From: Escherichia phage vB_EcoP_SU7
DNA length: 64,000 nt
Sequence record: NC_070980.1
Strand: one strand, 5' to 3'
Shown: positions 1 to 64,000 of the stretch, piece by piece
Numbering within the stretch: the stretch's first letter is position 1
Layout of the letters: each line of letters opens with the position of its first letter
Program-made: the position numbers and the translations under genes
Notes under the pieces: generated by a model
What the model was told of the DNA's origin: nothing
Seen by the model: only the letters and a program-made list of their open reading frames with translations
Databases searched by the model: none

Positions 1-2024
1 AATATCTACAAAAGTCTGATGCTGAAGCAACATATCAAACGAAAGCAGAAGGGGCTACTAAGCAATATGTAACCGATGCTATTAACCCTATTATGACAAA
101 TGCTCTGTTTAAAGATGACCCTTTTGTCAATAATGATACACCTATCCGCTCTGGTGGTGGTAACGGTGTTGAATCGGTAGACATGATTAAAGTCACTCCT
201 GAGAATAATATCAAACTGGGGAGCTATGCTTCTTCTGTTCAGGGGGTTGAGATTCATTCTGCTGGTCGTCTTCAGGTTGTTGATCAGAACGATTCTGGAG
301 TCGAAACTAAATACCCGATATACTCCAAAAGGTATCGCCCGGAAGTTGAGGATTTACCTTTCGCTTCAATCGGTTCCTACGTCAAAGATTCCAAAGGACG
401 CACTATTGGTGTAACTCGTACTGGTATCAACTCTGATATCAAACAACTTACCCAGAAGGTAACTTTCACTCAACCCGTTACTGTTCCTGATGCAGTTGGT
501 GATTATGATGCGGTTACTTTGAGACAGCTTCGAAACAGCGGTGGTGGTTCTGGTGGTCCTACAATGAGTGGAATTTCTAACTTTGGGATTGGGGATTTTC
601 ATTTACGTGACAGCCGTGCTTTCATCCCAGCTTTTGAGGTAGTGTCTGATGGTCAGCTTTTGAATCGTGCTGATTATCCAGATTTGTGGGCTTATGCTCA
701 ACTGCTATCTCCAATCGAGGATTCTCTTTGGTTATCTAACATCTACCAGAGGGGTAAATACTCTACGGGTAACGGTACAACGACTTTCCGTGTTCCTGAC
801 CGAAATGGTATTCAAGAAGGGTCTCTGAAAGCTCTGTATGGTCGTGGTGATGGTGGAGATTCGGCTGCTAATGGTCAAATATTTGATTCTGCTGCTCCTA
901 ACATTTATGGAGATATTGGTGGTGTTGTTGCTTATGGCCAGACTGGAGCTATTCTACGAGGTCAAGAGGAACAACCTCTCGCCCCTCAACCTTCAACTGG
1001 AAATGGTGTCTTGAGAGTTAGTTTAGACGCCTCAAAAGCAAGTCCTGTATATGGTCGTTCCACCGATGAAATCCTAACCCGTAACTTTGTCGGTGTGTGG
1101 ACTATTCGTGCGCATGGTGGTTTTACTGCTGCTAATACTTCTTGGTCAGTTATTAACAGTGATGCAAACCGTCCTGCTGGTGGAACTAGGGTAACTAGCG
1201 GTTCAGTTGTTTCTGAATATAAAATAGGTTCAGAAGTAGAAGCCTCTACTACGCTCCAAACTGATGCTTATATCGACGGAGCTTATTATGGGATTATCAA
1301 TGTTTATAATAAAACCAAAGGAGTTACCAAGCAATTAGCTTTTGACGATTCTGGAACCCTGAACTCTGATAGATATGTTGCTCGGTCTAGAACATTGATG
1401 TCTTGGAGTGAAACAGGAAGTCGCAGAGGGACGTTTTCTATAGACAACCAAGGGGTTGGTGCTAACTACTCTTTTAACTCTATACTGAGTGCTTCCCAAG
1501 CATCCCAAGGTGGATACAAAACTACTACCCATGTAGGGATGATTCACAATGATGCTGGATCTTTTGCTGATTCCTGTTGGCATGTTTCGGGAGATGAAGA
1601 CAACAAATATGGTTGTCGTTTAACTCTCCGACCAAACAGGAACGAGATTTACTACTACACTTGGCAGCCAAGTTCAACCGGAACTTATACTCTTGCTATG
1701 AATCCTGTATCTGATGAAAAGTTGAAACATAACATCCAAGATATCTCTCCTGATGAAGCAATTCGTGCGATAAAAGGTTTGGATTTCAAATCGTTTGTGT
1801 ACAACAATGATAATCAAGGAAGAACTCGTCGTGGTATCATTGCACAGCAGGCAGAGAAAGTTGAACCTCTTTATGTTAAAACTCGTAAATTCCATGACAA
1901 CGATGGGGTAGAGCAGGAACAGAAAGAGTTGGATGCAACTCCAATGCTTTTAGATACCATGCAGGTTGTTCAAGATCTGCTGAAGCGTATTGAAGTTCTA
2001 GAAGCGAAGTTAGCAGAGAAGTGA
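1..2024 (+). CDS. tail fibre protein with collar-like domain and C-terminal intramolecular chaperone (peptidase S74-like) domain; 5' partial
   Basis: Frame stays open from nt 3 to the window edge (…DAINPIMTNALFK), so the true start lies upstream; FRVPDRNG collar-like motif; the last ~110 aa (…DFKSFVYNNDNQG…LEAKLAEK) look like an auto-cleaving chaperone; terminator follows. Confidence 0.75.
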   Translation, partial: YLQKSDAEATYQTKAEGATKQYVTDAINPIMTNALFKDDPFVNNDTPIRSGGGNGVESVDMIKVTPENNIKLGSYASSVQGVEIHSAGRLQVVDQNDSGVETKYPIYSKRYRPEVEDLPFASIGSYVKDSKGRTIGVTRTGINSDIKQLTQKVTFTQPVTVPDAVGDYDAVTLRQLRNSGGGSGGPTMSGISNFGIGDFHLRDSRAFIPAFEVVSDGQLLNRADYPDLWAYAQLLSPIEDSLWLSNIYQRGKYSTGNGTTTFRVPDRNGIQEGSLKALYGRGDGGDSAANGQIFDSAAPNIYGDIGGVVAYGQTGAILRGQEEQPLAPQPSTGNGVLRVSLDASKASPVYGRSTDEILTRNFVGVWTIRAHGGFTAANTSWSVINSDANRPAGGTRVTSGSVVSEYKIGSEVEASTTLQTDAYIDGAYYGIINVYNKTKGVTKQLAFDDSGTLNSDRYVARSRTLMSWSETGSRRGTFSIDNQGVGANYSFNSILSASQASQGGYKTTTHVGMIHNDAGSFADSCWHVSGDEDNKYGCRLTLRPNRNEIYYYTWQPSSTGTYTLAMNPVSDEKLKHNIQDISPDEAIRAIKGLDFKSFVYNNDNQGRTRRGIIAQQAEKVEPLYVKTRKFHDNDGVEQEQKELDATPMLLDTMQVVQDLLKRIEVLEAKLAEK

Positions 2025-2027
2025 GAT

Positions 2028-2049
2028 AAGCCCCTTCGGGGGCTTTTAG
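2028..2049 (+). terminator. rho-independent terminator
   Basis: AGCCCC-TTCG-GGGGCT hairpin followed by TTTT directly after the tail-fibre stop. Confidence 0.6.
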
Positions 2050-2113
2050 GAGTGAAACTTGTGAATAAGTAATGAAACTACTATATCCAAAAGGAAAATG
2101 AAAGGAGAAGAAA

Positions 2114-2332
2114 ATGAAAATGATGAAACAGGTAACTTATGGTCTAGCTTGCTTAGGGACAGGTTTTGTGATTTCCACAGCAGTACCTGTAAATGCAGTA
2201 GGCTCTCATTCTATTATAGAAGCTCCTGTAGAGAAGCTTAGTTCTCAATGTAAACAAAGGACCATTCAAAATAATTTGGTTGTTATTTGCCCAGACGCTC
2301 AATCTTCAGCTCTGAGAAAAATTCTTCCTTAA
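2114..2332 (+). CDS. small exported/membrane protein (possible lysis accessory protein)
   Basis: 72 aa with N-terminal hydrophobic segment; RBS AAAGGAG; sits immediately upstream of the lysozyme. Confidence 0.45.
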   Translation: MKMMKQVTYGLACLGTGFVISTAVPVNAVGSHSIIEAPVEKLSSQCKQRTIQNNLVVICPDAQSSALRKILP

Positions 2333-2365
2333 TTGACCTAAAATAACAACAAAAGGAGGTCAAAG

Positions 2366-2857
2366 ATGGACGCTATCGCATTGCCGCCTGTACAGATGAG
2401 CCTAAGTCCGGCTGGTATGGAGTTTATCATGAAGCATGAAGGCATGAGAACTAAAGCCTATAAAGACTCCGCTGGAATCTGGACTATATGTGTAGGGGCT
2501 ACGCGCGATATGAATGGGTATCCAGTAAGACAAGGATTAACGTATTCTATAGAGGATTGTCTAGCTCTGCTAGATAGAGACACACAAGACTCTGTTCGTG
2601 CTACTCAGAAAAACATAAGAGTTCCTATGCTAGCTCATGAATTTGATGCTGTCACTTCTTTCAACTTTAATGTTGGTGGTGGTGCTTTGTCAGCTTCAAA
2701 ACTTAGGAAAGTGATCAACGGAGATGTGAAGGGTGATGTTTACTCAGAGTTCTTACGTTGGGATAAGATAACTGTTAAAGGTGTAAAGCAGCGGAGTCCG
2801 GGACTTCACAATCGCAGGGTTGCAGAAGCAAATCTATACACTACAGGAAAATATTAA
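2366..2857 (+). CDS. GH24 lysozyme (T4/lambda R-type muramidase), probable endolysin
   Basis: HEG…AYKD…G.WTICVG catalytic region; RBS AAAGGAGG; 163 aa. Confidence 0.85.
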   Translation: MDAIALPPVQMSLSPAGMEFIMKHEGMRTKAYKDSAGIWTICVGATRDMNGYPVRQGLTYSIEDCLALLDRDTQDSVRATQKNIRVPMLAHEFDAVTSFNFNVGGGALSASKLRKVINGDVKGDVYSEFLRWDKITVKGVKQRSPGLHNRRVAEANLYTTGKY

Positions 2858-2869
2858 TGGAGGTGCCTT

Positions 2870-3673
2870 TTGGCTATCGAAACAACTGCGGTAGTTACTA
2901 CCGATTTAAACCCCCTATACCCACGGGACAGGGATTATCTTTATGAAGGGGCTGCCCAGATACGACTGGTCAAACAAGTATTAATTAACACCTTTCCTAA
3001 CATCACAGAGCCAGTTCAACTTGACTCAGATTCTTTCAACATCTTAGCAAACAAGGTTTCCTTTACTGGAGATTCTATGGATGTTGGAGGTTTGATGATC
3101 AAAAACTTAACTCCGGGAACTGGTGATAAAGATGCTGTAACCAAAGGTCAGATGGAAGCTTTCATGTTAAACTGGATGCAGAATAAACTCTATCGTATTG
3201 GGGCTTACTATATCACTGAAGAAGATATCAACCCCGGAGATTCTAGCTCTCTTGGTTTTGGTTCTTGGGCTAAAGTAACTGGTGTTGTTATGGGTACTGG
3301 TGTTGTTAACCCTGATGGCTCTGTTCCTAATGCTCAGCGTGTAGAGTTCCAAGCAGGTGGTACTGGTGGTCGTGTATTTAACACAATTCGTGCTGACAAC
3401 ATGCCTCTGACTACAATCAATGGTTCTAGTTTTCAAGTTAGTTCTTATTCTCACTCACATAATATCACAATGGGTCGTGGAGATGCTAGTGGTCACAACA
3501 GCAGTCCTAATTGGTATAGTCCGGGTGGTGGTTATACTCAGGTAACTGACACTAACACCCACTCTCACTCAATTACAGGTTCTGTTAGTTTTGGACGTGA
3601 TGATGTATCAAGACAACCTATTAACACTTTGCCGCCTTTCAGAGCAGCGCATATCTGGAGACGTATTAGCTAA
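2870..3673 (+). CDS. virion structural protein, tail-fibre-like
   Basis: TTG start 7 nt after GGAGG; Gly/Thr/Ser-rich with SHSHNIT and THSHSIT repeats. Confidence 0.5.
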   Translation: MAIETTAVVTTDLNPLYPRDRDYLYEGAAQIRLVKQVLINTFPNITEPVQLDSDSFNILANKVSFTGDSMDVGGLMIKNLTPGTGDKDAVTKGQMEAFMLNWMQNKLYRIGAYYITEEDINPGDSSSLGFGSWAKVTGVVMGTGVVNPDGSVPNAQRVEFQAGGTGGRVFNTIRADNMPLTTINGSSFQVSSYSHSHNITMGRGDASGHNSSPNWYSPGGGYTQVTDTNTHSHSITGSVSFGRDDVSRQPINTLPPFRAAHIWRRIS

Positions 3674-3682
3674 GGAGGAATT

Positions 3683-6600
3683 ATGGCGCTTTATCCAATA
3701 AAATCTTTAGGGGCTGTAGGGGTTATTGCTGACCAAGCTCCGACTGATTTAGCACCTAATGCTTTCACTAATGCTATCAATGCCCGCTTTGTAGAGCAAA
3801 GAGTTTTTAAGACGGGGGGCAATGCCCCTCTTTCTTATGTAGAAGAAGATAAAGAGATTACACCACTTTCTTTTATATCAATGCCTTTTGACTACTACAG
3901 TGCAGGTAATAGCTTTCTGATTGTTGGTACAGACAAAAAGCTATACAAGCTAACAGATGAAAGTTTGACAGATATTAGCCGAAAGGTTGCTACTGTCACA
4001 AAAAGAGCTTCCGCTTCTATTAAGATATATCCAGTTGTTTCTCAGATTGTTCCTAAAGAAACTTCTATTTCAATGAATTTCAATCAAACTAAAACCTTGG
4101 AAGTTTCTATTCTTCCTGAAGATGCTAACAACACAGCTTTAGTTTGGGAGGTTAGTAATTCTTCTTATGGTAAAGTAGAAGCTGACACCGAGAACCCTAA
4201 AACTGCAACCTTGACGTCTTATGAAAAAGAAGGGAATTTAGTAGTTACTGTATCAACAGCTGATAAATCTATTAGTGCTCAGATTGCAGTAAACATCATA
4301 GACGGTGATTCTGGTATCTTCTTAAGTCAGGATACAATAACTGTCCGCAAAGGTGGTAACACAACGCTAACTGCTGTTACTGGAAAAACTCCTGTAACTT
4401 GGGTCTCTAGTAATGCTTCTGTTGTGTCTGTAACACCTAATGCTAATACACTGACAGCTACTTTGTCTGCTAATGGTGAGGGTACTGTAACAATAACTGC
4501 TGATAACGGAACTAAGAGTGCTTCTTGTCAAATTACTGTTATATCTCAGATAGACAGTATCACTCTGAGTCAGACAAGCGTTCAAATGAGCAGGGGTACT
4601 CAGTATGTTTTAACTGCTACGGTTAATCCTTCAGATGCTCCCAATAAAAACATAACTTGGACTTCCTCTAATCCTGCCATTGCCACAGTTTCTGGAAATA
4701 GTACAGAAGCGGTAATAACAGGGTTACTAGCTGGGTTTACTGAAATCACAGCTGTTACTCAAGAGGGTGATAGATCAGCAACCTGTACAGTGAGAGTTGA
4801 TTTAGCTGGGAGAATGATGCGAACTTCTGCAATGTCTTTATCAGAACCTGTTGTAGATTCTATACAAGAAGAAGAAACCAATAATACTCCTATCGAATCA
4901 GAAGAGGTTTTATATTTTGTTAATGAGCCATCTGGAGTTGATACCTCAGGGATGTATGAAGGTAACAACTTCTATGATTACTCAAACGTCAATGATATGG
5001 AAGGTTTTGCACGAGCTGCACTTATGTCCAGCGATACTCCGTTGCAATCTTTATCACTAGATATCATCGATGCCTCTCTTGATGTTGGGGAAGATATTGT
5101 AATTACAGCCAATGCTTTGCCTGAGGGAGAGTATTTCTATCAGTGGACAGTGGACAAAGCAGGATATGTTTCAACCACATCTACTACCGGGAAATCTCTA
5201 AAACTGACAGCTATTCGTAAAGGTGAGATCAAAGTTACTTGTACTGCTAGTCAAATGACTCAGAAAGATTATGATGCTTTTGACGACTATCCTTGGTATC
5301 ACACCATAATCTCTAACTGTGCAGTGGCTACCACTCACTATGAAACACCACAGGTCAAAGAATTTGAATCTGAGTATTTCGTAGATCTTCCGGGATGGGG
5401 TGAGCAAACAGTCGTTGATAATGATGGCAACCCTTCTGTTAAGAAATTTAACTGGAAGTGTGAGCGTATTCGTGCATTCAACAACAGACTTTTTGCTCTG
5501 AATATGAGGGAATCTAATGCATCTGGTGTAACTACTCACTACCCTCTAAGACTTCGGTGGTCGAATTTCGCTAACGAAAACAAAGCTCCATCTCTTTGGG
5601 ATGATTATGCTTATGATCGTTTAACAACTTCAGACCTATCAGCAAACATTGTTGGTCAAACTGAGGCTTTGGAAAATGGGTACGCTGGGTATATAGATTT
5701 AGCAGATTCTAACGGAAGCTTGATTGATGTACTTCCTCTGAAAGATTACCTTTTTGTTTACACGGAGTTCGAAACCTACATTGGTTCTCCAACCAATAAC
5801 ACATATCAGCCTCTTATGTTTAAGAAGCTGTTTAATGACTCTGGCATACTTGCTCCTGAGTGTGCAGTTGAAGTCGAAGGTGGACACTTCGTAGTAACTC
5901 AAAATGATGTGATCTTACACAATGGTGCATCTAAAAAATCTATAGCATCTAACCGAGTCAAGAATCTTCTCATTAATGAGATCTGTCTAGTAAACCCTCT
6001 AGCTACTAGAGTTCACCTACACCAAGACAAGAAAGAGGTTTGGGTTTTATATGTAGGTCCGGGAGAGCCTAAAGAGAGTTTTGCTTGTAATAAAGCCGCT
6101 GTTTGGAATTATGAGTTTGACACTTGGTCTTTCCGTACAATACCATATGCTCAGTGTATTGGGTTAGTCGATCCACCAGTTCTTGAGAGAGGTCCAATCT
6201 GGGCAGATTTTCAAGAGATCACTTGGGATGATCCCTCTATTAACCAATTAGTCTGGAGAAAGGATGCTAATAATTTCCGTCAAAGGATTACAATAGTTGG
6301 CTCTTTCCTGAAGGGATTCTATCAAGTGGATGTTGGTGCTCTGGACTACATCTATGACAGAACCAATGATAGGATTATAGAAAAACCTTTAGAAATGAGG
6401 CTAGAAAGAACTGGTATTGATTTTGATAGTGTCACTAACGAGTGGAATCAAAAACATATTAATAGATTTAGACCTCAAGTCACTGGTACGGGTACTTATA
6501 CTTTTGAAGTCGGTGGAAGTCAATTCTCAAACGAGTATGGACACAATCACTCAACTAAAGAGTTTAGGGTAGGCTCAGATCGTCATGTATCCGTGAGACT

Positions 6601-6703
6601 GAACCATCCATACCTATTCTATAATGTTATAGATAATGATGTTAACAGTAATGCTTCTATGAATGGTTTAACCATAGAGTTTAGTGTTGGCGGTCGAAGA
6701 TAA
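3683..6703 (+). CDS. large virion structural protein with bacterial Ig-like (Big_2) domains
   Basis: 1,006 aa; repeated Big_2-type segments (e.g. ITVRKGGNTTLTAVTG…VTITADNGTKSASCQITV); strong RBS; terminator follows. Confidence 0.7.
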   Translation: MALYPIKSLGAVGVIADQAPTDLAPNAFTNAINARFVEQRVFKTGGNAPLSYVEEDKEITPLSFISMPFDYYSAGNSFLIVGTDKKLYKLTDESLTDISRKVATVTKRASASIKIYPVVSQIVPKETSISMNFNQTKTLEVSILPEDANNTALVWEVSNSSYGKVEADTENPKTATLTSYEKEGNLVVTVSTADKSISAQIAVNIIDGDSGIFLSQDTITVRKGGNTTLTAVTGKTPVTWVSSNASVVSVTPNANTLTATLSANGEGTVTITADNGTKSASCQITVISQIDSITLSQTSVQMSRGTQYVLTATVNPSDAPNKNITWTSSNPAIATVSGNSTEAVITGLLAGFTEITAVTQEGDRSATCTVRVDLAGRMMRTSAMSLSEPVVDSIQEEETNNTPIESEEVLYFVNEPSGVDTSGMYEGNNFYDYSNVNDMEGFARAALMSSDTPLQSLSLDIIDASLDVGEDIVITANALPEGEYFYQWTVDKAGYVSTTSTTGKSLKLTAIRKGEIKVTCTASQMTQKDYDAFDDYPWYHTIISNCAVATTHYETPQVKEFESEYFVDLPGWGEQTVVDNDGNPSVKKFNWKCERIRAFNNRLFALNMRESNASGVTTHYPLRLRWSNFANENKAPSLWDDYAYDRLTTSDLSANIVGQTEALENGYAGYIDLADSNGSLIDVLPLKDYLFVYTEFETYIGSPTNNTYQPLMFKKLFNDSGILAPECAVEVEGGHFVVTQNDVILHNGASKKSIASNRVKNLLINEICLVNPLATRVHLHQDKKEVWVLYVGPGEPKESFACNKAAVWNYEFDTWSFRTIPYAQCIGLVDPPVLERGPIWADFQEITWDDPSINQLVWRKDANNFRQRITIVGSFLKGFYQVDVGALDYIYDRTNDRIIEKPLEMRLERTGIDFDSVTNEWNQKHINRFRPQVTGTGTYTFEVGGSQFSNEYGHNHSTKEFRVGSDRHVSVRLNHPYLFYNVIDNDVNSNASMNGLTIEFSVGGRR

Positions 6704-6707
6704 CAAA

Positions 6708-6731
6708 TAGGGGCTTCGGCCCCTTTTATTG
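6708..6731 (+). terminator. rho-independent terminator
   Basis: GGGGC-TTCG-GCCCC hairpin followed by a T-run. Confidence 0.6.
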
Positions 6732-6750
6732 TTTTTAATTGGAGGTACTT

Positions 6751-7719
6751 ATGGGTGCTGGAGGTTTTCGAAAGAATACTGGTAGAAACAACACCACACT
6801 TCCGTACAATGTTGGTTTTCTAAACAATGTGCAGGATACAGAAACTTACAACGTTGCCGTCTATGATGAACTACAAAAAGTTAGTACAGCAACTAATCAG
6901 ATGTTTCAAGCCATTGATGAAATACATGAAGAAATTGATGTTAGGATTAAAGCTCTTAATGCAATGAATCTTCAATTTGATGAACTTGAAAACAGAATTA
7001 CTACAGAGATCGAAACAGCTATTGCTGATATTCAAACACAGATGGGCAATCTGTCCACTGAAGATATTTGGGATAATTCAGTACAACCGCCAGTTAAGCT
7101 AGAAAGTTCTATGGCAGGGTTTAAAACTTCTATAGAAGGTAATGAGGTTAAGATACAGTCTGTTGAGGGAATCGTAAACCAGCAGGGAGAGGAAATTGGC
7201 TTAGTTCAAACAGAGATCTCCAACATTAACAGCAGTCTATCTTCTTATATGAAGCTATCTGACTACGAAGCTACGTGGGGAATTAACTCAAACGTCAACG
7301 GCAGGTATGCTGGTGTCAAACTAACTAACAACGGCACGAATAGTCAGTTCCAAGTTACAGCTGATAAGTTTGTTGTAGGTGATGGTAACTCGGGTAATAC
7401 ACCTTTTGTGTTTGAAGGAGGTCGAGCTAAGATAGAGTTTGCTGATATTAAGAACGTCAATATCACAACTGCTCAAATTGCTAATGCTCGTATTCAGTTT
7501 GCTCAAATAGATAACGTGTGGATTACTGATGGTCAGATTGCCAATCTTACAGCTAACAAGATCACTGCTGGCTCTATGAGTGGTTCAAACTGGAGACTTA
7601 CTGTTGGTGGGGATTTTGTGATGGGTGGCACAGGTGGAGCACAGCTCTGGATGAATGGTAATAGAATTGATTTCTATGATGGGAGCGGTGCACTGAGAAT
7701 CAGAATAGGGAGTTGGTAA
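6751..7719 (+). CDS. tail fibre / tail spike-like protein
   Basis: ATG at 6751 preceded by GGAGG (the track start at 6739 is TTG); N-terminal coiled coil, C-terminal repetitive region (…QIANLTANKITAGS…). Confidence 0.6.
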   Translation: MGAGGFRKNTGRNNTTLPYNVGFLNNVQDTETYNVAVYDELQKVSTATNQMFQAIDEIHEEIDVRIKALNAMNLQFDELENRITTEIETAIADIQTQMGNLSTEDIWDNSVQPPVKLESSMAGFKTSIEGNEVKIQSVEGIVNQQGEEIGLVQTEISNINSSLSSYMKLSDYEATWGINSNVNGRYAGVKLTNNGTNSQFQVTADKFVVGDGNSGNTPFVFEGGRAKIEFADIKNVNITTAQIANARIQFAQIDNVWITDGQIANLTANKITAGSMSGSNWRLTVGGDFVMGGTGGAQLWMNGNRIDFYDGSGALRIRIGSW

Positions 7720-7720
7720 T

Positions 7721-8752
7721 ATGGCTTATGGAATATGGTGTCAACCTGTAGGACCGGGACCAGCTTCCCCAGCTCCTCTCTTTATTGATAGCGGAAGCAC
7801 TTTTCCTCAAATAAAAAATTCAATAAGTGGGAGTTTCAACTTTAACGGGGCTGGAAGATCTTTTCCTATTAGTGGGTGGGATGGGAGTGGTCAAATAGTG
7901 ATTGTACCAACAGGCTCTCTTTGTTGGCAATGGGAGGTTCCTCCTAATTTAGTTCCTGATGTATATTGTGTCAACAATATCTATGTAGAGAATAACACAT
8001 CATTCAGGGTTACATTAAACCAAAACCCGGGAAGCAACCCCTTGTTTGACTGTGGTTTCAATGTATATCAAATCTACCCAAGAGCTGATAGGAACTATGG
8101 AATAACCTTCTCTAATACAGCTGATTACTTCTCTATCTCAGATGCTGGGATTGTGGGTCAATGTATCTGGGCTTGGCAAGGAACTATAAACAACGCTCTA
8201 CAGATACCTGATATTGGTGGTTTCTATATGCCTAATGCTGTAGTTTTTGCTAACTGGTCTGATGGTGGTGTTGGTTTATCTTATACGTCAGGAGATAGGG
8301 TGATTCGAGTTTATCAAAACAGGTCTTATAACAATGGCAACACTAATGAAGGTGGTTCTGTGTTTGCTAGGGTTGCTGTATTTTGTAATGGTGCTGGGGT
8401 TCCTGAACACAACGGCGGTTTAAATATATACTCTCCCGGAACTACTCAGTGCGTATTCTCTACTTATAGGTCTCCTTTTACAGTAGACACTTTCGTAGGC
8501 TCAGCAGGTGGAAATACTGGCTTAGCTTATCCTATGATTCCTCTGTCTTCTGGAGTTGGAGCTATCAGAGGAAGTGGGAGTGGTTGGTATTATCAACAAA
8601 TGCGTTCTCATACCATGTCAGGGTCTTCAATAGGAACTGGATATGGTAGATATATGTTCCAATGGTCTAACAGTTATGACTTAGGTTCTAATGCTGCTGT
8701 TAATATCTCCATCCCTGTAATCAACGCTGCTAAGATTTTTGCAGGTTTATGA
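7721..8752 (+). CDS. virion structural protein (function unknown)
   Basis: 343-aa ORF tightly coupled to neighbours; Gly/Ser/Asn-rich. Confidence 0.55.
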   Translation: MAYGIWCQPVGPGPASPAPLFIDSGSTFPQIKNSISGSFNFNGAGRSFPISGWDGSGQIVIVPTGSLCWQWEVPPNLVPDVYCVNNIYVENNTSFRVTLNQNPGSNPLFDCGFNVYQIYPRADRNYGITFSNTADYFSISDAGIVGQCIWAWQGTINNALQIPDIGGFYMPNAVVFANWSDGGVGLSYTSGDRVIRVYQNRSYNNGNTNEGGSVFARVAVFCNGAGVPEHNGGLNIYSPGTTQCVFSTYRSPFTVDTFVGSAGGNTGLAYPMIPLSSGVGAIRGSGSGWYYQQMRSHTMSGSSIGTGYGRYMFQWSNSYDLGSNAAVNISIPVINAAKIFAGL

Positions 8753-8764
8753 TAAGGAGTTTTT

Positions 8765-9562
8765 ATGACAAAAATAATGGGAGTGTCAGAGCTTGACCCT
8801 TTGGTCCAACAAGCTTCTAAGAAATATGGCATTCCTGCTGCTCTTATACATGCAGTGATTCAGAGAGAGTCTAATGGAAGACCTTCTGTTGAATCTGGTA
8901 CAGGACCAGTAGGTTTAATGCAAATCAGTAAGGGGTTGGCTAAAGATTATGGATATAAACTTGAAGATAGGTTAGACCCTGCAAAGAATATTGACATGGG
9001 TGCTAGATATTTAAGAGATAACCTGAAAGCTTTTGATGGTGATGTGAGGAAGGCTTTGGTGGGGTATTCAGAAGGAACTGGTGGTGCTAAGCAAATGTTT
9101 GCTGGTAAGAGAGGGTTTACACCTCAAGCTTTAGATTCAATGAATAATAAGCTGTTCCTACCATTCTTTGATAAGAACACAGCAGCGGCACAAGTGGCTA
9201 ATCCTGTAGGTGCTTTGAAAGCAGTTCAGCCTGTGGACCAGTTTGATTCTAATACGCTGACTAGAGAAGGTGCTGCAAACGCTCCTACTCAAGCAGAGAT
9301 AGCTGCAAGCAAGGCTGGAGCTTTAGGTGGTCGTCCTGTAGAGTTTTACTCTGATGAACAACCTACTGGGGAAAATCAAAAACCTCAACAGAACTTTGGA
9401 AATGCTGTATTGGCAGCTGCTTCTATGCTTGCAGGAAAACAGCCTAACTCTCAAACCGTACAGAGAGCACATGCCCCTACTCAAGCAGGTTCTCGATACA
9501 GTCCACAAACACAAGCCGTGCTGAGACGTTTGTCTAGCATAGGTACTGATATTTACAGATAA
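8765..9562 (+). CDS. virion-associated lytic transglycosylase (SLT domain)
   Basis: IQRESNGRP…GLMQIS…VGYSEGTGG, the SLT catalytic Glu-Ser and GLMQ motifs. Confidence 0.75.
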   Translation: MTKIMGVSELDPLVQQASKKYGIPAALIHAVIQRESNGRPSVESGTGPVGLMQISKGLAKDYGYKLEDRLDPAKNIDMGARYLRDNLKAFDGDVRKALVGYSEGTGGAKQMFAGKRGFTPQALDSMNNKLFLPFFDKNTAAAQVANPVGALKAVQPVDQFDSNTLTREGAANAPTQAEIAASKAGALGGRPVEFYSDEQPTGENQKPQQNFGNAVLAAASMLAGKQPNSQTVQRAHAPTQAGSRYSPQTQAVLRRLSSIGTDIYR

Positions 9563-9571
9563 GGAGGACGT

Positions 9572-10624
9572 ATGTCTCTTTTCGGTTCTGCTCCTAAATC
9601 TAAGACTACGGTAGCTCCGTCTTCTCAGGTTGATGCTCTTCTGAAACAGATTGTAGCAAATGCTCAGGCTATGAATCAAAACGATCAAGGTTTTATTGGT
9701 CGTAACGTAGCGGGTTTTAATGAAAACCAAACAGCAGCTCTTTCTAATTTAGCAAATTCTAACACACTCAACCAACTCAGTCAGATGTACACCCCTAGAA
9801 CTCAACAAGGGTTGGACCAGATGAATGAGTTGGCTCAGAAATATCAAAACCTAGTTAATAAAGGTGGTATCACTGCTCAGGTTGTTAATAATTTTAGCTC
9901 TGGATTGAATAGCTCTGCTTTAGCTAAGTCTACAGGTAAAGCTGCTGCTAATGTATCTCTTGGTAATGGTTCTGATTCAGGTTCTCTTAGACGTGCTGCT
10001 GCTCAAGGTGCTGCTCTCTCTTCAGCGAATACAAACCTTTCTCGTTCTATTCAAGGTAAAAACATGGGTGTTAGCAATCTTATGAATAACAACTCCTATC
10101 AGCAAGGTTTGCTCAATGCTCAATCGGGTCTAGCAAATCAGAATTTGAATCTAGGAGCTGCTGGGGTACAAGCTGGTCAACAGGCAATACAGAATCAGCT
10201 CACTGCTGGGAATCTTCAACAACAGCAAGATCAACTCCAAGCTAACAACAATTGGGAGAATGCTATTGGCAATCAGCAGTATGGTTGGAATCGGCTTAAC
10301 AACCAGCTTAATGTATTAAACTCAGTAAGCCCAATGGCTGGGTACACCATTACTAACAAAGGTGCTGCCCCTAATGTTTCACAACAAATCCTTGGTGCTG
10401 GGGTTACTGGTCTTGGTATTGCTGGACGTCTAGGTGCTTTTACCCCTAATCAGCAAACTACTAATGCTTGGAACTCATACAATGCTTCTGGAGGTCAAGC
10501 TGGGATGGCTGGTCCTATGATTGGTGGCTCAAACCTGTCTCAACAGAATGGTCAGAGCAACTGGTTATCTACCGCAGGAAGTAATATCTTAGGTGGTGTT
10601 CTAGGAGCCTTTGGAGCAAATTAA
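9572..10624 (+). CDS. Gln/Asn/Gly-rich low-complexity virion protein (paralog A)
   Basis: Starts MSLFGS…KTT; GFNENQTAALSNL; paralogous to the next ORF. Confidence 0.6.
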   Translation: MSLFGSAPKSKTTVAPSSQVDALLKQIVANAQAMNQNDQGFIGRNVAGFNENQTAALSNLANSNTLNQLSQMYTPRTQQGLDQMNELAQKYQNLVNKGGITAQVVNNFSSGLNSSALAKSTGKAAANVSLGNGSDSGSLRRAAAQGAALSSANTNLSRSIQGKNMGVSNLMNNNSYQQGLLNAQSGLANQNLNLGAAGVQAGQQAIQNQLTAGNLQQQQDQLQANNNWENAIGNQQYGWNRLNNQLNVLNSVSPMAGYTITNKGAAPNVSQQILGAGVTGLGIAGRLGAFTPNQQTTNAWNSYNASGGQAGMAGPMIGGSNLSQQNGQSNWLSTAGSNILGGVLGAFGAN

Positions 10625-10633
10625 GGAGGAGCT

Positions 10634-11602
10634 ATGGCTTTATTCGGTGGTGGGAGTAGCAAGACTACTTCTAAAATGACAAGACCTGACTACATTCAGT
10701 CCTATATTGATCAGTTGGTCAATCAGGTTAATAGCACTAGTTCAGGCGATTATGTGTATCGAGAAAATGTTGGACTTAATCAAAACCAGCAAGAAGCTCT
10801 GAACAATCTATCACAATCTGGTGCATTAGGTGCACTTTCTTCTCAGTATATGGATGCTGCTCAATCTGGCTTAGGTTATCTAGATAATGCATACTCTGGA
10901 TATAACAACCTGTCTAACTCTGGTCAAATCACTGGGGAACAGATTGGTGCTCTTGCAGGCCAGCTCTATGACGATGAGGCTGTGCAAGCAGCTATTGCAG
11001 CGAATAATGAACAAACCCAACAGAGTTTGGCTAGGAATGCACTTCCTCAAATCTCTCAGCAGTTTGCTGGTCAGCAAGGTTCTGGTGCACGTATGGCTAA
11101 ATCTTTTGCTCAAGGTGATGCTCTGAACCAGATGCAGAACACAGCAACCAATATTACTAATAGTGCTTATGACTCCGCTCTAACTCAAGCACAGAACATT
11201 CTTTCTGGTAATAGACAAACACAAGCATCTGCTTTGGGTGGTTTATCTAACATTGGCTCCAATCTTGCTAATCTAGGAAACCAAGCTGGTCAGTTATCAC
11301 AACAGCAAATGATGAATCAGTGGAATGCAGGACTGCAACAGCAGCAACAACAGCAGTCTGATTTGAACAATGCTTATGAGAATGCTCAGAATGCCGCTAA
11401 TTGGGGTTGGCAGGATATTAACAATCAACTAGGTGCTGCCGGGGTTCTTAATGGAGCTTTAGGGACAACCACAACTACTAAAACATCTGGTGGTAGTGGA
11501 GGCTTCCTAGGTGGTGCTGCTAGCGGTGCTGCTGCTGGCTCAGCTTTTGGCCCTTGGGGTGCTTTAGCTGGCGGTGTTATCGGTGGCTTAGCTAGCTCTT
11601 AA
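10634..11602 (+). CDS. Gln/Asn/Gly-rich low-complexity virion protein (paralog B)
   Basis: Starts MALFGG…KTT; GLNQNQQEALNNL; poly-Q stretch; Gly/Ala-rich tail. Confidence 0.6.
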   Translation: MALFGGGSSKTTSKMTRPDYIQSYIDQLVNQVNSTSSGDYVYRENVGLNQNQQEALNNLSQSGALGALSSQYMDAAQSGLGYLDNAYSGYNNLSNSGQITGEQIGALAGQLYDDEAVQAAIAANNEQTQQSLARNALPQISQQFAGQQGSGARMAKSFAQGDALNQMQNTATNITNSAYDSALTQAQNILSGNRQTQASALGGLSNIGSNLANLGNQAGQLSQQQMMNQWNAGLQQQQQQQSDLNNAYENAQNAANWGWQDINNQLGAAGVLNGALGTTTTTKTSGGSGGFLGGAASGAAAGSAFGPWGALAGGVIGGLASS

Positions 11603-11616
11603 TTAGGAGAATAATT

Positions 11617-13284
11617 ATGCAACAAACTTCTTATGCGTATCTTCGCAGTCAAGACCCAAGAAATCAGATTTATGGTGTTAAACAAGGGGCCGCTTCGGCC
11701 TCTCCATACATGGCAAGACCTGCTTACCCAGCTGCTGATGTTTCAATGTATAGTCAGAGACCTCCTGCCTCTCCTGTAGGTTTATCCTCTCTTGTTGCTA
11801 CTGCTCAAGAAGACCAAGAAGCTATGTTAAATCCGGGATTTAGGCAGCGCCTTATGGAAGCAGAGAATCAAGGGACTCCTACAAGCCTTCAGGGTATTGA
11901 TATTGGCGAACCAGCTCCTGCTATGAATAACCCAGATCTATCCTCTGATGAGGGTCTACAAGCTGCTGGGTTGATGCCTAGTGACCCACTTCCTGTTACT
12001 CCTCCTCGTAAACCTCTGGAAGAAACAGATAAAGAGTTCTCTCCAGTTCAGGTGGAACAGGCTCAGAATGTTATTAACACTTTAGCTAATAGTAATCCAG
12101 CTCCTGAAGGTATGGCTGGTGCAACTCGTGCTAAAGACCAAGAACGTATTAATAATGATATTATGGAAGTAGCTAAAGCTAAAGATCCAGCACAAGCTTG
12201 GAATGAGCTTCAGAAGCAACCGTTCTACCAGAAGTCTAGTTTCTATACTGGCTTAATGGGTGTTGGTCTTTCTATCATGTCAGGTAAATCCCCTATTGAA
12301 GCTTTCCAGATTGGTTCTGGCTTAGCTGCTCAGGATGAAACTAAACAACAACTAGAAGCCAACCGTGATGCTCTGTTAGAACAAGGCTATTCTCAAGATT
12401 CAGTTGCTGCTGCAATTGCTTCGGGAGATCCCTCCCTTCTCAAAATGCGTCAGATTAGTCCTCAGGAGAAGATGGCTCTTGCTGCTCAGGATGAAGAACG
12501 TGCTAATCGTGAGTGGGATAGACGTCAACAGATTCAAGAGAATTCGATGCGGGAACGTGCTGCTGAAACTCGTCGTGCTGCTGAAGAACGTGCTAATGCT
12601 CAGTTCGAGAAACAGAAAGAACTTATTGGATATCGTGATCAAGTTAAAGCAGAGCGTGCAGAGAAGGCTGCTCAGAGCTTTACTTTCAACCCTAAAGAAG
12701 TTCGTCTGGCTCAGAACACAGCAGAAGGTACAGTTGCTAAGCAGTGGGCAGAGAAAGCAGGTCTGTTCAACCAGTCTCATAAGGACTTGGATTTAGCAGA
12801 CAAAGCTGTTAAGGATAAGGATTACCAAACTGCTCGTTCTGCTTACATGCAGGCTATTATGAACTCCGCAAGGGCAGAAATTGGTGCTAACCGTTCTCTC
12901 CAAGCTGATGACTTGGCTCACTTTGCAGAAGACCCGTCAATCTTCGTTAAGGTTGGTAATACTTGGTCCCTTAAAGCAGGCTATCGTCCTTCTGATGCTG
13001 CTCTGTCATATGCTCGTAAGCAGGCAACTGTTGGTGCTACTTCCGCTGAGAAAGGTGTGAAGGATGCTAAGAAAGCAACAATTGAGGCATATATCGGTTC
13101 TGGTATGGATAAGAAAAGAGCTACAGCTCTTGTCAACCGTGCTATCCCATCTGCTGGTTTCTATGACCCATTCGGTACGTTTGAGAGTGAAGCTGAAGCA
13201 GCTGTTGGTGGAGATACTACAAATCCTCGCTTAACAGGTGCTCTTTCTTCTTCAGCGGCAGATACGAGTTGGATGTTCCAGTAA
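11617..13284 (+). CDS. internal virion / ejection protein (unknown)
   Basis: 555-aa ORF with RBS; charged coiled-coil middle. Confidence 0.6.
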   Translation: MQQTSYAYLRSQDPRNQIYGVKQGAASASPYMARPAYPAADVSMYSQRPPASPVGLSSLVATAQEDQEAMLNPGFRQRLMEAENQGTPTSLQGIDIGEPAPAMNNPDLSSDEGLQAAGLMPSDPLPVTPPRKPLEETDKEFSPVQVEQAQNVINTLANSNPAPEGMAGATRAKDQERINNDIMEVAKAKDPAQAWNELQKQPFYQKSSFYTGLMGVGLSIMSGKSPIEAFQIGSGLAAQDETKQQLEANRDALLEQGYSQDSVAAAIASGDPSLLKMRQISPQEKMALAAQDEERANREWDRRQQIQENSMRERAAETRRAAEERANAQFEKQKELIGYRDQVKAERAEKAAQSFTFNPKEVRLAQNTAEGTVAKQWAEKAGLFNQSHKDLDLADKAVKDKDYQTARSAYMQAIMNSARAEIGANRSLQADDLAHFAEDPSIFVKVGNTWSLKAGYRPSDAALSYARKQATVGATSAEKGVKDAKKATIEAYIGSGMDKKRATALVNRAIPSAGFYDPFGTFESEAEAAVGGDTTNPRLTGALSSSAADTSWMFQ

Positions 13285-13304
13285 TCTAAGACCTAAGTCC
13301 TATC

Positions 13305-13322
13305 TCTTATAATGTATATAGG
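13305..13322 (+). promoter_or_regulatory. candidate promoter with TAATGTATATAGG motif
   Basis: TTATAATGTATATAGG about 35 nt upstream of the 13355 start; the same core recurs at 23084-23096 (-), 23157-23171 (+) and 35528-35543 (-). Confidence 0.35.
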
Positions 13323-13354
13323 AGGTAGGACATTTTTATTTATAAGGAGACGTT

Positions 13355-16300
13355 ATGGCTAATTTAAAATCGTGGGAAGAAGCTTCCAAAGCTCCTGCGT
13401 ATCTGAATGCCTCTCCAGAGCAACAGGCTCAAATGAGAGAACAATACAAGGCAGCAGGGGGCACTATTCCTGAGACTCAACCACAAGAGCAACCACAACA
13501 AGAAGAACGAGGTGTTATTGGGGAGTTTGCTCAAGGTGTGTCTAACGCTCTTCAATCAGGTGGTGCTAACATTGCAGCTAGTGCTGCTAAAGGTTTAGGT
13601 GGGCTGGTAGAGATTGGTGAAAACCTAACTGGTTCGGAAACAAGCTATGGTAAGCGCATTCAAGAGAACTCTAAGCAATTGCTGGAAGAACGCTTATCCA
13701 AGATAGGAGATGGTTTTGGTAAAACAGCTGGTCAGTATGCTGGTGTTGCTGCTGATATTGGTTTGACAGTTGCAAACCCTGCTGTTGCTGCTGCTGTTAT
13801 CACAGCTCGTGAAACAGGTCGTGCTTATGCTGATCAAACTCCTAAAGAAGATGAAGATAAGTCAATCTTAGATGCTGCTCTTGTTGGTGGTGCTAACTAC
13901 GCTGCTCAGAAGATACTTCCGGGCATGACTGGTACAGCTTCTACTACTCTAGGTCGTGTAGGACAAAGCGTAGCCTCTAACGCGGTTGCTGGTGCTAAGG
14001 GTGGTGCTATTGTTGGTGCTGCTGAAGCTCAGAACAAATATGGAGATGATACTACTCTAGCTAATGTCTTAGAAGGGGCTATTGAAGAAGGTGCACTCGG
14101 TGCCGCTTATGGTGGGGCGATTGGTGGGGTTCATGGGTTAATAAGTCGTCCTAGTCCTCAAGTGTTTGATCGTACTCCTGAGCATGTTAAGACTGACATT
14201 GCTGCTGAAGATGAGGCTATTCGTAAAGCTGCTAACGCTGATGAACTTCGTGAAGCCTATGCTAAAGCTGAGAATGCTAATGCTGCCTCTGCTTTAAACC
14301 TTCTGGATGAAAATGGTTTCCGAATCACAGATGCAGTTGCTATGGACTCTCCTGCTGTTCAACGTATATTAAATACAGATCAAAGTCGTGCAGAGAAGGC
14401 TGCTACGGTTCAGAAAGATAGTTCTAACGTTCCCGGTCTTAATCCTTTAGCTTCTCCTAAGAAGACTCAAGGTAAAGCTTTTGCTGACAATGAGTACAAC
14501 CAGAAACAAGCTGTGGCAATGAAAGATGCAATGGCTGACTACACTAAAGATAACACCAAAGCCCTTACTGATGTTCTAGACAATCTAGACCGAGAGTTAG
14601 TAGCTCTGAGAGCAAGTGGTGATTTTACTGGTAGTGCTATTGACATTAAAAACCGTACTCAAGCTGATCGTGATTTTATTGATGCTTATAAAACTTTTTA
14701 CAGTGAAGCTAATCGTTTCAAAGCTCGTGATGGTGAAGACCTAAACAACTTCATTGATAAAGCTACTCAGTTGCAGAAGCTCTCTGAAAATGTTTCTCCA
14801 GAAATGAAGAAGGCCATTGGTGGATTAAAGAAACTAAAAGGTATGCCTGAAGGTTTTAACCCTATCCAAGATGCTTTCACTCTGAATAATACAGCTAAGT
14901 TCATGAGTAACCAAGACCGTGGTTGGACCTCTCTGACTGATGACGGTTTTCGTGAAGCTCCGGCTCCTGTGTTAGTTAAGAACCCCCTCGGTGCAGCCAA
15001 GTATGTACTTAACCGCTTTACTTCCGATCGTGCTCGTGCTCAACGTGAGAAGCAACAGTCAGCTAATAGTGAAGCTATCCGCTCTTTGGCTAGGGCTGAT
15101 TTAGAAGTACAACGAGCTAGGACTCAGGCTGAAGAAGCAAGAGCAAAAATGGAAGAAGAACCAACCACAGAAGACATCAAATTCCGTACTCAAAATGATG
15201 CACCTTCCGAACCGGTTCGTGAGGAGCCTTCTGCTACTACTGTGACGGAAGAAATTCCTTCCTCTCCAGCTCCAACTGAAACACCTCTTACTGCGAGGGA
15301 TTTGGTTGCTCAAAGACGTGCTCTACAACAAGCAGAACTTAGACGTCAAGAAGCGGAAGCTGCTCAGGCTCAAGAAAGCACTACTCCAGAACCTGAACCA
15401 CAGCAAGAAGCATTGACAGCGAGAGAGCTAGTAGCTCAGCGCAGGGCTGTAGCAGAAGCGAAGAAACGTCAAGAAGCAGAGGAGGCAGAACGTGCCAAAG
15501 AAGCTCCTGAGAAGACCGTAGAGGAACCTCAAGAGAAACCTGAGCCATTACCTGCTCGTGCGCCTAAAGCTCCTGAGAAGGCTCCTGAGCCTGTTAAACC
15601 ATCACTCGGTGTAGAGCGTCTGGCTTCCATGTCAACTGCTGCCCGTCAGGCAACAAAAGATCGTGCTGACCGATTTGCTCGTTCTTTGTATTCGGCTGCT
15701 GCTAAAGCTAAAGCTACTGCGGAAAACTTCCTTTCTTATAAAGGAGACCCTAAAGAGCTTATGCGTCGTATCCGTCAGGAAGACCAAGCAAACAACACAC
15801 AGCGTCATGAAGAGATGGCTAGAAACCAGCTAGCTTCACAGCAAGGTATTGCTTCTGCTAAGTCTCAACATGTTCGTTCTTCTTTTGCTGATTGGGTAAA
15901 AGAGCGTGGATTGCCTTCTGATATTGCTACTAAGGCTTTACGTGCTGAAGAGAAGGGTTTGGGTGGAAACGTCACAAGTCTAGACTCACTGAAACGAAGA
16001 GCTGAGCGTTTATATCAGAAACAGAGAGATGATGAATTTGACCGTCTCTATCGAGAGGCTCTGGAAGAGAATAAAGCTTTTGACAAGAAAGATGCTCCTA
16101 AACTGGTAGATCAGAAGAAAGAGCTTCAGGATGAAATTGGTACACTGCTTGATGCAGAACCGTTACGTCCTGCTCAGAAAGATGCTATGCGTAGGATTAT
16201 GGAAGACTTCGTGGAGAGTAAGTTTAAATCTTCAGAGAGAGCTGGAAGGGTTGAGGCTTTGGAAGTTGGTCAGATGAAGGATGTGTGGGATGGGTTTATT

Positions 16301-17800
16301 AATACCTATAACCGAGAAGTTAACATGTTCAACAAGGCTAACAAGAATTCTCAATACGAAGCAGCAGCTAAACACTTGCAAGCACGTCAAGAACGTCTTG
16401 AGACGCTCCGTAACAGAGCTAAAGCTCGCAGTGATGCTAAGGCAGCCATGGAGGCTGAGAAGCAGTCCTTGGAGGCTATAGCGGCTCAGAAATCCGAGAT
16501 GGAGAAGATGTTCAAAGAGTTGCCTGAAAGTGTCAGAGAAGCTCAGGAAGGTCGTACTTTGAAGCAGCTTGCTGCTCACCACGATAAAAACTCTCCAGTA
16601 CCACCAGAGCGTTTCCGTAGTATTATTGAACGTATTCACAACGCTGAGAGTGATTACCTCGATCGCAAACGTCGTTTGACCGAAGCAGAGGAAGATGCTC
16701 GTGAGGCTAAGTGGAACAGGATGTATGAACAGGCTGAGGAAATGAACCGTAGGTTTGATATTGATTCTAGAGTGAAGAGAGATAAGGCTCTGAAAGAAGC
16801 TCAGGAACGGGAGAATGACCTAATGGCAGTTCAACGTCAACGTGACGACATTCATAAGCGTTTAGTCAACACTCTGGAAGAGAAGGGGGTTTCTAGGGAG
16901 GATGCTGAAGCGTATGCTGGTTCTTATATGGACAATCGGTATGCTTTGTTAGAGAAACCTATGACTCCAGTGGAACATCAGAATGCTCGTGCTCGTATCG
17001 AATCTGACGTAGAGAAGTTTGTTAAGAAGTATGAAACAGCTACTCCAATCGAAAGAGAGATTGCTAAGGCAACTGGTGATGCAGATGGGAAAGCTTCTGA
17101 CCTTGATGCAGAAACAGCAAAAGCTATCGAAGATGCTCGTAAAGTTGATTCTGATTTTAAGAAACTTTTAGATGAAGAGAAAGAAATGGAGAAGATTCGT
17201 TCGGCTCTACCTGAGGATGAAAGATCTCAGGCTAACTCTGATATTCTTGAAAGTATTAAGAAGCAGGAAGATGACTTTGCTAACAAAGCAGAGAAAGCTT
17301 TTATTGAAGGGAAAGACTTGCAGGAGTTGGCGAGTGTTGCAGAGGTTCTAGATAGGGTTCATGGTGCAGATAAGGCTGGTAACAACCGTCGATTTGTGCG
17401 TGCTCTACAGACTGCTGCTGAGAACAAGAAACGTTATGGAGATAATCCAGTGGCTTGGTTTAGTGCTGATGATTATTCTGCTATTGCGAAACTTGGTGCT
17501 GCTTCGGCAGGTGGTAACAAATCTCGAGCACTTGAGAAGATCTTTGGTTCTACAGCAGAACAAGCTAAAGGGAAACTTTTAGGGAGGGATGATGTAGCTA
17601 AGATTAGACGTGTGATTGAAGCGAATCCTAATGCTAAGATTCCTTCTTACAAGACAACTACTCGACAAGAGTATTTACAGTTCTTGGAGAAGTATAATGA
17701 CGAGGGAGAGTTGAAAGTCAAACGTGGTTCTCTGTCTGACAAGTTGGAGAGAAGTAAGCGTCAAGCTAAACTTCGTGTTAGAGTTCGAGCTAAGGAGTAA
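13355..17800 (+). CDS. very large charged coiled-coil protein (internal virion / ejection or tape-measure-like)
   Basis: 1,481 aa, Ala/Glu/Lys/Arg-rich with long helical repeats; last gene of the + module; terminator follows. Confidence 0.7.
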   Translation: MANLKSWEEASKAPAYLNASPEQQAQMREQYKAAGGTIPETQPQEQPQQEERGVIGEFAQGVSNALQSGGANIAASAAKGLGGLVEIGENLTGSETSYGKRIQENSKQLLEERLSKIGDGFGKTAGQYAGVAADIGLTVANPAVAAAVITARETGRAYADQTPKEDEDKSILDAALVGGANYAAQKILPGMTGTASTTLGRVGQSVASNAVAGAKGGAIVGAAEAQNKYGDDTTLANVLEGAIEEGALGAAYGGAIGGVHGLISRPSPQVFDRTPEHVKTDIAAEDEAIRKAANADELREAYAKAENANAASALNLLDENGFRITDAVAMDSPAVQRILNTDQSRAEKAATVQKDSSNVPGLNPLASPKKTQGKAFADNEYNQKQAVAMKDAMADYTKDNTKALTDVLDNLDRELVALRASGDFTGSAIDIKNRTQADRDFIDAYKTFYSEANRFKARDGEDLNNFIDKATQLQKLSENVSPEMKKAIGGLKKLKGMPEGFNPIQDAFTLNNTAKFMSNQDRGWTSLTDDGFREAPAPVLVKNPLGAAKYVLNRFTSDRARAQREKQQSANSEAIRSLARADLEVQRARTQAEEARAKMEEEPTTEDIKFRTQNDAPSEPVREEPSATTVTEEIPSSPAPTETPLTARDLVAQRRALQQAELRRQEAEAAQAQESTTPEPEPQQEALTARELVAQRRAVAEAKKRQEAEEAERAKEAPEKTVEEPQEKPEPLPARAPKAPEKAPEPVKPSLGVERLASMSTAARQATKDRADRFARSLYSAAAKAKATAENFLSYKGDPKELMRRIRQEDQANNTQRHEEMARNQLASQQGIASAKSQHVRSSFADWVKERGLPSDIATKALRAEEKGLGGNVTSLDSLKRRAERLYQKQRDDEFDRLYREALEENKAFDKKDAPKLVDQKKELQDEIGTLLDAEPLRPAQKDAMRRIMEDFVESKFKSSERAGRVEALEVGQMKDVWDGFINTYNREVNMFNKANKNSQYEAAAKHLQARQERLETLRNRAKARSDAKAAMEAEKQSLEAIAAQKSEMEKMFKELPESVREAQEGRTLKQLAAHHDKNSPVPPERFRSIIERIHNAESDYLDRKRRLTEAEEDAREAKWNRMYEQAEEMNRRFDIDSRVKRDKALKEAQERENDLMAVQRQRDDIHKRLVNTLEEKGVSREDAEAYAGSYMDNRYALLEKPMTPVEHQNARARIESDVEKFVKKYETATPIEREIAKATGDADGKASDLDAETAKAIEDARKVDSDFKKLLDEEKEMEKIRSALPEDERSQANSDILESIKKQEDDFANKAEKAFIEGKDLQELASVAEVLDRVHGADKAGNNRRFVRALQTAAENKKRYGDNPVAWFSADDYSAIAKLGAASAGGNKSRALEKIFGSTAEQAKGKLLGRDDVAKIRRVIEANPNAKIPSYKTTTRQEYLQFLEKYNDEGELKVKRGSLSDKLERSKRQAKLRVRVRAKE

Positions 17801-17807
17801 ACAAGAA

Positions 17808-17848
17808 AAGCCCCCAACCTGTAAAAAGGAAGGGGGCTTCTTTATTTC
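17808..17848 (+). terminator. rho-independent terminator
   Basis: AAGCCCCC…GGGGGCTT stem followed by CTTTATTT. Confidence 0.55.
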
Positions 17849-18028
17849 TAGATACAGGTTCGACGTTTTATATCAAACCTTTATCACTTCTCTTGCCATA
17901 TCTACTGTACAGTAGGGGTGTGTCCTTACTCTTAATAGGAACTATTAGAACAAAGAGAAAACCCAAGGCTACTAGAATCCATCAAATTCGTCATACATCC
18001 CAATTTTATTCTTCAATCATAAAATCTC

Positions 18029-18328
18029 CTAGATTAAATCATAATACTTAATAATATCAGAGAGTTTGAACTCTCGAATGTCGTTCTTGTCGTTGTCCCA
18101 AGCGGTCATTATCCAACAAGGTTTGCCCCCATTATGATAACGGGAAGAAGCAACTGAGGTTCGTAAAGGAATAACGGAGCGGTCTGCAATCTCGCCTCTC
18201 CAATTACGATAGCTAAAGCGAAGAACTTGTTTCGTAGATACTTGATCATGTGTGTTTTCCTTATTCATAGATTCAAAGACTTCCTTCTCTTCAGGAGTCT
18301 CTAGATTTTTTAAATTCGCGTCTTGCAT
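18029..18328 (-). CDS. hypothetical protein
   Basis: ORF on the replication strand; start placed at the internal ATG (MQDANL…); start uncertain. Confidence 0.4.
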   Translation of the reverse strand: MQDANLKNLETPEEKEVFESMNKENTHDQVSTKQVLRFSYRNWRGEIADRSVIPLRTSVASSRYHNGGKPCWIMTAWDNDKNDIREFKLSDIIKYYDLI

Positions 18329-18695
18329 CGTTTTCCTCTTTAGTCTTAATCTTATGGCAAGACTCTTTACATAAGACTTGAAAACCATCTTTCTCAACTA
18401 AAGCCCTCTCGATGATTTCATCCCAAGTAGCTTCATGGTCCACTGGAACAATAGGCTCGATGTGGTCGACAGCCACCTCTTTCAGAGGAGAGTCATTACC
18501 GCACATGGCACACTTGTAGTGCATTGCCAGCTTGCCAGTCTTAGGGTTGATTTTACGTTCTGTCTGAGCTTCTTTGAGAGCATCAAACATAGGCTTCCAC
18601 TTTCTAGTCAGAGAACGAATCCCTGACTTAATGAAGGAGTTATAACGTGCTTCAGTCCACTGACCAGAGCATCTTGTCTTCTCAGCTTTCGCCAT
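18291..18695 (-). CDS. HNH endonuclease
   Basis: CAMCGND…VDHIEPIV…CH, an HNH zinc-finger nuclease motif. Confidence 0.55.
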   Translation of the reverse strand: MAKAEKTRCSGQWTEARYNSFIKSGIRSLTRKWKPMFDALKEAQTERKINPKTGKLAMHYKCAMCGNDSPLKEVAVDHIEPIVPVDHEATWDEIIERALVEKDGFQVLCKESCHKIKTKEENDARREFKKSRDS

Positions 18696-18873
18696 AACCT
18701 ACATCCATATCAGCGTCTTCCCAAATGCGTTTATTGACTCGGTGTGATTCTTTATCAGCACGAGGGATACGACCTGTGCGACGATCAAATGCTTGGTGCT
18801 TAATCTTTTGATCTTTACGAGATTCACGAGTAGAGGAGTTTTCATCATACGAACGATAGTCAAATTTACCCAT
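18682..18873 (-). CDS. small basic hypothetical protein
   Basis: 63-aa Arg/Lys-rich ORF tightly packed between neighbours. Confidence 0.35.
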   Translation of the reverse strand: MGKFDYRSYDENSSTRESRKDQKIKHQAFDRRTGRIPRADKESHRVNKRIWEDADMDVGYGES

Positions 18874-18886
18874 TATAATATCCTTA

Positions 18887-19705
18887 TTACCAAGTTTTAT
18901 CTAACCATGACCAATCAAAGAGGTCACCTTCAGCTTGTCCAACGAAGAGCAATCGAGCATTTTCTAACATCTTAGCTTCTGCTTCTTCCTCGAACCTTTT
19001 ATAGTATTCCATTCGTATAATATGATAAAGAGTCCACTTATCGAATACCTTCTCAATAAGTTTGATTGCAGCCTTACTACCAATGCCTTTACGACGCATT
19101 ACTAGATTGCCACCCCACATCATTTCAACCTTCTCACCACATCCGGGAATGTTATCTGTGCTATCCCCGATCAGCATTTGGTAGAAGAAGTTCTGCCATG
19201 CTACTTCCTCTGATACATAATGAGGGGGTACTTCTTTCTGTCTCTCCCCGCAAGCCCAACGGTAATGCCATCCGGGGGTGATTAACAAATCTTTATCACG
19301 GGTGCAAATGATAGTGTTCTTATCACGTCTCTGTCTTTCAGCTAAGGCATCATCTGCCTCTCTCCCAAAAACTTCTACGTATTCGTAATTCTCTTTAATG
19401 TAGTCACTAACATTTTGCCAGTGGTGAGGTCTTTCTCCCGGTGGTCGATTAGCTTTATAGCCTTGCTGCTTAGCAATATCAAACCGAAAATTACCACCTT
19501 CGCTGAAGTAAAAGATTGTTTTCTCGCAACCAGACCTTGCAATGATTACATCTATTTTATGTTGAAGTCGTTCAATCAAGAATCCATAATCAACTGGAAC
19601 ACGACCTGTGTCTAGAAAAGGATGCTCTTGTGTAAGAGCACCGACTTCATATCGCAGAACATCTCCGTCCACAATTGCTACTTCAGGATAGATTACATCA
19701 GACAT
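18887..19705 (-). CDS. 5'-3' exonuclease / flap endonuclease (FEN, T5 D15 / T4 RNase H family)
   Basis: H3TH motif LIGDSTDNIPGCGEK…KGIGSKAA; ATG at 19705 lies 2 nt after the upstream gene stop. Confidence 0.8.
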   Translation of the reverse strand: MSDVIYPEVAIVDGDVLRYEVGALTQEHPFLDTGRVPVDYGFLIERLQHKIDVIIARSGCEKTIFYFSEGGNFRFDIAKQQGYKANRPPGERPHHWQNVSDYIKENYEYVEVFGREADDALAERQRRDKNTIICTRDKDLLITPGWHYRWACGERQKEVPPHYVSEEVAWQNFFYQMLIGDSTDNIPGCGEKVEMMWGGNLVMRRKGIGSKAAIKLIEKVFDKWTLYHIIRMEYYKRFEEEAEAKMLENARLLFVGQAEGDLFDWSWLDKTW

Positions 19706-20294
19706 AGAGACCTCTCCGTGTCTCTTCAATAATCCACTCTAAATCCTCAACTGCCTCTTCTACAGAACGGTCATTAAAGAGGAGGTAGGTTGGTAGGTTT
19801 GTTCCTTCAATATAAGAACGGGAGTCCCCTTCAAAGGAGCAGCCATCGCGGAGAACCTGAACCACTCGAACATGGAAGTGTTTCTCTAGTTCTTCAACTT
19901 CTGCTTTAAAACCACCATCAGAGAAGACGATAACATCATTCTGTGATGGGATATGTTGTTGGATACTGCTAACAGCAAGTTTACCCATGCAGGTCTCACC
20001 AAACATAGGCTTCAGGTAATTCTCGCTAGTTGCAATCATCAAGTCTCGAACTGACTTACCGCCCCATTCAGGACGGACAAGTTCTTTCCACTCACGGTCG
20101 TTGTACAGCTCCATGAACTCGTAAAGAGGTAGACCTAATGCAGCAGCAGCCACTCGATACATAGGCTCCTTAAAAGCCCTTACATGCGGCCTAAACTCAG
20201 TGTTACCAGTGGTCTTCTCTAACCAAGCACTGGCGATTGTATCTTTACCGCAACCCGGAGGTCCATTTAGAATTACTACTAATGGTTTACTCAT
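19698..20294 (-). CDS. P-loop kinase, deoxynucleoside monophosphate kinase-like
   Basis: Walker A NGPPGCGKDT; size and layout resemble phage dNMP kinases (recalled, not searched). Confidence 0.45.
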   Translation of the reverse strand: MSKPLVVILNGPPGCGKDTIASAWLEKTTGNTEFRPHVRAFKEPMYRVAAAALGLPLYEFMELYNDREWKELVRPEWGGKSVRDLMIATSENYLKPMFGETCMGKLAVSSIQQHIPSQNDVIVFSDGGFKAEVEELEKHFHVRVVQVLRDGCSFEGDSRSYIEGTNLPTYLLFNDRSVEEAVEDLEWIIEETRRGLYV

Positions 20295-20944
20295 TATTGA
20301 ATCATCCCTTGAAGATCTTCTTTATCAAAGTGCTTCTCTACTACCGCTTCATACAGATCACGATTCTCCGAATAACGGCGATAGAAGGTTCCGTGTGAAA
20401 TTCCCAGCTCTTGCTGGATGTGATCATGAGGTATACCGAGGAAGAGCATTGAGAACATACTTGCCATCTTGCGGTTTTCCATAATATCACTTAGGTCCTG
20501 GAAGAAGAAAAAGATTCTAGATTCCAAGAATGGGTCTCCAGTAGAATCATGCTTATCCATAGCAATCTCTAAAGGACTTTCCCATGAATTCATCTCGGGA
20601 GGTCTAAACATATCAGCCTCTGGAATAGAATAGATACGTCTGTCTCCAACTGTCTGACGATTAGAACGAATCGACCAGATGATATTCTTCACACGATAAG
20701 TCATGTGTTCAATATCTTTTTCATCGGTAAGCAATAGTTCTTCTTGCTTTGCAAATACAAAACGCCAAGAGTTCAGTAACACTTCCTGAGCAACATCCTC
20801 TGCTTCGTGATAATCTTTAATGTCGTACATAAAATACTTATGCACAACTTTCCAATTCTCTCGATAGAATTCATCGAAGGTTGGGTAGTACTTAATAGGT
20901 ATGCCATGAATACGATAGCGTGTGGGTGTTGTCTTTTTCTTCAT
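20294..20944 (-). CDS. phage-encoded sigma factor-like protein
   Basis: Region 2-like [13 protein letters not shown] and region 4-like [15 protein letters not shown]. Confidence 0.5.
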
Positions 20945-20968
20945 AAGTCATCCTTAACTTACTTTACA

Positions 20969-21193
20969 TTAAACTACACAGAATAAATACATTGCTGTTT
21001 CAGGGGAAGGTATGTGGTCACTAGGATATCTAACCCTAATCCACTCATCATCTTCTGCTACATAATAAGCCCAATAAGACCCATTTTCATTAATAAAGAA
21101 CTTGAAGGTACAACCAAAGATTTGGTTATTGTGTTCCCATACTGCATGAAACTGAGTAACACCTTCTGGTATTGTAAGTTCCGCTCTGATCAT
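20969..21193 (-). CDS. hypothetical protein
   Basis: 74-aa ORF in operon context. Confidence 0.4.
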   Translation of the reverse strand: MIRAELTIPEGVTQFHAVWEHNNQIFGCTFKFFINENGSYWAYYVAEDDEWIRVRYPSDHIPSPETAMYLFCVV

Positions 21194-21456
21194 TGTATTC
21201 CTCTCTCCTTTAGAGCTTTAAGCAAACCGTTGTGGTTAGCGGCACAGGTTGTATAAGTGTCCTGATACCACTCGAGTGTTGTTGCAAGTGCTACTCCCTG
21301 TCCACTCTGAAGTAAAGGGAGGTCTACATCACATTCAGCTTTTAGGTTTGTTGGTAAGGGCATTAGCTGCCTGCTGTTGTCGCTCGTTGAACAAGCCATC
21401 AAACTAGAAGCGAGAAAAATCACCAAACAACTCTTTTGCTTTTTCTTTGTAAGCAT
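21190..21456 (-). CDS. lipoprotein, candidate outer-membrane spanin
   Basis: Signal peptide with lipobox LMAC; short mature part with Pro and Cys; lies downstream of the candidate inner-membrane spanin. Confidence 0.4.
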   Translation of the reverse strand: MLTKKKQKSCLVIFLASSLMACSTSDNSRQLMPLPTNLKAECDVDLPLLQSGQGVALATTLEWYQDTYTTCAANHNGLLKALKERGIQ

Positions 21457-21790
21457 TTTCTGCACCCTCTTGAGTGCTGTGATAACCAAGCCAAATTACT
21501 TTGTTTTGATATCCGATGCGAGCACTCCATTTGTTAATATCCGACCTGTACCCTACACCTTTTATTCCAGTTAAAGAGTTCTTTTGAACTATTTTGTTGG
21601 CATTATTAAGGACAGGTGTTGCTCTTCTTAGATTGCTCCAAGAATTATTAGATTTGTCTAAATCTTTATGGTCTATTTGAAAATCAGGAATCTCTCCAGT
21701 TTTGATATACCAAGCAATTCTATGAGCTTTGTACTGTTTATATTGATAGGTAATCACTGTATAGCCATCTGTGGCTTTACAACCTGCCAC
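21404..21790 (-). CDS. HNH homing endonuclease with AP2-like DNA-binding domain
   Basis: IDHKDLDKSNNSWSNLR (HNH) and GIKGVGYRSDINKWSARIGY…GYHSTQEGAENAY (AP2-like). Confidence 0.6.
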   Translation of the reverse strand: MAGCKATDGYTVITYQYKQYKAHRIAWYIKTGEIPDFQIDHKDLDKSNNSWSNLRRATPVLNNANKIVQKNSLTGIKGVGYRSDINKWSARIGYQNKVIWLGYHSTQEGAENAYKEKAKELFGDFSRF

Positions 21791-21885
21791 CTTTCCAGCG
21801 AATCTTGAATTCCACTGAGCGCTCTTATCCTCAGAATGTTTCCAGTAGAGAAGACCAGAAACCTCATCGTAAGATAGATATTTAA

Positions 21886-22227
21886 CTAATTCTTTAATTT
21901 CAGTGCCTCCGCTGCTTGTTGCTGTCGTTCATTGAAAAGTCCTACATACTCATCACTAGCACACACATTGTAAAAAACTGGCTTAGTCTTTTCATAATGC
22001 ATCTCTTTGTAAATAGTTTCCGTGTTCTTCTTCCAGTTAGATAAACCAGTCAGAACTTTCTGAGCCACTTCATCAGCAGCCTTAGCTCTCTCAACCTCAA
22101 TCTCTTGCTGTTTCTTCTCATGGTCAAGAGCATTACTATTACTTCTGTATTGCTCAAACTTGACACCACCAAAGAAAATAATAGCTGTGAAAATAAGAAA
22201 GCCTATATTGTTTTGAAGCTTTTCCAT
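21886..22227 (-). CDS. type II membrane coiled-coil protein, candidate inner-membrane spanin
   Basis: N-terminal TM (IGFLIFTAIIFFGGV) then charged coiled coil; ATG at 22227. Confidence 0.4.
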   Translation of the reverse strand: MEKLQNNIGFLIFTAIIFFGGVKFEQYRSNSNALDHEKKQQEIEVERAKAADEVAQKVLTGLSNWKKNTETIYKEMHYEKTKPVFYNVCASDEYVGLFNERQQQAAEALKLKN

Positions 22228-22240
22228 TTTAACTCCAACG

Positions 22241-22264
22241 AAAAAAGCCACCCGAAGGTGGCTA
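22241..22264 (-). terminator. rho-independent terminator (minus strand)
   Basis: GCCACC-CGAA-GGTGGC stem with U-run on the minus-strand transcript, after the 22287 gene end. Confidence 0.5.
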
Positions 22265-22286
22265 AGCTATTACAAGGAGAGATTCA

Positions 22287-23027
22287 TTAGAAAGGGCTGT
22301 CATCTTCTTCAAAGGTAGACTGCGGCTCTTCGTTAATAGTAGGGATACTTGGAGTAGCATCTTTCTGTTCAATATCAGAAGCTTTAGTAACTTCACGACC
22401 AGCCAGAGGGATGTTCTTAGCATCATTAGCTTGGGTCAGAAGATTACGTTGGAATGGGAAGATTGCTTGATAAGCAGCCAAGTTAGCATCAGTCTCAGCA
22501 TATGGTTCGAAGAAGATCAACTCACTACGAGGGGCACCTACAGAATCACGATATTTGGTAGGGATTGGAGTGATACTCTTAATGGAGTTTTTCTTCTCAC
22601 CAGCTTTGTTTACATAGGAATTAACCAGAATGTTAACAGGCTGACCTAGCAGCATATCTTTAAACCAACCCAAATCACCTTTCAGTGCTTGAACACTTGG
22701 GTCGATCATTTTGATCAGATTCAGAATACCAGAGTTCTTAGCTCGTGGGTTTACGTCGAAAGTTTTAAACTGGCAAGCAGGACGAGGGTCCAGAGGTTTG
22801 CCTTCATTATCAGTCCCTGTTGCATCCACGCCAATCAGTTCAAAAGCCAAGTCCATACGGAAAGCTGGGTTCTTAGGAGTAACTGCTTTAGTCTTAGGGT
22901 CAATCCAAGGGTCACGATTGTGAACACCTAAACCTACAACACGAACAATACGTGCTTCGTACTCACCATCAGGGATTACATCGTAGTTGGATTTACGGGA
23001 TACAGACAGTTCAGGGATCATAGACAT
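22287..23027 (-). CDS. putative single-stranded DNA-binding protein
   Basis: 246 aa ending in an acidic tail …TFEEDDSPF, as in SSB and T7 gp2.5 C-termini; first gene after a 415-bp intergenic region. Confidence 0.35.
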   Translation of the reverse strand: MSMIPELSVSRKSNYDVIPDGEYEARIVRVVGLGVHNRDPWIDPKTKAVTPKNPAFRMDLAFELIGVDATGTDNEGKPLDPRPACQFKTFDVNPRAKNSGILNLIKMIDPSVQALKGDLGWFKDMLLGQPVNILVNSYVNKAGEKKNSIKSITPIPTKYRDSVGAPRSELIFFEPYAETDANLAAYQAIFPFQRNLLTQANDAKNIPLAGREVTKASDIEQKDATPSIPTINEEPQSTFEEDDSPF

Positions 23028-23083
23028 ATTAATATTTCCTTATATAAATTTAAGATTGTTGCTCTCTTTGAGCGGTTTGTATA

Positions 23084-23096
23084 CTATATACATTAC
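23084..23096 (-). promoter_or_regulatory. candidate promoter motif GTAATGTATATAG (minus strand)
   Basis: About 57 nt upstream of the 23027 start; same core as 13310. Confidence 0.35.
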
Positions 23097-23156
23097 ACTT
23101 ATACAGATAAGGTTCTATTATACTATAACCTTTTTGGTAGTAGATAATGACAAGTA

Positions 23157-23171
23157 GTAATGTATATATGG
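23157..23171 (+). promoter_or_regulatory. second copy of the TAATGTATATA motif, opposite orientation
   Basis: GTAATGTATATATGG on the plus strand inside the 23028-23442 intergenic region. Confidence 0.25.
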
Positions 23172-23442
23172 TATAGCTAGTAAAGCTATTGCAGGCTTGT
23201 ATATTGGGCAATCATTGTAACCCTTGCAAGTACCGAAGGGCAGGAGACACCTGCGAGATAAAAATAGAGAATTAAGGAAATCCTTGATTTAGGTTGTAGG
23301 GACTCCTAGGGACTTTGATTCTCTATTTAAAAGAATATTAATTACTTACTACCTAAATAATTAACTAACTTACTTAAACCAAACTCAAGAATAATAGATA
23401 AAAAGATTATTCCTAAGAAAGCTAAAAAGTAAAGGATATAAG

Positions 23443-23607
23443 TTACCATTCAAGTAAACCTTTAAAGTTAGTTTGTTCTACTATCCTCTGATAACGAAGA
23501 TTAGAATCAGCTTGTTTCTTTAACATCTCATTATATTTATCTCTGATAGGGTCTTTATAAACTACAGGTTCTTTAAATAACGAGATCTTGTTCTTTTCTT
23601 CTTTCAT
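23443..23607 (-). CDS. small hypothetical protein
   Basis: ORF 23443-23691 trimmed to an internal ATG to reduce overlap with the phosphatase gene; start uncertain. Confidence 0.35.
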   Translation of the reverse strand: MKEEKNKISLFKEPVVYKDPIRDKYNEMLKKQADSNLRYQRIVEQTNFKGLLEW

Positions 23608-24076
23608 CGAAAACCTTCCTAATCTCTTGCAGAGAAACAGCTTTATAATTAATTTGCTCCATTGATGTACAGAAATATCTCCAATCATCAATTACATGAT
23701 TATGGGTATGAGCATAAATATTAAACTTCCCTCTCATTTCATCAGTGTGAATAGGAATATGAGTTACCCAAAACTCTTTATATTTATAATCACCAGAGAT
23801 TCTACGGAAGACTTTCATCATATCAGGGAGAAGTTCTAACCTGTCATGGTTTCCTAAGACTAGATGCTTCTCTCCTTTTACTTCAGCGATGATATCAAGG
23901 GCATACTTTTCAAACACCCAATCACCGGTAAAGAAAGTTTTATCACGTTTAGTAACATGGTCAAACGCTGCTAAGATAGCTTTGTCGTGTTCTTCAATAC
24001 TACTAAACCTCTTCCTAAAGCTACAGATGTTACGATGGCCTAGGTGACCATCACCTGCAAAATAAACTTCAGCCAT
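23573..24076 (-). CDS. calcineurin-like metallophosphoesterase (Ser/Thr phosphatase-like)
   Basis: GDGHLGH…GDWV…GNHD…HTHNH metallophosphatase motifs. Confidence 0.7.
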   Translation of the reverse strand: MAEVYFAGDGHLGHRNICSFRKRFSSIEEHDKAILAAFDHVTKRDKTFFTGDWVFEKYALDIIAEVKGEKHLVLGNHDRLELLPDMMKVFRRISGDYKYKEFWVTHIPIHTDEMRGKFNIYAHTHNHVIDDWRYFCTSMEQINYKAVSLQEIRKVFDERRKEQDLVI

Positions 24077-24219
24077 TCTCGTATGTGTCCTCATAATATG
24101 AGTAGTTGAAGGATTCAGCTTTCGTTTCAGCCTCCTCCATATCGTCTGTTTCCAGAATCACTCTCCAGCCAGAACCGTTAGGATATTCAGCTCCCTCATC
24201 TAGCCAGACTTTGTATCGT

Positions 24220-24423
24220 TTAGATTGTGCAACCATCGCAGATGTAATCTCCGCTTAGAGACTCTTGCAAGAGCCGGGATTGTTCATCTGATACCAACTT
24301 GTCAACCTCTTCTTTCAGAGCCATAAGATCAACAAAGGTTAGTAGCTCGTGTCGGTCAGCAATCACTTGGTATTTGTAGTCATTAATATGTGGTGCGCTT
24401 TGTACGACGTAAATATTAGACAT
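24220..24423 (-). CDS. small hypothetical protein
   Basis: 67-aa ORF, stop-start coupled. Confidence 0.4.
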   Translation of the reverse strand: MSNIYVVQSAPHINDYKYQVIADRHELLTFVDLMALKEEVDKLVSDEQSRLLQESLSGDYICDGCTI

Positions 24424-24647
24424 TATAAGATCTCCCTTTGTTTAGCGTTAATGACTGACATTGCTGTGATTGGGTTGTTTGTTCCAAGATATTCCAGAAC
24501 AGGGACACCCTTAGTCGGTTTATCAGCCTCTGTGTAATTCTTAACCTTGCCACCAAGAACCGCTAGAGAAGCCTGAGCTTCCGCTTCATCATAGTGAATT
24601 CGGTCAACTGTTTTCTTTCCAATCCTATAAGTGTGAACGTAAATCAT
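24423..24647 (-). CDS. small hypothetical protein
   Basis: 74-aa ORF, coupled to neighbours. Confidence 0.4.
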   Translation of the reverse strand: MIYVHTYRIGKKTVDRIHYDEAEAQASLAVLGGKVKNYTEADKPTKGVPVLEYLGTNNPITAMSVINAKQREIL

Positions 24648-24850
24648 TTAACTTCCTCAATATCAACTAATTCAAAACTTCCTATTTCTTCAAGCTTAAT
24701 AATCTCTTTAACCTTCTCAACAGCTTTAATAGGGTTTTCTTCTTCTACAACTTTACACCCTGATACTTCAAGACTGCCTGTTCCACGAAGGTATAAATTC
24801 AACTTATAAACTACTTTGTAGTATTTCATCGTGCTCCCAATTTCTTTCAT
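24644..24850 (-). CDS. small hypothetical protein
   Basis: 68-aa ORF. Confidence 0.4.
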   Translation of the reverse strand: MKEIGSTMKYYKVVYKLNLYLRGTGSLEVSGCKVVEEENPIKAVEKVKEIIKLEEIGSFELVDIEEVK

Positions 24851-25019
24851 AATATCCAGAGTTGTAGTTTAGGGCGCATTTCTCGGCCTCTTCTATGTCG
24901 TCTGTGTTTAGGATATTAACCCAACCACCAACTTCATCAAAACCCTCTTCTACCTCATTGAACCACACGCTGTATTTCTTCATCTTGATAAGACCCTTCC
25001 CCAATCCTTGATGTAACAT
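24804..25019 (-). CDS. small acidic hypothetical protein
   Basis: 71-aa ORF. Confidence 0.35.
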   Translation of the reverse strand: MLHQGLGKGLIKMKKYSVWFNEVEEGFDEVGGWVNILNTDDIEEAEKCALNYNSGYYERNWEHDEILQSSL

Positions 25020-25155
25020 CGACCATCAACCCACTTGGTCTCTGATTTAAACTCTTGAGAGATTCTTGTTTCACAGTCTTCTTTACTGTAATCACCAAGA
25101 GCATCCATCACCCAAAGAAACAGAGCAATTACAATAGACCAGATTAGAAACTTCT

Positions 25156-25548
25156 TCATCGTATCACCAGAGGCTCTTCAGAGTACACAGGAGAGGTTAT
25201 TTCTACCGGAGGTGCTGCTCTAAGGTCATTAAGCCTTACGCCCTTCAGCATACCATCTAGGTGGTCCATTTTAGGGATACCTACAGGGAAGTCATCAATC
25301 CAAACATCCACAAAGAAACCCAAGCTCTGAGTGACGGAATCCTTCTGAACACCATTGCAAAAGATAACAGGAATATCTAGACTTGCTGCATCTGCTAGAA
25401 GCTCCTCATTTGAATACCCATTAGGTTGAGCAAAACGATAGGTGACAATACGTACATCATGTCCACGAGATTTCATAAGACCTACAATGTGGGTCCACAT
25501 CTCTTTGTCCACTGTAAAAGTGTCATCATAATCTAAACCAATATTCAT
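25156..25548 (-). CDS. HAD-superfamily phosphatase-like protein
   Basis: N-terminal IGLDYDDTFT resembles HAD motif I (DxDxT). Confidence 0.4.
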   Translation of the reverse strand: MNIGLDYDDTFTVDKEMWTHIVGLMKSRGHDVRIVTYRFAQPNGYSNEELLADAASLDIPVIFCNGVQKDSVTQSLGFFVDVWIDDFPVGIPKMDHLDGMLKGVRLNDLRAAPPVEITSPVYSEEPLVIR

Positions 25549-25565
25549 ATTAGCCTCTTAGACAA

Positions 25566-25590
25566 GAAAAGCCACCCGAAGGTAGCTTAT
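25566..25590 (-). terminator. rho-independent terminator (minus strand)
   Basis: Hairpin plus U-run on the minus transcript right after the 25587 gene end. Confidence 0.45.
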
Positions 25591-25832
25591 TTATTCTGTG
25601 TTTCCAGTTCGCTGATACGAACTTTCAAACCGTTAATCTCAGCCTGAGCAGCTTCTAGTTTAATTAGAGCTTCTTCAGCGTCAGCTTCTGTTTGAAGAAC
25701 CGCAGTGGTTAGTTCGTATAAAGCTTGGCGGAGAGAATCTTTTCCCATAGCATGAATCTGTGCAACAAAGAATTGCTTACCTTCCGTGGTTTCCAAAGTC
25801 TCTTTTAATTCTTTAGATGTTAAAGTCATCAT
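25587..25832 (-). CDS. small coiled-coil protein
   Basis: 81 aa, heptad-like (…LEAAQAEINGLKVRISELETQNK). Confidence 0.45.
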   Translation of the reverse strand: MMTLTSKELKETLETTEGKQFFVAQIHAMGKDSLRQALYELTTAVLQTEADAEEALIKLEAAQAEINGLKVRISELETQNK

Positions 25833-26212
25833 TACTCCCTTTCATAAATTTTAAGAACTGTACCGCCATCTGCTTCAATCTGAGCAACTACTTCATCGCG
25901 CTCTTCATCAGAATAAACCAGTTGGTTGTGAAATTTGCCTGTACTATCTTGGAAATACACATTCCATTTTGGAGCAGGTTTACGAATCAAATCCATCATT
26001 GATCTCTCTCCTCTCGTTCAACCCATGTATGGAAAAGCTCCCCATACACTTTGGCATCATCAAAACGTCCTTCTTCCTGTGCGAGTTTTTGTTGCTTCAA
26101 GCACCATTCAGAACTTTTTACTTCTTCCACTTCCTTGTCTCCTTAAAAAAGAACTAATCAATAAGACTAGTTCATTTCATAATACGATTCAGCTCTTCCA
26201 CTGAACTAATCA

Positions 26213-26524
26213 CTACTTCTCCACCACAAAGAGGTTAACTTCAATGAAAGTTTCGTATTGTGTTGACTCCTGCTTACGGGTGTAGTAGAAATGACGACCT
26301 TCTAATGCACCTCCGTACTGAGTGGCACATCTTTTAACCATCTCTTTTATCACATCTACAACTGATTCGCCTTTCCACGGACGTAACCCCTGAGTTGGGA
26401 CTTTTGCTGTACAGGTTACTTGTGTGTAACCTACATCTTGTAGAGATATCTCAAGAATCAGCTTTGCCCAAGCATCAAAATTAAGCTTGGGGTTATATTT
26501 AACTTCAGTTTTGATATCAATCAT
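26213..26524 (-). CDS. hypothetical protein
   Basis: ATG overlaps the polymerase stop (TAATGA). Confidence 0.5.
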   Translation of the reverse strand: MIDIKTEVKYNPKLNFDAWAKLILEISLQDVGYTQVTCTAKVPTQGLRPWKGESVVDVIKEMVKRCATQYGGALEGRHFYYTRKQESTQYETFIEVNLFVVEK

Positions 26525-26676
26525 TAGTGAGTATGATTCCAGTTTAATCCAATCTTACAATCTGATGCAAGAGGACATTCCATCTTGAGGTATTCCCCTG
26601 CTTTACGAACACATTCTTCAGTGAGGGTACGAAGTTTGTTAACATCATCACGATGTACAGTGAACTGACCTTCATC
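26524..26676 (-). CDS. DNA polymerase (family A), exon 2 (C-terminal 50 codons)
   Basis: Encodes DEGQFTVHRDD…KIGLNWNHTH, matching the extreme C-terminus of T7-type Pol A (HDE…G.NW..H). Confidence 0.7.
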   Translation of the reverse strand, partial: DEGQFTVHRDDVNKLRTLTEECVRKAGEYLKMECPLASDCKIGLNWNHTH

Positions 26677-27283
26677 CATTCAGTTATTCCCAAATTACTT
26701 CGGGTGTCGGACTATATCATAACAGCATAGCTAATTTGCTGTTGTTGGCGCTTCGAGGGTTTCCCTGTTAACCCCCTACTCCCTTAGGATAGTCTCTACA
26801 CTTTCCACTTCCGAATCCATCTACAACCGATTCCGAAGCTCACACCAAACTTCTCTGCAAGATGTACACCAGAGCATTCTGTTTCTAGCCAATAAAGCCT
26901 TGCAGCTTCTTGTCTATCTCCATTTCTTCCAGTGTTTGATTCTATTGCATGTTCTGAACCTTCAAGCATTTCTAAGTGCTCAAGATTGGAACAAGCCCTA
27001 TTCTTGCATTTGTGATTTATTTCATAACCATCAGGAATAGAACCAAAAGATTCTTCCCAAACATATCTATGATACATGACCCATTTGCCATCTATTACTT
27101 TTCTGAAATAACCATCTTTGTTAAGTTTGTGTGAGATAGGGATGATACACCCTGTTTCGGTTGTTTCCAAAACAAGAGTTTTCTTAGCCATATCATCTCC
27201 TAATAGCTTAGCTCGGTATTGCCCCCAACTTAATGGTAGGGTTTCACCGAGTTCACCAACTTTTACATGCACAATGAAAGTTT
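26677..27283 (-). mobile_element. group I self-splicing intron with HNH homing endonuclease ORF, inserted in DNA polymerase motif C
   Basis: P1: exon end CAUGCAU pairs with intron GUGCAUG (U.G at splice site); R-like AGAGACUA (26790-26797) and S-like GAUAUAGUCC (26709-26718) form P7; P9 hairpin with GUAA loop; terminal G at 26677; splicing restores …VIDMH|DEGQ…. Confidence 0.7.
26796..27191 (-). CDS. intron-encoded HNH endonuclease
   Basis: YEINHKCKNRACSNLEHLE HNH motif; ATG at 27191 preceded by AGGAG (track start 27272 is GTG inside P1). Confidence 0.65.
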   Translation of the reverse strand: MAKKTLVLETTETGCIIPISHKLNKDGYFRKVIDGKWVMYHRYVWEESFGSIPDGYEINHKCKNRACSNLEHLEMLEGSEHAIESNTGRNGDRQEAARLYWLETECSGVHLAEKFGVSFGIGCRWIRKWKV

Positions 27284-28978
27284 ATGCATGTCAATAACCT
27301 TCGCACAACGAACACCATCCCGCTCAATCCATTTATTGAGGAATAGCATTGCATACTTCATAACAATCGCCCCAGCGCTCTGTAAGAGTGTATTTAAGGC
27401 TTTATGGACCATAACCTTTCCAGTTGCATCTCTTCTCATTGTAATACGACGTCCATCCACACCGTAGATATATCCACTTTGCGCTTTCTCTGTCATACGT
27501 TCAATAAGGATTGCAATACAAGGGTTCTCTGCTAAGAATCTTGCTCTCATGATAGCCCCTTCGTCAGAGCCACCACCTACAATACTTCCTAACTTAGCGT
27601 CACCTGCCCCATAGTTAAAGGCATAGATAAACGTTTTAGCATTATCACGAGTAGGAAGGCCAGCAAGTTTTTGGTTATGTGAGTGAATATCTCCTTCTAA
27701 AAGAATATCTCTATACATAACAGCAGAAGCTAGACCACGTTCAGCTTCTCGTTTCTTAGCCGGGTTGTTTTCTCGCTCTGCTTCAGCGAGCATCTCACGA
27801 CATTCTTTAATAAGGTAGTGAGCTAGCATCCTCAGCTCAAGACCAGAGCCATCGTAACCTAAGAAGATTTCACGACCAGCAGGAACATAGAACTTATAGG
27901 CACCTACAGGTTTGTCTTTCTTGCCCGGTTTTCCCACTTCGTAGATAATGTTAGTACCCTTTCGTACGTAACACCCATCAGGGATATGGTTGGTAATGAT
28001 GAAAGGATGGTTATGACTATCGTCTGAGGAATAGTCAGATTGAAAAAGACTGCGGCACTCGTGACCAAACAAACCGCGAGAAGGAATATTAACAACAATG
28101 CGATGTTTAAAACGAAATGTCGGAGTAGCGCAGCTATTAGCTTCGGCGGACAACTTACCATCTTTACGTTCCTTGTCGATAAGCCCGCTAATCAAACCTA
28201 GCCTGTGAGCCGCTACAACGCGTCTCTTAAGCAAACTTCCTACACCCCCTAGCTCACCCCCAAGCCCCTCTTCAAGAGTCTCCTCAAGGTTTGTAGGGGC
28301 TGTGGGCCACTTGTTTGATGTAGCCAAAGCTTTTTTGATTTCATCAAAGGTTACAGGTTTCTTCCTATTCGGATTAAGACCTAAACCACTGACGTAGGCT
28401 TTCATGTAGTTGACAGTGTGATAACGGAAATGTTTATCCAAAAATCTTCGGATATCAGCATCTATCATCTCCGCTGTCTGTTTCTCTTTAGCATTACCTC
28501 GAATCCAAGCAGAATACCATGCAGAGTATGTACCATACTTCTTCATAGCTCTACGGATTTCAAATGTATTCCAAGGTTTCTTAGAATAATTCCACTCTGG
28601 AGGTATGAAGCCTTCGTCCATCAAGGCTTCTTTGATACGTGCATCTTTCGATGGGTCGAAGTCTACATACTCAACGCAAGTAAACGCCCCACCGATATCT
28701 TCTCTTTTAAGACCAACTCTGTCACAATAGAGCTGAGGCCACTTCTGTAAAGCACCTGACTTCTTAAAAGGTTTCGAATAAGTTGAACCATCCACCCGCA
28801 TTTTGGGGAGGAGAGGAATCAGTTCTTTATCAATATTGACAATAATCTCTTTGAGAAGGTGAACAAACCACCGAGCGTTTCTTCTGTTGAAGTTGACTCC
28901 ATGCTTCGCTTGTTTTGAGATTATATCAGCGACTGTCATCTCCGTTATGAAAGGTAACTTATCAGGGTTATCCATCAC
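27284..28978 (-). CDS. DNA polymerase (family A, T7-like), exon 1, polymerase domain
   Basis: Motif A GYDGSGLELRMLAH; motif B RDNAKTFIYAFNYGAGDAKLG; …LNTLLQSAGA…; ORF stops six codons past the splice point. Confidence 0.85.
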
Positions 28979-28991
28979 CCACTCCTTATAG

Positions 28992-29345
28992 TTATTGGTA
29001 TATTAAGTCTGTGAATGCTTGGTTGTCTTCAACAATATCTAAAGCTTCATATGAATCAGCCAATTCATCCACATAAAAGACTGCTGGAATATCTTCTGCT
29101 CGCTGTCTACGAGATTCCCTTTGTTCATTGATATTTCTTTGAACCTGTGCAAGTTTCATACCCCACACCTGCTCATACAACTCTGGATATTTGTCACTAA
29201 CCACTACATAATTTCGAGCTGGTTGGTTTCTATTAATCTTCGCTGTCAACTCAATAAACTGGCGAAACTCTTGAATAGAGAGGTTGTCATGAATATTATC
29301 CCATTTGAGAACGCAGTGACGTTCTAGGCGTTGAGGTACTGGCAT
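28992..29345 (-). CDS. hypothetical protein
   Basis: 117-aa ORF immediately upstream of the polymerase. Confidence 0.5.
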   Translation of the reverse strand: MPVPQRLERHCVLKWDNIHDNLSIQEFRQFIELTAKINRNQPARNYVVVSDKYPELYEQVWGMKLAQVQRNINEQRESRRQRAEDIPAVFYVDELADSYEALDIVEDNQAFTDLIYQ

Positions 29346-29348
29346 AAC

Positions 29349-29618
29349 TTACTCCACTGTCGGGAATGGTTTTAGGTTGTTCATGGCTGTACGAACATCA
29401 GCACAGATTTCAGGATCACGATAAGAGAGGAATTTACCATCCTTACCACGAATCATTACATTAGTCCGTGCTGTTTTATTAGGCAATAAAGAAATCCCTC
29501 CAATAAGATGGTTGGTAGGGTGTTGTCCTTGATTAACCTTGTAGTCATGAGTCTGAGCGTCACCATTAAAGAGATGATCACGAATTTGGATTAAGCTAAT
29601 CTTCATATTATGCACCAA
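29349..29618 (-). CDS. small hypothetical protein (tandem paralog 1)
   Basis: Shares TARTNVMIRGKDGKFLSYRD…NLKPFP with the next ORF. Confidence 0.5.
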   Translation of the reverse strand: MVHNMKISLIQIRDHLFNGDAQTHDYKVNQGQHPTNHLIGGISLLPNKTARTNVMIRGKDGKFLSYRDPEICADVRTAMNNLKPFPTVE

Positions 29619-29895
29619 AATTAGGGAAAGGTTTCAGATTTTCAATAGACTTAGCAATACGCTTAGGAACAGCCTTATCACGGAAGGAGATGAACTTTCC
29701 ATCAGGACCACGAAGGGCTACATTAGTACGAGCTGTTGTTTTGTTAAACTGAATCATCTCAACAGAGCTTGTAACATTTTCTACAGGAAAAGTATAGCTC
29801 TCAGTTGTGTTCAGAGAAGGGAGGAAATCAGTTACAGTGATGTAAGTTACTTTAGACATATTTATTACCTTAGGTTCTATAAAAGAAAAGGCCAC
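29608..29895 (-). CDS. small hypothetical protein (tandem paralog 2)
   Basis: TARTNVALRGPDGKFISFRD…NLKPFP. Confidence 0.5.
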   Translation of the reverse strand: MAFSFIEPKVINMSKVTYITVTDFLPSLNTTESYTFPVENVTSSVEMIQFNKTTARTNVALRGPDGKFISFRDKAVPKRIAKSIENLKPFPNFGA

Positions 29896-29909
29896 CCGAA
29901 ATGGGTAGC
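29881..29909 (-). terminator. rho-independent terminator (minus strand)
   Basis: GGCCACCC…GGGTAGCC hairpin followed by U-run on the minus transcript. Confidence 0.45.
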
Positions 29910-29915
29910 CTTATA

Positions 29916-30233
29916 TCAACTTGAGCTTAAAGCTCCTTTGCGACCGCCTGCTGATTTTCCAGCACGATCTCCACTTTTGCCGCCGTTCGAGCGATTTCGA
30001 GAGACTGATTCAACACGTAAGTTACTTGACGCATTAGAACCTCCCGACTTGATTGATCGTTTGTGTCCAACATCTTTACCTCGGACAGCAGCTTTTCCAT
30101 CGCGCTTTTCAACGATGCGACGTGCACGGTGGCGCTGAGCATCTCCGCTCTTGCTCCCAATTCCCGTTTCACCGCGCTTGATCGCAGTCCTTCTTTCTTG
30201 AGCATAGTCTCTTTTTCCTACATGATCTGCCAT
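29916..30233 (-). CDS. highly basic low-complexity protein
   Basis: 105 aa, Arg/Lys/Gly/Ser-rich; codon choice fits this frame better than two overlapping alternatives. Confidence 0.4.
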   Translation of the reverse strand: MADHVGKRDYAQERRTAIKRGETGIGSKSGDAQRHRARRIVEKRDGKAAVRGKDVGHKRSIKSGGSNASSNLRVESVSRNRSNGGKSGDRAGKSAGGRKGALSSS

Positions 30234-30562
30234 TAGATTTCTCCTGATTCTCTTTGGTTAAAGGTGTGGATGGCGTGGCAATTAGCACACAATATCCTGC
30301 ACTTCCTCATCTCTTCTTTTATTTGAGATAAAGATCTGGTGTGCCCTTTGGAGAGTTCGAATGACTTAGTTAATGGATTTAAATGATCAAACTGAAGAGC
30401 AGATGCGTGGCCTTTAAAACCACATTCAGAGCACCCGTAGAATGTTTTAACTCTACGAATAAAAGCTAGTTGCCTAAACCTTCTTCTCTCATTGTCTGCT
30501 TTTCTCTTATCTCTATTTCCTGGGTCGGCCCATCTACACGAGTCATTGCAAAACCTCTGCAT
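30233..30562 (-). CDS. HNH endonuclease
   Basis: CSECGFKGHASALQFDHLNP…CANCHAIH. Confidence 0.55.
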   Translation of the reverse strand: MQRFCNDSCRWADPGNRDKRKADNERRRFRQLAFIRRVKTFYGCSECGFKGHASALQFDHLNPLTKSFELSKGHTRSLSQIKEEMRKCRILCANCHAIHTFNQRESGEI

Positions 30563-30795
30563 TATATACTTCGTTACAAATGGTACCTTACAGGTTTCAC
30601 ATTCCTTGTGGTATGTTGCTATTTTGACCCCCTACTCAGTGTAAACAAAACCTTCTTTATCGGCTGACTCTTTTGCAAAAGTTTTTGCATCTTCAAGAGT
30701 GTCAAAAGTCTCAGTGATATAAACTTCTCGAGGCCCGTTTTTGTATACTACAGAAAACTTACCACCCTTAAGTTCTATTGGTTTCACAACAGTAC

Positions 30796-31536
30796 TCATT
30801 GAGACCCCTTCTCCATTGCTTTAACAATCGCCTTACAGAAACCAGAACGAACAATGTCATCTGATTCACCATCTACAATCTCAGCGAACTCATACAGATC
30901 ATGTTCATCAATAAAGTTAGTAGCCCAAGTAAGACCACTCTCACGACCACGCATATCATGCTGGTTAGTATCACCCATGCAGAACAGCTGAGAGGTTTCT
31001 CCCAATCGGGTCATGATTGAGAAGGCTTCATCCTTAGTTGTGTTCTGGAACTCATCTACGATAACAATAGCATCATTGAAAGAACGACCACGGAGATATT
31101 CCAGAGGTACGAACTCAATGTTACTGTTACCGAGCTGGCATTCATAGAACCCCTTACCATATCGCTGAGTAATAACATCAATGATGGGCATCAGGTAAGG
31201 TTCAAACTTCTCACGCATTCCTCCCGGAAGTAACCCAAGAGAGTTGCCCATGCCAACTGAAGGTCGACTCAGAATGATCTTCTGAATCTTACCGCTCTTC
31301 AGTGCATCAATAACTGTGGAAGTGATTACAAAGGTCTTACCACAGCCCGCAGGAGCGTCTGTGAACACAACTTGTTTAGTCTTAATAGCATTGAGTAGCT
31401 CAGACTGAAACTGGTTCTGAGGGACTACAGGCTTTGCTAAAACCACCTCTTCATACTCTCGCTTACCCTTATGAGTAACAAGTGCTTCCCGACGAAGGTC
31501 TTTCCGTGATTCTTTCCGTGATTGACGACGACTCAT
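30796..31536 (-). CDS. phoH: PhoH-like ATPase
   Basis: Walker A APAGCGKT; LGLLPGGMREKFEPYLMPIIDV; DEFQNTT. Confidence 0.75.
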   Translation of the reverse strand: MSRRQSRKESRKDLRREALVTHKGKREYEEVVLAKPVVPQNQFQSELLNAIKTKQVVFTDAPAGCGKTFVITSTVIDALKSGKIQKIILSRPSVGMGNSLGLLPGGMREKFEPYLMPIIDVITQRYGKGFYECQLGNSNIEFVPLEYLRGRSFNDAIVIVDEFQNTTKDEAFSIMTRLGETSQLFCMGDTNQHDMRGRESGLTWATNFIDEHDLYEFAEIVDGESDDIVRSGFCKAIVKAMEKGSQ

Positions 31537-31718
31537 TTACGCTCTCCAATTTCTTCGTAATGACACTCAGTAGTTAAGCAATCTTTACAGATTGCTGTAT
31601 AAACCCTGACGTTAGTAAATCGTTTGTTCTTCCCTTTGGTTGGAGAGCCTTTAGCAAGCTCTCTGATAACCTTGTTACTTAAATGAAGGTTTGTTCCTTC
31701 ACATCTAGAGCACTTCAT
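31533..31718 (-). CDS. small zinc-ribbon protein
   Basis: CSRCEG…CKDCLTTEC cysteine pairs. Confidence 0.4.
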   Translation of the reverse strand: MKCSRCEGTNLHLSNKVIRELAKGSPTKGKNKRFTNVRVYTAICKDCLTTECHYEEIGERK

Positions 31719-32034
31719 GGTTCATGTCTTTATGAATCCTGTAAACAGCTGTCGCCATACAAGCAACAGCCTCGTTGTGTGGGAGATGCATTCCTGTAGA
31801 ACCATCCCAATCTTTGAACTCAGCGTCAAAGACTCCGGTAGGCTCTGGATACAGAGCTTGCAGCTCCACTAGATCATTAGCAACTTGTTGCCATTTATCA
31901 TCAGACCAGATAGGGTCATCCAACCAGTAATACAAATAGGAATGGATGATCAATTGCCTTCTGTGCCGATTTATTACTTCAGCGGGACTTATCTCACTTC
32001 CATTTGAAGTCCTAAATGTATTACTGTCAATCAT
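31705..32034 (-). CDS. stand-alone protein resembling the N-terminal Ia domain of NAD-dependent DNA ligase
   Basis: RQLIIHSYLYYWLDDPIWSDDKWQQVANDLVELQALYPE resembles LigA domain Ia (YY..D.P.ISD..YD.L…L..L..P). Confidence 0.4.
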   Translation of the reverse strand: MIDSNTFRTSNGSEISPAEVINRHRRQLIIHSYLYYWLDDPIWSDDKWQQVANDLVELQALYPEPTGVFDAEFKDWDGSTGMHLPHNEAVACMATAVYRIHKDMNHEVL

Positions 32035-32216
32035 TTCACAACCTTAAATTTGAATGTTGTTGGGTGATAATAGTGCAACCTGTTAATGGTGTGCTTTGTT
32101 TCAAGGTATAACCTGCAAGAGTGACACATGACATGAGTCAAACCGGTTACAGGATTAGGTTTAAAGTTGGCGACAGTCTTCTCTTTCTTACAGAAGCTAC
32201 AGACTTTCTTTTCCAT
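32031..32216 (-). CDS. small zinc-binding protein
   Basis: CSFCKK…MCHSC; internal ATG chosen; overlaps the next ORF. Confidence 0.35.
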   Translation of the reverse strand: MEKKVCSFCKKEKTVANFKPNPVTGLTHVMCHSCRLYLETKHTINRLHYYHPTTFKFKVVK

Positions 32217-32430
32217 CTTTTCTCCAGTGGTCAACGAATTGCTGAAACACTTTATGGTCGAAGGTGAAACCGCGAGCAATCCCACACTCTACGAAAGTAG
32301 AAGGCATATAATCTACATCACCTTCAGATGTATGACCATAGATTTGAATAAGCTTCTTAATCTTATCCTTCTCTCTTCGAGGAAGCATTCTAAATGCCTC
32401 CTGAATATCTGTAATATGTTTTATCTTCAT
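32197..32430 (-). CDS. small hypothetical protein
   Basis: 77-aa ORF. Confidence 0.35.
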   Translation of the reverse strand: MKIKHITDIQEAFRMLPRREKDKIKKLIQIYGHTSEGDVDYMPSTFVECGIARGFTFDHKVFQQFVDHWRKDGKESL

Positions 32431-32576
32431 AAGAAATTCCTGCTAATCCTCTGAGTTGTGGGAACAGCAATATTCACATACTCCACAACAAGGGCAGATT
32501 TCTACACTTGGGTCATATGCATCATCAACTGTCATCCCACACTTGGTGCAGAACACGTCATCATCTTCTTCCAATA

Positions 32577-33224
32577 TTAACTCTCCAAAGTTTTCTTCAG
32601 GGCTGCCCACGAGATTGGGTAGAGTTTAGCCATCTCTTCGTCTAGAGATTGGGCAAACACTCGAACTTCATATTGAGCGTGAGATGAGAGTCGCTGACGA
32701 CACAACTCAAACCAGCCATACAAAGAACCAGTCCAGTACCAAGTAGTTATCATACCTTGAGGCAAAACAAATCTAGCCTGTTCCGGAGCAATAAATTTAA
32801 TCAATTCATCATAACTAGCAAGAGATGCTTCATACGCAGAGTTAAACAAAGCCAAAGCTTTTGCCTCCTCTTCCCCTTCAAGAAGCGCTCCAGAACCAGA
32901 GTGTAAATCATCTGGACGAGAGAAAATTTCTTTAGGTATGAAAATATCCACTGCTCCGTCTTTGTATCTACGACTCATCTCATTCCAAGAGAATCCAACT
33001 TGATGTTTTTGTAGCTGTCGTGCGATTGCTATCGGGGCTTCACACCGGAAGCTTGCTTGTGGGTGACGAAAAGGGCTTACATGGCGTTCTCGAGCTAAGA
33101 AGTTAATAAGCCGAGTATCATTTTCTTTCAGCTCCTCCCTTTCTACTCCCATAGTTACACGAGCGGCATTTACCACAGTAAGGTCTGATCCGAAGTTATC
33201 AATTAGTGAAGCTTTGATTGTCAT
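32577..33224 (-). CDS. thyX: flavin-dependent thymidylate synthase (ThyX family), divergent motif
   Basis: Aligns by eye to ThyX across AARV, SPF.H, F..APIA.ARQ, SWNEMSRRY, SHAQ.E, but the canonical RHR is KHQ here. Confidence 0.65.
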   Translation of the reverse strand: MTIKASLIDNFGSDLTVVNAARVTMGVEREELKENDTRLINFLARERHVSPFRHPQASFRCEAPIAIARQLQKHQVGFSWNEMSRRYKDGAVDIFIPKEIFSRPDDLHSGSGALLEGEEEAKALALFNSAYEASLASYDELIKFIAPEQARFVLPQGMITTWYWTGSLYGWFELCRQRLSSHAQYEVRVFAQSLDEEMAKLYPISWAALKKTLES

Positions 33225-33690
33225 TTATATAAATCTCCTTGACTTTATTATATTCCCTAGAGGCCTCTTCTACGGTTGAGAAGAGTCCTATATGCTTAGA
33301 TTTAAATACAGCCCGATAAGCAATAGAACCACTTTTCCTTTTATGAACAGTTACTCCAATTACTCCAGTGGATAAGTTATTACTCTGTGCTACCCTATTA
33401 AGACTGTTTCCTGCTTTAGTAGTCCCTCTAAGATTCTCTCTTTTGTTGTTCAACCTGTTGCGGTCCAAGTGGTCTACCTCTTCAGGAAGCGAACCAGTGT
33501 CCCACCAGTAAGCAAGACGGTGAGCGTAATACTTAACACCTTTATAGATGATTCTCAAATACCCATTGGTATTTACAGAACCAGCTATAGATCCTTTGTG
33601 TCCTTTTCCATAAGTTTTAACCCATCGGAAATCTCCAGTCAAAGGGTCGTAATCAAGAGCTTCTTTTATTGATAGGTCAATGTCATTCAT
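33199..33690 (-). CDS. HNH homing endonuclease with AP2-like domain
   Basis: VDHLDRNRLNNKRENLR (HNH) and GVIGVTVHKRKSGSIAYRAVF (AP2-like); directly upstream of thyX. Confidence 0.65.
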   Translation of the reverse strand: MNDIDLSIKEALDYDPLTGDFRWVKTYGKGHKGSIAGSVNTNGYLRIIYKGVKYYAHRLAYWWDTGSLPEEVDHLDRNRLNNKRENLRGTTKAGNSLNRVAQSNNLSTGVIGVTVHKRKSGSIAYRAVFKSKHIGLFSTVEEASREYNKVKEIYINDNQSFTN

Positions 33691-33705
33691 CCGTGAACTT
33701 CCTTA

Positions 33706-33981
33706 TTACTTTTTGTTCAGAGCTGTATCCAAAAAGGCTTTCAGGTTTGCTTCAGTTTGCATACCGGACAAGCTGTAATGAGCACCACTGTTCTTATCAG
33801 GGATGACAAAGGCTGGGATACTGCGAACACCATATTCAATGGCTCGCTCTCGACCATCACCTTCGGTGATATTTACTTCTTCAACTTCTACGTTGTAATC
33901 ATCTACAACCTTCTTAAACACAGGAGCCATAGCTGCACAAGGTGCACATGAATTACTATAAAACTTAATCACTTTACTCAT
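33706..33981 (-). CDS. thioredoxin
   Basis: …KFYSNSCAPCAAMAPVF… CxxC active site; ATG at 33981. Confidence 0.6.
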   Translation of the reverse strand: MSKVIKFYSNSCAPCAAMAPVFKKVVDDYNVEVEEVNITEGDGRERAIEYGVRSIPAFVIPDKNSGAHYSLSGMQTEANLKAFLDTALNKK

Positions 33982-34171
33982 TCTATTCCTTGTTAATAAA
34001 CAGGTTGATATGACGCTGGGTAGCAGGAACAACAATAAAAGATTTATACTGACCTTTTGCTAAGTCATGAGCAATCTTCTTTGTCTGACCAAGACCCATC
34101 ACACAGCCACTAACGATAATGGCATGTGCTTGTAATTCTTCAGGTAGGTTTAGTTTCACTCTTTGGGTTCC

Positions 34172-34357
34172 TTATAGCATACAAAGAATAATAACAAGAG
34201 GTAGTGTTATAGCAAAATGTACCAGAACAACACTACCTAGCTTGATAGCTTTAACATCCTCTTCTGCTGGGTTTTCTTTAATTGCTAAATTTCGAGCTTT
34301 ATATATAACAGTACCAACTATTAACGACCACACGGCCCACACAATCAGTGAAATCAT
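34172..34357 (-). CDS. small two-TM membrane protein (tandem paralog)
   Basis: Two hydrophobic helices flanking …KENPAEEDVKAIKLGS…. Confidence 0.45.
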   Translation of the reverse strand: MISLIVWAVWSLIVGTVIYKARNLAIKENPAEEDVKAIKLGSVVLVHFAITLPLVIILCML

Positions 34358-34366
34358 ATCAAACCC

Positions 34367-34588
34367 TTATGCAGTCAACAGGTGGAGAAGGAAAGGAATC
34401 ACAATAGTACAAACTACCAGAGCGATGCTGCCATGTTTAATAGCTTTAGCTTCACTTGGATTTTCTTTAAGCATCTGCTTCTGGGCCAGATAGACGATAC
34501 CACCAATAATGATTGCCCAAAAAGACCATACGATTGCTGAAAACATATTCACATCCTTATAAAGAAGTTCGCCCCACCTCTTAAACAA
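34367..34588 (-). CDS. small two-TM membrane protein (tandem paralog)
   Basis: Same layout as the previous ORF (…KENPSEAKAIKHGS…). Confidence 0.45.
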   Translation of the reverse strand: MFKRWGELLYKDVNMFSAIVWSFWAIIIGGIVYLAQKQMLKENPSEAKAIKHGSIALVVCTIVIPFLLHLLTA

Positions 34589-34609
34589 AGAGACAGGGCG
34601 GAGGTTTGA

Positions 34610-35185
34610 TTAGTAAGACACATCACCACTAGAGTGGGACATGTTGCTCTTGACGAAGTAACAGAACTTGCCAAGACCTTCATTAATTTCTTGAAGCATA
34701 CTCTGGTCCACTGGATAGGTGCACAAGTCTGAATCAAACTCATCCATCTTCTCAATGATACACATAAGAGTCATGCACATGTCGGAAAGCATACCGTCCA
34801 TGTCAAGATCAGCGTTACCTTCTCGGAACCAAGCATGACCTAAATAATTACTAGCAGTAGCATCCACCTTAACACAATGAAAGCGCATACGCTCTGCTAT
34901 TCGGTCGCCTGCCTCACGAGCATAATCTTCTAGTTCATCGAACATACCATGAACACCTTGGAAACCAGCTCCAGAGACGTTCCAGTGGTAGTTCTTTGCT
35001 TTGATGTGTAGAAGTTCAAGGTTAGCTTGCACACCACACAAGATGTGTTCTAAGCTGTTACCGCTAATCAGTTTATTCATTCCCTCAAGACGAGAGATAG
35101 AAGAGTCAGTAGTAGAGAATGGGTTGCTAGAACCCACTCGTGTTAGTTCTGGTAAGTCGAAGACATTATTATGCATTAGGTGCAT
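34610..35185 (-). CDS. Dps / ferritin-like protein
   Basis: …ANLELLHIKAKNYHWNVSGAGFQGVHGMFDELEDYAREAGDRIAERM matches the Dps di-iron helix pattern. Confidence 0.5.
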   Translation of the reverse strand: MHLMHNNVFDLPELTRVGSSNPFSTTDSSISRLEGMNKLISGNSLEHILCGVQANLELLHIKAKNYHWNVSGAGFQGVHGMFDELEDYAREAGDRIAERMRFHCVKVDATASNYLGHAWFREGNADLDMDGMLSDMCMTLMCIIEKMDEFDSDLCTYPVDQSMLQEINEGLGKFCYFVKSNMSHSSGDVSY

Positions 35186-35516
35186 CCCCTTCTAAGTTAG
35201 TTGAATTAGCTACATTACGAGCAATGTTATCCATGACCTGCTGTGTAATAACAATGCAATTCTGAGGGTCTACTGATTTAGAACGCCCCATCTCAGGGTC
35301 ATAGACTTTGACTCGCTTGGCTGTTGAGCCAGTAACTTGCAACACTTTGAGAAGATAGCCTTGGTTTCCAATAGACCATGCAACAACATCACGATTCTTG
35401 ATATAACGACCAAGCATGTCACGATGATAGAACTGCTGCATAACTTTAGCTTTGCTAATCTCTTCAGATGGCGGGGCCACTTTACTCAAATCTAACATAA
35501 CTCTCTCCTGTTTCAT
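35169..35516 (-). CDS. hypothetical protein
   Basis: 115-aa ORF preceded by an intergenic promoter-like motif. Confidence 0.45.
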   Translation of the reverse strand: MKQERVMLDLSKVAPPSEEISKAKVMQQFYHRDMLGRYIKNRDVVAWSIGNQGYLLKVLQVTGSTAKRVKVYDPEMGRSKSVDPQNCIVITQQVMDNIARNVANSTNLEGDAPNA

Positions 35517-35527
35517 ACAATATTCTT

Positions 35528-35543
35528 ATACTGTATATACATT
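35528..35543 (-). promoter_or_regulatory. candidate promoter motif AATGTATATACAG (minus strand)
   Basis: In the 35517-35568 intergenic gap; same TGTATATA core as 13310 and 23084. Confidence 0.3.
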
Positions 35544-35568
35544 TGAGAGTTATCATATCTACTACCAA

Positions 35569-35775
35569 CTAGTAATAAACCTTGCTGGATATGAATCCAG
35601 CACTGTTATGGATATTTTCAATCCAACGATGAATCTCCACCTTTTCAGCGAGACCTAAAGCTTTTGTAGCTTTCTTAGCAAGACGAGCTTCTTGTCGAGT
35701 GTCGAATAATTTAAGACAATCACCACCAAGGTCTTTGTTAGCCCATTTAACGCGAACTGCCCATAATTTAGCCAT
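35569..35775 (-). CDS. small hypothetical protein (tandem paralog)
   Basis: W.VR.KW…TRQEAR..KK shared with the next ORF. Confidence 0.45.
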   Translation of the reverse strand: MAKLWAVRVKWANKDLGGDCLKLFDTRQEARLAKKATKALGLAEKVEIHRWIENIHNSAGFISSKVYY

Positions 35776-35987
35776 TAGTAATGTACCTTTCCGCTGATAT
35801 AGAAACGACCTGATTTAAAGTCTTGAGCTTTGTGGATAGTGATCTTATTAATTGTGCTTTCACAACTTAACAAGAACTTCTTATGAGCGCGAGCTTCTTG
35901 ACGGGTGTTTCTAATACCCATCGACTCTGCACCACTACTCCAGCGAATACGAACTACCCAACGTCTTTTCATTGTTCCAAACTCCAT
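35775..35987 (-). CDS. small hypothetical protein (tandem paralog)
   Basis: W.VRIRW…TRQEARAHKK. Confidence 0.45.
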   Translation of the reverse strand: MEFGTMKRRWVVRIRWSSGAESMGIRNTRQEARAHKKFLLSCESTINKITIHKAQDFKSGRFYISGKVHY

Positions 35988-35990
35988 CAG

Positions 35991-36524
35991 TTATACGCCT
36001 TTAGAAGCAACTACACCATTACTACCGTTATAACGACCCTTCACTGCATAGGAATCATCACCAGCGTGAGAGTGTTCAAACATAACCATTTGACCAACAC
36101 GCATCCCAGCACGAACTCGTAAGCTGTGATTGTGGGTAACGTTATGGAACTCAAAGGTTAGCTTACTGCTATTAAACCCTGCATCAGCCCAACCAGCATG
36201 TAAGTGGTTCAAACCACAACGAGCCATAGAGGAGCGAAGTACAAACAGACTTGAGATGTTATCTGGAAGGTTAAACTCTTCCATTGAGTGAGCTAAGAAG
36301 AACTGTCCCGGAGTGATGACAATGCCATCTTCAGGGATTTTCACTTCTTTCCACTTGAGGTTTTCTTTAGCATCAATGTCAACAATACCATCAGCCTGTT
36401 CTTCAACAAGGATAGTATCACCAATACGGATATCCACGCTAGCAGCGTTAACATATTTATGCTCCGCATCTAAAAAGCCATTATCAATAACGCTGTGTAA
36501 TTCTTGAGAACCTAAAAGACTCAT
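35991..36524 (-). CDS. dCTP deaminase / dUTPase-superfamily enzyme
   Basis: NAASVDIRIGD… and C-terminal …GMRVGQMVMFE fit the dCTP deaminase family. Confidence 0.6.
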   Translation of the reverse strand: MSLLGSQELHSVIDNGFLDAEHKYVNAASVDIRIGDTILVEEQADGIVDIDAKENLKWKEVKIPEDGIVITPGQFFLAHSMEEFNLPDNISSLFVLRSSMARCGLNHLHAGWADAGFNSSKLTFEFHNVTHNHSLRVRAGMRVGQMVMFEHSHAGDDSYAVKGRYNGSNGVVASKGV

Positions 36525-38008
36525 GAGTTTCTGTTTCCTTGTACAGATGATGCCAAATTATTAATCATATTACGAGCTGTTTCACGAGATAGTGTAACAC
36601 CTGCTAGGTTGTTGTGAAGCTCACCAGATAGCTCACGAGCTGCTGCTCGTAGTTCTGCACCAAGTGCAGTGTCAGAGTGAGCTAGACCATTACGACGACC
36701 AACAGGTCGAGGAGCTTCGTTAGCGTCATTAGCTAATGATGCAAAACCAATATGAGCAGCTTCACGAGCCGCTATAGCTGATACTCGATCTTCTGTAGGG
36801 GTTGGCAAATCACCAACTTCTACACGTTCAATATCACTAGCACGTAGACCCTGAACAACAGAGCTTACTGTTTCCCATGAACGACGAGAACGCTGCAAAT
36901 CATCCATTGACGGAGATGGAATAGGACGAGCAGTTCCTCCTTGGACATGCCATGTACGAGTATCCATTCCAGAAGAGTGTGCACTACCAAAACTACCAGT
37001 GAAAGTATCACGAGGTCTTTCATGAGGTTGTACGTTATACCCTACAACACCCCCTCGAACAGTTCGAGAAGTTTCTTCATTAAAAGCTTGAAGATCTCGT
37101 CTGTTAGTTCCCGGAGTCCAAGGTCGTGTAATTGCTTCAGCACCTATAGTGGTTAATCCACTAGACCATTCTGTCTGTAGGTTAACTTCCTCGTCCAGAT
37201 AACTACGACCCCTTTCCTGAGGAATGTTTAATGTAGTTTCCATCATCTTCAGGGTATAATGACGACGCTGATTCTGATATAAATTTACACCAGCCATAGG
37301 CCCAACTAAATCACTGATCAGATGAACTTCTGGTTCACCAAAAGCTCCCATTGCAAGGTGCATGTACTCAGTAGAACTGCTGTAAACTGCAACTGTTGCT
37401 TCAGGCCACTTTTTGTGGACATACTTCATGTCACGACTTGTCACCACAGGGATATCATTAGTATATGCCATTGCAAACATACCTTCGTTCGACACATACA
37501 TATCATCGAGAGTCATAAACCCTTGACAAATCATAGGGAAGCGACCGCTCAGAGTATCCATATCCAGAGGGAGGTTAATCATCATCTGAATCTTCACTTC
37601 GTCAATCTCCACTTCCAAAATCTCTTGGAAAGTGAAAAGTGCTTCAGCGTAGGTTGTTCCACTGATAGGCTGAACTAGTCGAGATGTAACTTGAAGCCCC
37701 TTACTCTCTGTCCAAGACAAGAAGTTGTCAAGGAACAGTGCAGCATTACTTACGTTAGCAGGGCTGTTTTCCTGACGAGTGTTCCAACGGAATCCTCCTT
37801 GAACTAGGAAGATATCAACATCATTCGGAGTTCGATTTTGGAAGAACGTATCACGGATAGCACCACCTGCAATGACAGGATAGATACCATCAGGGACTAC
37901 GTTATCTCTGATCAGATTGCGAATCAGATCAAGCCCTACGCTGAGGGCTTCTCCTTCTTGAAGGTTTAATTCAGACAATGGAATCTTAATCATTTCTACA
38001 TTTTCCAA
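36521..38008 (-). CDS. nucleotidyltransferase-domain protein (tRNA-NT / poly(A) polymerase-like head) with long C-terminal extension
   Basis: [24 protein letters not shown] matches the GG.[VI]RD…D.D head motif; C-terminal ~250 aa Ala/Arg/Ser-rich. Confidence 0.4.
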
Positions 38009-38544
38009 TTTAGAGATGGGGGATTCTTATAATCAAATCCAGCCATTTGACAAAGACACATGTAAACTTTAACTGTCAAGTTAACGTCTTGCTCACAATA
38101 GGTGAACATGTCTTCAGTGAATGCGTCCCATGCCTCCTCCTGTTCTCCATAATCTCCTTTCAGCTCCCCAAGAAACTCGCCCCATTGTTTGAGGCCGTGA
38201 CCACGAGGGCCATGTCTAGGGTCGCCTTTGGGGTATTCTGGACTATCACCAATACGGTCAGGCTTGAGATATCTACTCAGGCACAAAGTATCGAAGACGT
38301 TAAAGCGAAAAGGTATCACATGAGAATAAAACTTAAACAAAGCAGGAAGGTCAAAATCAATAATATTGTGACCTATTACTACATCAGCTTCTTTCAGTTT
38401 GTGTAGTGCTTCTTCAATTTGGTGAGGGCGATACCCCCACCGCTCTCCAGATAATACATCAAATATCCAGATACACCAGACATTCTGAATACCATCATAG
38501 AGATTATCCCCCTCGATATCAAACGCATACAGTTTCTTTACCAC
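37996..38544 (-). CDS. stand-alone 3'-5' proofreading exonuclease (T7 DNA polymerase exo-domain-like)
   Basis: Exo [12 protein letters not shown], Exo [16 protein letters not shown], Exo [12 protein letters not shown]; 182 aa; encoded ~9 kb from the polymerase domain. Confidence 0.75.
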
Positions 38545-40328
38545 GGACGTGCCTCCCCTTCTTGTGCAAGTAAGGAAGCTGCATCCTCTCCATTGGTAAC
38601 GGTAAAAGGATGCTCTTCATCAACTTCATGATCTTCTCGTTCTACAAGACGACCTGTTTCATTGATGTATTTGGTATAGCAAACCCCTGTCTGTCCATAG
38701 TTACGCTCTTTGAGCAGTCGTATGATTGACAAGTTTTTACCTAACCCATCCGCTTGTTTGTTACGTTCAAAACCAATAATACACTGACACCAGCGCATCA
38801 ATGAACGTGAACCAGTAAACTGTACTTCTTTAACCTGACCACCTTCTTCGTGGGGTGCACCACCTGCCGGAGCGTTCAAGTGAGATAATACAAAAGCAGT
38901 GAAGTCTAATTCCTTACACATACCAGCAAGCTCTGAAGCAATCTTGCTGATTTCTGTGTTTACCTCAGATGGGGTTAAGTGAGATACCAATGCAGTGATG
39001 TTATCAAGAATGATAAATTTACACTGATTCTCAACTACCCAAAAGCGAATACACTGCTTAATGTCTTCCCACTCGTTCTGCCCAAAGTTGTCATACAAGA
39101 AAAACTTATCAGCGTATCGAAGTGCTTCATCTCGTAGCTGGCTTTCTTCGTACTCAACATCTGGTCGGTGGAATGGAATAGATGCAGATTTACCTGCAAT
39201 GTTCTTAACAGACATGCCTACCTTCTCTTCCAAGAAGAAGCCACCACCATTAAAACCATGCTCAAGGCAAAGCCATGCTACTAGTTCGTGTGCGATTAAG
39301 GTTTTACCTGAACCAACACCACCGCCGATTGCAACCATCTCTCCCCAACGAATACCAAAGGTCATGTCGTTAAGAGTTTTCCACGGATAAGGAATACCCC
39401 ATTCCGCTTTCTTCAGAGCATCTTCGAGGCAATCAAAAACTGTAACAGCTCCAGCAGGAGATTCCCGCTTAGCTGAATATTTCAGATTGTTGAAAAGCTC
39501 TTGACCTCTCCCTGCAAGTAACATGTCGTTTGCATCTTTGATTTCCTTTTCTTGTCCGTTATAAGTGAACGTACCTTTTGGAATCCTTGCAAACTTAACA
39601 TGCGGGTACAGAGAACGACCCTTAGTTAAAGCAATCTCACCTGCATCATCATTGTCCATGCAGAGTACAATCTCCTCGAAACCATTAATAAAATCACGGT
39701 TTCTTGATAATACAGAAGAGATTGAACCTGCACCGAACGGAAGAGAGACGCAAGCAGGTTTGATGTTAGTTGCGTTTGTAAACGCGGTAAGTACGTGGAA
39801 CCCAGACATACAAGAGAGAGGGTCTTCAAAGATGAAGAGTTTCTTGTTGTATACGTCACCACGTTGTGCTTGAGCCATACCAAACAAGTCGGCTTCTTTC
39901 ACATTACCTACATAATAGAACTTCTTGCTGTCTAGAAGTTTTACTTCATATCCAACAATGTTCCCATCACGTTCACGAGGGAAGAAGTAGCTGTCAGGAG
40001 TTTGACCATCTGTTTGGCTTAAACCGATACGGCATCCATAACGTTCAGATACAGCTTTAGGAATTAAGCGACGAGTCAACTCTCCCTGAGGAAGCTCTAA
40101 GCAATCGTCTAAGACTTCTCGGAGTTCTTCAGGGGACAGCTCTTTCTTTTCATTAGGAGTGGGCGTCGTTCCTTTCTCGAAGATTTCATACGCACCACAT
40201 CTGTTACATGAACCCCACTCCTCACCGGACTCTTCATTTCGGAAGAGAATCATGTGATTGCGGGTCTTATCACGACCATGAGAGATACACTCTTTACAGC
40301 CCGTGTCTCCCAAAATGATCTTTGACAT
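38538..40328 (-). CDS. DNA primase-helicase (T7 gp4-like)
   Basis: N-terminal zinc ribbon; [15 protein letters not shown]; Walker [10 protein letters not shown]; Walker B FIILDNI. Confidence 0.85.
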
Positions 40329-40363
40329 GCTCTATCCTCCTTGGAATTCCTTGAGCAATCTTC

Positions 40364-40570
40364 TTAGTAAAACGATCGTATTTCTTCCCACACATCATCT
40401 TGCAAGTTTCTAAAACCCTGCAAGGTTTGCTTTGTTCTGTGAATAAATTCTTCAGAGTGCTTATCAGGTGTGAGCATACTGACAAACTTTTCATAGCGAT
40501 TAATCTTCCACCGCATCTTTAAGTAGTCAGATTCAAGCTTTCTTAACTTCTGCCTGTCAGTTACTGTCAT
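40364..40570 (-). CDS. small hypothetical protein
   Basis: ORF 40364-40666 trimmed to an internal ATG; start uncertain. Confidence 0.3.
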   Translation of the reverse strand: MTVTDRQKLRKLESDYLKMRWKINRYEKFVSMLTPDKHSEEFIHRTKQTLQGFRNLQDDVWEEIRSFY

Positions 40571-40988
40571 CCTTCTCACCTGCCAGATATGCTGTCCAGT
40601 CACCCGATTCAACCAGAACATCTTGTTCTTCGTCGATGTGATAAATCCACGCTTCCACAGTTTCACCGCTGTCCAATAATACTGGAATCAGCGTACGCTT
40701 GTAAAAGGTGTATGGGTTATCATTACCACGATGACCTTCCAGACCGTCATACGGACCTTCCAGACCAGCTTGGGTTGTTTCAAAGACTTCTACACGAACA
40801 GGCTTACCATTGCTGTCATGCTCCAAAGATACACTTGGGAAGTATGCTGTGCAATATTGATACAGGTTACAGTTGTTTACTGTCCACCCTTCACCAATAG
40901 ACACACCACCGGCACGAGCATTGATAGCGTGGTTGTGTTGACCTTTTCTCAAGCTTCCGTAAGTTGCAACTAGTACTTTATCAGACAT
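40557..40988 (-). CDS. gamma-glutamyl cyclotransferase-fold protein (AIG2 / GGACT-like)
   Basis: N-terminal VATYGSLRKGQHNH matches the YG[ST]L[KR]KG..NH motif of AIG2/GGACT enzymes. Confidence 0.6.
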   Translation of the reverse strand: MSDKVLVATYGSLRKGQHNHAINARAGGVSIGEGWTVNNCNLYQYCTAYFPSVSLEHDSNGKPVRVEVFETTQAGLEGPYDGLEGHRGNDNPYTFYKRTLIPVLLDSGETVEAWIYHIDEEQDVLVESGDWTAYLAGEKDDSN

Positions 40989-41054
40989 TATATTACCTTT
41001 TAGTGTTTCAGTTAAATTCGAACTAGCCTCCTCTTTCGAAGAGGCTAAAGCAAA

Positions 41055-41240
41055 TTATTCTACTTCGAAGTGTTTGATCACACCAGTCAGTACATCAGAT
41101 TGGAATGTACCCACTAGCTCTGTACCTCGGAAGAAGTTGACATTTGTTCCAAGTGATTCAAAGCGATCTGCTTGAATGTCCAGAGATTGAATATTTCCTT
41201 CTGCTGACATTGTACGAAACATGATTGTGTATTTATTCAC
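41055..41240 (-). CDS. small hypothetical protein
   Basis: 61-aa ORF. Confidence 0.35.
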   Translation of the reverse strand: MNKYTIMFRTMSAEGNIQSLDIQADRFESLGTNVNFFRGTELVGTFQSDVLTGVIKHFEVE

Positions 41241-41479
41241 AGACTTGTTACTCCCTTATCTGCTTGTGCAATTGCGATGATACGCTCAGCACATTCCATT
41301 GAATATTTATCACCTCGTTTGAGGAAGGTGATGATTGCAGAGAACTGATTACCAATCATTCTCTTATTTGTGATACCGAACTCTTCACAGAGTTGGTTGA
41401 TAGCTTTACGAGAGCCTACAATAAGAGGCTCTTTTTCTTCGGTCATTCCACGGCTGATCAAATCTTCGATAGACAACAT
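41237..41479 (-). CDS. small hypothetical protein
   Basis: 80-aa ORF coupled to neighbours. Confidence 0.4.
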   Translation of the reverse strand: MLSIEDLISRGMTEEKEPLIVGSRKAINQLCEEFGITNKRMIGNQFSAIITFLKRGDKYSMECAERIIAIAQADKGVTSL

Positions 41480-41505
41480 TACAAATTCCTTTTTGTTTAA
41501 TTTAA

Positions 41506-42741
41506 TTACAGAGTTACTGCTACTTCGCTACCTTCAACATTGACAGACTCTAACTTGCGAGGGTTATGAATCTGGACTGGATTGACCGGAACGTTCCAAC
41601 CACTGCGGTAGAAGTTACGACCATCACAGAACAGGATGACATTGGCAGACATTGCATTCGGTTGCAGGTTGTTGTGGACATGACGGATATTTGCAATCCA
41701 GTAGCCACGAGACAAAGTGTAGCCAGTAGGTGCATTACGAATAGTTTGAGTATTCATCTGACCTTCCAGTTGCATTTCTTCAGGAACCACATCAACTGAA
41801 TCAATCGGCTGTGCTACTTGTCCTTCCAGTGCAAAGTTTTCATCATCAGCACTTTCACTGTCAGCAACCAATTCACCGTCCCCGTCTTCAATCGGAGTCT
41901 GGTAAACCACTTTATACTGAGGGGTATAGAGAGGGTTCTGAGCTTTAACAAACTCAAGAATGTTGTGACGATAAGTATCCAGAGTCGTACCAGTCAGTCC
42001 CGGTGCTGTGTTAACTTCCAGTACCCATGCTTCTTGACCTTTGGTGATAATATCAACTGCACCGAAATCCAGACCCATTGATTCAACAGCTTTCACCGCA
42101 TTGATCAGAGAGGCATCATTCGGAGCATCTGTGAAGGAGCTTGAGTAAACCCAGCCAGTGTGGTGATTACGAATATCTTCACGATAGTTAGGGTCTTCGC
42201 GATAACCATTGCGACGAATCTTCTTCTGAACATAGGTGATTACACCTTTGAACACATGGACACGCCATTCACGACGTGGGCCTTGAATACCTTTAGTGTA
42301 CAGCTCAGCCTGATCAACTGTAGTGTTAGGCTCTACAACAACAATACCTGAACCAGAGTGACCAGTCAGCTCGTGACGCTCATACACAATGTTGCCAGCG
42401 TTTGACCACTCCTGAGCAGTCTCTTGAACATCTGTGTATTCCACAGTTTTAACACCTGCTTGGTCCATCACACTGAAAGCACGACGTTTGTTCGCTGCCA
42501 TATGTAAGGCTGCGGTACGGTTAAGGACGGTTGCAGAACCAAAGAATGATTCAGGATAGCGACGGTTCCCGTAGTTAACAACCACATCATCTTCACGAGA
42601 ACGCCAGCGGCTATTCTCTGAAAGAAGCCCCATCACGTTAGCATTGATGCGTTCATCACGGATAGTATCACTGATAGCAGATACCAGAGCGTTAACAGAA
42701 TCAGACGGGCCATACGGAAGAACACGGATACGAGTAGTCAT
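41506..42741 (-). CDS. ATP-grasp ligase
   Basis: AWVLEVNTAPGLTG is the ATP-grasp Mg-ATP E-x-N motif; 411 aa. Confidence 0.65.
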   Translation of the reverse strand: MTTRIRVLPYGPSDSVNALVSAISDTIRDERINANVMGLLSENSRWRSREDDVVVNYGNRRYPESFFGSATVLNRTAALHMAANKRRAFSVMDQAGVKTVEYTDVQETAQEWSNAGNIVYERHELTGHSGSGIVVVEPNTTVDQAELYTKGIQGPRREWRVHVFKGVITYVQKKIRRNGYREDPNYREDIRNHHTGWVYSSSFTDAPNDASLINAVKAVESMGLDFGAVDIITKGQEAWVLEVNTAPGLTGTTLDTYRHNILEFVKAQNPLYTPQYKVVYQTPIEDGDGELVADSESADDENFALEGQVAQPIDSVDVVPEEMQLEGQMNTQTIRNAPTGYTLSRGYWIANIRHVHNNLQPNAMSANVILFCDGRNFYRSGWNVPVNPVQIHNPRKLESVNVEGSEVAVTL

Positions 42742-42743
42742 TT

Positions 42744-42974
42744 TTAGATACCTTTTAGTTTAAGAATTTCGTTACGACAGGATTGAATTTTAGCTTCGAT
42801 TGCCCAATACTCAGCGAACATTTCGTCTTCTTGGGCATCGCTTGGAGAGTCGATTAAGTTAAAAGCAAACGGATACAGCTTTCGCTGCTCCGTTACCAGT
42901 TGTTGAAGTCGGAGTTGTTGATACTCCAGCATTGTCAGGTGAGGCTTAGCTCCCTTGCTTGACATGAGGCTCAA
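42744..42974 (-). CDS. small hypothetical protein
   Basis: 76-aa ORF directly downstream of the ATP-grasp gene. Confidence 0.4.
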   Translation of the reverse strand: MSLMSSKGAKPHLTMLEYQQLRLQQLVTEQRKLYPFAFNLIDSPSDAQEDEMFAEYWAIEAKIQSCRNEILKLKGI

Positions 42975-43179
42975 CTTTAATCCCCTTCATTTTAACATAG
43001 TCAGCCAACACGTTGTTGATAACGGTTGGAAAAGGGATTTCTACTGGAGAATCAACCAGCTTCCCAATACCTTCTTGCATCCACTTCTGAATTGCTCGGA
43101 GGTTATCACATCCTGTGCTTGTCATCGGAATACGGCGGGTAGTTACCACGTTATCCAACATCAGTTTACGAACTTCCAT
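42946..43179 (-). CDS. small hypothetical protein
   Basis: 77-aa ORF. Confidence 0.4.
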   Translation of the reverse strand: MEVRKLMLDNVVTTRRIPMTSTGCDNLRAIQKWMQEGIGKLVDSPVEIPFPTVINNVLADYVKMKGIKVEPHVKQGS

Positions 43180-43190
43180 AACTATACCTC

Positions 43191-45224
43191 TTAGTGTTTA
43201 CCTTTACAGTAATCTGAATTACAGATCACCCTGTTTTCTTTGTTCAGTGAGCAAGTTTCTGCATCACGCCACGGAATTTGTTTATAACAGACTGCACAAA
43301 ACCCAATTGAAGTCCAGAGGGCTTTTGTGAACTCGGCTGTTCGTTGTCCATCATAGCTGACAACTGTTTTTCGGAGAGAGGTTGACTTTTTTGGAAATGT
43401 CTCCGCTTTCTCAGCGGGTACCTCCTTTGGGGAATTCTTTGGACCATAAACAGAGATGGCATAAGTATCACCACCACGTTTTTCCAAATACGAATTAGGA
43501 ACATCTGCAAGTGTAATATCCCCTGAACGTTTTGCTGAGCTAACCATTACGATCATACGGCTAAGCATACGTTCATCAACACGAACAGCTACTTCAGGAC
43601 GACGTGGGTTGGTTGTGTCTACTGCTTTAGTCCAAATATAACCCTCAGATAGAGTAACATTCTTTACTTTATCTTTGATTTCTTTGGAGCAGATATAACA
43701 AACATCTTCACCACGAAGTTTACTCATTTCGTTGTCAAACTCGAAATCAGTCTTGACTTCACCACAGACAGCACATACGCCCAAAGGCACATCTTCTTCA
43801 TCTTCAGAGATTTTAGATAACGCTTCGAAGCATTCTGGATGCCAGTATGCTTGATAAGCAAACACAGCCTTACGAGCATCTTTCCAGTCAATGTGCTTAT
43901 CACAACCACCACAATCACCATGAGAGTGAGATTCCCAGAACTTACGAGTGACTTCTACACCATTTTTAGTGATGAAGGAGTCCTCTGCATCAAAAGGGAT
44001 GTCATCATCAAAATCAGCAGTAGTGCTTTGAGGCTCCTTATCTGTAGCATCAACAAACAGCCCTGAAGTTAGTACGAGGCGAATCATACTGTCCACTTCG
44101 GAGATACAAGCAATCGTCCCGCGATATACTACCTTTGGGTTTTCAAGAGCCTTAAGATATTCATCTTTGGCTACGTTGTGAACATCCCCTTCGACATACT
44201 CTTGGGCTTTATCGTCGTAGATGTAACCAATCATCTTACCACGATCTGTGTTGTTATAAGCATGGAACTCGTGAGGAATAATATCCACACGACCATCACG
44301 ACGATAAGGAAGACCACGATCGGCAGCCAGTTTGTTCTGGTCTTCAATCGCTTTACGACGACGAATGTCTCCGCTTGTCACGCCGGGCTTGTCGTCTTTG
44401 TTTCCGTAAATGTCGCTTGTGCTGCTGCTTGATTTGTTTGTCTGTTGGTTCTGATATAGAGAGGAGTTCGAGTAATAGCCGCCCCAGCGACTCGTTATCG
44501 TAAAAACCGGAAGCTTGTGCTCCACCTCTTGAACCAGAGTCATACGACTGTTAGACACATCAAAGATATACTCAGTTCCCACTTTACATTCGAAGTGGTC
44601 ATTGATACGGTTCTTGTGGGATTTAGAACGCTCTAAAATCCACATAAGCATAGCTTCTTCAGAAGCCCCAAACCAATCTAAACCACAACGGGCTAGGTGG
44701 AAAGGACGCTCATCATTACGGATAATGTGAAGCGTGTTGTCTTTAGCATCATGCCAAATCAAAGTGAATGCACCATCCAGTTTTTGGATAGTCTCTGCTG
44801 CTCCAATGGTATTAATTGAGTGGCAGATGTTTTCACTATCAACTTCGAAACGCTTACTGTCAGGAAGGAGATCTTGATCTAACAGGGTTCCATTATGAAC
44901 CAGAGTAATATCCCCGTGAGTAAATGGGTGAGCATTTCGAGCATTGACAGCCCCACGAGTGGCATGTCGGCTGTGACCAACAATCCACGAAGGAGGAACT
45001 ACGTAGTTCGTAAGCCCTTTGGTAATATTTGTATATTCTGTCTGGAGCATAAAAGCATAAGAAGGAAGAGCTTCTTTATAAGAGAAGACTTGCTTTTCAC
45101 CTTTACGCTGACCAAACACACCAGTTGAGTGCTGTCCACGGAAAACACCAGCATACAGAAGTTGGTTGAAAATATCCAAATCTGTTGAGGTCATGTTGCC
45201 GCCAGCTAATACGATACCACAAAT
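43191..45224 (-). CDS. class II glutamine amidotransferase-like (Ntn hydrolase) protein with C-terminal Cys-rich zinc-binding region
   Basis: In-frame CGIVLAGG sits just 5' of the track ATG and is preceded by AGGTGG plus an ATT codon 8 nt downstream; GVFRGQHSTG; C-terminal CxxC clusters. Confidence 0.5.
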   Translation of the reverse strand: MCGIVLAGGNMTSTDLDIFNQLLYAGVFRGQHSTGVFGQRKGEKQVFSYKEALPSYAFMLQTEYTNITKGLTNYVVPPSWIVGHSRHATRGAVNARNAHPFTHGDITLVHNGTLLDQDLLPDSKRFEVDSENICHSINTIGAAETIQKLDGAFTLIWHDAKDNTLHIIRNDERPFHLARCGLDWFGASEEAMLMWILERSKSHKNRINDHFECKVGTEYIFDVSNSRMTLVQEVEHKLPVFTITSRWGGYYSNSSLYQNQQTNKSSSSTSDIYGNKDDKPGVTSGDIRRRKAIEDQNKLAADRGLPYRRDGRVDIIPHEFHAYNNTDRGKMIGYIYDDKAQEYVEGDVHNVAKDEYLKALENPKVVYRGTIACISEVDSMIRLVLTSGLFVDATDKEPQSTTADFDDDIPFDAEDSFITKNGVEVTRKFWESHSHGDCGGCDKHIDWKDARKAVFAYQAYWHPECFEALSKISEDEEDVPLGVCAVCGEVKTDFEFDNEMSKLRGEDVCYICSKEIKDKVKNVTLSEGYIWTKAVDTTNPRRPEVAVRVDERMLSRMIVMVSSAKRSGDITLADVPNSYLEKRGGDTYAISVYGPKNSPKEVPAEKAETFPKKSTSLRKTVVSYDGQRTAEFTKALWTSIGFCAVCYKQIPWRDAETCSLNKENRVICNSDYCKGKH

Positions 45225-45301
45225 TTTCTAATCCACCTGAAGGGTAAACCCTTTCATCTAATTAACCTTTAAATGCGCCCTTTATCAGAGCGCCCATTGT
45301 G

Positions 45302-46402
45302 TTACAGCAGTCGTTCTAATTGCATTTCCAGATGGTCTGGAATGTAATCAGTGATGTTATTATCACTGCTACCTGATTCACGCATCAGAGCAAACATGTG
45401 ACGAATTTCACGAACCGTTGCGATTCGAGTGCTTTCAATCTGAGGGGTGTAGTAGGTCATGATCTCTTCATAGACAGTGTTGGCATTACCGCGCACATAT
45501 CCCAAGAAACCATAGAAGTCATTCATATCACGTAAGTTGATAAGGACTTCACCATCAGGGCCAGTCTGTTGCACACGAACACGACCAACCAAAGTTACAG
45601 ATTGCTCACGACAGAACAGAATATCACGAGCAAGACGATACCCTTCAGTGAGATCACTGTCTCTTGGAGTATAGTCTAGGGGTAGATGTTGAATCATAGG
45701 AGCGAAGCGCAGCTCATTCAACTTCTCAACATAAGCTTCATTGTCTAAATCTGCATATTCAACAGCCAGTTTCTTGAGAACCAAGAAGCGGTTGACCAGA
45801 TTCAGAAGTTGGCTCTTTTTCCACTTCGGCTCTGAGATACGGAACTCAACAGAACCAAATTGAGATAGAGGCAAAAGATTAAGGGAGGTATATTTATCCC
45901 AGCTATTAACAAGAGAGTGGAAGAAAGCTTCCCCGTCTCGGTTGAACGCTGACGAAGCATTCATAACTTGTGCTTGAACGACAGCAAAAGCTGGACAGAA
46001 GTTGCTACGATAGCGATGGTATCCAGAACATTTGAACATCATCTTTTCATAGAACGTCCATCCAAGAATAACTTTCTTAAGGATATTACTATCAGCGTCA
46101 CGCATATCCATATGAACGTGAGTGGAACAGCGCCAAGTTCCCTCGGCTCCAGAATCCTGTACTGCTTCACTCAGATTGTTAATAGCACGAAGTAATTCTT
46201 CACCGTTGTAAGGTCGTGCACATACTAATTCACAACCATCACGAAGAGAGCCATCTTCAGTACAAACCCACATATCAGCGTCAATGTTAGTTGTACCTTC
46301 GACTTCTAACTCAATACCAACACCACACTGAAAAGCAATACTTGGATGCGGTTCAGATAAGCGAGGGTTACGGTATCCAAAAACTTGTGCTACGGTTGTC
46401 AT
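45302..46402 (-). CDS. glutamine-synthetase-like amidoligase (putative carboxylate-amine ligase)
   Basis: GIELEVEG and STHVHMD metal-binding-type motifs; sits next to GATase II-like and AIG2-like genes. Confidence 0.4.
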   Translation of the reverse strand: MTTVAQVFGYRNPRLSEPHPSIAFQCGVGIELEVEGTTNIDADMWVCTEDGSLRDGCELVCARPYNGEELLRAINNLSEAVQDSGAEGTWRCSTHVHMDMRDADSNILKKVILGWTFYEKMMFKCSGYHRYRSNFCPAFAVVQAQVMNASSAFNRDGEAFFHSLVNSWDKYTSLNLLPLSQFGSVEFRISEPKWKKSQLLNLVNRFLVLKKLAVEYADLDNEAYVEKLNELRFAPMIQHLPLDYTPRDSDLTEGYRLARDILFCREQSVTLVGRVRVQQTGPDGEVLINLRDMNDFYGFLGYVRGNANTVYEEIMTYYTPQIESTRIATVREIRHMFALMRESGSSDNNITDYIPDHLEMQLERLL

Positions 46403-47025
46403 AATGATTCCACCAACTCTACATTATATGATGACAGGTCTGAAGAAATATGCTTGAACTTCTCCAGAAGGTTTAAAGATTGACGACCATTGTCGCCATA
46501 ACCAGCTTCAAGAAGCACGTTTCCAACGTAAGCTCCTTTGTAATAAACTTTTCCATCGACAGGATTGATATAGATGAAACGAGTAACCAACCCTTCAAAC
46601 TCTGGATTAAACAGGTTGTACACCAAATCACCCGGAATCGAACGTCCGAGAGAAGGTGGAGTACCACGAAGTTTATTCCCCATCAATCCTTTAGCTCGCT
46701 GACGAACAGGGTTGATATGGGTCCAGCTCACCATGTTATTACCATGCTGAAGGTATCCTACATCTGGAGACTCCAGAATGAGGCTGTGATCAAACACTGG
46801 GATATTACTAACAATCTGACGCTCAAACTGACCTTCGGAGTTTTTAGTCCAGCGTTCCGCCTCAAACACTAAAGACATTTCAGCGTCGTGTGAGTAGTCG
46901 TCGATATCAAAGTTACCTTGCTGACGAACATCAAGCACATATAGAGGGAGGTTTTTACCATCAGGTGATCGCTGAGCAATCCATGTTCCACAATAATAGT
47001 GTTGAAAATCTCTTAACAAGCTCAC
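46399..47025 (-). CDS. hypothetical protein (cluster member)
   Basis: 208-aa ORF, stop-start overlap with the amidoligase. Confidence 0.5.
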   Translation of the reverse strand: MSLLRDFQHYYCGTWIAQRSPDGKNLPLYVLDVRQQGNFDIDDYSHDAEMSLVFEAERWTKNSEGQFERQIVSNIPVFDHSLILESPDVGYLQHGNNMVSWTHINPVRQRAKGLMGNKLRGTPPSLGRSIPGDLVYNLFNPEFEGLVTRFIYINPVDGKVYYKGAYVGNVLLEAGYGDNGRQSLNLLEKFKHISSDLSSYNVELVESL

Positions 47026-47034
47026 AATATCACC

Positions 47035-47844
47035 TTATACAATCTGGAGTTTAGAGGAGAATTTATCCGCTTCTTTAACATCGTTACTGTTGATGATGTT
47101 GTGAAGCTTTTCAATTGGAAGGCGAGAGTGAAGTGACATCAATACTTCCATATCACAGCCTTGAACAACCTTATCAACTTGCTCATAAACAAACTTGCGG
47201 GTTGACTTCTCGCCAATCCAGAAGTTAGAAAGAGAACGATATTCAATACCGTAATCTTTGTAGCGAATGGCAGAAGCCTTTCCGTATAACTCTTTACGAC
47301 GAGTATCTTTATCCATGATCACAGCTGGCAAGGACAGGAAGTAATCACACAACACACCTAACATCATTTGAGTCTGACGACTAATTTCCAGCGTACCAGT
47401 GACGCCAAGGTGAACATGACCACCAGCAGTACGCAGACCTTTGTCTGTCGCTACTGGAGATGGGTTTTTCTGACCAGTGAAGGCGTTGAAATCAGGAGTA
47501 CAACCAAATACAAAGGCTGACGGATGGAAAGATTCCATCTCTTCTGAAGTGAACACATGAGAGCTAATCCCAAGTGCTGCCTCCATGCCACGTTCATTGA
47601 GAACTTTGTTAGTCAGATCAATACCACGCTGAATGTTATCATTAAACGCTTCAAACCCTTTCTGTGGGTTAATATCGAACTCGGCCAGAACGTTGTCTTC
47701 TTGAAGACGAACATCAGGGGCCAGATCAATTTTGTTGTCTTTAGAGCAGCCCAGCTTACCAGCCACAGAGGTGATAATACCAGAAGCAGTACGAACAAAC
47801 ATTTCCGGATCCGACCCTATTAAGAATTTACGTTTAGTAGTCAT
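47035..47844 (-). CDS. hypothetical protein, possibly a second carboxylate-amine ligase-like enzyme
   Basis: IGSDPEMFV and GGHVHLG motifs; assignment weak. Confidence 0.3.
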   Translation of the reverse strand: MTTKRKFLIGSDPEMFVRTASGIITSVAGKLGCSKDNKIDLAPDVRLQEDNVLAEFDINPQKGFEAFNDNIQRGIDLTNKVLNERGMEAALGISSHVFTSEEMESFHPSAFVFGCTPDFNAFTGQKNPSPVATDKGLRTAGGHVHLGVTGTLEISRQTQMMLGVLCDYFLSLPAVIMDKDTRRKELYGKASAIRYKDYGIEYRSLSNFWIGEKSTRKFVYEQVDKVVQGCDMEVLMSLHSRLPIEKLHNIINSNDVKEADKFSSKLQIV

Positions 47845-48311
47845 GCTTTAGTCCAACCTTTATGAGATAGATAGTTTTTAAATCTGCCACTGTGCACAGC
47901 GCCCATGTGGCCTTGATGTAAGTCGTTGCTTCTACAGAAGTCTTTAAGATTGTATATTGTTACAACCTCGCCATCTGGAGATCTAAACTTCCAAAATCTA
48001 GCATTCCCTTTCACAGCGTTTTCTTCACTGGTCAGAAGTTGGAAATTACTTGGGTGGTTATTAAGTTTATCGCCATCGATGTGATCAACAGTCATACCAT
48101 CCGGAATAGGCCCAATAAACAATTCATACATAAGTCTATGTAATAAAAAGTTCCTTGTTATCTTTTCAGGAGCCTGAACTGTTGTAAACTTAAGATAACC
48201 ATCTTTATCAGGAAACAGTTTCCTCTGTTTCCCTGTTCTTGCATGGAATATACTACCGTCTTCGAACACCAAGAAGGTAGCAACTCCGACTACTAACTCC
48301 CTAAATTCCAT
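47841..48311 (-). CDS. HNH homing endonuclease
   Basis: VDHIDGDKLNNHPSNFQLLTSEENAVKG. Confidence 0.6.
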   Translation of the reverse strand: MEFRELVVGVATFLVFEDGSIFHARTGKQRKLFPDKDGYLKFTTVQAPEKITRNFLLHRLMYELFIGPIPDGMTVDHIDGDKLNNHPSNFQLLTSEENAVKGNARFWKFRSPDGEVVTIYNLKDFCRSNDLHQGHMGAVHSGRFKNYLSHKGWTKA

Positions 48312-48335
48312 AGAGAACCAATAAGGAAAGCACGC

Positions 48336-49286
48336 TTAGTCATTGTAATACTCCACGAGTTCATCAAAAAGGGAAACAACACGAGCACCAGCTTCTTCTG
48401 GTGTCATTGAGGAAGGTACTGCTTGCATCAGACGTTCGATAAAACTTCGAACAGTAATTCTGTCCATACGCTGATCTAATACTTCTCGCTTGTGACCTGC
48501 ACAAGTTGACCAGAGACGTAACCACTCACTCATACTCTCATAATGGTCAGGGTCTTGGTCACGACGACGTGCCATACGACGGAGAACTCCATCATTATGG
48601 TTTCGTACATAACCATCTCGGTTGTCATCAACACCGAATACATTCTGAACCCATACGTTTTCAGAAAATTCATCAGTGGTGCAAATTAATGGCAGAAATG
48701 CAATTGCACTCATGTCGCCATCAAAATAAGTCGCTGCTGACTCATCGGTTGAGTCTACGTCATTACTATAACACCAGCGACCAAAGAAGTTACGACTTAA
48801 ACCAGCTAAGCGTAGAGCTAAACCGATTCGTTGTCGCTTAAGCAACTCTTCCTTGTCTTGTACGCCTTCCTGAAGGAACTCCATTCCATTAAAATCACCA
48901 TCCAAATAGCTACGGATGGTCATTAGTCCAGTAAACACCTTGTCTGCTGGATGGTTTCGAAGGTTCACGGCAATGGAGTTCACCGAAGTGACAGAGAACA
49001 TATCTTTATAGCAAGACATTGAGTTAAAAATATCTGTTGCTTCAACTAAAGCTCTTTCGATATCTTTAGCTGGCACGCCATAAAAATTGTGAGGCCAGAA
49101 GTTAATAACTTCAATTTCTGAAGTTCTATCACGAAGGCTTGTTCGGTTACGACTTTCACCGTTAATGTCTGTAACAGAATACATGTGCATACAGTTAAAA
49201 GTACCAAAGCAAGCTCTTCCTTTGAACACTGACTCACCGAAATCCTCTGCCGGTGTTACCGGAGCAATCGATGCGGAGATTGACAT
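48336..49286 (-). CDS. hypothetical protein (cluster member)
   Basis: 316-aa ORF, no motif recognised. Confidence 0.5.
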   Translation of the reverse strand: MSISASIAPVTPAEDFGESVFKGRACFGTFNCMHMYSVTDINGESRNRTSLRDRTSEIEVINFWPHNFYGVPAKDIERALVEATDIFNSMSCYKDMFSVTSVNSIAVNLRNHPADKVFTGLMTIRSYLDGDFNGMEFLQEGVQDKEELLKRQRIGLALRLAGLSRNFFGRWCYSNDVDSTDESAATYFDGDMSAIAFLPLICTTDEFSENVWVQNVFGVDDNRDGYVRNHNDGVLRRMARRRDQDPDHYESMSEWLRLWSTCAGHKREVLDQRMDRITVRSFIERLMQAVPSSMTPEEAGARVVSLFDELVEYYND

Positions 49287-49294
49287 ATTCGCCT

Positions 49295-50512
49295 CTATTT
49301 ATTAAAGAATAGTTTTTCCATAATGGTTTCCCACTCTTCTGAGGGGAGGGTTGAGAACCCGTTTCCGTGAAGCCTGTTTGTCATGCAACTAATAATATTG
49401 TACATGTTGTAGCTTCGGGTGGATTCTGTTCCATTGTTCCAGTTGTAACCGAAAACAATTTTATCGAAGGAGGTTTTATCCGTAGTTACTTCTCGGATAA
49501 ACTCAACCAAGAGCGATTTCTCTGTGATGACCGCACGTTCACCATCTGGCAGATTGCAATACTGAGGAAGAAGGATTGGTAAGAACATCGAATTGTTCAC
49601 TCGACAATCACGAACACCTTCACTGCGATAGATTAGGCTTGAGAAGTCTTCATCACGCAGGTGTCCTTCACCTTCAGTGTATTCACACTGTCGCCACTTG
49701 GTCTGGCGAGGCTCAATCATTGTACTACCAACGCCTACTGTATACAGAGACGCTTGGAAAATACATGAATCGTAATCATTCCCTGTTAAAGCAACACGTT
49801 CGTTACCGAACACATCCACTGAAGAGTTGATCAGTCGGCTGAATGCAAGAGAGGCTAGTGGAGACCAACCTTTCTTATACATCTTGTTCAGCATTTCATA
49901 CACAGCAGATTTTTCATCATCTGTATAGAATGTACGATTCAGCATCAGATAGAACAGAGCGCGATCAGCAGGACAACCATCAGTACAAACACCCATGAAT
50001 CCTACTTCATGCCATACCAGACATGAGTCAGAATCTTTATCCATGAATGCTTCAAAGGCTTCCATTACAGCCCTGTCAGTAACATCAGGACGGTTGTTTT
50101 CTTCTGCCCATGTTTCTACATGAGAAGGGGGACGAGGGTCTCCATTCTCCACCCCTTCGCGGAAATATTGAGTGGTAATAGGCTTTTTATCACCATAACG
50201 TTTTACACCATAAGCGGGAAGGTGTGTACCAGAGTTCCAGATGTACTTGATTTCGGACATAGGCATCATGTTTTCGAGAACATTCTCTTCAGCAGTGCCT
50301 TGACGAACCATCATACCCTCACTCCACACCTTAATACGGATATTCCAGCCAAAATTGCTGTCATATGCGTTGTAGTAGTCAGGATAACCATCTTCATCTT
50401 CATCATAATCACCACCCTGATAGTAACCTGCTTTCAGGAAACCATAACAAGGAGGCCAGACGGTTACAACATCATCTGATTCTTTCCAGCTTTGAAGTGT
50501 TACAGGGAACAT
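49295..50512 (-). CDS. hypothetical protein (cluster member)
   Basis: 405-aa ORF, acidic Tyr-rich N-terminus, no motif recognised. Confidence 0.5.
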   Translation of the reverse strand: MFPVTLQSWKESDDVVTVWPPCYGFLKAGYYQGGDYDEDEDGYPDYYNAYDSNFGWNIRIKVWSEGMMVRQGTAEENVLENMMPMSEIKYIWNSGTHLPAYGVKRYGDKKPITTQYFREGVENGDPRPPSHVETWAEENNRPDVTDRAVMEAFEAFMDKDSDSCLVWHEVGFMGVCTDGCPADRALFYLMLNRTFYTDDEKSAVYEMLNKMYKKGWSPLASLAFSRLINSSVDVFGNERVALTGNDYDSCIFQASLYTVGVGSTMIEPRQTKWRQCEYTEGEGHLRDEDFSSLIYRSEGVRDCRVNNSMFLPILLPQYCNLPDGERAVITEKSLLVEFIREVTTDKTSFDKIVFGYNWNNGTESTRSYNMYNIISCMTNRLHGNGFSTLPSEEWETIMEKLFFNK

Positions 50513-50523
50513 CTTTTACCTCT

Positions 50524-50886
50524 TTACTCTGCTACCAAAAGGCTCAGAGATTTGCGAATGTAGTCAATACTACGGAAGTTTCGATAGTTCTCTTGGAAGC
50601 GCATTTTTTCAAACTCTGCTTCCTGAAGCTCTACCTCTGCTGCTTTATATCCTGATAAAGCTAAACTTACCACATCCTGAGGTAAGGTATTACGACGGCG
50701 AATAAGATATTTATTCGCTTTTAGTTTACCTTGTGCACGAGCCATTTTGGCCTTTGCCGCCTTGATACCATGAGAAATCCAAAGCAGTTGCTGTTTCAGA
50801 TCTTCCTCATCCATACCACCTAAATCATTTGCTACTTTATGAAGCGTAGACAGGTTCACATGGCCTTTAATGGGGCGTAGGTTCAT
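50524..50886 (-). CDS. hypothetical protein
   Basis: 120-aa ORF, helical. Confidence 0.45.
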   Translation of the reverse strand: MNLRPIKGHVNLSTLHKVANDLGGMDEEDLKQQLLWISHGIKAAKAKMARAQGKLKANKYLIRRRNTLPQDVVSLALSGYKAAEVELQEAEFEKMRFQENYRNFRSIDYIRKSLSLLVAE

Positions 50887-51253
50887 AACTTCTCCTGTTT
50901 ATCACATTGATTGGTCAGCCAGTTGTAAGCCCCTCTGTTGTTCTTGCTTAACTCACAAGATGCAAAAGAATAGGTTCTGACAAACCCTACGGTGGCTAAG
51001 CAAATAAAGATTGCTGCCAATAAGAACTTAACTTTCAACTTATTATCCATACAACCTCTTCTTTGAACTTAAAAAAGGACTCTCCTAAGAGAGCCAAGCT
51101 TTAAGGCCAATTAAATAGATATCACCCAATATCTGTGGATAACCTGCTCTTAAAATATTCTATCCGACGGATGTTCGAGGATTACTCCTCTCCCTAGCAT
51201 CGGCCCCATACGGGTAAGATTAAATTAAGATTAGGTTAGTTGAGCCAGAATAG

Positions 51254-51287
51254 CTCACATAGCCCTCTGATACTCACAAGGGCTATA
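51254..51287 (-). repeat. conserved hairpin element (copy 1) just 3' of a paralog gene
   Basis: CTCAC-ATAGCCCT-12 nt-AGGGCTAT; 8-bp stem 51259-51266 / 51279-51286; no U-run. Confidence 0.5.
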
Positions 51288-51291
51288 GATG

Positions 51292-51540
51292 TTACTCTGT
51301 GGCTCCGTCGAAGCGGAGGATTGCTGCTGGGGCAGGGTATACTTCCAGATCTTCATCCAGTCGGTACAGGTGCCCTGTGCTTAAATTTACAGCTGTTACT
51401 GGCTTAGAGTGACCTCCAGCCTGTATGGAAGGGACTCTGATAAAGAACTCTTCCGGATATTCAACAGCGTGGAACACACTCCCTGAATAGAGATTCTTTA
51501 TTTTGGAAGTTTGTTTAGGAGTTTTATCGGCAATTTGCAT
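51292..51540 (-). CDS. small protein, multi-copy early paralog family
   Basis: Shares …LS.G.VF……H..V.L..G.L..L.ED.EV.P.P with 52661-52924, 52928-53182, 55147-55398, 56112-56342. Confidence 0.5.
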   Translation of the reverse strand: MQIADKTPKQTSKIKNLYSGSVFHAVEYPEEFFIRVPSIQAGGHSKPVTAVNLSTGHLYRLDEDLEVYPAPAAILRFDGATE

Positions 51541-51773
51541 TACAGACCTTTCTTAGCACGATCTTTGGCAGTTTTGCCAGTGCGAATACGGTGGGAAACA
51601 TTAACCAGTTCGCCGCCTTCGACGATGGTTACGCTTTTGTTTTTCGCAATATCAAACACAGTCTTCTCTGTACCGCCCAGACGGATCTGTTTAGGTTCGC
51701 TGTGGGTCTGAGTTGATTTAGACTGGAACTGGAACGGCTGACGGATGGCATCAATTGCGCTAACTTTAGACAT
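51540..51773 (-). CDS. small hypothetical protein
   Basis: 77-aa ORF coupled to neighbours. Confidence 0.45.
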   Translation of the reverse strand: MSKVSAIDAIRQPFQFQSKSTQTHSEPKQIRLGGTEKTVFDIAKNKSVTIVEGGELVNVSHRIRTGKTAKDRAKKGL

Positions 51774-51800
51774 GTTTTATTACCTTATTTTAAAGAGAGA

Positions 51801-52229
51801 TTAAACAACAAATTGGAACGCTTCGTATCCAAACTTGTAAGAGAAGTCATGCTTGAATTTCACTACACGACCACAATCACGGAAAGATTTCAAACGGCTA
51901 CTGAACCCAGCCATCGGCTCAGGGTCGATAGGGCTACGAATCTTCATAGCTACAGAGTGCAGCTTGAAGCGTTTACCAGTGCTACAGGCCATCATCACAT
52001 ACTCCATACGAGTAGTCCAGATGTTGAGCACCATGCTTGTTTTCTCCGCTGACCAACCAGTCTTGCGGGCGATTTCCTTGTGGACATTAAGCTCCAAAGG
52101 AAGAGGGAATTGCTTGTTGAATGAAGCCGGATATAGCTTGACCAGAAGATCAATGTTTTCTTTATACGTGAGGTAAGCCAATTTCTTGCTTACGTTGGGG
52201 AATTTCCCAGCCATTTTTTGAAGCTCCAA
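51801..52229 (-). CDS. ProQ/FinO-domain-like RNA-binding protein
   Basis: …LYPASFNKQFPLPLELNVHKEIARKTGWSAEKTSMVLNIWTTR… resembles the ProQ N-terminal domain. Confidence 0.4.
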   Translation of the reverse strand: MELQKMAGKFPNVSKKLAYLTYKENIDLLVKLYPASFNKQFPLPLELNVHKEIARKTGWSAEKTSMVLNIWTTRMEYVMMACSTGKRFKLHSVAMKIRSPIDPEPMAGFSSRLKSFRDCGRVVKFKHDFSYKFGYEAFQFVV

Positions 52230-52413
52230 AACAGCGCCGAAAAGAGAGGCGTCATAGTAGTTAAAAGGAGGAGAGAAGAGAGCTTATTTACTTGCCTTTT
52301 TCTGTCCGTTAATGTACCAGATAACTGAGCCGTCAGGCTGTCGTTGACCGAAACCTTTCAGGTTAACCATTTCTTCTTCAGAGTAGGCACGTTTTCTCAC
52401 TGATTTTCTCCTG

Positions 52414-52671
52414 TCAATAGAAGGTGTGTGTAGAGTCGTCGTTCATAGATAACCAAACGAAGAAGACAATCACACAGAAAGCAATAACACCGAGAATTGC
52501 AAGGATTATAGTGTTAGCTAATGTGATATCTAACACGCTTTGCAGATACATAAAGAACTGTACGACACCACATATCATTAGCACAACCCCAATAATAATA
52601 AGGAGCCAGTACGTGCAGAGAAGGGCTGCATCCAATAGCGATACATACTTTGGATGGTCTTTATGTTTCAC
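52414..52671 (-). CDS. small polytopic membrane protein
   Basis: 85 aa with 2-3 hydrophobic helices. Confidence 0.45.
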   Translation of the reverse strand: MKHKDHPKYVSLLDAALLCTYWLLIIIGVVLMICGVVQFFMYLQSVLDITLANTIILAILGVIAFCVIVFFVWLSMNDDSTHTFY

Positions 52672-52924
52672 TGATCTTCTCCACTAAATCCAGAGTTGCT
52701 GATTCAAACACAATACCAACTGGCATATTGGATGCCATATTACGAACGTATCCACTCTGCATAGACACAGCTCGGTGGTATTCACAACCATTAGAGCTTT
52801 TGTTCACTTTCATGTAAATGGTTTGTTCTTTATCTTCTTTCAAAGTAAAGAAAGAACCGATAGAAACACCTGCCACCATTAGAGGAATATCCGCAATACG
52901 AGTTTTGTTAATGGTCAGAGCCAT
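52661..52924 (-). CDS. small protein, early paralog family
   Basis: Family pattern as for 51292-51540. Confidence 0.45.
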   Translation of the reverse strand: MALTINKTRIADIPLMVAGVSIGSFFTLKEDKEQTIYMKVNKSSNGCEYHRAVSMQSGYVRNMASNMPVGIVFESATLDLVEKISET

Positions 52925-52927
52925 TGC

Positions 52928-53182
52928 TTACTCCTTAATAGTTGCTTCAGCTTTAATAGGAATAACAGCAACATCTTTACGAGGAGCTGTCGCTCGGCCT
53001 GTGTTAAGACAGGCTACAAGTCTATGCTCATCCGCACCCTTAATGCAGAGTCGAGTTGAGAACTCTGTAGATAGTAAGATGTACAAATCACCATCTTCAC
53101 TGTTAGGGTACATGAAGCAATCCCCAAGACGCAGAGCGCTGAGTGGTATTGCGTTCTTACTGGCTGGTTTGTTGACTTTCAT
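52928..53182 (-). CDS. small protein, early paralog family
   Basis: LSALRLGDCF…HRLVACLNTG…DVAVIPI. Confidence 0.45.
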   Translation of the reverse strand: MKVNKPASKNAIPLSALRLGDCFMYPNSEDGDLYILLSTEFSTRLCIKGADEHRLVACLNTGRATAPRKDVAVIPIKAEATIKE

Positions 53183-53458
53183 TTTACCACCTTTAGTTAT
53201 GGACCAATTTATGAGAGAACTCTCGGAAGAATGCTTTCATAAATAGGGGGAGGGGACGAATCCTCCCATATCCTATTAATTAATGTTGCATGTAAGACCT
53301 AACAATCCGATGCTGTAGTGGATAGCGTAAAACGCTTACCGGCATTAAACCCAGCCCATGAGGGGCTTATGTGAATAAAATGCTCAACATTGAGCGGTTA
53401 GTTGATAGGAGATCTGAAGTCCTATCTCAAAGGACTCTCGTAAGAATCCTTCACGATA

Positions 53459-53725
53459 TTACTTAGTAACAAAGATTGTCACCTTATCCATTACCCAACC
53501 TATCAACATAAGTAAAGGTAAGAAGAGGATAAAGATCAGCATAAAAGGCCAGAAGAATATCACCGTCCAAATAGAGTATTCATCAGGCTTACCACTCCAT
53601 GAGGAATGGAAGAAGTTGTAGAGTGTATTGGTTTTGAAGCACCATTTAACTACAATGGCTGCCAACCACCAACCAATAACATAAATCAGGAGGACATACG
53701 CTGCTGTAACCATTGACCGTTCCAT
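53459..53725 (-). CDS. small polytopic membrane protein
   Basis: 88 aa with 3 hydrophobic helices. Confidence 0.45.
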   Translation of the reverse strand: MERSMVTAAYVLLIYVIGWWLAAIVVKWCFKTNTLYNFFHSSWSGKPDEYSIWTVIFFWPFMLIFILFLPLLMLIGWVMDKVTIFVTK

Positions 53726-53940
53726 TGATAGTTGCGAGTGACCACGTTTCCGTGGATAAGAAAGTGCTGTCGGCGAAGTATATCTTTAACGTTGTAATAA
53801 GCAGCGTTTCCAAGATGACCTTCTTTGACAAGCCAACGCAGGTTTTGAATATCAACCAACAACATTTTTACTTGCTGTTGGCATGAAGTCTTAGCCGCTG
53901 TTTCAAGTAAAGCTTTTGTATCAGAATAATGACCAGACAT
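53686..53940 (-). CDS. hypothetical protein
   Basis: 84-aa ORF. Confidence 0.4.
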   Translation of the reverse strand: MSGHYSDTKALLETAAKTSCQQQVKMLLVDIQNLRWLVKEGHLGNAAYYNVKDILRRQHFLIHGNVVTRNYQWNGQWLQQRMSS

Positions 53941-53941
53941 A

Positions 53942-54268
53942 TCACCACTCCTTACCCTTTGTTGTCACAGAGCCACTACATTGCACACCACGGGAGATAA
54001 AGTCGTATCGTGACCAATCACCTTGTGTTTCCATGTCACGTTTTGCATAAGCTTTCTCGTCAACAGCACCGCCATTAGAACAAGAAGCGCCAGCATAACG
54101 CATATCAATTTCACCGCTAGGAACCTTCTCCCCACTATGCCAACGGGAAACACAGACACCTTCTACAGATAATGCACACCACCCATCAGGACGATGCTGT
54201 ACACAGCCTGTAAGAGCTACACAGGCGATAAAGATACAGGTTAAGGTAATTACACCACCCCAGCTCAT
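53942..54268 (-). CDS. lipoprotein (candidate superinfection-exclusion / receptor-blocking)
   Basis: Signal peptide with lipobox LTGC; 108 aa. Confidence 0.45.
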   Translation of the reverse strand: MSWGGVITLTCIFIACVALTGCVQHRPDGWCALSVEGVCVSRWHSGEKVPSGEIDMRYAGASCSNGGAVDEKAYAKRDMETQGDWSRYDFISRGVQCSGSVTTKGKEW

Positions 54269-54422
54269 GATCCCTCCTGAAGCGCCTTACGGCGGCTATC
54301 TCGCCAAGCCATCCATAGGTAGGTTTTAAGTTCTTCTCTTTCTTCTTCGCTGAACAAAGGAGAAGTAAAGATATCATCGAACCACTCATTAAACTCAGGG
54401 GTCATAAACCCTCCTACGTTGA

Positions 54423-54498
54423 TTGGTGCACCCTACAGGATTCGAACCTGTAACCAACGACTTAGAAGGTCGCTGCTCTGTCCATTGAGCTAAGGGTG
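54423..54498 (-). tRNA. tRNA-Arg (anticodon UCU)
   Basis: Minus-strand read GCACCCT-TA-GCTC…GAGC-A-GCGAC-CUUCUAA-GUCGU…ACAGG-UUCGAAU-CCUGU-AGGGUGC-A-CCA folds as a canonical cloverleaf with encoded CCA. Confidence 0.85.
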
Positions 54499-54508
54499 CT
54501 GGATTTGT

Positions 54509-54760
54509 TTAACTGAAAATACGCAAGGCCACATCATGACCGATATGACCGGGAACTTTATGCTGTTCTATTTTCAAACAGTGTTTACAGATACGAGATA
54601 CCCGAGATTCTTTTCTCTCTACTGGAGTATCTTTAGCGTGAGTGATGTGTAGGTTTTCAGTGATCACCCACTCGTGTTTACATCCAGAATCTTCGGGCTT
54701 TTTCTTACGAAAGAACATAACACCCCTTAGATCAGATCTGTTTTCTTGTGCAGACCACAC
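54509..54760 (-). CDS. small zinc-finger protein
   Basis: CKHEW…CKHCLK. Confidence 0.4.
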   Translation of the reverse strand: MWSAQENRSDLRGVMFFRKKKPEDSGCKHEWVITENLHITHAKDTPVERKESRVSRICKHCLKIEQHKVPGHIGHDVALRIFS

Positions 54761-54915
54761 ACTTTACAGCGAGAGTAGATACGCAACCCTTGTCGCTCTC
54801 TGTCAGTAAGTTTATTTGTGATCGTCAGTTCATAAGTAGAAAGATCTTCCCACTCATGGAAATGAAAGAGACGCTTGAACCATTTAATCATACTAAGCAC
54901 ACGCCGGTAGTTCAA
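54727..54915 (-). CDS. small zinc-ribbon protein
   Basis: 62 aa; …CKVCGLH…. Confidence 0.35.
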   Translation of the reverse strand: MNYRRVLSMIKWFKRLFHFHEWEDLSTYELTITNKLTDRERQGLRIYSRCKVCGLHKKTDLI

Positions 54916-55150
54916 TTAACTGAGGAGTACGACAAGGACCGTCTTCATACACACCAACCAACGTTGGCATGTAAGGCCCAGCGCACTGGTATTCGTCGAA
55001 CAGTTCATTGTAAGTAGGCTTCCACTTCCAAGCCCACACACAACCCATTCGGTCAATGGCAATGTAACGAGTGTTCAGAGGAACTTGCATCATTACATCA
55101 CCAACTGCTATTACTTTAGTAATAACTGCTGCTCGGAAGTTTGTCTTCAT
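54893..55150 (-). CDS. small hypothetical protein
   Basis: 85-aa ORF. Confidence 0.4.
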   Translation of the reverse strand: MKTNFRAAVITKVIAVGDVMMQVPLNTRYIAIDRMGCVWAWKWKPTYNELFDEYQCAGPYMPTLVGVYEDGPCRTPQLIELPACA

Positions 55151-55398
55151 GGTGATTTAATCTCAATCTGAACACTGACAACAAATACAGTATGGTTTGC
55201 ACTGTACACCGAAGTGCCGATGATTGGCTTATCATCACTGAGGATTTCAACAGCGTGATCGAGGTTGATCTTCAGATGAAGACGACCTGATTCCATGAAG
55301 AAATCACCAGCACGTATCTCACCGAACTTAGCTGGCACACCGATAGAAGGTATCAGTATGTCAGTGCGACCTTTACGGTCAAATAAACGATTGAACAT
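55147..55398 (-). CDS. small protein, early paralog family
   Basis: FGEIRAGDFF…LHLKINLDHAV; start set at internal ATG 55398. Confidence 0.45.
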   Translation of the reverse strand: MFNRLFDRKGRTDILIPSIGVPAKFGEIRAGDFFMESGRLHLKINLDHAVEILSDDKPIIGTSVYSANHTVFVVSVQIEIKSP

Positions 55399-55448
55399 AT
55401 CAACCTCTCTTGTTAGTTTAAGTAAGAGTTGTCCCTTAATTAAAACAA

Positions 55449-55478
55449 CAAAGGCCACCCCGAAGGGCAGCCTCTTAT
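55449..55478 (-). terminator. rho-independent terminator (minus strand)
   Basis: GC-rich imperfect hairpin plus U-rich tract on the minus transcript after the 55478 stop. Confidence 0.4.
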
Positions 55479-55687
55479 TAAGCACTACGCAACTTGTTGT
55501 TCAAGAAGCGATCCTCTGCATTATATAGGAATGCATAGAACAATTCTTTTGCTACATCCCGATCGCAATTGAGACATTTAGAAACCTGTAACAACAGGCC
55601 ATCGCGACTGTTAGGGTGGTCAATTATCGCAAGACGAATAATCTCAAGAATACCAACATCATGCTCAGCCGCCATAGAACCAATCAC
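55478..55687 (-). CDS. small hypothetical protein
   Basis: 69-aa ORF. Confidence 0.4.
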   Translation of the reverse strand: MIGSMAAEHDVGILEIIRLAIIDHPNSRDGLLLQVSKCLNCDRDVAKELFYAFLYNAEDRFLNNKLRSA

Positions 55688-56065
55688 CTTGACGCTTACG
55701 GATGTTAGTTGTCAGACGAAGCATGGCAGACTCAATCTTCAGAGCACCATTTGCTACTGCATCCATACGTTCAGGACGGTTCATACGCTTGGTTGACTTC
55801 TTCATAACGTTCTCTCTTTGTTAATGGAGGCAGGATTGCCAGTTAATATAAAGGGAAGCCCTACACGTTAAGGCTTCCGCTTGTACAAACTGTCGAGAAC
55901 TCTCTACCCCTAGATTGTTCTCTATCCCAAACCGATACATACCCCTACATATCGGAAAGCTGTTCGAAAATTAACAGGTTTTAGTCTATCACCGGATGTT
56001 TGAGACAAGTCTCGCCCTAGCGGTGAGCCATATGGCGTTGAGATTATAGTTAATTGAGGAACACC

Positions 56066-56099
56066 CTCACATAGCCCTCTGATAAACACAAGGGCTATA
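56066..56099 (-). repeat. conserved hairpin element (copy 2) just 3' of a paralog gene
   Basis: CTCAC-ATAGCCCT-12 nt-AGGGCTAT, near-identical to 51254-51287. Confidence 0.5.
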
Positions 56100-56111
56100 A
56101 GTCGATGTTAC

Positions 56112-56342
56112 TTAACCATTGATATGAGTTACTTGAACATCAGGTACAGGGATAACTTCATGGTCTTCCTGTAATTGGAACAGTGTCCCCTGACTAAGAC
56201 CAACCACACGATGCATATCGTTAAGGCTAGTGTCTGTCTTTAGGTAGACATTTTCAGAGTTAGTTGGTAAACGGAACACATCGCCCGGACGTAACTCACT
56301 GAGCTTTTTAGTAACAACTACAGAGAAGAGATTAATTTTCAT
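56112..56342 (-). CDS. small protein, early paralog family
   Basis: LSELRPGDVF…HRVVGLSQGTLFQLQEDHEVIPVP. Confidence 0.5.
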   Translation of the reverse strand: MKINLFSVVVTKKLSELRPGDVFRLPTNSENVYLKTDTSLNDMHRVVGLSQGTLFQLQEDHEVIPVPDVQVTHING

Positions 56343-56515
56343 TTGATTAACACCAAATCAGTACGACGTTCGAAGGAAGGAGAAGATTCACCATTCCACT
56401 GAACAAGATAACAGAGAACACCATCAATCGTTGTTCTCCGACGAATAACACCTGTTTGAGTACCGCCAACAAGGCGAACAGTGTTACCAGTGGTAAACTT
56501 AACCTTTGAGCGCAT
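56339..56515 (-). CDS. small hypothetical protein
   Basis: Start set at ATG 56515 with upstream AGGAAACAGAGG. Confidence 0.4.
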   Translation of the reverse strand: MRSKVKFTTGNTVRLVGGTQTGVIRRRTTIDGVLCYLVQWNGESSPSFERRTDLVLIK

Positions 56516-56804
56516 CCTCTGTTTCCTCATTCTGGCGTTTAATTTCTTCAGTGAGTTGCTTGTTGAGATCTTGAATACGTTTAATCTCCCAACCCAAAGA
56601 AGCCAAACGATCATTACGTGCTTCAATTTGCTCCTGCATCTTGAGCAGTTTGGAACGAACATCAGCATTAAAGACTTCCTCTTGCTTAAGAAGGAACTCA
56701 TAACGACGCTTCCAGCTTGCTGACTTATTACTTAACGCAATAAATCCTAGAACAGAAATCGTTACAGTGAGTACGAGAAGGAATCTATAAACCTCTAAAG
56801 TCAT
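56499..56804 (-). CDS. membrane-anchored coiled-coil protein
   Basis: N-terminal TM (FLLVLTVTISVLGFIAL) then charged coiled coil. Confidence 0.45.
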   Translation of the reverse strand: MTLEVYRFLLVLTVTISVLGFIALSNKSASWKRRYEFLLKQEEVFNADVRSKLLKMQEQIEARNDRLASLGWEIKRIQDLNKQLTEEIKRQNEETEDALKG

Positions 56805-57005
56805 ATCTTTATCCTCTTAAAGTAAGATATTATAAGAAATGTTATTTAGAATTTATTATTTCTAAACTTAATTTCTATCAATAATTTTCAGAGGTCTATA
56901 TACAGTCATTACCTCTGGTCCCAAATCACTTCCACTTTTTGCAGAGAAAATCATAAGTGTGTGATTTATAAGGAAATTTAGTTTGTCAATCTTGGCACCT
57001 ATGAA

Positions 57006-57392
57006 TCAATCACGGGCACTATTATTGAACACTAAATCACCACAATACATTGGATTGGTATACCACTTTGGCACCCCTTCGCTCTTACTCTGAAAGTATG
57101 TACCGCTGTATAAAGGCACATAACCTCTCTTCAGTGCACGTCTCGCAAGCTCCTCGCTCTCTCTGATTGCTTTCTTTATCAGAGGATTATCATCACGAAT
57201 TAGCTTTACATAACGCTTAAAAGGTTTCTCCTTCTTTAGTAGGACGGGTATCCACTCGAACTGGTTTCGTTGGTTTATAACCTGCTCGGCAGTCAGTTTT
57301 CGTTGTGACATTCTGTTTATTACGGTATCCGCTACTAATGCTTTGCAAGCGGTTGGCTGATTCCCTGCCTCATAATAAATAGTCAATGTCAA
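57006..57392 (-). CDS. cell-wall hydrolase, SleB-like
   Basis: …IYYEAGNQPTACKALVADTVINRM…NQFEW… matches the SleB-type pattern. Confidence 0.55.
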   Translation of the reverse strand: MTLTIYYEAGNQPTACKALVADTVINRMSQRKLTAEQVINQRNQFEWIPVLLKKEKPFKRYVKLIRDDNPLIKKAIRESEELARRALKRGYVPLYSGTYFQSKSEGVPKWYTNPMYCGDLVFNNSARD

Positions 57393-57443
57393 AAGTAGCT
57401 GTGCTGTCGTTATCAGAACTTACTACCCCCTGTTTTACGGGCA

Positions 57444-57471
57444 TAAAAAAGCCCCATCCGAAGACGGGGCG
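57444..57471 (-). terminator. rho-independent terminator (minus strand)
   Basis: GCCCC-ATCCGAAGAC-GGGGC hairpin with U-run on the minus transcript. Confidence 0.5.
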
Positions 57472-57706
57472 ACCTGAAAAGTGAACATGACCTCACTCAT
57501 TTAAAAATCCTCGCAAAGACTCTTAAAAAGCGGCCTCGTTAAAGGCCCGGTCAAATGACCATCCAATAGGGATTGAACCATGCCAATGATTCACAAAGGG
57601 AGTTCCCTTTAGGCATCACTAGCTACGCAAAAAGCCGCACAGAGGCGGCAGACAAAAGACGCTCAAGAAGAGCGTCATAGTAGTTGACCACTGGTACAGA
57701 AGGGGC

Positions 57707-58150
57707 TTACTTAACTCTTGCTGTTTTGATTGGGTCAATATATTTTTCAACTCCCCACTTATGTTTACTGTCAGCGTAGAAAACATCAGGTGCACATTGA
57801 CTAGTAGTAGGAAATGCTTTCGGTGGCTTAGTGCTACCTTTATTCTTCTGCTTACCTTTAGTGCGACCGTTACAAAAGATTTCTAAACGTTTTTCTTGTT
57901 CTGTTTTCGCCGCCCCGTTGGTTAACAAGGAACGCTTGTGATCAGCAAGAAGAAGCGCATCAGCACGATGAACACGACGACCTAGCACCTTTGGTACAGG
58001 TGATTCTTTATGTGCTTGAGCGGCCTGTTTCATAGCTCTTCGTTTAAGGCTACGTTTGCTAATATGACTAACAGCGGCTGGCTTTTCTTTTTCCAGCTCA
58101 CTCATAGAGAACACTCGTCCGCCTTTCATGCTGATTTTAGATTTAGCCAT
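57707..58150 (-). CDS. basic hypothetical protein
   Basis: 147 aa, Lys/Arg-rich. Confidence 0.45.
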   Translation of the reverse strand: MAKSKISMKGGRVFSMSELEKEKPAAVSHISKRSLKRRAMKQAAQAHKESPVPKVLGRRVHRADALLLADHKRSLLTNGAAKTEQEKRLEIFCNGRTKGKQKNKGSTKPPKAFPTTSQCAPDVFYADSKHKWGVEKYIDPIKTARVK

Positions 58151-58220
58151 TGCTTTATTCCTTTCGCTGATAAATTATATCGTGCAAGCCTTACCACACA
58201 GCAAGGCTTAACCAAATAAC

Positions 58221-58430
58221 TTAATCAATTAAACTAAATGATTTCCAACTACGTGTAATTGCTACACGTTCGCCATCAAAGAGAACACTTACGGAGATTA
58301 GCTTACCGCAGCGACTTGATACCGTGGTAATACGTCCAGTTAATGCCTTACCTTTATTCAGGTAGTGGTAGCGAACACGACGCCCTAACAGTCGAGTCGC
58401 TTTCTTCTCTAACGTGCTTAAACTAGTCAT
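58221..58430 (-). CDS. small hypothetical protein
   Basis: 69-aa ORF. Confidence 0.4.
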   Translation of the reverse strand: MTSLSTLEKKATRLLGRRVRYHYLNKGKALTGRITTVSSRCGKLISVSVLFDGERVAITRSWKSFSLID

Positions 58431-58652
58431 TTAAACAACCTCTTTATATTGGAGTGCTCTTACACGACGATACATTACAGAAGATGCACTAATCGCCGCT
58501 TGTTTTCTTTCGTGCTCATGCTGATTCTTTCGAATCTTATCCATTTCGGCATCATTACGACGACGCTGTAGTATTCTGCTACATTTGCGATGGTTGTTAT
58601 TAGCACGTGCTTTCTTACAGATAGGGCACAAATGGGATTGAGTTAAGATCAT
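58431..58652 (-). CDS. small basic zinc-binding protein
   Basis: CPICKK…; stop-start coupled. Confidence 0.4.
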   Translation of the reverse strand: MILTQSHLCPICKKARANNNHRKCSRILQRRRNDAEMDKIRKNQHEHERKQAAISASSVMYRRVRALQYKEVV

Positions 58653-58873
58653 TTGCGTAACCCCAGCTTACGAAGGAATCGGCCTAGCTTAGTTTCCTGC
58701 GTGATAGTGTAAGTAACAGAGTTTTCAATCAATGCTTGTTCTTGAATCGGCGACGGATACCACTCGCCAGTAAGAATGCATTTGCATTCGATTCCGTATT
58801 TATCGGTTTTACGATAGGTCATGTTGTTGAGAATGTTACGATACATCTTAACTTCTGTTTTCAGTTTTGGCAT
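58649..58873 (-). CDS. small hypothetical protein
   Basis: 74-aa ORF. Confidence 0.4.
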   Translation of the reverse strand: MPKLKTEVKMYRNILNNMTYRKTDKYGIECKCILTGEWYPSPIQEQALIENSVTYTITQETKLGRFLRKLGLRK

Positions 58874-58981
58874 GGTGTTTATCTCTTTTTAGTTTCTTTG
58901 ATTAGTACACTGAATCAATGCACTAGTAAAAGAAAAGGCGCTACCCTTTCGAATAGCGCCTTATGTGTTCTTTATTGTTGG

Positions 58982-59893
58982 TTATGCTGCCTGTTGGCGT
59001 GCTGCCATGATTTCGGCAGCTTTGCGCAACACTTCTTCTTCTTCCTGCGCAGCTTTCTCGTTCGCTTTGATAGTTGAAGCATTTGAGATGCGACCACGAA
59101 GGTTAGACAATTTTTCAGTCATTTCGTTGATCGCTTTTTCCATTTCATCAGCGTATGAGTCCAGAGATTCAAGCTCTTTAGTCGAGGCATTAATCAGGTA
59201 GTCATCGCTGATAGATACAGTTGATGCGGTCACTTTCTTAAGGAGTGAATCGAAAGTTTTCTTAACTTTGCCTACTTCTTCACTCAGTGCGATAGTGTTA
59301 TCAGAAGATGCGCCGTTGCGTTCATCTGCCAGTAGTGCCGCTTCAATACGGATTGCAGCCAGACGGTCAACCAGTGCATAAATATCCTGATTAAAGTTTT
59401 CGTTAACCTTCTGGTTGATCTGGTTTGCTACCGGAACATTGTCGTTGCAACCTTTGTAGAATGCTGGGTTATCAACCTGCACGTCTTCACCTTTAGCAAA
59501 GCGTTCAAAGGAGTTCGACCAGCGGGCGCGGTTTTGTTCCATTTTAGATTTAACTTGTTCCGGTTTAGCATCTTCTTTAGCTTTCGCTTCACCTTCCAGA
59601 TTAATCCATTTCTTCTTACCGTTCGCCCCGTCAGTGTTATATTTGATAGGAGTCAGGAAAGAGATTGCAACCGAAATCACATCTAAATCACGATAACGTT
59701 CAATTAACAGGAAATCAACCGCCGCCTGTAATACATCAAGTTTCTTACCGTTAGTGCGGAAGTGCTGCAAATGGCCTAACAGGAAGTTAGAAACATCTTG
59801 TTTGATCGCCGCGTTGTTGCTACGAATGTTGTTAGCCAGTGCATTAAAACCAGATTCGTTAACCAGATTAAAGATTTTAGCCATGATATTCAC
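58982..59893 (-). CDS. hypothetical protein (first gene downstream of the large non-coding region)
   Basis: 303-aa helical ORF. Confidence 0.5.
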   Translation of the reverse strand: MNIMAKIFNLVNESGFNALANNIRSNNAAIKQDVSNFLLGHLQHFRTNGKKLDVLQAAVDFLLIERYRDLDVISVAISFLTPIKYNTDGANGKKKWINLEGEAKAKEDAKPEQVKSKMEQNRARWSNSFERFAKGEDVQVDNPAFYKGCNDNVPVANQINQKVNENFNQDIYALVDRLAAIRIEAALLADERNGASSDNTIALSEEVGKVKKTFDSLLKKVTASTVSISDDYLINASTKELESLDSYADEMEKAINEMTEKLSNLRGRISNASTIKANEKAAQEEEEVLRKAAEIMAARQQAA

Positions 59894-60703
59894 CTTTCAA
59901 TTGTAAGGGCGCTATTGCCCCGCTCTCTATGAGCTTTTTAAGTCACTATTAACTTAACTATAAACGCTCACTACTAAACGCTTATAGGTAAGTGGGGCGG
60001 TCTTATCAGGAGTTAACCTTGCCGCCCCCTTATCCGTGATGTTTCATCTGGTATCTTTAATTAGTCGCTATAAACGAAGCCGACCTGATAGCGATGATCA
60101 ATCATCACAATAAGGCAGTGCGTCCGACACTATTTAATTACTTTATCGTAACCGTCGGCAATATCGTCTACTTTGCTTTCGCTCCCGCCTATCCTTTTGT
60201 ACTAACTCTCAATCGCTAACCATCGCCCACTACGGGAGGTTATTGCGAAAGAGTCATTAGCCGTCTAATACATTGACGTTTTATATCTTTCAGCAGGTTT
60301 ACTACATAAACTGATTATGTACGCCATCAATAGTGGCCTCAAATCATTCACATCGTAAACGTTCACACTAAACCTTATTGTTAAATAGCAATTTGCCACT
60401 TTTTAACCACTCCCCGCCGCTCGCAATTGAGCGTTAATTCTTCGGACTTGTCTACCCTGATTAACTTCTTTCACTGTAGCGCCTTGTTAGCGATGACCGC
60501 CGCTACCCTTAACCGTGGGCGATTAGCTTAAGTCTTTGCGTGCACTCAATGAATCCGTCTATCAGTGGTGACGTTTCCAGTAAGGGATTGTAAGATTGTT
60601 TTCTCTGATAGTTTAGAGAATCTCACACCGTTTTATCTGGTATGCTTTCCGATGGTTATTATCATCAAGCATATTCAACCGATATAGGAGAATGTTTAAA
60701 TTA

Positions 60704-61489
60704 TTAAAGAGCGGTAAATCTATCAGTGTGCTTTCTCACACTATGCAACTGTTAGCCGTTGTTACGCTTTTCTTAAGCGGTGATTTGCTTAAGTGATGTG
60801 CTCATTATGAATCATGCTGTTTTAGCTGTCAACCACTTTTTTAAATCTTTTCTCATCTATTCTTTCGAATGACTAGTTAATCACGCATTGGATTAACAAG
60901 ATTGTAAGCGGTTGCGCTTAACTTTCTGATTCATATTTTTAAAGAGCGGTGTTTCTTACTGCTTAGTGAACATTCTAACAGAACGTTTCACCTTGTCAAC
61001 TCTTTTTATCGTCTTCTTTTTATTCTCTTCCCTTATCTCGCGTGAATCTTTGCGAAAGGGCAAGACGATAAATTGTTAAAGAGCGGGGCACTAAGTGCCG
61101 GATGTTTTATGTCATCACTGACCGTGTGAACATCTTATCATAATGATTCGATGTGTCAACAACTATTTTTCGATTAATGCATCTTGATAAACTAGCGACC
61201 GTTAAGGCCGCTAACCTTACCTTAGTTCATACGTTTAAAGGTTAAATCTTTATCCGTACTTACCAGCGATAACACCGCAATAGCTTTGCCTTTATCGGCA
61301 TCGGCTACCATCTCTTTTGCCTGCTGTAATGTACTACCGACTATTCTCATAATCATGTTAGTAACGTTAATGCTAGTGCAAGTGATTTGCGTGTCTTTGC
61401 TTGAGAAGGTATACACGTTCATTGATAAATCCTCATTATGGCATGGTTGGGAGTTTATCAAGATACACTAATCGAATTATTAAAGAGCA
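60704..61489. repeat. array of four TTAAAGAGC(G/A)(G/A) motifs, each followed by a short hairpin
   Basis: TTAAAGAGCGG at 60704, 60949 and 61076; TTAAAGAGCAA at 61479; each preceded by AT-rich sequence; lies within and just past an ORF-free region. Confidence 0.5.
61222..61461 (-). CDS. small hypothetical protein
   Basis: 79-aa ORF. Confidence 0.35.
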   Translation of the reverse strand: MINSQPCHNEDLSMNVYTFSSKDTQITCTSINVTNMIMRIVGSTLQQAKEMVADADKGKAIAVLSLVSTDKDLTFKRMN

Positions 61490-61782
61490 AGGCTAAACAT
61501 CTAGCCTATCAGGAGGTAACTTACTGCATCACGTCCTGACAAGATTCAATATACACTATCCTAAAACCGTTGCAAGCCTTTTTCTAAAAATAATTTCACT
61601 TTCTTTTGTGTACAGAGGAACGCGCACACGAATAACATCAAGGGAGGAAGAAAACAAGCCTTATAATCGAAAATAAGGCATACAGGAGGTGTTCTAACGA
61701 GCTAAACAAGGGCAAGATGTGCAATCACCTTAGAAATGAAAAAAGCGCCTCAAAAGGGCGCTTAGAAAGTCTTACGGATTGG

Positions 61783-62109
61783 TTACGGATTGGTGCAAGT
61801 GCCGTTGCCTGATGCTATTTCGTTCATCGACTCATCGAACAACGTCATGCTAGATCGCATCATGTGATCTATGGTGACTTGTTTGCCTGTTGTCTGATTG
61901 ACCAGCATTGCAGACTTACTATCAACTATCTTGCTGTCGTAGTCGTTAAGGTCAACCAATATTGCCTTGCTGGACTTCTTGCCAGTGTCGTAGTTTTCCA
62001 TAAGATAGGTGCATTGCAGACCATCTAAACTGGCCTCGTTGAATACGGCAGCATGTGACACGGAAGAAATAGCGAACAAAGCAGAACATACAGCTAATTT
62101 AATTTTCAT
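61783..62109 (-). CDS. secreted/periplasmic protein
   Basis: ATG at 62109; signal peptide MKIKLAVCSALFAISSVSHA. Confidence 0.45.
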   Translation of the reverse strand: MKIKLAVCSALFAISSVSHAAVFNEASLDGLQCTYLMENYDTGKKSSKAILVDLNDYDSKIVDSKSAMLVNQTTGKQVTIDHMMRSSMTLFDESMNEIASGNGTCTNP

Positions 62110-62201
62110 GATCCAACCCTTAAGCGGAACGTGCAACAAAGAAAAACATGTCATAGATAAATAACATGATACAGAAAGCAATAAGGCAATGCAAAAAGTA
62201 T

Positions 62202-62474
62202 TTATGAATCACCACTTACAACCTTATCTAGATGATCATCGAACGTTTCACAAATGGATTGCACTTCGTCAATGTCCAGTAGTATCCCATTACGGGCAAA
62301 GAACTGGGCTAGCTCAAGATAATCCACACCAATGAGCATGACACCATTGAAAGGAGCAATTTTAGCATCACTAGGGGTGACTAATAACAAATTACCAATA
62401 TCAGCCATAGCGTCATAATTCAGTGTAATGCCTACACCGTAATTATGTGTTTCAATAATGGCAATAGTTTCCAT
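62202..62474 (-). CDS. small hypothetical protein
   Basis: 90-aa ORF. Confidence 0.4.
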   Translation of the reverse strand: METIAIIETHNYGVGITLNYDAMADIGNLLLVTPSDAKIAPFNGVMLIGVDYLELAQFFARNGILLDIDEVQSICETFDDHLDKVVSGDS

Positions 62475-62476
62475 CG

Positions 62477-62725
62477 TTAATTATCCTCGACGGTTAGTAG
62501 TTCTTCCAGTGACAAACCGGATTTAACCAGCAAGTCACGATACTCGTTAGCATCCATCGGATCAAGGCCGGACAATTGAGCGATGGTCATGCGTGCACGT
62601 AATGAAGACAAGGAAGCCAACGCACGGATAGGGATCAGTACAAGGCCATACTTGCCACTGATAACTAAATCACCGTGCTGGATGCACATATAGGCATTTA
62701 TTACAGTTGCGTATGACTCATTCAT
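62477..62725 (-). CDS. small hypothetical protein
   Basis: 82-aa ORF. Confidence 0.4.
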   Translation of the reverse strand: MNESYATVINAYMCIQHGDLVISGKYGLVLIPIRALASLSSLRARMTIAQLSGLDPMDANEYRDLLVKSGLSLEELLTVEDN

Positions 62726-63222
62726 TGGATAGCCTCACAATTAGCAAAGTTAATAAAGGTTGTATAAACTGCTACACCGTCATGATATGCAGTAGTAGCG
62801 AGTACGGTTTCACTCACATCACCATAACTAACGAGATTAGTTACAAACTGTAATTTCTCTTTCTCAACCTTCTGATACAGAGAATAAGTAACCATGTCAT
62901 GATCACTATCAGCACGTTTCAATTTAATGACTGACTGAGTGCCAGATTTCTCGTCCAACGGGGTAAGAGTGACACGCACATCTTTTACGGTTACAGAGTT
63001 AAAATGCACCTTCCAGAAGTCATCATTACCATCACTACCAACGTCACGGCAGACCATATCAGGAGCATTCTTAAACGTGCTAACAAAGGATTGCAGACCA
63101 GTAAGAGCGGATAACGCTTTATCATCTTTAGCCTGAACATTGGTAGCGATAGCACTAACACCGATAGCTGCAACCAGTGCATAAGACGCTAGATTGATAG
63201 CCTGCATTGCTTTGATAGCCAT
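62722..63222 (-). CDS. secreted/periplasmic protein
   Basis: ATG at 63222; signal-peptide-like N-terminus ending …NVQA|KDD. Confidence 0.45.
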   Translation of the reverse strand: MAIKAMQAINLASYALVAAIGVSAIATNVQAKDDKALSALTGLQSFVSTFKNAPDMVCRDVGSDGNDDFWKVHFNSVTVKDVRVTLTPLDEKSGTQSVIKLKRADSDHDMVTYSLYQKVEKEKLQFVTNLVSYGDVSETVLATTAYHDGVAVYTTFINFANCEAIQ

Positions 63223-63499
63223 TATTACTACTCCTGATAAATGAAAGATTGTTTGTCGTGTGTGGTTACTTAGGCTGATCAACCTTCACTACTCACTATC
63301 ACCGCTAACTACTTTACATCACTGCTTCATTAACGATAATTCAAACTACGATTGCAACTATATATTAAAGGAAAAACTTGTCAACCACTTATTTTCAAAC
63401 TGTTTAGATTTCTAATCACAACTCATTGAATCTAAAAGAAATTTAATTTACTAAACTTTCTTGTTCAGAGATATAGCTTACTACTTAATAACACTTATA

Positions 63500-63610
63500 G
63501 AACGGGTAGCAGACCAACGGGATAGATGCATGGGTAAGACGTGCCGCATAGGTTAGCCAATGGGTAAGAAGCCTAACGGGGAAGGGGAAACGGGTAGGGT
63601 ATAATGTAAG
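63500..63610. repeat. cluster of about six degenerate A(C/T)GGGTA(A)G repeats ending in a TATAAT-containing motif
   Basis: ACGGGTAG, ACGGGATAG, ATGGGTAAG (x2), ACGGGGAAGG, ACGGGTAGGGTATAATGTAAG at 11-28 bp spacing in an ORF-free region. Confidence 0.4.
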
Positions 63611-64000
63611 TTAGTTACAGGTAACAGGTCAGACCATGCGGTAATAAATTACCAGTCAAAAATCTACTCATCAAAAGAAAAAAGAAACGCTGAAAAAGAA
63701 AAGAATAAAAGAAAGAATAAAAATAATAACTAAAGTAAACAACTACCAATTCTCATTGCTACGCAATGGACTAAAACCAGTCTAATGATACATACATCAA
63801 TAATCCACTCATGAAACATTAACATAAGTTATTACATTCAAACGTGGGGAAGTGTTAGCAACAGTATAGTTTACATAGGTTATCATTAATGTTCTTACTA
63901 TTAATACCGGTTAGTTATAGTCACTATCAGTATGCCTGTACAGTGCTAGCCTTTCATCCCTTCTCAACATGAGTAAGAGAAATACGGGTAGGAAATCACT

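Follow-up and report, generated by a model that had tools for sequence, protein, structure and literature searches.

A probable array of leaky terminators and RNA hairpins in a modular slot of the leftward early operon of a phiEco32-like coliphage

Hairpins and terminator-like signals in the gap

What is the function of a 314-nt gap, rich in inverted repeats, that separates two minus-strand genes within a 64,000-nt stretch of phage DNA (the window)? The window belongs to a phiEco32-like coliphage of the Kuravirus/Suseptimavirus group (Gordonclarkvirinae): over the 1.5 kb that surround the gap, identity to phages of this group, among them PAS59, EK010 and the BASEL phages Bas86-88, is 93-99%. 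The gap (57393-57706) is the exact interval between the minus-strand ORFs 57006-57392 and 57707-58150 and, by the published phiEco32/SU10 map, it lies in the leftward early operon, a region that is transcribed by the host sigma70 polymerase (PMC4281155, PMC12276001). In the order of transcription, the features of the locus are:

57707-58150, minus strand: upstream early gene, encoding a very basic 147-aa protein (phrog_11641), whose stop codon opens the gap
57650-57676, minus strand: T1, hairpin GACGCUC-UUCUU-GAGCGUC (57676-57658) of 7 bp, dG -11.3, with tail UUUUGUCU; terminator-like
57626-57649, minus strand: T2, hairpin GCCGC-CUCUGU-GCGGC (57649-57634) of 5 bp, dG -7.9, with tail UUUUUGCG
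57471-57633, minus strand: variable cargo slot, the T2-to-T6 interval, with the T2 U-tail (57626-57633) at its 5' edge
57582-57623, minus strand: H3, irregular hairpin of 17 bp, dG -20.6, with loop AACU and no U-tail
57522-57547, minus strand: T4, hairpin GGCCUU-UAAC-GAGGCC (57547-57532) of 6 bp, dG -7.9, followed by GC and UUUUUAAG
57501-57526, minus strand: H5, G-U-rich hairpin UUAAGAGUCUU-UGCG-AGGAUUUUUAA, dG -7.2
57480-57497, minus strand: H5b, hairpin of 5-6 bp with the conserved 8-nt loop GGUCAUGU, followed by UUUCAGGU
57443-57470, minus strand: T6, hairpin GCCCCGUC-UUCG-GAUGGGGC (57470-57451) of 8 bp, dG -14.8, with a C(UUCG)G tetraloop and tail UUUUUUAU
57414-57430, minus strand: Shine-Dalgarno GGGGGU (57430-57425) and CTG (57416-57414), the probable non-canonical start of the downstream gene
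57006-57392, minus strand: downstream early gene as annotated, encoding a 128-aa protein with a SleB-like cell-wall hydrolase domain (PF07486, phrog_12974)

The upstream 147-aa protein has homologues in only about 10 clusters, and searches of Pfam and the PDB with it returned no match.

That several hairpins lie between the two genes had been proposed in the initial annotation on the basis of the inverted repeats GCCCC..GGGGC (57451-57470), GCCGCACAGAGGCGGC (57634-57649), GACGCTC..GAGCGTC (57658-57676) and AAAGGGA/TCCCTTT (57595-57610) nested inside ATGCC/GGCAT (57580-57616). All of these are present, and we found three further hairpins, one of them terminator-like (57547-57532) and the others at 57526-57501 and 57497-57480, so that the proposal holds in an extended form and the array exceeds what is expected by chance. 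A terminator scan of 2 kb on both strands returned 6 sites versus 1.6 ± 1.4 in shuffled sequences; four of the six are on the transcribed strand inside the gap, where they span 230 nt, and by our own Poisson estimate 4 sites on one strand per 314 nt have a probability of about 1e-5. As RNA, the minus strand of the gap folds with -117.1 kcal/mol compared to -90.6 ± 5.1 for shuffled sequences (z = -5.15; 0/100 shuffles as good), whereas the plus strand reaches a z of only -2.61, its weaker fold arising because many of the minus-strand pairs are G-U.

T1, T2, T4 and T6 each combine a GC-rich stem of at least 5 bp and a loop of 3-8 nt with a U-tract, and all four are oriented along the minus strand beyond the stop codon at 57707, in the manner of intrinsic terminators. 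The earlier view that only the first of the inverted repeats (GCCCC..GGGGC, i.e. T6) looks like an intrinsic terminator was thus too restrictive, and homologues of T2 and T6 already carry a terminator annotation in phages 4E8 and WFI101126. Nonetheless, only T6 looks strong among the four signals: the stem of T2 has just 5 bp, and T1 and T4 are marginal with respect to the U-tract, because the short T1 run varies from 2 to 5 U across close relatives and that of T4 begins 2 nt past the stem. T4, with five U in the window versus six in 14 other phages having the same type of cargo (class I, see below), is a weak terminator-like signal, and the hairpin at the T1 position has no U-tail in most other Kuraviruses. 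Good U-tails are absent from H3 (which holds the nested repeats and contains two 1x1 internal mismatches and four G-U pairs), from H5 and from H5b, and the plus strand of the gap has no U-runs.

The downstream border of the gap may need to be moved. CTG 57416, which gives 136 aa, and not TTG 57392 is the probable start of the SleB-like hydrolase gene, as judged from a GGGGGT/GGAGGT Shine-Dalgarno 8 nt upstream of this CTG, from an in-frame stop codon just ahead of it in most relatives and from the BASEL phage records, which annotate the hydrolase start at the CTG. Moreover, in the 24 nt that precede the annotated start (57416-57393), all four single-base variable sites among 30 loci are third-codon positions and synonymous, and directly ahead of TTG 57392 most relatives have ATG where the window has CTT. 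With the start at CTG 57416, the gap would become 57417-57706.

Conservation of the hairpins and the modular slot between T2 and T6

Conservation of the structure in relatives, on which the initial annotation had made its proposal depend, is evident: substitutions are depleted in paired columns and changes in stems mostly keep the pair. Specifically, in an alignment of 15 class I sequences, variation affects 7 of the 152 columns that are paired and 14 of the 74 that are not (Fisher p = 0.001), and the bias persists when the strong hairpins are considered alone (p = 0.009). Five of the six stem substitutions found among relatives in T1, T2, T4, H5 and H5b keep the pair, each as a switch between G-U and A-U or G-C, and one, in a single phage, breaks it. 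The substitutions in H3 (4/4) are confined to unpaired positions, and in H5 the loop positions are hypervariable while stem changes keep the pairing. An RNAalifold consensus of the class I sequences recovers the same hairpins.

The outcome for covariation, which had been named along with folding as a check on the structure, differs with phylogenetic depth. In the RNAalifold alignment of about 15 close relatives no two-sided compensatory change was found (0/98 pairs), because the divergence is too low for covariation to be informative at this range. Between lineages, on the other hand, compensatory changes are present in H5b and in T6. H5b is common to the window type and to the common Kuravirus type, and its stem sequence there is wholly different yet complementary: AGUGA/UCACU in the window is replaced by GCAAC/GUUGC in class IIa and by GCAAU/AUUGC in the 4E8 lineage. 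All five pairs are altered on both sides, with 100% of them paired versus 38-51% in slid controls, and the loop (G/A)GUCAUG(U/C) and the UUUCAGG behind it are constant between the classes. T6 displays one compensatory change from G-C to U-A between lineages, along with a change of the loop from UACG to UUCG.

The gap is also conserved in comparison with the genes that flank it. The mean pairwise divergence over T1-T6 is 2.2-2.4%, as opposed to 17-21% for the upstream gene and 7% for the downstream gene when third codon positions are counted, and the cargo between T2 and T6 is conserved to the same degree as codon positions 1+2 of the flanking genes. In ECBP2, whose upstream gene is another allele that differs at 50% of third positions, the gap is still 99% identical. 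The low divergence of the gap could partly reflect recent shared ancestry, because the adjoining AT-rich spacer diverges by just 3.0%. Taken together, the folding and the sequence comparisons indicate that the hairpins of the gap are real, selected and strand-specific RNA structures.

To define the frame of the gap, we derived it from the homologous gaps in 28 loci. From the stop codon of the upstream gene, this common frame runs through a hairpin at the T1 position, T2, a cargo, T6 and then AACAGGAGGT..GTTCTGATAAC to the hydrolase gene. T2, in the general form GCCGCC..GGCGGC followed by U4-6, and T6 are both universal in these loci; T2 is found in essentially all and T6 in all Kuraviruses examined, and they constitute the left and the right border of a variable slot. 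The slot of the window holds a lineage-specific, non-coding and hairpin-rich insert that is known from about 20 sequenced phages: the whole 314 nt are present in about 20 phage records with 93-99.7% identity, and about 70 other records match the last ~100 nt alone (T6 and the leader of the hydrolase gene). This class I cargo consists of ~165 nt of hairpins (H3, T4, H5 and H5b). The common cargo, class IIa, has 66 nt, made up of a 15-bp hairpin with G-U pairs and of H5b, and the class IIb cargo of KBNP1711, 172-1 and ev_rybdy3 is a strongly hydrophobic ORF of 40 aa, with a GGAG Shine-Dalgarno and a GTG start, that probably encodes a small membrane peptide.

Next to the slot studied here lies another insertion hot spot. 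Past T6, unrelated genes, each of which brings along a terminator, are inserted: phiEco32 (L008, 488-1501) has a collagen-repeat protein, 172-1 and SGF2 have an HTH protein and a metagenome contig (L104) has yet another gene, the inserts at this position including a ~150-aa protein. A third slot, ahead of the first hairpin, holds a gene of ~60 aa in WFI101126 and EP335. As a separate observation, the 147-aa gene has lost its stop codon in phage E20-1 (L095, 819-1361), where the annotated ORF extends ~100 nt into the gap, and T2 of this phage has a stem-breaking C-to-G change.

The class I cargo has no copies or relatives elsewhere in the window by self-BLAST, and none were found outside Kuraviruses in E. 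coli genomes, in pattern scans of IMG/VR or in GTDB genomes; searches of metagenomes and IMG/VR with the flanking proteins revealed only a few further Kuravirus loci. A covariance model of H5b-T6 run over the window retrieved itself only, the next match (E = 0.05) being another terminator. The GGTTCAATCC stretch was considered as a tRNA remnant and rejected, because ARAGORN finds tRNA-Arg alone. This tRNA-Arg(TCT), at 54424-54499 on the minus strand by ARAGORN (54427-54499 by Rfam), is the sole Rfam/ARAGORN match in the 64-kb window.

Probable read-through of the array and boxA-like sites

Strong sigma70-like early promoters are present in the window at 61159-61132, 60999-60972, 60832-60804 and 63384-63357, and none was found on either strand in 56500-58500. 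By our own inspection, the gap contains no match to tAATGTATA, which is quoted as the consensus of the phage sigma factor (PMC4281155), and candidate -35/-10 pairs in or near the gap were dismissed for wrong spacing or lack of conservation. Transcription of the genes beyond the gap depends on read-through, there being no promoter inside the gap or directly behind it. Beyond the gap, the minus strand of the 50-64 kb region carries at least 7 further good terminator-like signals, and a terminator scan of this region returned 28 sites on both strands versus 9.6 ± 3.0 in shuffled sequences; terminators of the early operon have no promoters behind them, and therefore read-through appears to be a general feature of the operon. 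A replication origin or another role of the gap at the DNA level was rejected, there being no iterons, direct repeats or change of skew at this place.

Apart from the gap, the 28% GC spacer behind the hydrolase gene (56805-57005, minus strand) contains a perfect TATAAT (56834-56829) with no recognisable -35, a TTGACA (56989-56984) merely 13 nt from a TATAAA, and a 7-bp hairpin with ACTGTATATA in its loop, one mismatch away from the phage-sigma motif AATGTATATA. In the promoter-proximal half of this spacer, 15 relatives differ at just two positions.

How might polymerase pass so many terminator-like signals? A boxA-like motif, CGCTCTTTAA(N)AA, which may also be written (C/T)GCTCTTTAA(N)AA, occurs at 61489-61477, 61085-61073, 60948-60936 and 60713-60701, always on the minus strand, amounting to 4 sites in 64 kb compared to 0.51 expected. 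Each site is located roughly 35-95 nt past the -10 element of an early promoter and beside a hairpin (61507-61490, 61099-61087 and 60920-60905), and the motif recurs behind the early promoters of phiEco32 (L110, 9230-9895). These sites suggest that early transcripts may be subject to Nus-factor-dependent antitermination. Complexes of the rrn boxA type are known chiefly for countering Rho on long untranslated RNA, of which this gap is an example, and not intrinsic terminators. The authors of a study on phage 7-11 likewise suspected an undefined antitermination strategy (PMC8948821), and we found no joint mention of boxA and phiEco32 in the searchable literature. As an observation in its own right, the ~900 nt after the third strong early promoter (59894-60800, minus strand) have no ORF of more than 44 aa on the transcribed strand ahead of a 303-aa gene, representing an extended early leader that is untranslated and contains several hairpins.

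No dedicated antiterminator protein was identified for this operon. The 147-aa protein and lambda N share two short colinear matches, one being rich in arginine and the other reading ICxGRxxKxKG (residue 91 of either protein), and homology was rejected on the grounds of a profile-profile probability of 4.4% in hhalign and of no match to PF11438 in Pfam. Thus, of the elements of a lambda N/nut system, the boxA consensus behind early promoters is found, outside the gap, and a protein of the N family is not.

On the whole, we consider it probable that the gap is an array of leaky intrinsic terminators and RNA hairpins that punctuates the early operon and that resides in a modular slot bordered by conserved terminators. 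As host RNA polymerase exits the 147-aa gene, the nascent RNA would fold into a series of hairpins, and T1, T2, T4 and T6 with their U-runs would act as leaky intrinsic terminators, such that behind the array fewer polymerases would reach the SleB-like hydrolase gene and those past it. The hairpins would at the same time supply the upstream messages with stable and protective 3' ends. T2 and T6 may be viewed as ancestral, family-wide signals that enclose a modular slot whose cargo depends on the lineage, with H3, T4, H5 and H5b maintained by selection, most plausibly as termination or pause signals or as elements for RNA stability or RNase processing. The dense fold would leave Rho little unstructured untranslated RNA for loading, and read-through is probably aided by a Nus-factor modification of the polymerase at the boxA-like sites after the early promoters. 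A plain terminator role leaves the retention of H3, H5 and the H5b loop GGUCAUGU unexplained.

In kind, the array is mostly ordinary, comprising terminators and stabilising hairpins at a phage insertion hot spot. Lambda tL/tR, T7 TE and rrnB T1-T2 likewise are GC-rich hairpins with a U-run that follow a stop codon in series along the direction of transcription, and the early terminators of lambda and T7 also operate in early units of the host polymerase whose distal genes need read-through; the gap differs from them by having four putative signals in 230 nt with non-terminator hairpins interspersed. A study on phage 7-11 discusses the C(UUCG)G hairpins that occur in T4-like and other phages (PMC8948821); T6, whose loop is exactly C(UUCG)G (its class II counterpart has the loop UACG), is intergenic like these. 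In contrast to these stability hairpins T6 possesses a full U6 tail, and therefore reads as a terminator and not just as an RNA-stability element. Morons and the PeSL cassettes of T4 resemble the gap in that stem-loops form the fixed borders of swapped cargo and in that inserted genes bring a terminator. The borders of the gap, however, have no promoter and are not repeated in the genome, and the cargo of this lineage is non-coding; with no conserved ORF, no promoter and a single copy, the variable cargo between stem-loops is the only aspect that fits. The RNase III sites R0.3 to R1.3 of T7 are also irregular hairpins, of ~20 bp, between cistrons of a polycistronic early transcript; there is no sequence similarity to them, and H3 (17 bp and two 1x1 mismatches) is somewhat shorter. 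As in lambda nut and rrn boxA, boxA-like motifs and hairpins lie just past each early promoter and upstream of many terminators, but those of the window are 3 kb upstream of the gap, not inside it. An element like the put RNA of HK022 could not be identified in the gap.

Alternative readings and implications

Could the structured RNA do something other than punctuate transcription? The T2-to-T6 cargo (about 57633-57443) might give rise to a discrete and stable ncRNA of ~190 nt whose targets in trans would be RNAs or proteins of the host or the phage. Polymerase would read through T2 and terminate at T6, and RNase E or RNase III would trim the 5' end. Although it does not code for protein, the cargo is conserved like codon positions 1+2 of its neighbours, G-U pairs render its structure strand-specific, and, as in sRNA genes, it ends in a terminator: the strong terminator-like T6 with its U6 tail is preceded by H5b and the U-rich single strand UUUCAGGU, a layout that resembles the 3' module of enterobacterial sRNAs. 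By contrast, neither strand offers the promoter of its own that is expected of an sRNA gene, a conserved single-stranded seed is not evident, the cargo has no significant complementarity elsewhere in the window, and it is replaceable, given that the slot of other phages is filled by a hairpin version of 66 nt or by a gene for a peptide. Rfam at gathering thresholds over the whole window reported nothing in the gap, and in E-value mode over 57300-57800 the best match in the gap, to anti-hemB, scored 16.5 bits (E = 0.26), the threshold being 49.5. The small RNA put forward in the initial annotation is thus unsupported by either a promoter or an Rfam match, and we regard it as rather unlikely. 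A structured leader, the other suggestion made there, would have the gap gate translation of the hydrolase through pairing of a pyrimidine tract (57705-57701) with the Shine-Dalgarno (57430-57426), the helix closing the whole gap as one domain that ribosomes ending the upstream gene would open in a long-range coupling. Indeed, the CCCCU/Shine-Dalgarno helix is part of the minimum-energy fold and of the RNAalifold consensus, its pairing probability is 0.3-0.8 in 4/5 class I sequences tested, and the hydrolase gene apparently uses a weak CTG start. One-sided changes preserve the pairing as well, which is little informative because C/U changes opposite G always stay paired. Moreover, the helix is missing from the centroid structure, the G-rich Shine-Dalgarno pairs with a different C/U-rich partner in each lineage (that of Bas88 already differs) and the four terminators between the arms would uncouple them on most transcripts. 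What is left of the leader is a non-specific predicted pairing of the downstream Shine-Dalgarno, making this reading very improbable. The long hairpins, chiefly H3, might also be sites at which RNase III or RNase E splits the polycistronic early transcript. H3, an irregular 17-bp duplex that two internal mismatches interrupt, separates cistrons of an early transcript made by the host polymerase, the common Kuravirus type has a different 15-bp hairpin with G-U pairs at the same place after T2, and the U-rich single strand between H5b and T6 would suit RNase E. On the other hand, H3 has less than two full helical turns, and by our own inspection the class II hairpin of the 4E8 lineage contains two C-U mismatches. 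Processing as the principal role of the hairpins therefore strikes us as improbable, and it is compatible with the terminator array rather than exclusive of it.

Two further readings are disfavoured by the substitution patterns. The gap could code for micro-peptides, from a 22-aa ORF (57619-57551) and an ORF that starts at GTG 57594 and has 32 aa in relatives and 23 aa in the window. Both ORFs are open in 14-15 of 15 close relatives, BASEL and other GenBank records have small CDSs annotated here, and another lineage holds the real-looking 40-aa hydrophobic gene with a Shine-Dalgarno in the slot. Neither of the two ORFs has a Shine-Dalgarno, though, and they start within or at the foot of H3 and overlap each other in different frames. 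By our own count their substitutions are mostly non-synonymous (about 5 to 1 and 8 to 2), one residue shows four different amino acids, a 1-nt deletion shortens the 32-aa ORF in the window, and a third annotated ORF (29 aa) has its frame broken by two indels of which all four combinations are seen. Coding potential was rejected on these grounds, as the ORFs do not appear to be under purifying selection, and we hold a peptide-coding gap to be extremely unlikely. Alternatively, the cargo could be functionless debris, composed of terminators and fragments left by past insertions and deletions of cassettes at a recombination hot spot. There clearly is a hot spot, with at least 3 cargo types between T2 and T6 and four inserts past T6, each gene with a terminator, and the cargo has no relatives beyond about 20 phages. 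Debris would not be expected to diverge three- to eight-fold less than synonymous sites of the flanking genes, with substitutions that avoid paired columns and an H5b stem rebuilt with full complementarity, and so this reading is highly doubtful as well.

The reading as a leaky terminator and hairpin array would refine the annotation of about 100 phiEco32-like phages that are candidates for therapy, in several of whose GenBank records the small CDSs in the gap are probably spurious, and it defines an insertion slot between two conserved terminators that could serve engineering. The combination of many terminators, a promoter-poor early operon and boxA behind each promoter makes for a testable case of timing by Nus factors in a virulent coliphage. 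There is a small chance that the ~165-nt cargo is a new phage ncRNA that acts in trans in host takeover, or a cis element that tunes termination and antitermination with boxA; in the latter case, cargo and boxA would constitute an RNA-based switch between termination and antitermination in a virulent podophage, tuning the escape of polymerase into the delayed-early genes.

Follow-up and report, generated by a model that had tools for sequence, protein, structure and literature searches.

The DNA analysed here, referred to as the window, is a stretch of 64 000 nucleotides from Escherichia phage vB_EcoP_SU7 (NC_070980.1), the nearest relatives of which are phiEco32-like phages with 87–94% nucleotide identity. 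Minus-strand genes extend from ~61 kb to ~18 kb as a long leftward operon. The first gene of this early operon (58982–59884, minus strand) encodes a 300-residue homologue of phiEco32 gp124 and matches phrog_13018, which is annotated as being of unknown function; its listed start is a GTG at 59893 and its real start is the ATG at 59884. When all ORFs of at least 25 amino acids were listed, none of 60 amino acids or more was found wholly inside 59894–61221 on either strand, as a preliminary description of the region had stated. The only ORFs of that size touching the interval flank it on either side: the gp124 homologue and an ORF at 61222–61461. At the latter site lies a small lineage-specific ORF (61222–61422, minus strand; 66 amino acids, Shine–Dalgarno sequence GAGGA), which the window phage has in common with UKE3 and NC-B only and which returned no match in a protein family search. 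An intrinsic terminator consisting of a 7-bp stem and a T-run (61743–61763, minus strand; terminator scan) closes the short upstream operon at the right end. It is conserved in relatives, with compensatory stem changes (GCGCC/GGCGC versus GCCTC/GAGGC), and the SU10 paper also places a terminator at this site. As judged from the sequence, this ORF-free interval constitutes the principal control region for early transcription in a phiEco32-like (Gordonclarkvirinae) podophage and is read on the minus strand. Several GenBank records annotate spurious tiny 'hypothetical protein' genes in this control region. A ProQ/FinO-like ORF noted previously at 51801–52229 is real, its Pfam match being borderline (E = 1.1e-5; score 25.8 bits, cut-off 27).

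An 11-mer, TTAAAGAGCGG, occurs exactly at 60704, 60939 and 61076, with the variant TTAAAGAGCAA at 61480. The positions 60704 and 61076 had been reported correctly; the other two, given as 60949 and 61479, are corrected here. The identity of the motif had been missed because it was read on the non-transcribed strand. On the minus strand it reads CCGCTCTTTAA and fits the published gamma-proteobacterial boxA consensus GYTCTTTAANA (Baniulyte 2017, PMC5725501), a match by which we identify it as boxA. All four copies agree with the consensus at 11 of 11 positions, and all lie on the minus strand inside 60702–61488 (787 nt). The element is the NusB/S10 site of rrn leaders. Both the 9-mer GCTCTTTAA and GYTCTTTAANA occur four times on the two strands of the 64-kb window, which holds no further boxA matches; shuffled sequences gave 0.62 ± 0.69 matches and none of 100 shuffles reached four. 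Conservation in related genomes, a check proposed in the preliminary description, was found in all 12 GenBank relatives examined, each with four or five copies on the transcribed strand of the same spacer. This number is upheld in every complete relative examined, even with differing promoter cassettes.

Three of the copies, boxA-1 (61478–61488, minus strand; GCTCTTTAATA in the context TGCTCTTTAATAAT), boxA-3 (60937–60947, minus strand; GCTCTTTAAAA) and boxA-4 (60702–60712, minus strand; GCTCTTTAATA), were located by consensus matching, and the block GAYAGATTTACCGCTCTTTAA at boxA-4 is conserved in 21 of 21 aligned sequences with one position variable. The remaining copy, boxA-2 with its 3' extension (61067–61084, minus strand; GCTCTTTAACAATTTATC), is identical over 18 consecutive bases to the E. 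coli rrn leader, which was taken for comparison from the E. coli chromosome and located through the 16S gene. Downstream of boxA the two have only the first 7 nt in common. A BLAST search of E. coli genomes with a 126-nt piece around this copy gave no match, because an 18-nt identity is too short for BLAST. No GU-rich (boxC-like) block was seen by inspection 3' of any copy. The recurrence of GATTGTAAG described earlier was confirmed as two copies, at 60586 and 60900 rather than at 60581 and 60899; the pair was treated as chance because the copy at 60900 is not conserved in most relatives. CTGATA, taken as a candidate motif, showed no enrichment. Literature searches on phiEco32 and Kuravirus yielded no mention of boxA or of a non-coding RNA; they did not cover Savalia 2008 and Pavlova 2012, which may note part of this.

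Each boxA is situated 18–85 nt downstream of the start of a minus-strand sigma70 promoter (starts predicted from the consensus), which defines four promoter–boxA units, U1–U4. The promoter cluster proposed in the preliminary description is borne out: three of the four unit promoters are the region's highest-scoring sigma70 matches (11/12, 11/12 and 10/12), and the unit promoters correspond to those predicted for SU10 and phiEco32 (SU10 Table S2, attributed to phiEco32). The promoter of U1 (61548–61575, minus strand; TTGCAA-16-TATATT, 9/12) is the weakest of the four, has −35 and −10 blocks that are conserved across 13 phages and would place boxA-1 at about +53. That of U2 (61132–61159, minus strand; TTGACA-16-TAAGAT, TG-extended, 10/12) would place boxA-2 at about +41. 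Between these two units, in the relatives that lack the small ORF at 61222–61422, another promoter–boxA unit is found. The promoter of U3 (60972–60999, minus strand; TTGACA-16-TAGAAT, TG-extended, 11/12) differs in sequence between phages, whereas the boxA behind it, at about +18 from the predicted start, is invariant. In the promoter of U4 (60804–60832, minus strand; TTGACA-17-CATAAT, 11/12), both hexamers are invariant in 19 of 19 aligned sequences; it is the SU10 promoter listed at 73511 (SU10 Table S2), and boxA-4 lies at about +85 from its predicted start. U4 is the promoter closest to the first early gene. The near-consensus sigma70 promoter of the short right-end operon (63357–63384, minus strand; 11/12) served as an internal control; no boxA was found in its 130-nt leader, and its operon is short and terminated.

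A small hairpin had been described beside every motif copy. Hairpins were found at three of them, 60704 (60725–60742), 61076 (61087–61099) and 61480 (61490–61507), and none was found at 60939. All three are boxB-like, lie on the minus strand and stand 5' of boxA, in the rrn order of boxB then boxA, in units 1, 2 and 4; unit 3 has no hairpin. In rrn, boxB is dispensable. The unit-1 hairpin (61490–61507; scan) directly adjoins boxA-1, and relatives carry GGCAA-GAAA-TTGCC at this site; together with the U-rich boxA-1 it also resembles a weak intrinsic terminator. The unit-2 hairpin (61087–61099; GGCAC-UUA-GUGCC, by sequence inspection and scan) ends 2 nt 5' of boxA-2. In the unit-4 hairpin (60725–60742; AGUGUG-AGAAAG-CACACU, 12 nt 5' of boxA-4), three stem pairs show compensatory changes (AU/GC, GC/AU and UA/CG/AU) with a conserved loop in 19 sequences. 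In one alignment, RNAalifold also gave pairs that involve promoter DNA upstream of the start; these are artefacts and were disregarded.

The remainder of the spacer, from boxA-4 to the first early gene, corresponds to a conserved, highly structured untranslated leader RNA of ~0.83 kb (59885–60701, minus strand), with two multi-branched domains (~60402–60700 and ~60107–60381) followed by a 3' row of hairpins (59906–60106). Its predicted helices include 60022–60028/59994–60000 and 60107–60116/60372–60381. It folds more stably than shuffled sequences (z = −9.8). The consensus fold has 237 pairs, with 99.2% of cells paired; 63 of the 237 are compensatory, against 26.5 ± 2.7 in shuffles (none of 500 as high) and 2–10 in slid controls. 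A structure predicted from one sequence alone gave 69 compensatory pairs against 32.4 ± 2.9 in shuffles, and the two most divergent leader sequences fold alike, with 187 of 272 pairs in common. Many G-U pairs are invariant, which fixes the strand of the RNA. Small coding ORFs in the leader were rejected, as there is no 3-periodicity and indels are mostly of 1 nt. Conserved structure, compensatory changes, strand-specific G-U pairs and the absence of a coding signal identify the 0.83-kb region as a structured non-coding RNA. Of the set of small non-coding RNA units considered in the preliminary description, the untranslated structured RNA is thus retained, as a single leader of ~830 nt downstream of the motifs and not as small units. 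The leader is G-rich and not C-rich (G 24%, C 17.7%), with no rut-like signature.

A search of 59700–61900 against Rfam 15, at gathering score and at E values up to 10, gave best matches at chance level (E ≥ 0.2, far below gathering), and the only Rfam or tRNA-scan match in the window is a tRNA-Arg at 54427–54499. The leader is present at ≥80% coverage in 96 of 96 related phage records. No match to the whole leader was found in E. coli genomes. Pattern scans of IMG/VR and metagenomes for distant homologues returned the same phage group plus chance matches only; a protein-guided scan for distant relatives using gp124 led to the same five contigs, and tblastn and blastn searches of the phage collection to the same 96 records. 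Within the collections searched, the RNA is confined to one coliphage group. The distant relative phage 7-11 has a similarly long leader and no boxA; an nhmmer search of 2.8 kb of it with a leader profile returned no significant match (best E = 0.39).

A long-range helix closing the leader was predicted by RNAalifold and by the single-sequence fold. Its 3' strand (59888–59898, minus strand) lies in the segment that holds the Shine–Dalgarno sequence and start of the first early gene (GGUGAAUAUCA) and would pair with 60709–60725, just 5' of boxA-4. The helix shows no covariation because it is invariant in 19 sequences; in the single divergent phage, TH42, which has a G-to-A change and one extra U, the pairing is kept and lengthened. 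We tentatively propose that this helix joins the boxA-4 flank to the ribosome-binding site of the first gene.

The E. coli rrn operons combine tandem P1–P2 promoters, boxB–boxA–boxC, a Nus/SuhB/S4 antitermination complex and a leader–trailer helix. The phage region resembles them in its tandem strong sigma70 promoters, in the hairpin followed by a consensus boxA within the first 20–90 nt of the transcript, in the 18-nt identity of boxA-2, in the long, highly structured untranslated RNA downstream of boxA and in the predicted long-range helix by which the structured domain is joined at its 3' end to the flank of boxA. It differs in having four or five promoter–boxA units, where rrn has one boxA common to two promoters, and in lacking a recognizable boxC; moreover, the phage RNA has no similarity to rRNA, its transcript runs on into protein-coding genes and it is encoded by a virulent phage. 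GOLLD and ROOL are phage-borne RNAs of several hundred nucleotides with many covariation-supported helices. The leader is like them in size, in its covariation-supported helices and in being phage-borne; unlike them, it forms the 5' leader of an operon that carries putative antitermination signals of its own, occurs in one coliphage group only and matches no Rfam model, those two included, even at E = 10. T7 has all its early genes transcribed unidirectionally from the tandem strong host promoters A1–A2–A3, located close to one end of the genome, and the three or more tandem strong host promoters found here recall that cluster. To our knowledge, the T7 promoters are not each followed by an rrn-type boxA, and the T7 leader is short, with an RNase III site and no 830-nt covarying RNA. 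T7-like termini are recorded for the present phages (PMC9965538).

The likeness to lambdoid nut sites consists in a phage boxA in early transcripts and a presumed use of host Nus factors. Whereas lambda nut has the order boxA–boxB and depends on N, the hairpins here lie 5' of boxA and not 3', so that the sites are not of the lambda nut type. The phage boxA is the full rrn consensus GCUCUUUAA, in contrast to the weaker CGCUCUUA of lambda nut, and NusB is bound ~17-fold better by rrn boxA than by lambda nut boxA (PMC2800207). Lambdoid phages are temperate, unlike the virulent phage studied here. boxA also guards long untranslated RNAs (rRNA and CRISPR arrays) against Rho (Stringer 2020, PMC7665894). 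As at CRISPR arrays and suhB (PMC7665894, PMC5725501), a consensus boxA outside rRNA here precedes a long untranslated RNA; those are single chromosomal copies, whereas the phage places a copy behind each of several promoters, and what follows is a structured RNA and not a repeat array.

We consider it likely that the region is an rRNA-style, Nus-modified early transcription unit that produces a large structured leader RNA. The sequences themselves show the identity and clustering of the motif, its association with promoters, its conservation, the RNA structure with its covariation and the non-coding character of the leader. The four tandem host sigma70 promoters would fire leftward from their predicted start sites, past the terminator of the short upstream operon, and each nascent transcript would soon carry a consensus rrn-type boxA, with a boxB-like hairpin 5' of it in three of the four units. 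Host NusB–S10 would bind boxA and, with NusA, NusG and SuhB, would convert RNA polymerase to an rRNA-type complex that is Rho-resistant and fast, has antitermination and RNA-chaperone activity and does not require a phage N protein. The polymerase would thereby traverse the untranslated 0.83 kb and go on to transcribe the long leftward operon. The leader is a selected, elaborately folded RNA, apparently closed by a leader–trailer-like helix, and probably folds co-transcriptionally, like pre-rRNA. Being G-rich and heavily folded, it is no obvious Rho substrate, which weakens the view that boxA is needed against Rho and favours a role as a chaperone or in elongation speed. Against the main reading we count the weak match of the U1 promoter (9/12), the absence of a hairpin in unit 3 and of any recognized boxC-like element, the lack of boxA in phage 7-11 despite its similarly long leader, and a closing helix without true covariation.

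Other readings of the motif were weighed against these observations. The preliminary description had raised a regulator-bound promoter cluster. On a reading of this kind, the motif would act on the DNA or on initiation, as an operator (for instance of the gp79 shut-off system) or a promoter-proximal element, with its likeness to boxA coincidental. A promoter is always close by, and phiEco32 early promoters are shut off by gp79 (PMC12276001), the target of which, however, is RNA polymerase and not DNA (PMC12276001). An operator should occupy a constant position, whereas the motif is part of the transcribed leader and stands +18 to +85 from the start, and the fifth strong sigma70 promoter has no motif. 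Chance can also hardly account for the 11/11 agreement of every copy in every phage with the host consensus, together with the 18-nt rrn identity, and we regard this reading as quite unlikely. If, instead, each promoter, hairpin and U-rich motif gave a short terminated transcript, the hairpin and UGCUCUUUAA would form an intrinsic terminator, and the units would be small RNAs or attenuators. The terminator scan did score the U1 hairpin with boxA as terminator-like, but none of the other three units passed it on the minus strand. Unit 3 lacks a hairpin altogether, the U-tracts of the units are not only short but also broken by other bases, the conserved structure runs 830 nt further and the nearest promoter to the first gene is U4. 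This explanation appears highly improbable.

The repeated motifs, the AT-rich flanks and the gene-free region had also suggested an iteron replication origin, with the 11-mers as initiator sites in the DNA and the adjoining AT-rich DNA as an unwinding element; we know of no replication origin established for phiEco32-like phages, which counts in its favour. All copies, however, have one orientation and are irregularly spaced (235, 137 and 404 nt), every one lies at +18 to +85 of a promoter, their sequence equals that of the RNA element boxA, the cumulative GC skew has no turning point in the region and the downstream conservation obeys RNA base-pairing rules, G-U pairs included. Of all the readings considered, we give this one the least credence. 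A transcription-primed origin, in which the structured transcript would prime DNA synthesis like ColE1 RNA II or the promoter-dependent primary origin of T7 and boxA would ensure its completion, accords with strong promoters leading into a long structured untranslated RNA and with the T7-like lifestyle and direct terminal repeats of these phages (PMC9965538), and is compatible with all results obtained. Yet there is no conspicuous G-rich/C-rich anchor for an R-loop; the RNA has the same G excess as the neighbouring coding sense strand; the GC skew shows no switch, known primer RNAs (Rfam) show no resemblance and the transcript continues directly into a translated operon. We hold such an origin to be very unlikely.

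The Nus-modified early transcription unit could be taken further, more speculatively. One possibility, to which we lend limited credence, is that phiEco32-like phages carry a pseudo-rRNA operon that mass-produces an ornate RNA of ~0.83 kb in the first minutes of infection, as a molecule with its own function and not a passive 5' UTR. Its makeup, proposed as doubtfully, would comprise tandem strong promoters, boxB–boxA loading of the host Nus machine and a closing helix of leader–trailer type. The RNA itself might conceivably sequester or scaffold a factor of the host or of the phage (the ProQ/FinO-like protein, for instance), or serve host take-over or anti-defence; we put this forward with similar reserve.

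The 1.9-kb gap that holds these features has been unannotated since 2008 in a well-studied and genetically tractable E. coli phage. The covarying 0.83-kb leader within it is a new large structured RNA that is described in no database. Outside lambdoid phages, boxA/Nus antitermination has been regarded as essentially an rRNA mechanism, with suhB and CRISPR arrays as recent additions. Both the boxA and the leader-RNA claims are directly testable by phage engineering and by the established genetics of nus, rho and suhB in E. coli. If the boxA/Nus reading is true, it would explain the transcription of the very long early/middle operon, and a virulent phage with an rrn boxA behind each main early promoter would be hijacking the rRNA transcription machinery independently of N.

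The spacer lies directly upstream of gp124, the homologue of phiEco32 gene 124 (58982–59884, minus strand), which is the first gene of a long leftward early operon. The region was read on the minus strand because this strand holds nearly all genes from ∼18 to 64 kb of the window. As the preliminary description had stated, 59894–61221 contains no listed ORF of ≥60 aa, and the matching 1.9 kb of the phiEco32 reference genome, from gene 124 to gene 125, is free of any annotation. Window 59800–61600 was matched by 96 phage records, all from phiEco32-like podophages of E. coli or Shigella (Gordonclarkvirinae), the closest in this interval being vB_EcoP-101114UKE3 (93% identity). The UKE3 record (MZ234017; 1431–3101 of the fetched sequence) has about ten 'hypothetical proteins' of 30–50 aa annotated over the promoters and leader, some on either strand; these are probably over-calls, since the region shows a non-coding signature. 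A tRNA-Arg with anticodon TCT was located at 54424–54499 (minus strand) using ARAGORN and Rfam (73 bits).

The 11-mer previously described as a repeat reads (C/T)GCTCTTTAA(T/C/A)AAT on the minus strand. The gamma-proteobacterial boxA, an RNA site in rrn leaders that is bound by NusB–S10, has the consensus GYTCTTTAANA (Baniulyte et al., 2017, PMC5725501). Exactly four matches to this consensus were found on both strands of the window (0.62 ± 0.69 in shuffles, with 0/100 reaching four), and every one of them is a minus-strand match within 60702–61488. Four random sites in the 128 kb two-strand sequence would, by our own arithmetic, all share one strand and an interval of 787 nt with P ∼2e-7. The exact copies reported at 60704 and 61076 were recovered as such, the third starts at 60939 rather than 60949, and the variant starts at 61480 rather than 61479. 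For comparison, an E. coli rrn leader was located via its 16S gene and reads TGCTCTTTAACAATTTATCAGAC; window 61067–61084, GCTCTTTAACAATTTATC, is identical to it over 18 consecutive bases. This 18-mer also turns up in 36 IMG/VR contigs, in many cases at the end of the contig. Host rRNA operons next to prophages are the probable source; alternatively, some may represent rrn-type boxA in other phages. A second reported recurrence, of GATTGTAAG, does comprise two copies (60586 and 60900), but the pair was regarded as chance because the copy at 60900 is missing in most relatives.

Promoters were taken from a sigma70 consensus scan, and their transcription starts were predicted. The three best matches are all on the minus strand, at 60999–60972 (unit 3; 11/12), 60832–60804 (unit 4; 11/12) and 61159–61132 (unit 2; 10/12), with boxA at about +18, +85 and +41 from the predicted starts, respectively. 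The rightmost promoter (unit 1; 61575–61548, minus strand) is a weaker but conserved match, with boxA at about +53. A hairpin, ending 1–12 nt before boxA, precedes it in three of the four units, the exception being unit 3; the three hairpins named in the preliminary description are real. No boxC was recognised in the units. The promoter cluster itself is already known: the SU10 paper placed three sigma70 promoters in this spacer, 'like phage phiEco32', and a terminator behind the gene cluster that precedes it, and the promoter sequences in its Table S2 are the units seen in the window (PMC4281155).

The short right-end operon (∼63.2 to 61.8 kb) served as an internal control. Its near-consensus promoter (63384–63357, minus strand; 11/12) is followed by a 130-nt leader without boxA. 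Strong promoters of this genome are thus not generally accompanied by boxA, which marks those feeding the long untranslated leader and the long operon. This operon ends at a terminator at 61743–61763 (minus strand). Between this terminator and the unit 1 promoter is another terminator-like hairpin, GCCTTATTTTCGATTATAAGGC with a T-rich tail behind it (61658–61679, minus strand); the pair could serve as a double stop in front of the promoters. Convincing ORFs are also lacking from 63400–64000, which lies upstream of the right-end promoter. The minus strand of this stretch contains a long T-rich tract along with repeats of CTTACCCA and CCCGTT, and the stretch may be near the terminal repeat or packaging region.

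The conservation check proposed for the motif bore it out: all 12 GenBank relatives contain four or five consensus boxA copies, each in this spacer and on the transcribed strand. In a 13-genome alignment the promoter cassettes vary by lineage, with three unrelated versions for unit 3, and the boxA blocks are invariant; some phages have extra promoter–boxA units at the place of a small ORF of the window phage. Across 19 distinct sequences of unit 4, both promoter hexamers are conserved, as is GAYAGATTTACCGCTCTTTAA apart from one variable position, and the hairpin 5' of boxA keeps its loop while its stem shows compensatory substitutions at three pairs.

Between the unit 4 boxA and the gp124 start codon lies a leader RNA (60701–59885, minus strand), the structure of which is very probably real and selected. 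It is present in 96/96 records at ≥80% coverage and 75–95% identity, and was found neither elsewhere in the phage collection nor in E. coli genomes; no Rfam family was matched, even at E = 10. The 857-nt stretch containing it (59870–60726, minus strand) folds at −265 kcal/mol, compared with −209.8 ± 5.6 kcal/mol for dinucleotide shuffles (z = −9.8). The leader was aligned over 19 distinct sequences (13 GenBank, four metagenomic and two IMG/VR; pairwise identity 76–96%). RNAalifold gave 237 pairs, with standard pairs in 99.2% of pair-cells; at 63 pairs both partners have changed with pairing preserved (26.5 ± 2.7 in column shuffles, 0/500 as high), falling to 2–10 when partners were slid by 1–3 columns. 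Because RNAalifold itself uses covariation, the count was repeated on the structure folded from the window sequence alone. In this structure 95.9% of cells are paired in the alignment and 69 pairs are compensatory; shuffles gave 32.4 ± 2.9 (0/500 as high) and slid partners 5–10. Separate folds of the window phage and NC-B, the most divergent member of the alignment, have 187/272 pairs in common. Many pairs are invariant G–U or switch between G–U and G–C or A–U; such pairing is possible on this strand only, which places the constraint on the minus-strand transcript. There is no codon periodicity among the variable columns, which number 100, 113 and 98 in the three phases, and nearly every indel is of 1 nt.

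The predicted fold (minus strand) comprises a 5' multi-branched domain (∼60402–60700), a hairpin (60383–60401), a second multi-branched domain (60107–60381) and a succession of hairpins (60106–59906). The second domain is closed by a 10-bp helix between two blocks that are invariant in 19/19 sequences, 60373–60396 (24 nt) and 60090–60116 (27 nt). The invariance of both strands suggests an extra constraint on this helix, for example a protein or tertiary contact; the first block also contains a one-mismatch boxA-like string, TGCTATTTAACAA. In phage LAMP (∼1950–2070 of the fetched sequence) an internal part of the second domain is swapped for an unrelated, longer sequence with the flanking helices kept, which suggests a variable peripheral element. 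Both folding methods also pair UGAUAGAUUUACC (60709–60725), just 5' of the unit 4 boxA, with GGUGAAUAUCA (59888–59898), the Shine–Dalgarno and start region of gp124. As both strands are invariant in the 19 sequences, this helix is without covariation. In one divergent case, phage TH42, the 3' strand is GGUAAAUUAUCA: a G-to-A change turns U–G into U–A, and an extra U can pair with the formerly bulged A. We tentatively model the leader as closed by this helix, which resembles the leader–trailer helix of rRNA operons and, if formed, would also sequester the gp124 ribosome-binding site.

Three readings had been offered for the motif. An iteron replication origin fails, as motif orientation, spacing, linkage to promoters and skew are all against it. 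A further rival, an origin primed by transcription as with ColE1 RNA II or in T7, would fit the data, but nothing specific favours it. The proposal of a regulator-bound promoter cluster was right about the promoters; the motif is unlikely to be a DNA operator, given its variable position and the boxA-free control promoter. The small non-coding RNA reading holds in so far as one conserved structure is present. Short terminated sRNAs are nevertheless unlikely, since unit 1 alone is terminator-like and the structure continues for 830 nt.

We instead favour, as fairly probable in its full mechanism, an rRNA-style transcription unit. Host sigma70 polymerase would start at the four tandem promoters, and boxA would recruit NusB–S10 and the remaining Nus factors, aided by the boxB-like hairpins. 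The modified polymerase would be Rho-resistant and fast, and would cross the untranslated leader into the long leftward operon. In rRNA transcription the modified polymerase holds the transcript 5' end tethered, helping long-range folding, and the same could apply here. The hairpin-then-boxA order in three units is that of rrn (boxB then boxA), whereas lambda nut has the reverse order. NusB binds rrn boxA far more tightly than lambda boxA (130 versus 2200 nM; PMC2800207), which fits N-independent action. CRISPR arrays, another class of long untranslated RNA, are shielded from Rho by boxA (PMC7665894). Given a leader RNA that is folded and rich in G, Rho is possibly not the main threat. The SU10 authors described early genes ending without a detectable terminator (PMC4281155), and an undefined antitermination strategy was inferred for Salmonella phage 7-11 by its authors. 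This distant relative (Grimontviridae) has >1.1 kb of non-coding sequence from its early promoters to gene 151, its first early gene, covered by 1–320 and 2365–3417 of two sequences read. That leader folds better than shuffles (z = −3.1) and contains no boxA, and a search with nhmmer showed no significant resemblance to its Kuravirus counterpart (best E = 0.39).

The ProQ/FinO-like protein noted previously is a 142-aa ORF in the same leftward operon (51801–52229, minus strand); its match to Pfam ProQ/FinO (PF04352; E = 1.1e-5) scores 25.8 bits, just short of the curated threshold (27). The product, which would be a FinO-domain RNA chaperone encoded by the phage, is a candidate partner for the leader RNA.

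The reachable literature, with two primary phiEco32 papers outside its scope, makes no mention of boxA, antitermination signals or non-coding RNA here. Nor does it appear to describe the motif as boxA, a virulent phage with one boxA per promoter, or this large leader RNA with its covariation. As judged from sequence, the whole would represent Nus/boxA antitermination co-opted in a new setting and joined to a new structured RNA family.

Follow-up and report, generated by a model that had tools for sequence, protein, structure and literature searches.

Paired one-stranded heptamer arrays around the start of the terminal repeat of a phiEco32-like phage: candidate recognition sites at the right genome end

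The DNA analysed here (the window, 64,000 nucleotides in all) ends in a region whose last kilobase matches, by megablast and blastn, the phiEco32-like E. coli podophages of the Gordonclarkvirinae (Suseptimavirus and Kuravirus). The closest relatives are Bas86, PAS59, UKE3, and EK010, with 82–93% identity in this region. Late genes occupy the plus strand up to about 17.8 kb and middle and early genes the minus strand up to 63222/63282, a layout that corresponds to the phiEco32 orientation, with early transcription running leftward from the right end. The leftward early genes, their promoter, and the non-coding region also follow one another in the same order as at the right end of phiEco32-like genomes. 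Judged by this homology and synteny, the region is the non-coding DNA that extends from the last early gene to the right genome end of a phiEco32-like phage with direct terminal repeats (DTRs), and the best reading of its final ~700 bases is that of a right-end cis-acting control region.

The gene at the left edge (Table 1) has AGGAG 8 nt ahead of its ATG and resembles the C-terminal part of the phi32_128 family (phrog_21410 and phrog_36409 were matched at profile positions 128–285 of 290); a 501-bp CDS is annotated at the matching place in PAS59, Bas86, and UKE3. From 63283 to 64000, complete open reading frames (ORFs) of at least 60 aa are absent, as the first-pass annotation had stated; leaving aside frames that run off the end of the window, the longest have 51, 44, 31, and 31 aa. 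A 44-aa minus-strand ORF at 63615–63749 was considered as a hidden gene in the A-rich tract described below, but it encodes a Phe/Leu/Ser/Tyr-rich string, the tract is rearranged in PAS59, and we take it to be non-coding. A structured RNA was also rejected, since Rfam gave just two chance-level snoRNA matches (E = 0.36 and 0.96, both far under the gathering score) and the putative transcript folds worse than its shuffles. Matches to DnaA, IHF, Fis-like, or GATC sites are likewise missing from the region.

Table 1. [quoted passage not shown]
Feature	Position	Strand	Basis
First early gene, 166 aa	62722..63222	-	left edge of the non-coding region
Near-consensus sigma-70 early promoter TTGACA-16-TATAGT, for the leftward early genes	63384-63357	-	promoter scan, 11/12 matches
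Most widely conserved non-coding block, …AATTTAATTTACTAAACTTTC…	63417..63500		between promoter and array 1, upstream of the promoter
Array 1, seven A(C/T)GGG(G/T)A-type sites	63502..63598	+	sequence, shuffles, relatives
Exact site ACGGGTAgc	63502	+	AYGGGKA
Degenerate site ACGGGATAG	63517	+	midway between exact copies
Exact site ATGGGTAag	63530	+	AYGGGKA
Degenerate site ATAGGTTAG	63548	+	midway between exact copies
Exact site ATGGGTAag	63560	+	AYGGGKA
Exact site ACGGGGAag	63576	+	AYGGGKA
Exact site ACGGGTAgg	63590	+	AYGGGKA
TATAATGTAAG, candidate phage-sigma (phi32_gp36 type) promoter	63600..63625	+	consensus tAATGTAtA
Dyad block GCGGTAAT-AA-ATTACCAG (includes ATTACC)	63638..63655		kept as GCGG.A.TAAT(A)TACCA in all lineages
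A-rich purine tract	63655..63740	+	composition, TRF, conservation
Two conserved non-coding blocks, ATACATACATCAATAATCCACTCATGAA and CAAAC(G/T)TGGGG	63788..63850		conservation profile, relatives
DTR left boundary, CCTGTACAGTGCT / AGCCTTTC	63935..63955, cut equivalent 63947/63948		alignment to relatives
First 53 bp of the DTR	63948..64000	+	relatives; PhageTerm length
Degenerate site ATGAGTAAG	63969	+	within the first 53 bp of the DTR
Array 2, first site ACGGGTAgg	63984 (+36 from DTR start)	+	relatives

The leftward promoter is invariant or nearly so in 11 of 11 relatives and is annotated as a promoter in 4E8. According to the SU10 paper, one sigma-70 promoter lies upstream of the last early CDS, and the element found here is the counterpart of the promoter that has been predicted, for both SU10 and phiEco32, ahead of the last early gene (PMC8948821, PMC4281155). 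It had been suggested from the first pass that the repeats farther to the right might mark a strong early promoter. Such a promoter does exist in the region, but it is on the minus strand and about 120 bp away from the array, so the suggestion holds for the region and not for the repeats themselves. The block between this promoter and the repeats was the sole part of the query (query 60–236) that matched all distant Kuravirus-like genomes in BLAST searches, and its per-column conservation is mostly at least 90%.

The repeats, which we call array 1, had been described as GGGTA iterons at 63500–63600. Repeats are indeed found there (five exact and two degenerate heptamers), although their motif is better written as A(C/T)GGG(G/T)A. 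They exceed what shuffled sequences produce: against five exact heptamers in 100 bp, the largest cluster held 2 when the whole window was shuffled 300 times with dinucleotides preserved, and 5000 shuffles of the G-rich segment alone gave a mean of 0.20 copies and a maximum of 3. The related pattern AYGGGTAR occurs 8 times on the plus strand of the whole 64 kb, with four of these sites in array 1 and a fifth at 63984. The four strongest sites of array 1 lie 28–30 bp apart and weaker copies stand between them, for an overall period of about 15 bp. A period test found no power at 10–10.5 bp in the array, in which the core measures 7–9 bp and recurs at about 15 bp, or at 28–30 bp between strong sites. 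The array is directly followed by TATAATGTAAG at 63600–63610.

The arrangement of array 1 is conserved among the relatives. Measured from the promoter, sites at +122, +150, +180, and +210 are found at the same offsets in PAS59, Bas86, EK010, UKE3, and Bas88; in TH34, the spacing is the same and the array lies 11 bp nearer the promoter, while the phiEco32 sites are at +129, +158, and +187. The distance from array 1 to the −35 element is 122–129 bp (111 in TH34), whereas its distance to the DTR is variable, at about 326–457 bp. Within the array, conservation reaches 90% in the A.GGG core of the strong sites, compared with 73% at the remaining array positions. Copies of the motif on the minus strand are absent from the promoter rightwards in all 11 genomes in which the promoter landmark was located.

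Several genome records locate the terminus to which array 1 can be related. In the phiEco32 record, the same 193 bp stand at each end; this redundancy starts with AGCCTTTC and is preceded by …CCTGTACAGTGCT. This DTR was determined experimentally, and that of YF01 was confirmed by full-length nanopore reads (PMC9965538). In the window, CAGTGCT followed by AGCCTTTC is found at 63941–63955. The homologous base is where the DTRs annotated in YF01 and 4E8 begin; the records of UKE3 and HC-25922 open at this boundary, and that of IME267 closes there. The proposal that the region lies near a genome terminus is therefore borne out, as the phiEco32 boundary used by all of these records aligns between 63947 and 63948. 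By this alignment, the window would end 53 bp inside the DTR. This length is the one that PhageTerm gave for the SU7 DTR (SU7 paper), and the UKE3 record ends at +56, so the window edge is probably the deposited genome end. A second copy of the terminal sequence is absent within the 64-kb window. The deposited ends of Kuravirus and Suseptimavirus assemblies disagree with one another, with lengths of 53, about 105, 193, 206, and 275 bp. The 275-bp repeat annotated in PAS59 was considered as the true DTR and set aside, given that its boundaries conflict with those of phiEco32, YF01, 4E8, UKE3, and IME267, and the PAS59 paper is silent on termini.

A second array lies just past this boundary. In the lineage of the window, the sites of array 2 are at +36, +65, +93, and +108 from the DTR start; just the +36 site falls within the window, and the others, beyond its end, are seen in Bas86, Bas88, TH34, TH43, and PAS59. 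In phiEco32 and YF01, the corresponding sites are at +36, +65, +79, and +92. The +36 and +65 positions are therefore invariant in both lineages, despite reported DTR lengths of 53, 193, and 206 bp. Every examined relative that shows both regions has both arrays, never on the minus strand. Their internal geometry is alike (0/28/58/74/88 in array 1 and 0/29/57/72 in array 2), and those of phiEco32 align in register over about 100 bp, sharing 68 of 104 positions (z = 6 relative to shuffled sequence). On the basis of this alignment and geometry, arrays 1 and 2 are paralogous modules.

The two arrays have also changed their motif together. At homologous sites in both, phiEco32, YF01, SGF2, IME267, and one IMG/VR genome have ACGGGGA and the window lineage has ATGGGTA, but the site that opens either array is fixed as ACGGGTAG. 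A third lineage (4E8, Bas89, and EP335) has ACGGGG(N). The IMG/VR genome came from scans with conserved 14- to 16-mers, most of whose matches were due to chance and which gained this one phiEco32-type genome and two distant relatives. The distant relatives of 82–90 kb retain AAATACGGGTA and GGGTAGG-type repeats upstream of a conserved DTR core, AAATGAGGACTCCCC, and the ACGGGTA site persists in them. Salmonella phage 7-11 has a one-stranded array of its own, with the motif GT(A/G)TGGATA(G/A).

One reading of these data is that the arrays have no sequence-specific function and are a duplicated G-rich remnant kept alike by gene conversion between its copies. The paralogy and the constant co-inheritance of the arrays agree with this reading, and conversion over short tracts could yield parallel changes. 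Nevertheless, orthologous arrays (71/100 and 68/99 identical) are at least as alike as paralogous ones (68/104 and 53/74), and recent conversion of whole modules thus fails to explain a parallel two-base change at at least five sites. The A.GGG core is also better kept than the spacers, and different genera agree in strand, spacing, and position, with an ACGGGTA site even in the 82–90 kb relatives. We therefore consider a functionless remnant to be very improbable. The parallel motif change instead suggests that one sequence-specific binder serves both arrays, and, taken with conservation, strand bias, spacing, and paralogy, it argues that the heptamers may be recognition sites for one factor. 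The first-pass annotation had already called the repeats a protein-binding array; strand, spacing, the A.GGG core, the second array, and the parallel change all favour this description, which the comparison of sequences strongly suggests but falls short of proving.

If a protein reads the heptamers, the small terminase subunit would be one candidate, but the variation of the motif does not follow it. The putative TerS of IME267 is 98.6% identical to the window type, yet this phage has phiEco32-type ACGGGGA arrays; TH34 and TH43 have window-type ATGGGTA arrays, yet their putative TerS is 91–92% identical. Co-variation between the motif variant and the putative small terminase was thus rejected. 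This protein is so named from a remote-homology report alone (PMC9965538), and it has no sequence match in Pfam or the PDB. Its gene is located outside the window. Among the neighbouring genes, the four nearest early proteins have no initiator-like or DNA-binding domain. One of these four, annotated as "terminase" (phrog_13168), was also discarded as a binder, as it has a signal peptide and no DNA-binding domain and is a mislabelled secreted protein.

To the right of array 1 there are two further elements that could be relevant to its role. The sequence GGGTATAATGTAAG, which is directed at the DTR, lacks a −35 element and looks instead like the single-element type of promoter that the sigma factor of the phage itself uses. 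The consensus for the phi32_gp36 single-element promoter is tAATGTAtA (PMC8948821), which TAATGTAAG matches at 7 of 9 positions; with two mismatches, it is a candidate only. The extended form, TATAATGTA, occurs three times in the window, and the other two copies (13308 on the plus strand and 46416 on the minus strand) are just upstream of ORF starts. The element overlaps the dyads ATGTAA-N5-TTACAG and GTTAC-AG-GTAAC. The lineages of the window, 4E8, and EP335 all keep it, but phiEco32 and YF01 do not have it; in phiEco32, six gp36 promoters have been mapped, none of them at this position (PMC8948821). Compared with the phiEco32 transcription signals, the heptamer array is part of neither the sigma-70 nor the gp36 promoter type.

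The second element is the purine tract, which begins about 55 bp past array 1. The A/G-rich character reported for it earlier is confirmed: between 63658 and 63732, it contains 58–68% A, with 76–82% purine at its core. It holds tandem AAAAGAAAAGAAT units of 12–13 bp (TRF), and its core, ACGCTGAAAAAGAAAAG at 63687–63703, is at least 90% conserved throughout the subfamily. Distant IMG/VR relatives have related CTGAA(A/G)A…GAAAAG tracts, as does Salmonella phage 7-11. DNA curvature, which had been put forward as a check, is unsupported in any strong static form, given that the 10–11 bp periodicity of the A-tracts falls between the 12th and 52nd percentiles of the window; a strong static bend is unlikely for A-tracts that lack helical phasing, and this explanation was ruled out. 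RNA transcribed from the tract is predicted to be unstructured (z = +1.5).

These elements raise the possibility of a replication origin, in which the heptamers would act as iterons for an initiator and the rightward promoter would fire into the 85-bp A-rich tract, where either a stable RNA–DNA hybrid of the purine-rich transcript or melting of the DNA would prime synthesis. The order of the array, the TATAATGTA promoter-like element, and the A-rich tract is kept in three lineages. An A+T-rich stretch that could unwind adjoins the array (63655–63740), and the tract has the A and purine bias given above, with a core kept even in 7-11 and the distant IMG/VR relatives. The predicted transcript being unstructured is consistent with priming, and in T7 the phiOR and phiOL promoters adjoin repeat arrays. 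Set against this are the examples of phiEco32 and YF01, where array and tract occur and the promoter-like element is missing; the absence from the region of a DnaA box or an IHF consensus; and the lack of an initiator-like or DNA-binding domain in the four nearest early proteins. Furthermore, sites of 7–9 bp at intervals of about 15 or 30 bp differ from helically phased iterons of 17–22 bp, and array 2 lies in the DTR with no comparable A-tract next to it. An origin is the main rival to the packaging role discussed below, but on balance we regard it as rather unlikely.

The arrays could instead regulate early transcription, if a phage or host factor bound at arrays 1 and 2 activates, shuts off, or insulates the two terminal early promoters, the leftward one at the right end and the rightward one at the left end. 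Array 1, 118–215 bp upstream of the −35 element, keeps a near-constant distance from its promoter (122–129 bp, with 111 in TH34), and the block between the two is the best conserved in the region; array 2, for its part, is upstream of a conserved TCAAAT…TATATA promoter-like sequence ahead of gene 1 in the relatives. It is also known that phiEco32 switches off sigma-70 early transcription (PMC8948821). However, its shut-off factor, gp79, targets RNA polymerase and not DNA sites (PMC8948821), and the promoters diverge, yet in absolute terms both arrays point the same way. The constant distance may simply reflect the conserved intervening block, and the exact placement of array 2 relative to the DTR cut also counts against regulation. 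For these reasons, we find a regulatory role improbable.

We tentatively favour a third role, in which the A(C/T)GGG(G/T)A sites, placed on both sides of the DTR cut, would be recognised during DNA maturation and packaging, and we hold this to be a real possibility, though one short of an even chance. Array 1 lies 350–446 bp before the DTR start and array 2 at 36–115 bp past it, so that in a concatemer the left DTR cut falls between them. Packaging from concatemers in the T7 style has been reported for the family (PMC9965538). Together with a layout of the terminase and T7-like kind, the fixed position of array 2 relative to the cut favours a role in orienting junction processing or packaging. 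We infer that one sequence-specific and probably oligomeric phage protein would occupy both same-orientation arrays, of about 100 bp each, and would flag the junction within the concatemer to the terminase or to an accessory factor. The arrays could thereby position the cut between GCT and AGCC and give the reaction its direction. Between array 1 and the DTR, the rightward promoter of phage-sigma type and the purine tract, which melts easily, might help late in infection to open the junction or to transcribe it.

Several points count against packaging. The motif variant does not follow the putative TerS, as described, and the distance of array 1 is fixed to the early promoter and not to the DTR, an arrangement that would suit a promoter-linked role no less well. 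The T7 arrays that serve as the analogue are themselves not known to have a proven function. Nor is the joint inheritance of the arrays, as in IME267, independent evidence, since they are physically linked.

The papers on SU10, SU7, YF01, 7-11, and Privateer treat the DTR, the CCCTTTTTTA repeat, and promoters, and the heptamer arrays are undescribed in them. Full-text searches on iterons, pac sites, and repeats in phiEco32-like phages turned up no mention of them either; the primary phiEco32 papers fall outside this scope, so an earlier mention is possible. Concatemer-junction recognition and repeat duplication are poorly understood in phages with short exact repeats, T7 included, and phiEco32-like phages offer an independent and naturally variable example, with paralogous arrays of fixed geometry, a switch from ACGGGGA to ATGGGTA, and recombinants such as IME267. 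Given these natural motif variants and recombinants, function could be tested by swapping arrays or candidate proteins between sequenced, cultivable therapeutic coliphages. For annotators, the CAGTGCT/AGCCTTTC boundary and the arrays can serve as a guide to orient and trim Kuravirus and Suseptimavirus assemblies.

The arrays do not amount to a new type of system; they are a new, independent example of short one-stranded repeats at a terminal repeat or of recognition arrays of the terminase type. In lambda cosB (R sites), SPP1 (pacL and pacR), and P1 (pac hexamers), repeated sites give an oligomeric small terminase a directional assembly point. As in these phages, several short repeats are found here within tens to a few hundred base pairs of the cut, on both sides of it as in SPP1 (mentioned in PMC7672466) and P1. 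In contrast to them, the genome has exact short terminal repeats in place of cohesive or headful ends, its putative TerS does not co-vary with the motif, an IHF site was not found in the region, and protein binding is proposed from sequence comparison.

Origins of replication offer a second comparison. The T7 primary origin and T4 oriF and oriG combine a promoter with an AT-rich region, and T7 has secondary origins, phiOL and phiOR, near a genome end, as would be the case for an origin in the present region. Direct repeats beside a meltable A+T-rich tract, with a promoter-like element firing into it, are found across lambda ori, plasmid oriV, the T7 primary origin, and T4 oriF/oriG, and likewise here. 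The present region differs from iteron and transcription-primed origins in its unphased sites of 7–9 bp, in that an initiator gene or DnaA box was not found nearby, and in its second array inside the terminal repeat.

The closest architectural parallel is T7 itself, which we checked directly. Its heptamer, CCTAAAG, is found at 17, 41, and 60 in the terminal repeat, at 175–340 after it, and at about 39620–39710 before it, with none on the other strand; the phiOR promoter is upstream of the repeat arrays, and phiOL is also beside them. These arrays are said to have been named SRL and SRR by Dunn and Studier in 1983, and, although a role in marking the concatemer junction is suspected for them, they are not known to have an established function; a search of the literature on T7 arrays returned nothing usable. 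In both phages, a heptamer recurs many times on one strand, with copies in the opening stretch of the terminal repeat and others in the unique DNA next to it (arrays 2 and 1 here), a phage-specific promoter (phiOR in T7, a candidate one here) points across the junction, and genomes with short DTRs are packaged from concatemers. The motifs (CCTAAAG in T7 and AYGGGKA here) and the phage families are unrelated, and the likeness is thus one of architecture by analogy, not homology. The spacing also differs, at about 13 bp in T7 against about 15 or 30 bp here, and, unlike in T7, there is no array after the repeat if the DTR measures 193 bp, while array 2 straddles the repeat end if it measures 53 bp. 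A bolder proposal, which we judge unlikely, would join these observations: a dedicated phage protein other than the putative TerS may read the heptamers, having changed its preferred site in one lineage from ACGGGGA to ATGGGTA, and the arrays, the rightward phage-sigma promoter, and the purine tract may form a module that couples transcription-primed replication of the genome end to DTR duplication and packaging. If this were true, the same coupled logic might also explain the repeat arrays at the genome ends of T7.

The architecture of the end region seems to be older than the subfamily, given that a repeat array, a purine tract, and the conserved AAATGAGGACTCCCC core are all present in distant relatives with C3 morphotype. 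In these relatives, Salmonella phage 7-11 and the IMG/VR sequences L150 and L157, the array is one-stranded and their own (GTRTGGATAR in 7-11), the purine tract takes the related form CTGAA(A/G)A…GAAAAG, and the core is kept. For 7-11, the comparison covered positions 916-990 and ~590-640 of its record (sequences L022-L024). Within this architecture, a ~25-bp segment (aattctcattgctacgcaatggact) that separates the purine tract from the conserved block following it is missing from all 11 aligned relatives and, judged from the alignment, is a lineage-specific insertion.

In phiEco32, GCT/AG (slash, boundary) stands at both boundaries of the direct terminal repeat (DTR), …CAGTGCT/AGCC… and …GAGCGGCT/AGGC… (sequences L006/L007), and may be the signature of a nuclease cut site; the left boundary, whose window counterpart lies at 63945-63949, forms the palindrome GCTAGC. 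From the DTR start to the right edge of the window (63948-64000) there are exactly 53 bp, the DTR length reported for SU7 by PhageTerm, and the UKE3 record ends at +56 from the DTR start. The window edge (64000) probably coincides with the end of the genome as deposited. Within the window lineage, the records disagree on the terminal redundancy (53-56, ~105 in EK010, and 275 in PAS59), and those of Kuravirus give 193-206.

By its sequence, IME267 is a natural recombinant. A comparison of both ends of its record (MZ398243.1) shows that the right-end non-coding region and DTR are of the phiEco32 type, with ACGGGGA arrays, while the sequence directly right of the DTR end (GGCT/AGGTCC…) is of the window type, as is its putative small terminase (98.6% identical).

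Among the early genes, the product of the first covers only the C-terminal half of the phi32_128 family (290 aa); some relatives have the short form and others the long one, independent of array type. The 108-aa early protein is annotated as a terminase in many relatives. However, its N-terminus is a typical signal peptide (MKIKLAVCSALFAISSVSHA/AV) and no Pfam domain was found in it; the label is therefore almost certainly a propagated misannotation of a small secreted protein.

Features in the early region, the end region, and intergenic spacers (window positions)
Feature	Position	Strand	Remark
TAATGTATA element	13310	+	intergenic; perfect or near-perfect
TAATGTATA element	20963	-	intergenic; perfect or near-perfect
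TAATGTATA element	23087	-	intergenic; perfect or near-perfect
TAATGTATA element	23158	+	intergenic; perfect or near-perfect
TAATGTATA element	46418	-	intergenic; perfect or near-perfect
Second ORF-poor stretch	~59900-61200		early region; ~1.3 kb
108-aa early protein	61783-62109	-	match to phrog_13168 'terminase'
First early gene, 166 aa	62722-63222	-	phrog_36409 positions 128-285
Segment missing from relatives	63748-63772		~25 bp

All five TAATGTATA elements lie directly upstream of ORFs and are likely promoters recognised by the sigma factor that the phage encodes; promoters of this kind have already been mapped in phiEco32. Of the three strongest AA/TT periodicity signals at 10-11 bp in the whole window, two fall within the second ORF-poor stretch, especially at 60290-60470, and this periodicity suggests intrinsically curved DNA. 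The stretch, which holds only very short ORFs, is probably the counterpart of the multi-promoter spacer described between genes 120 and 121 of SU10.
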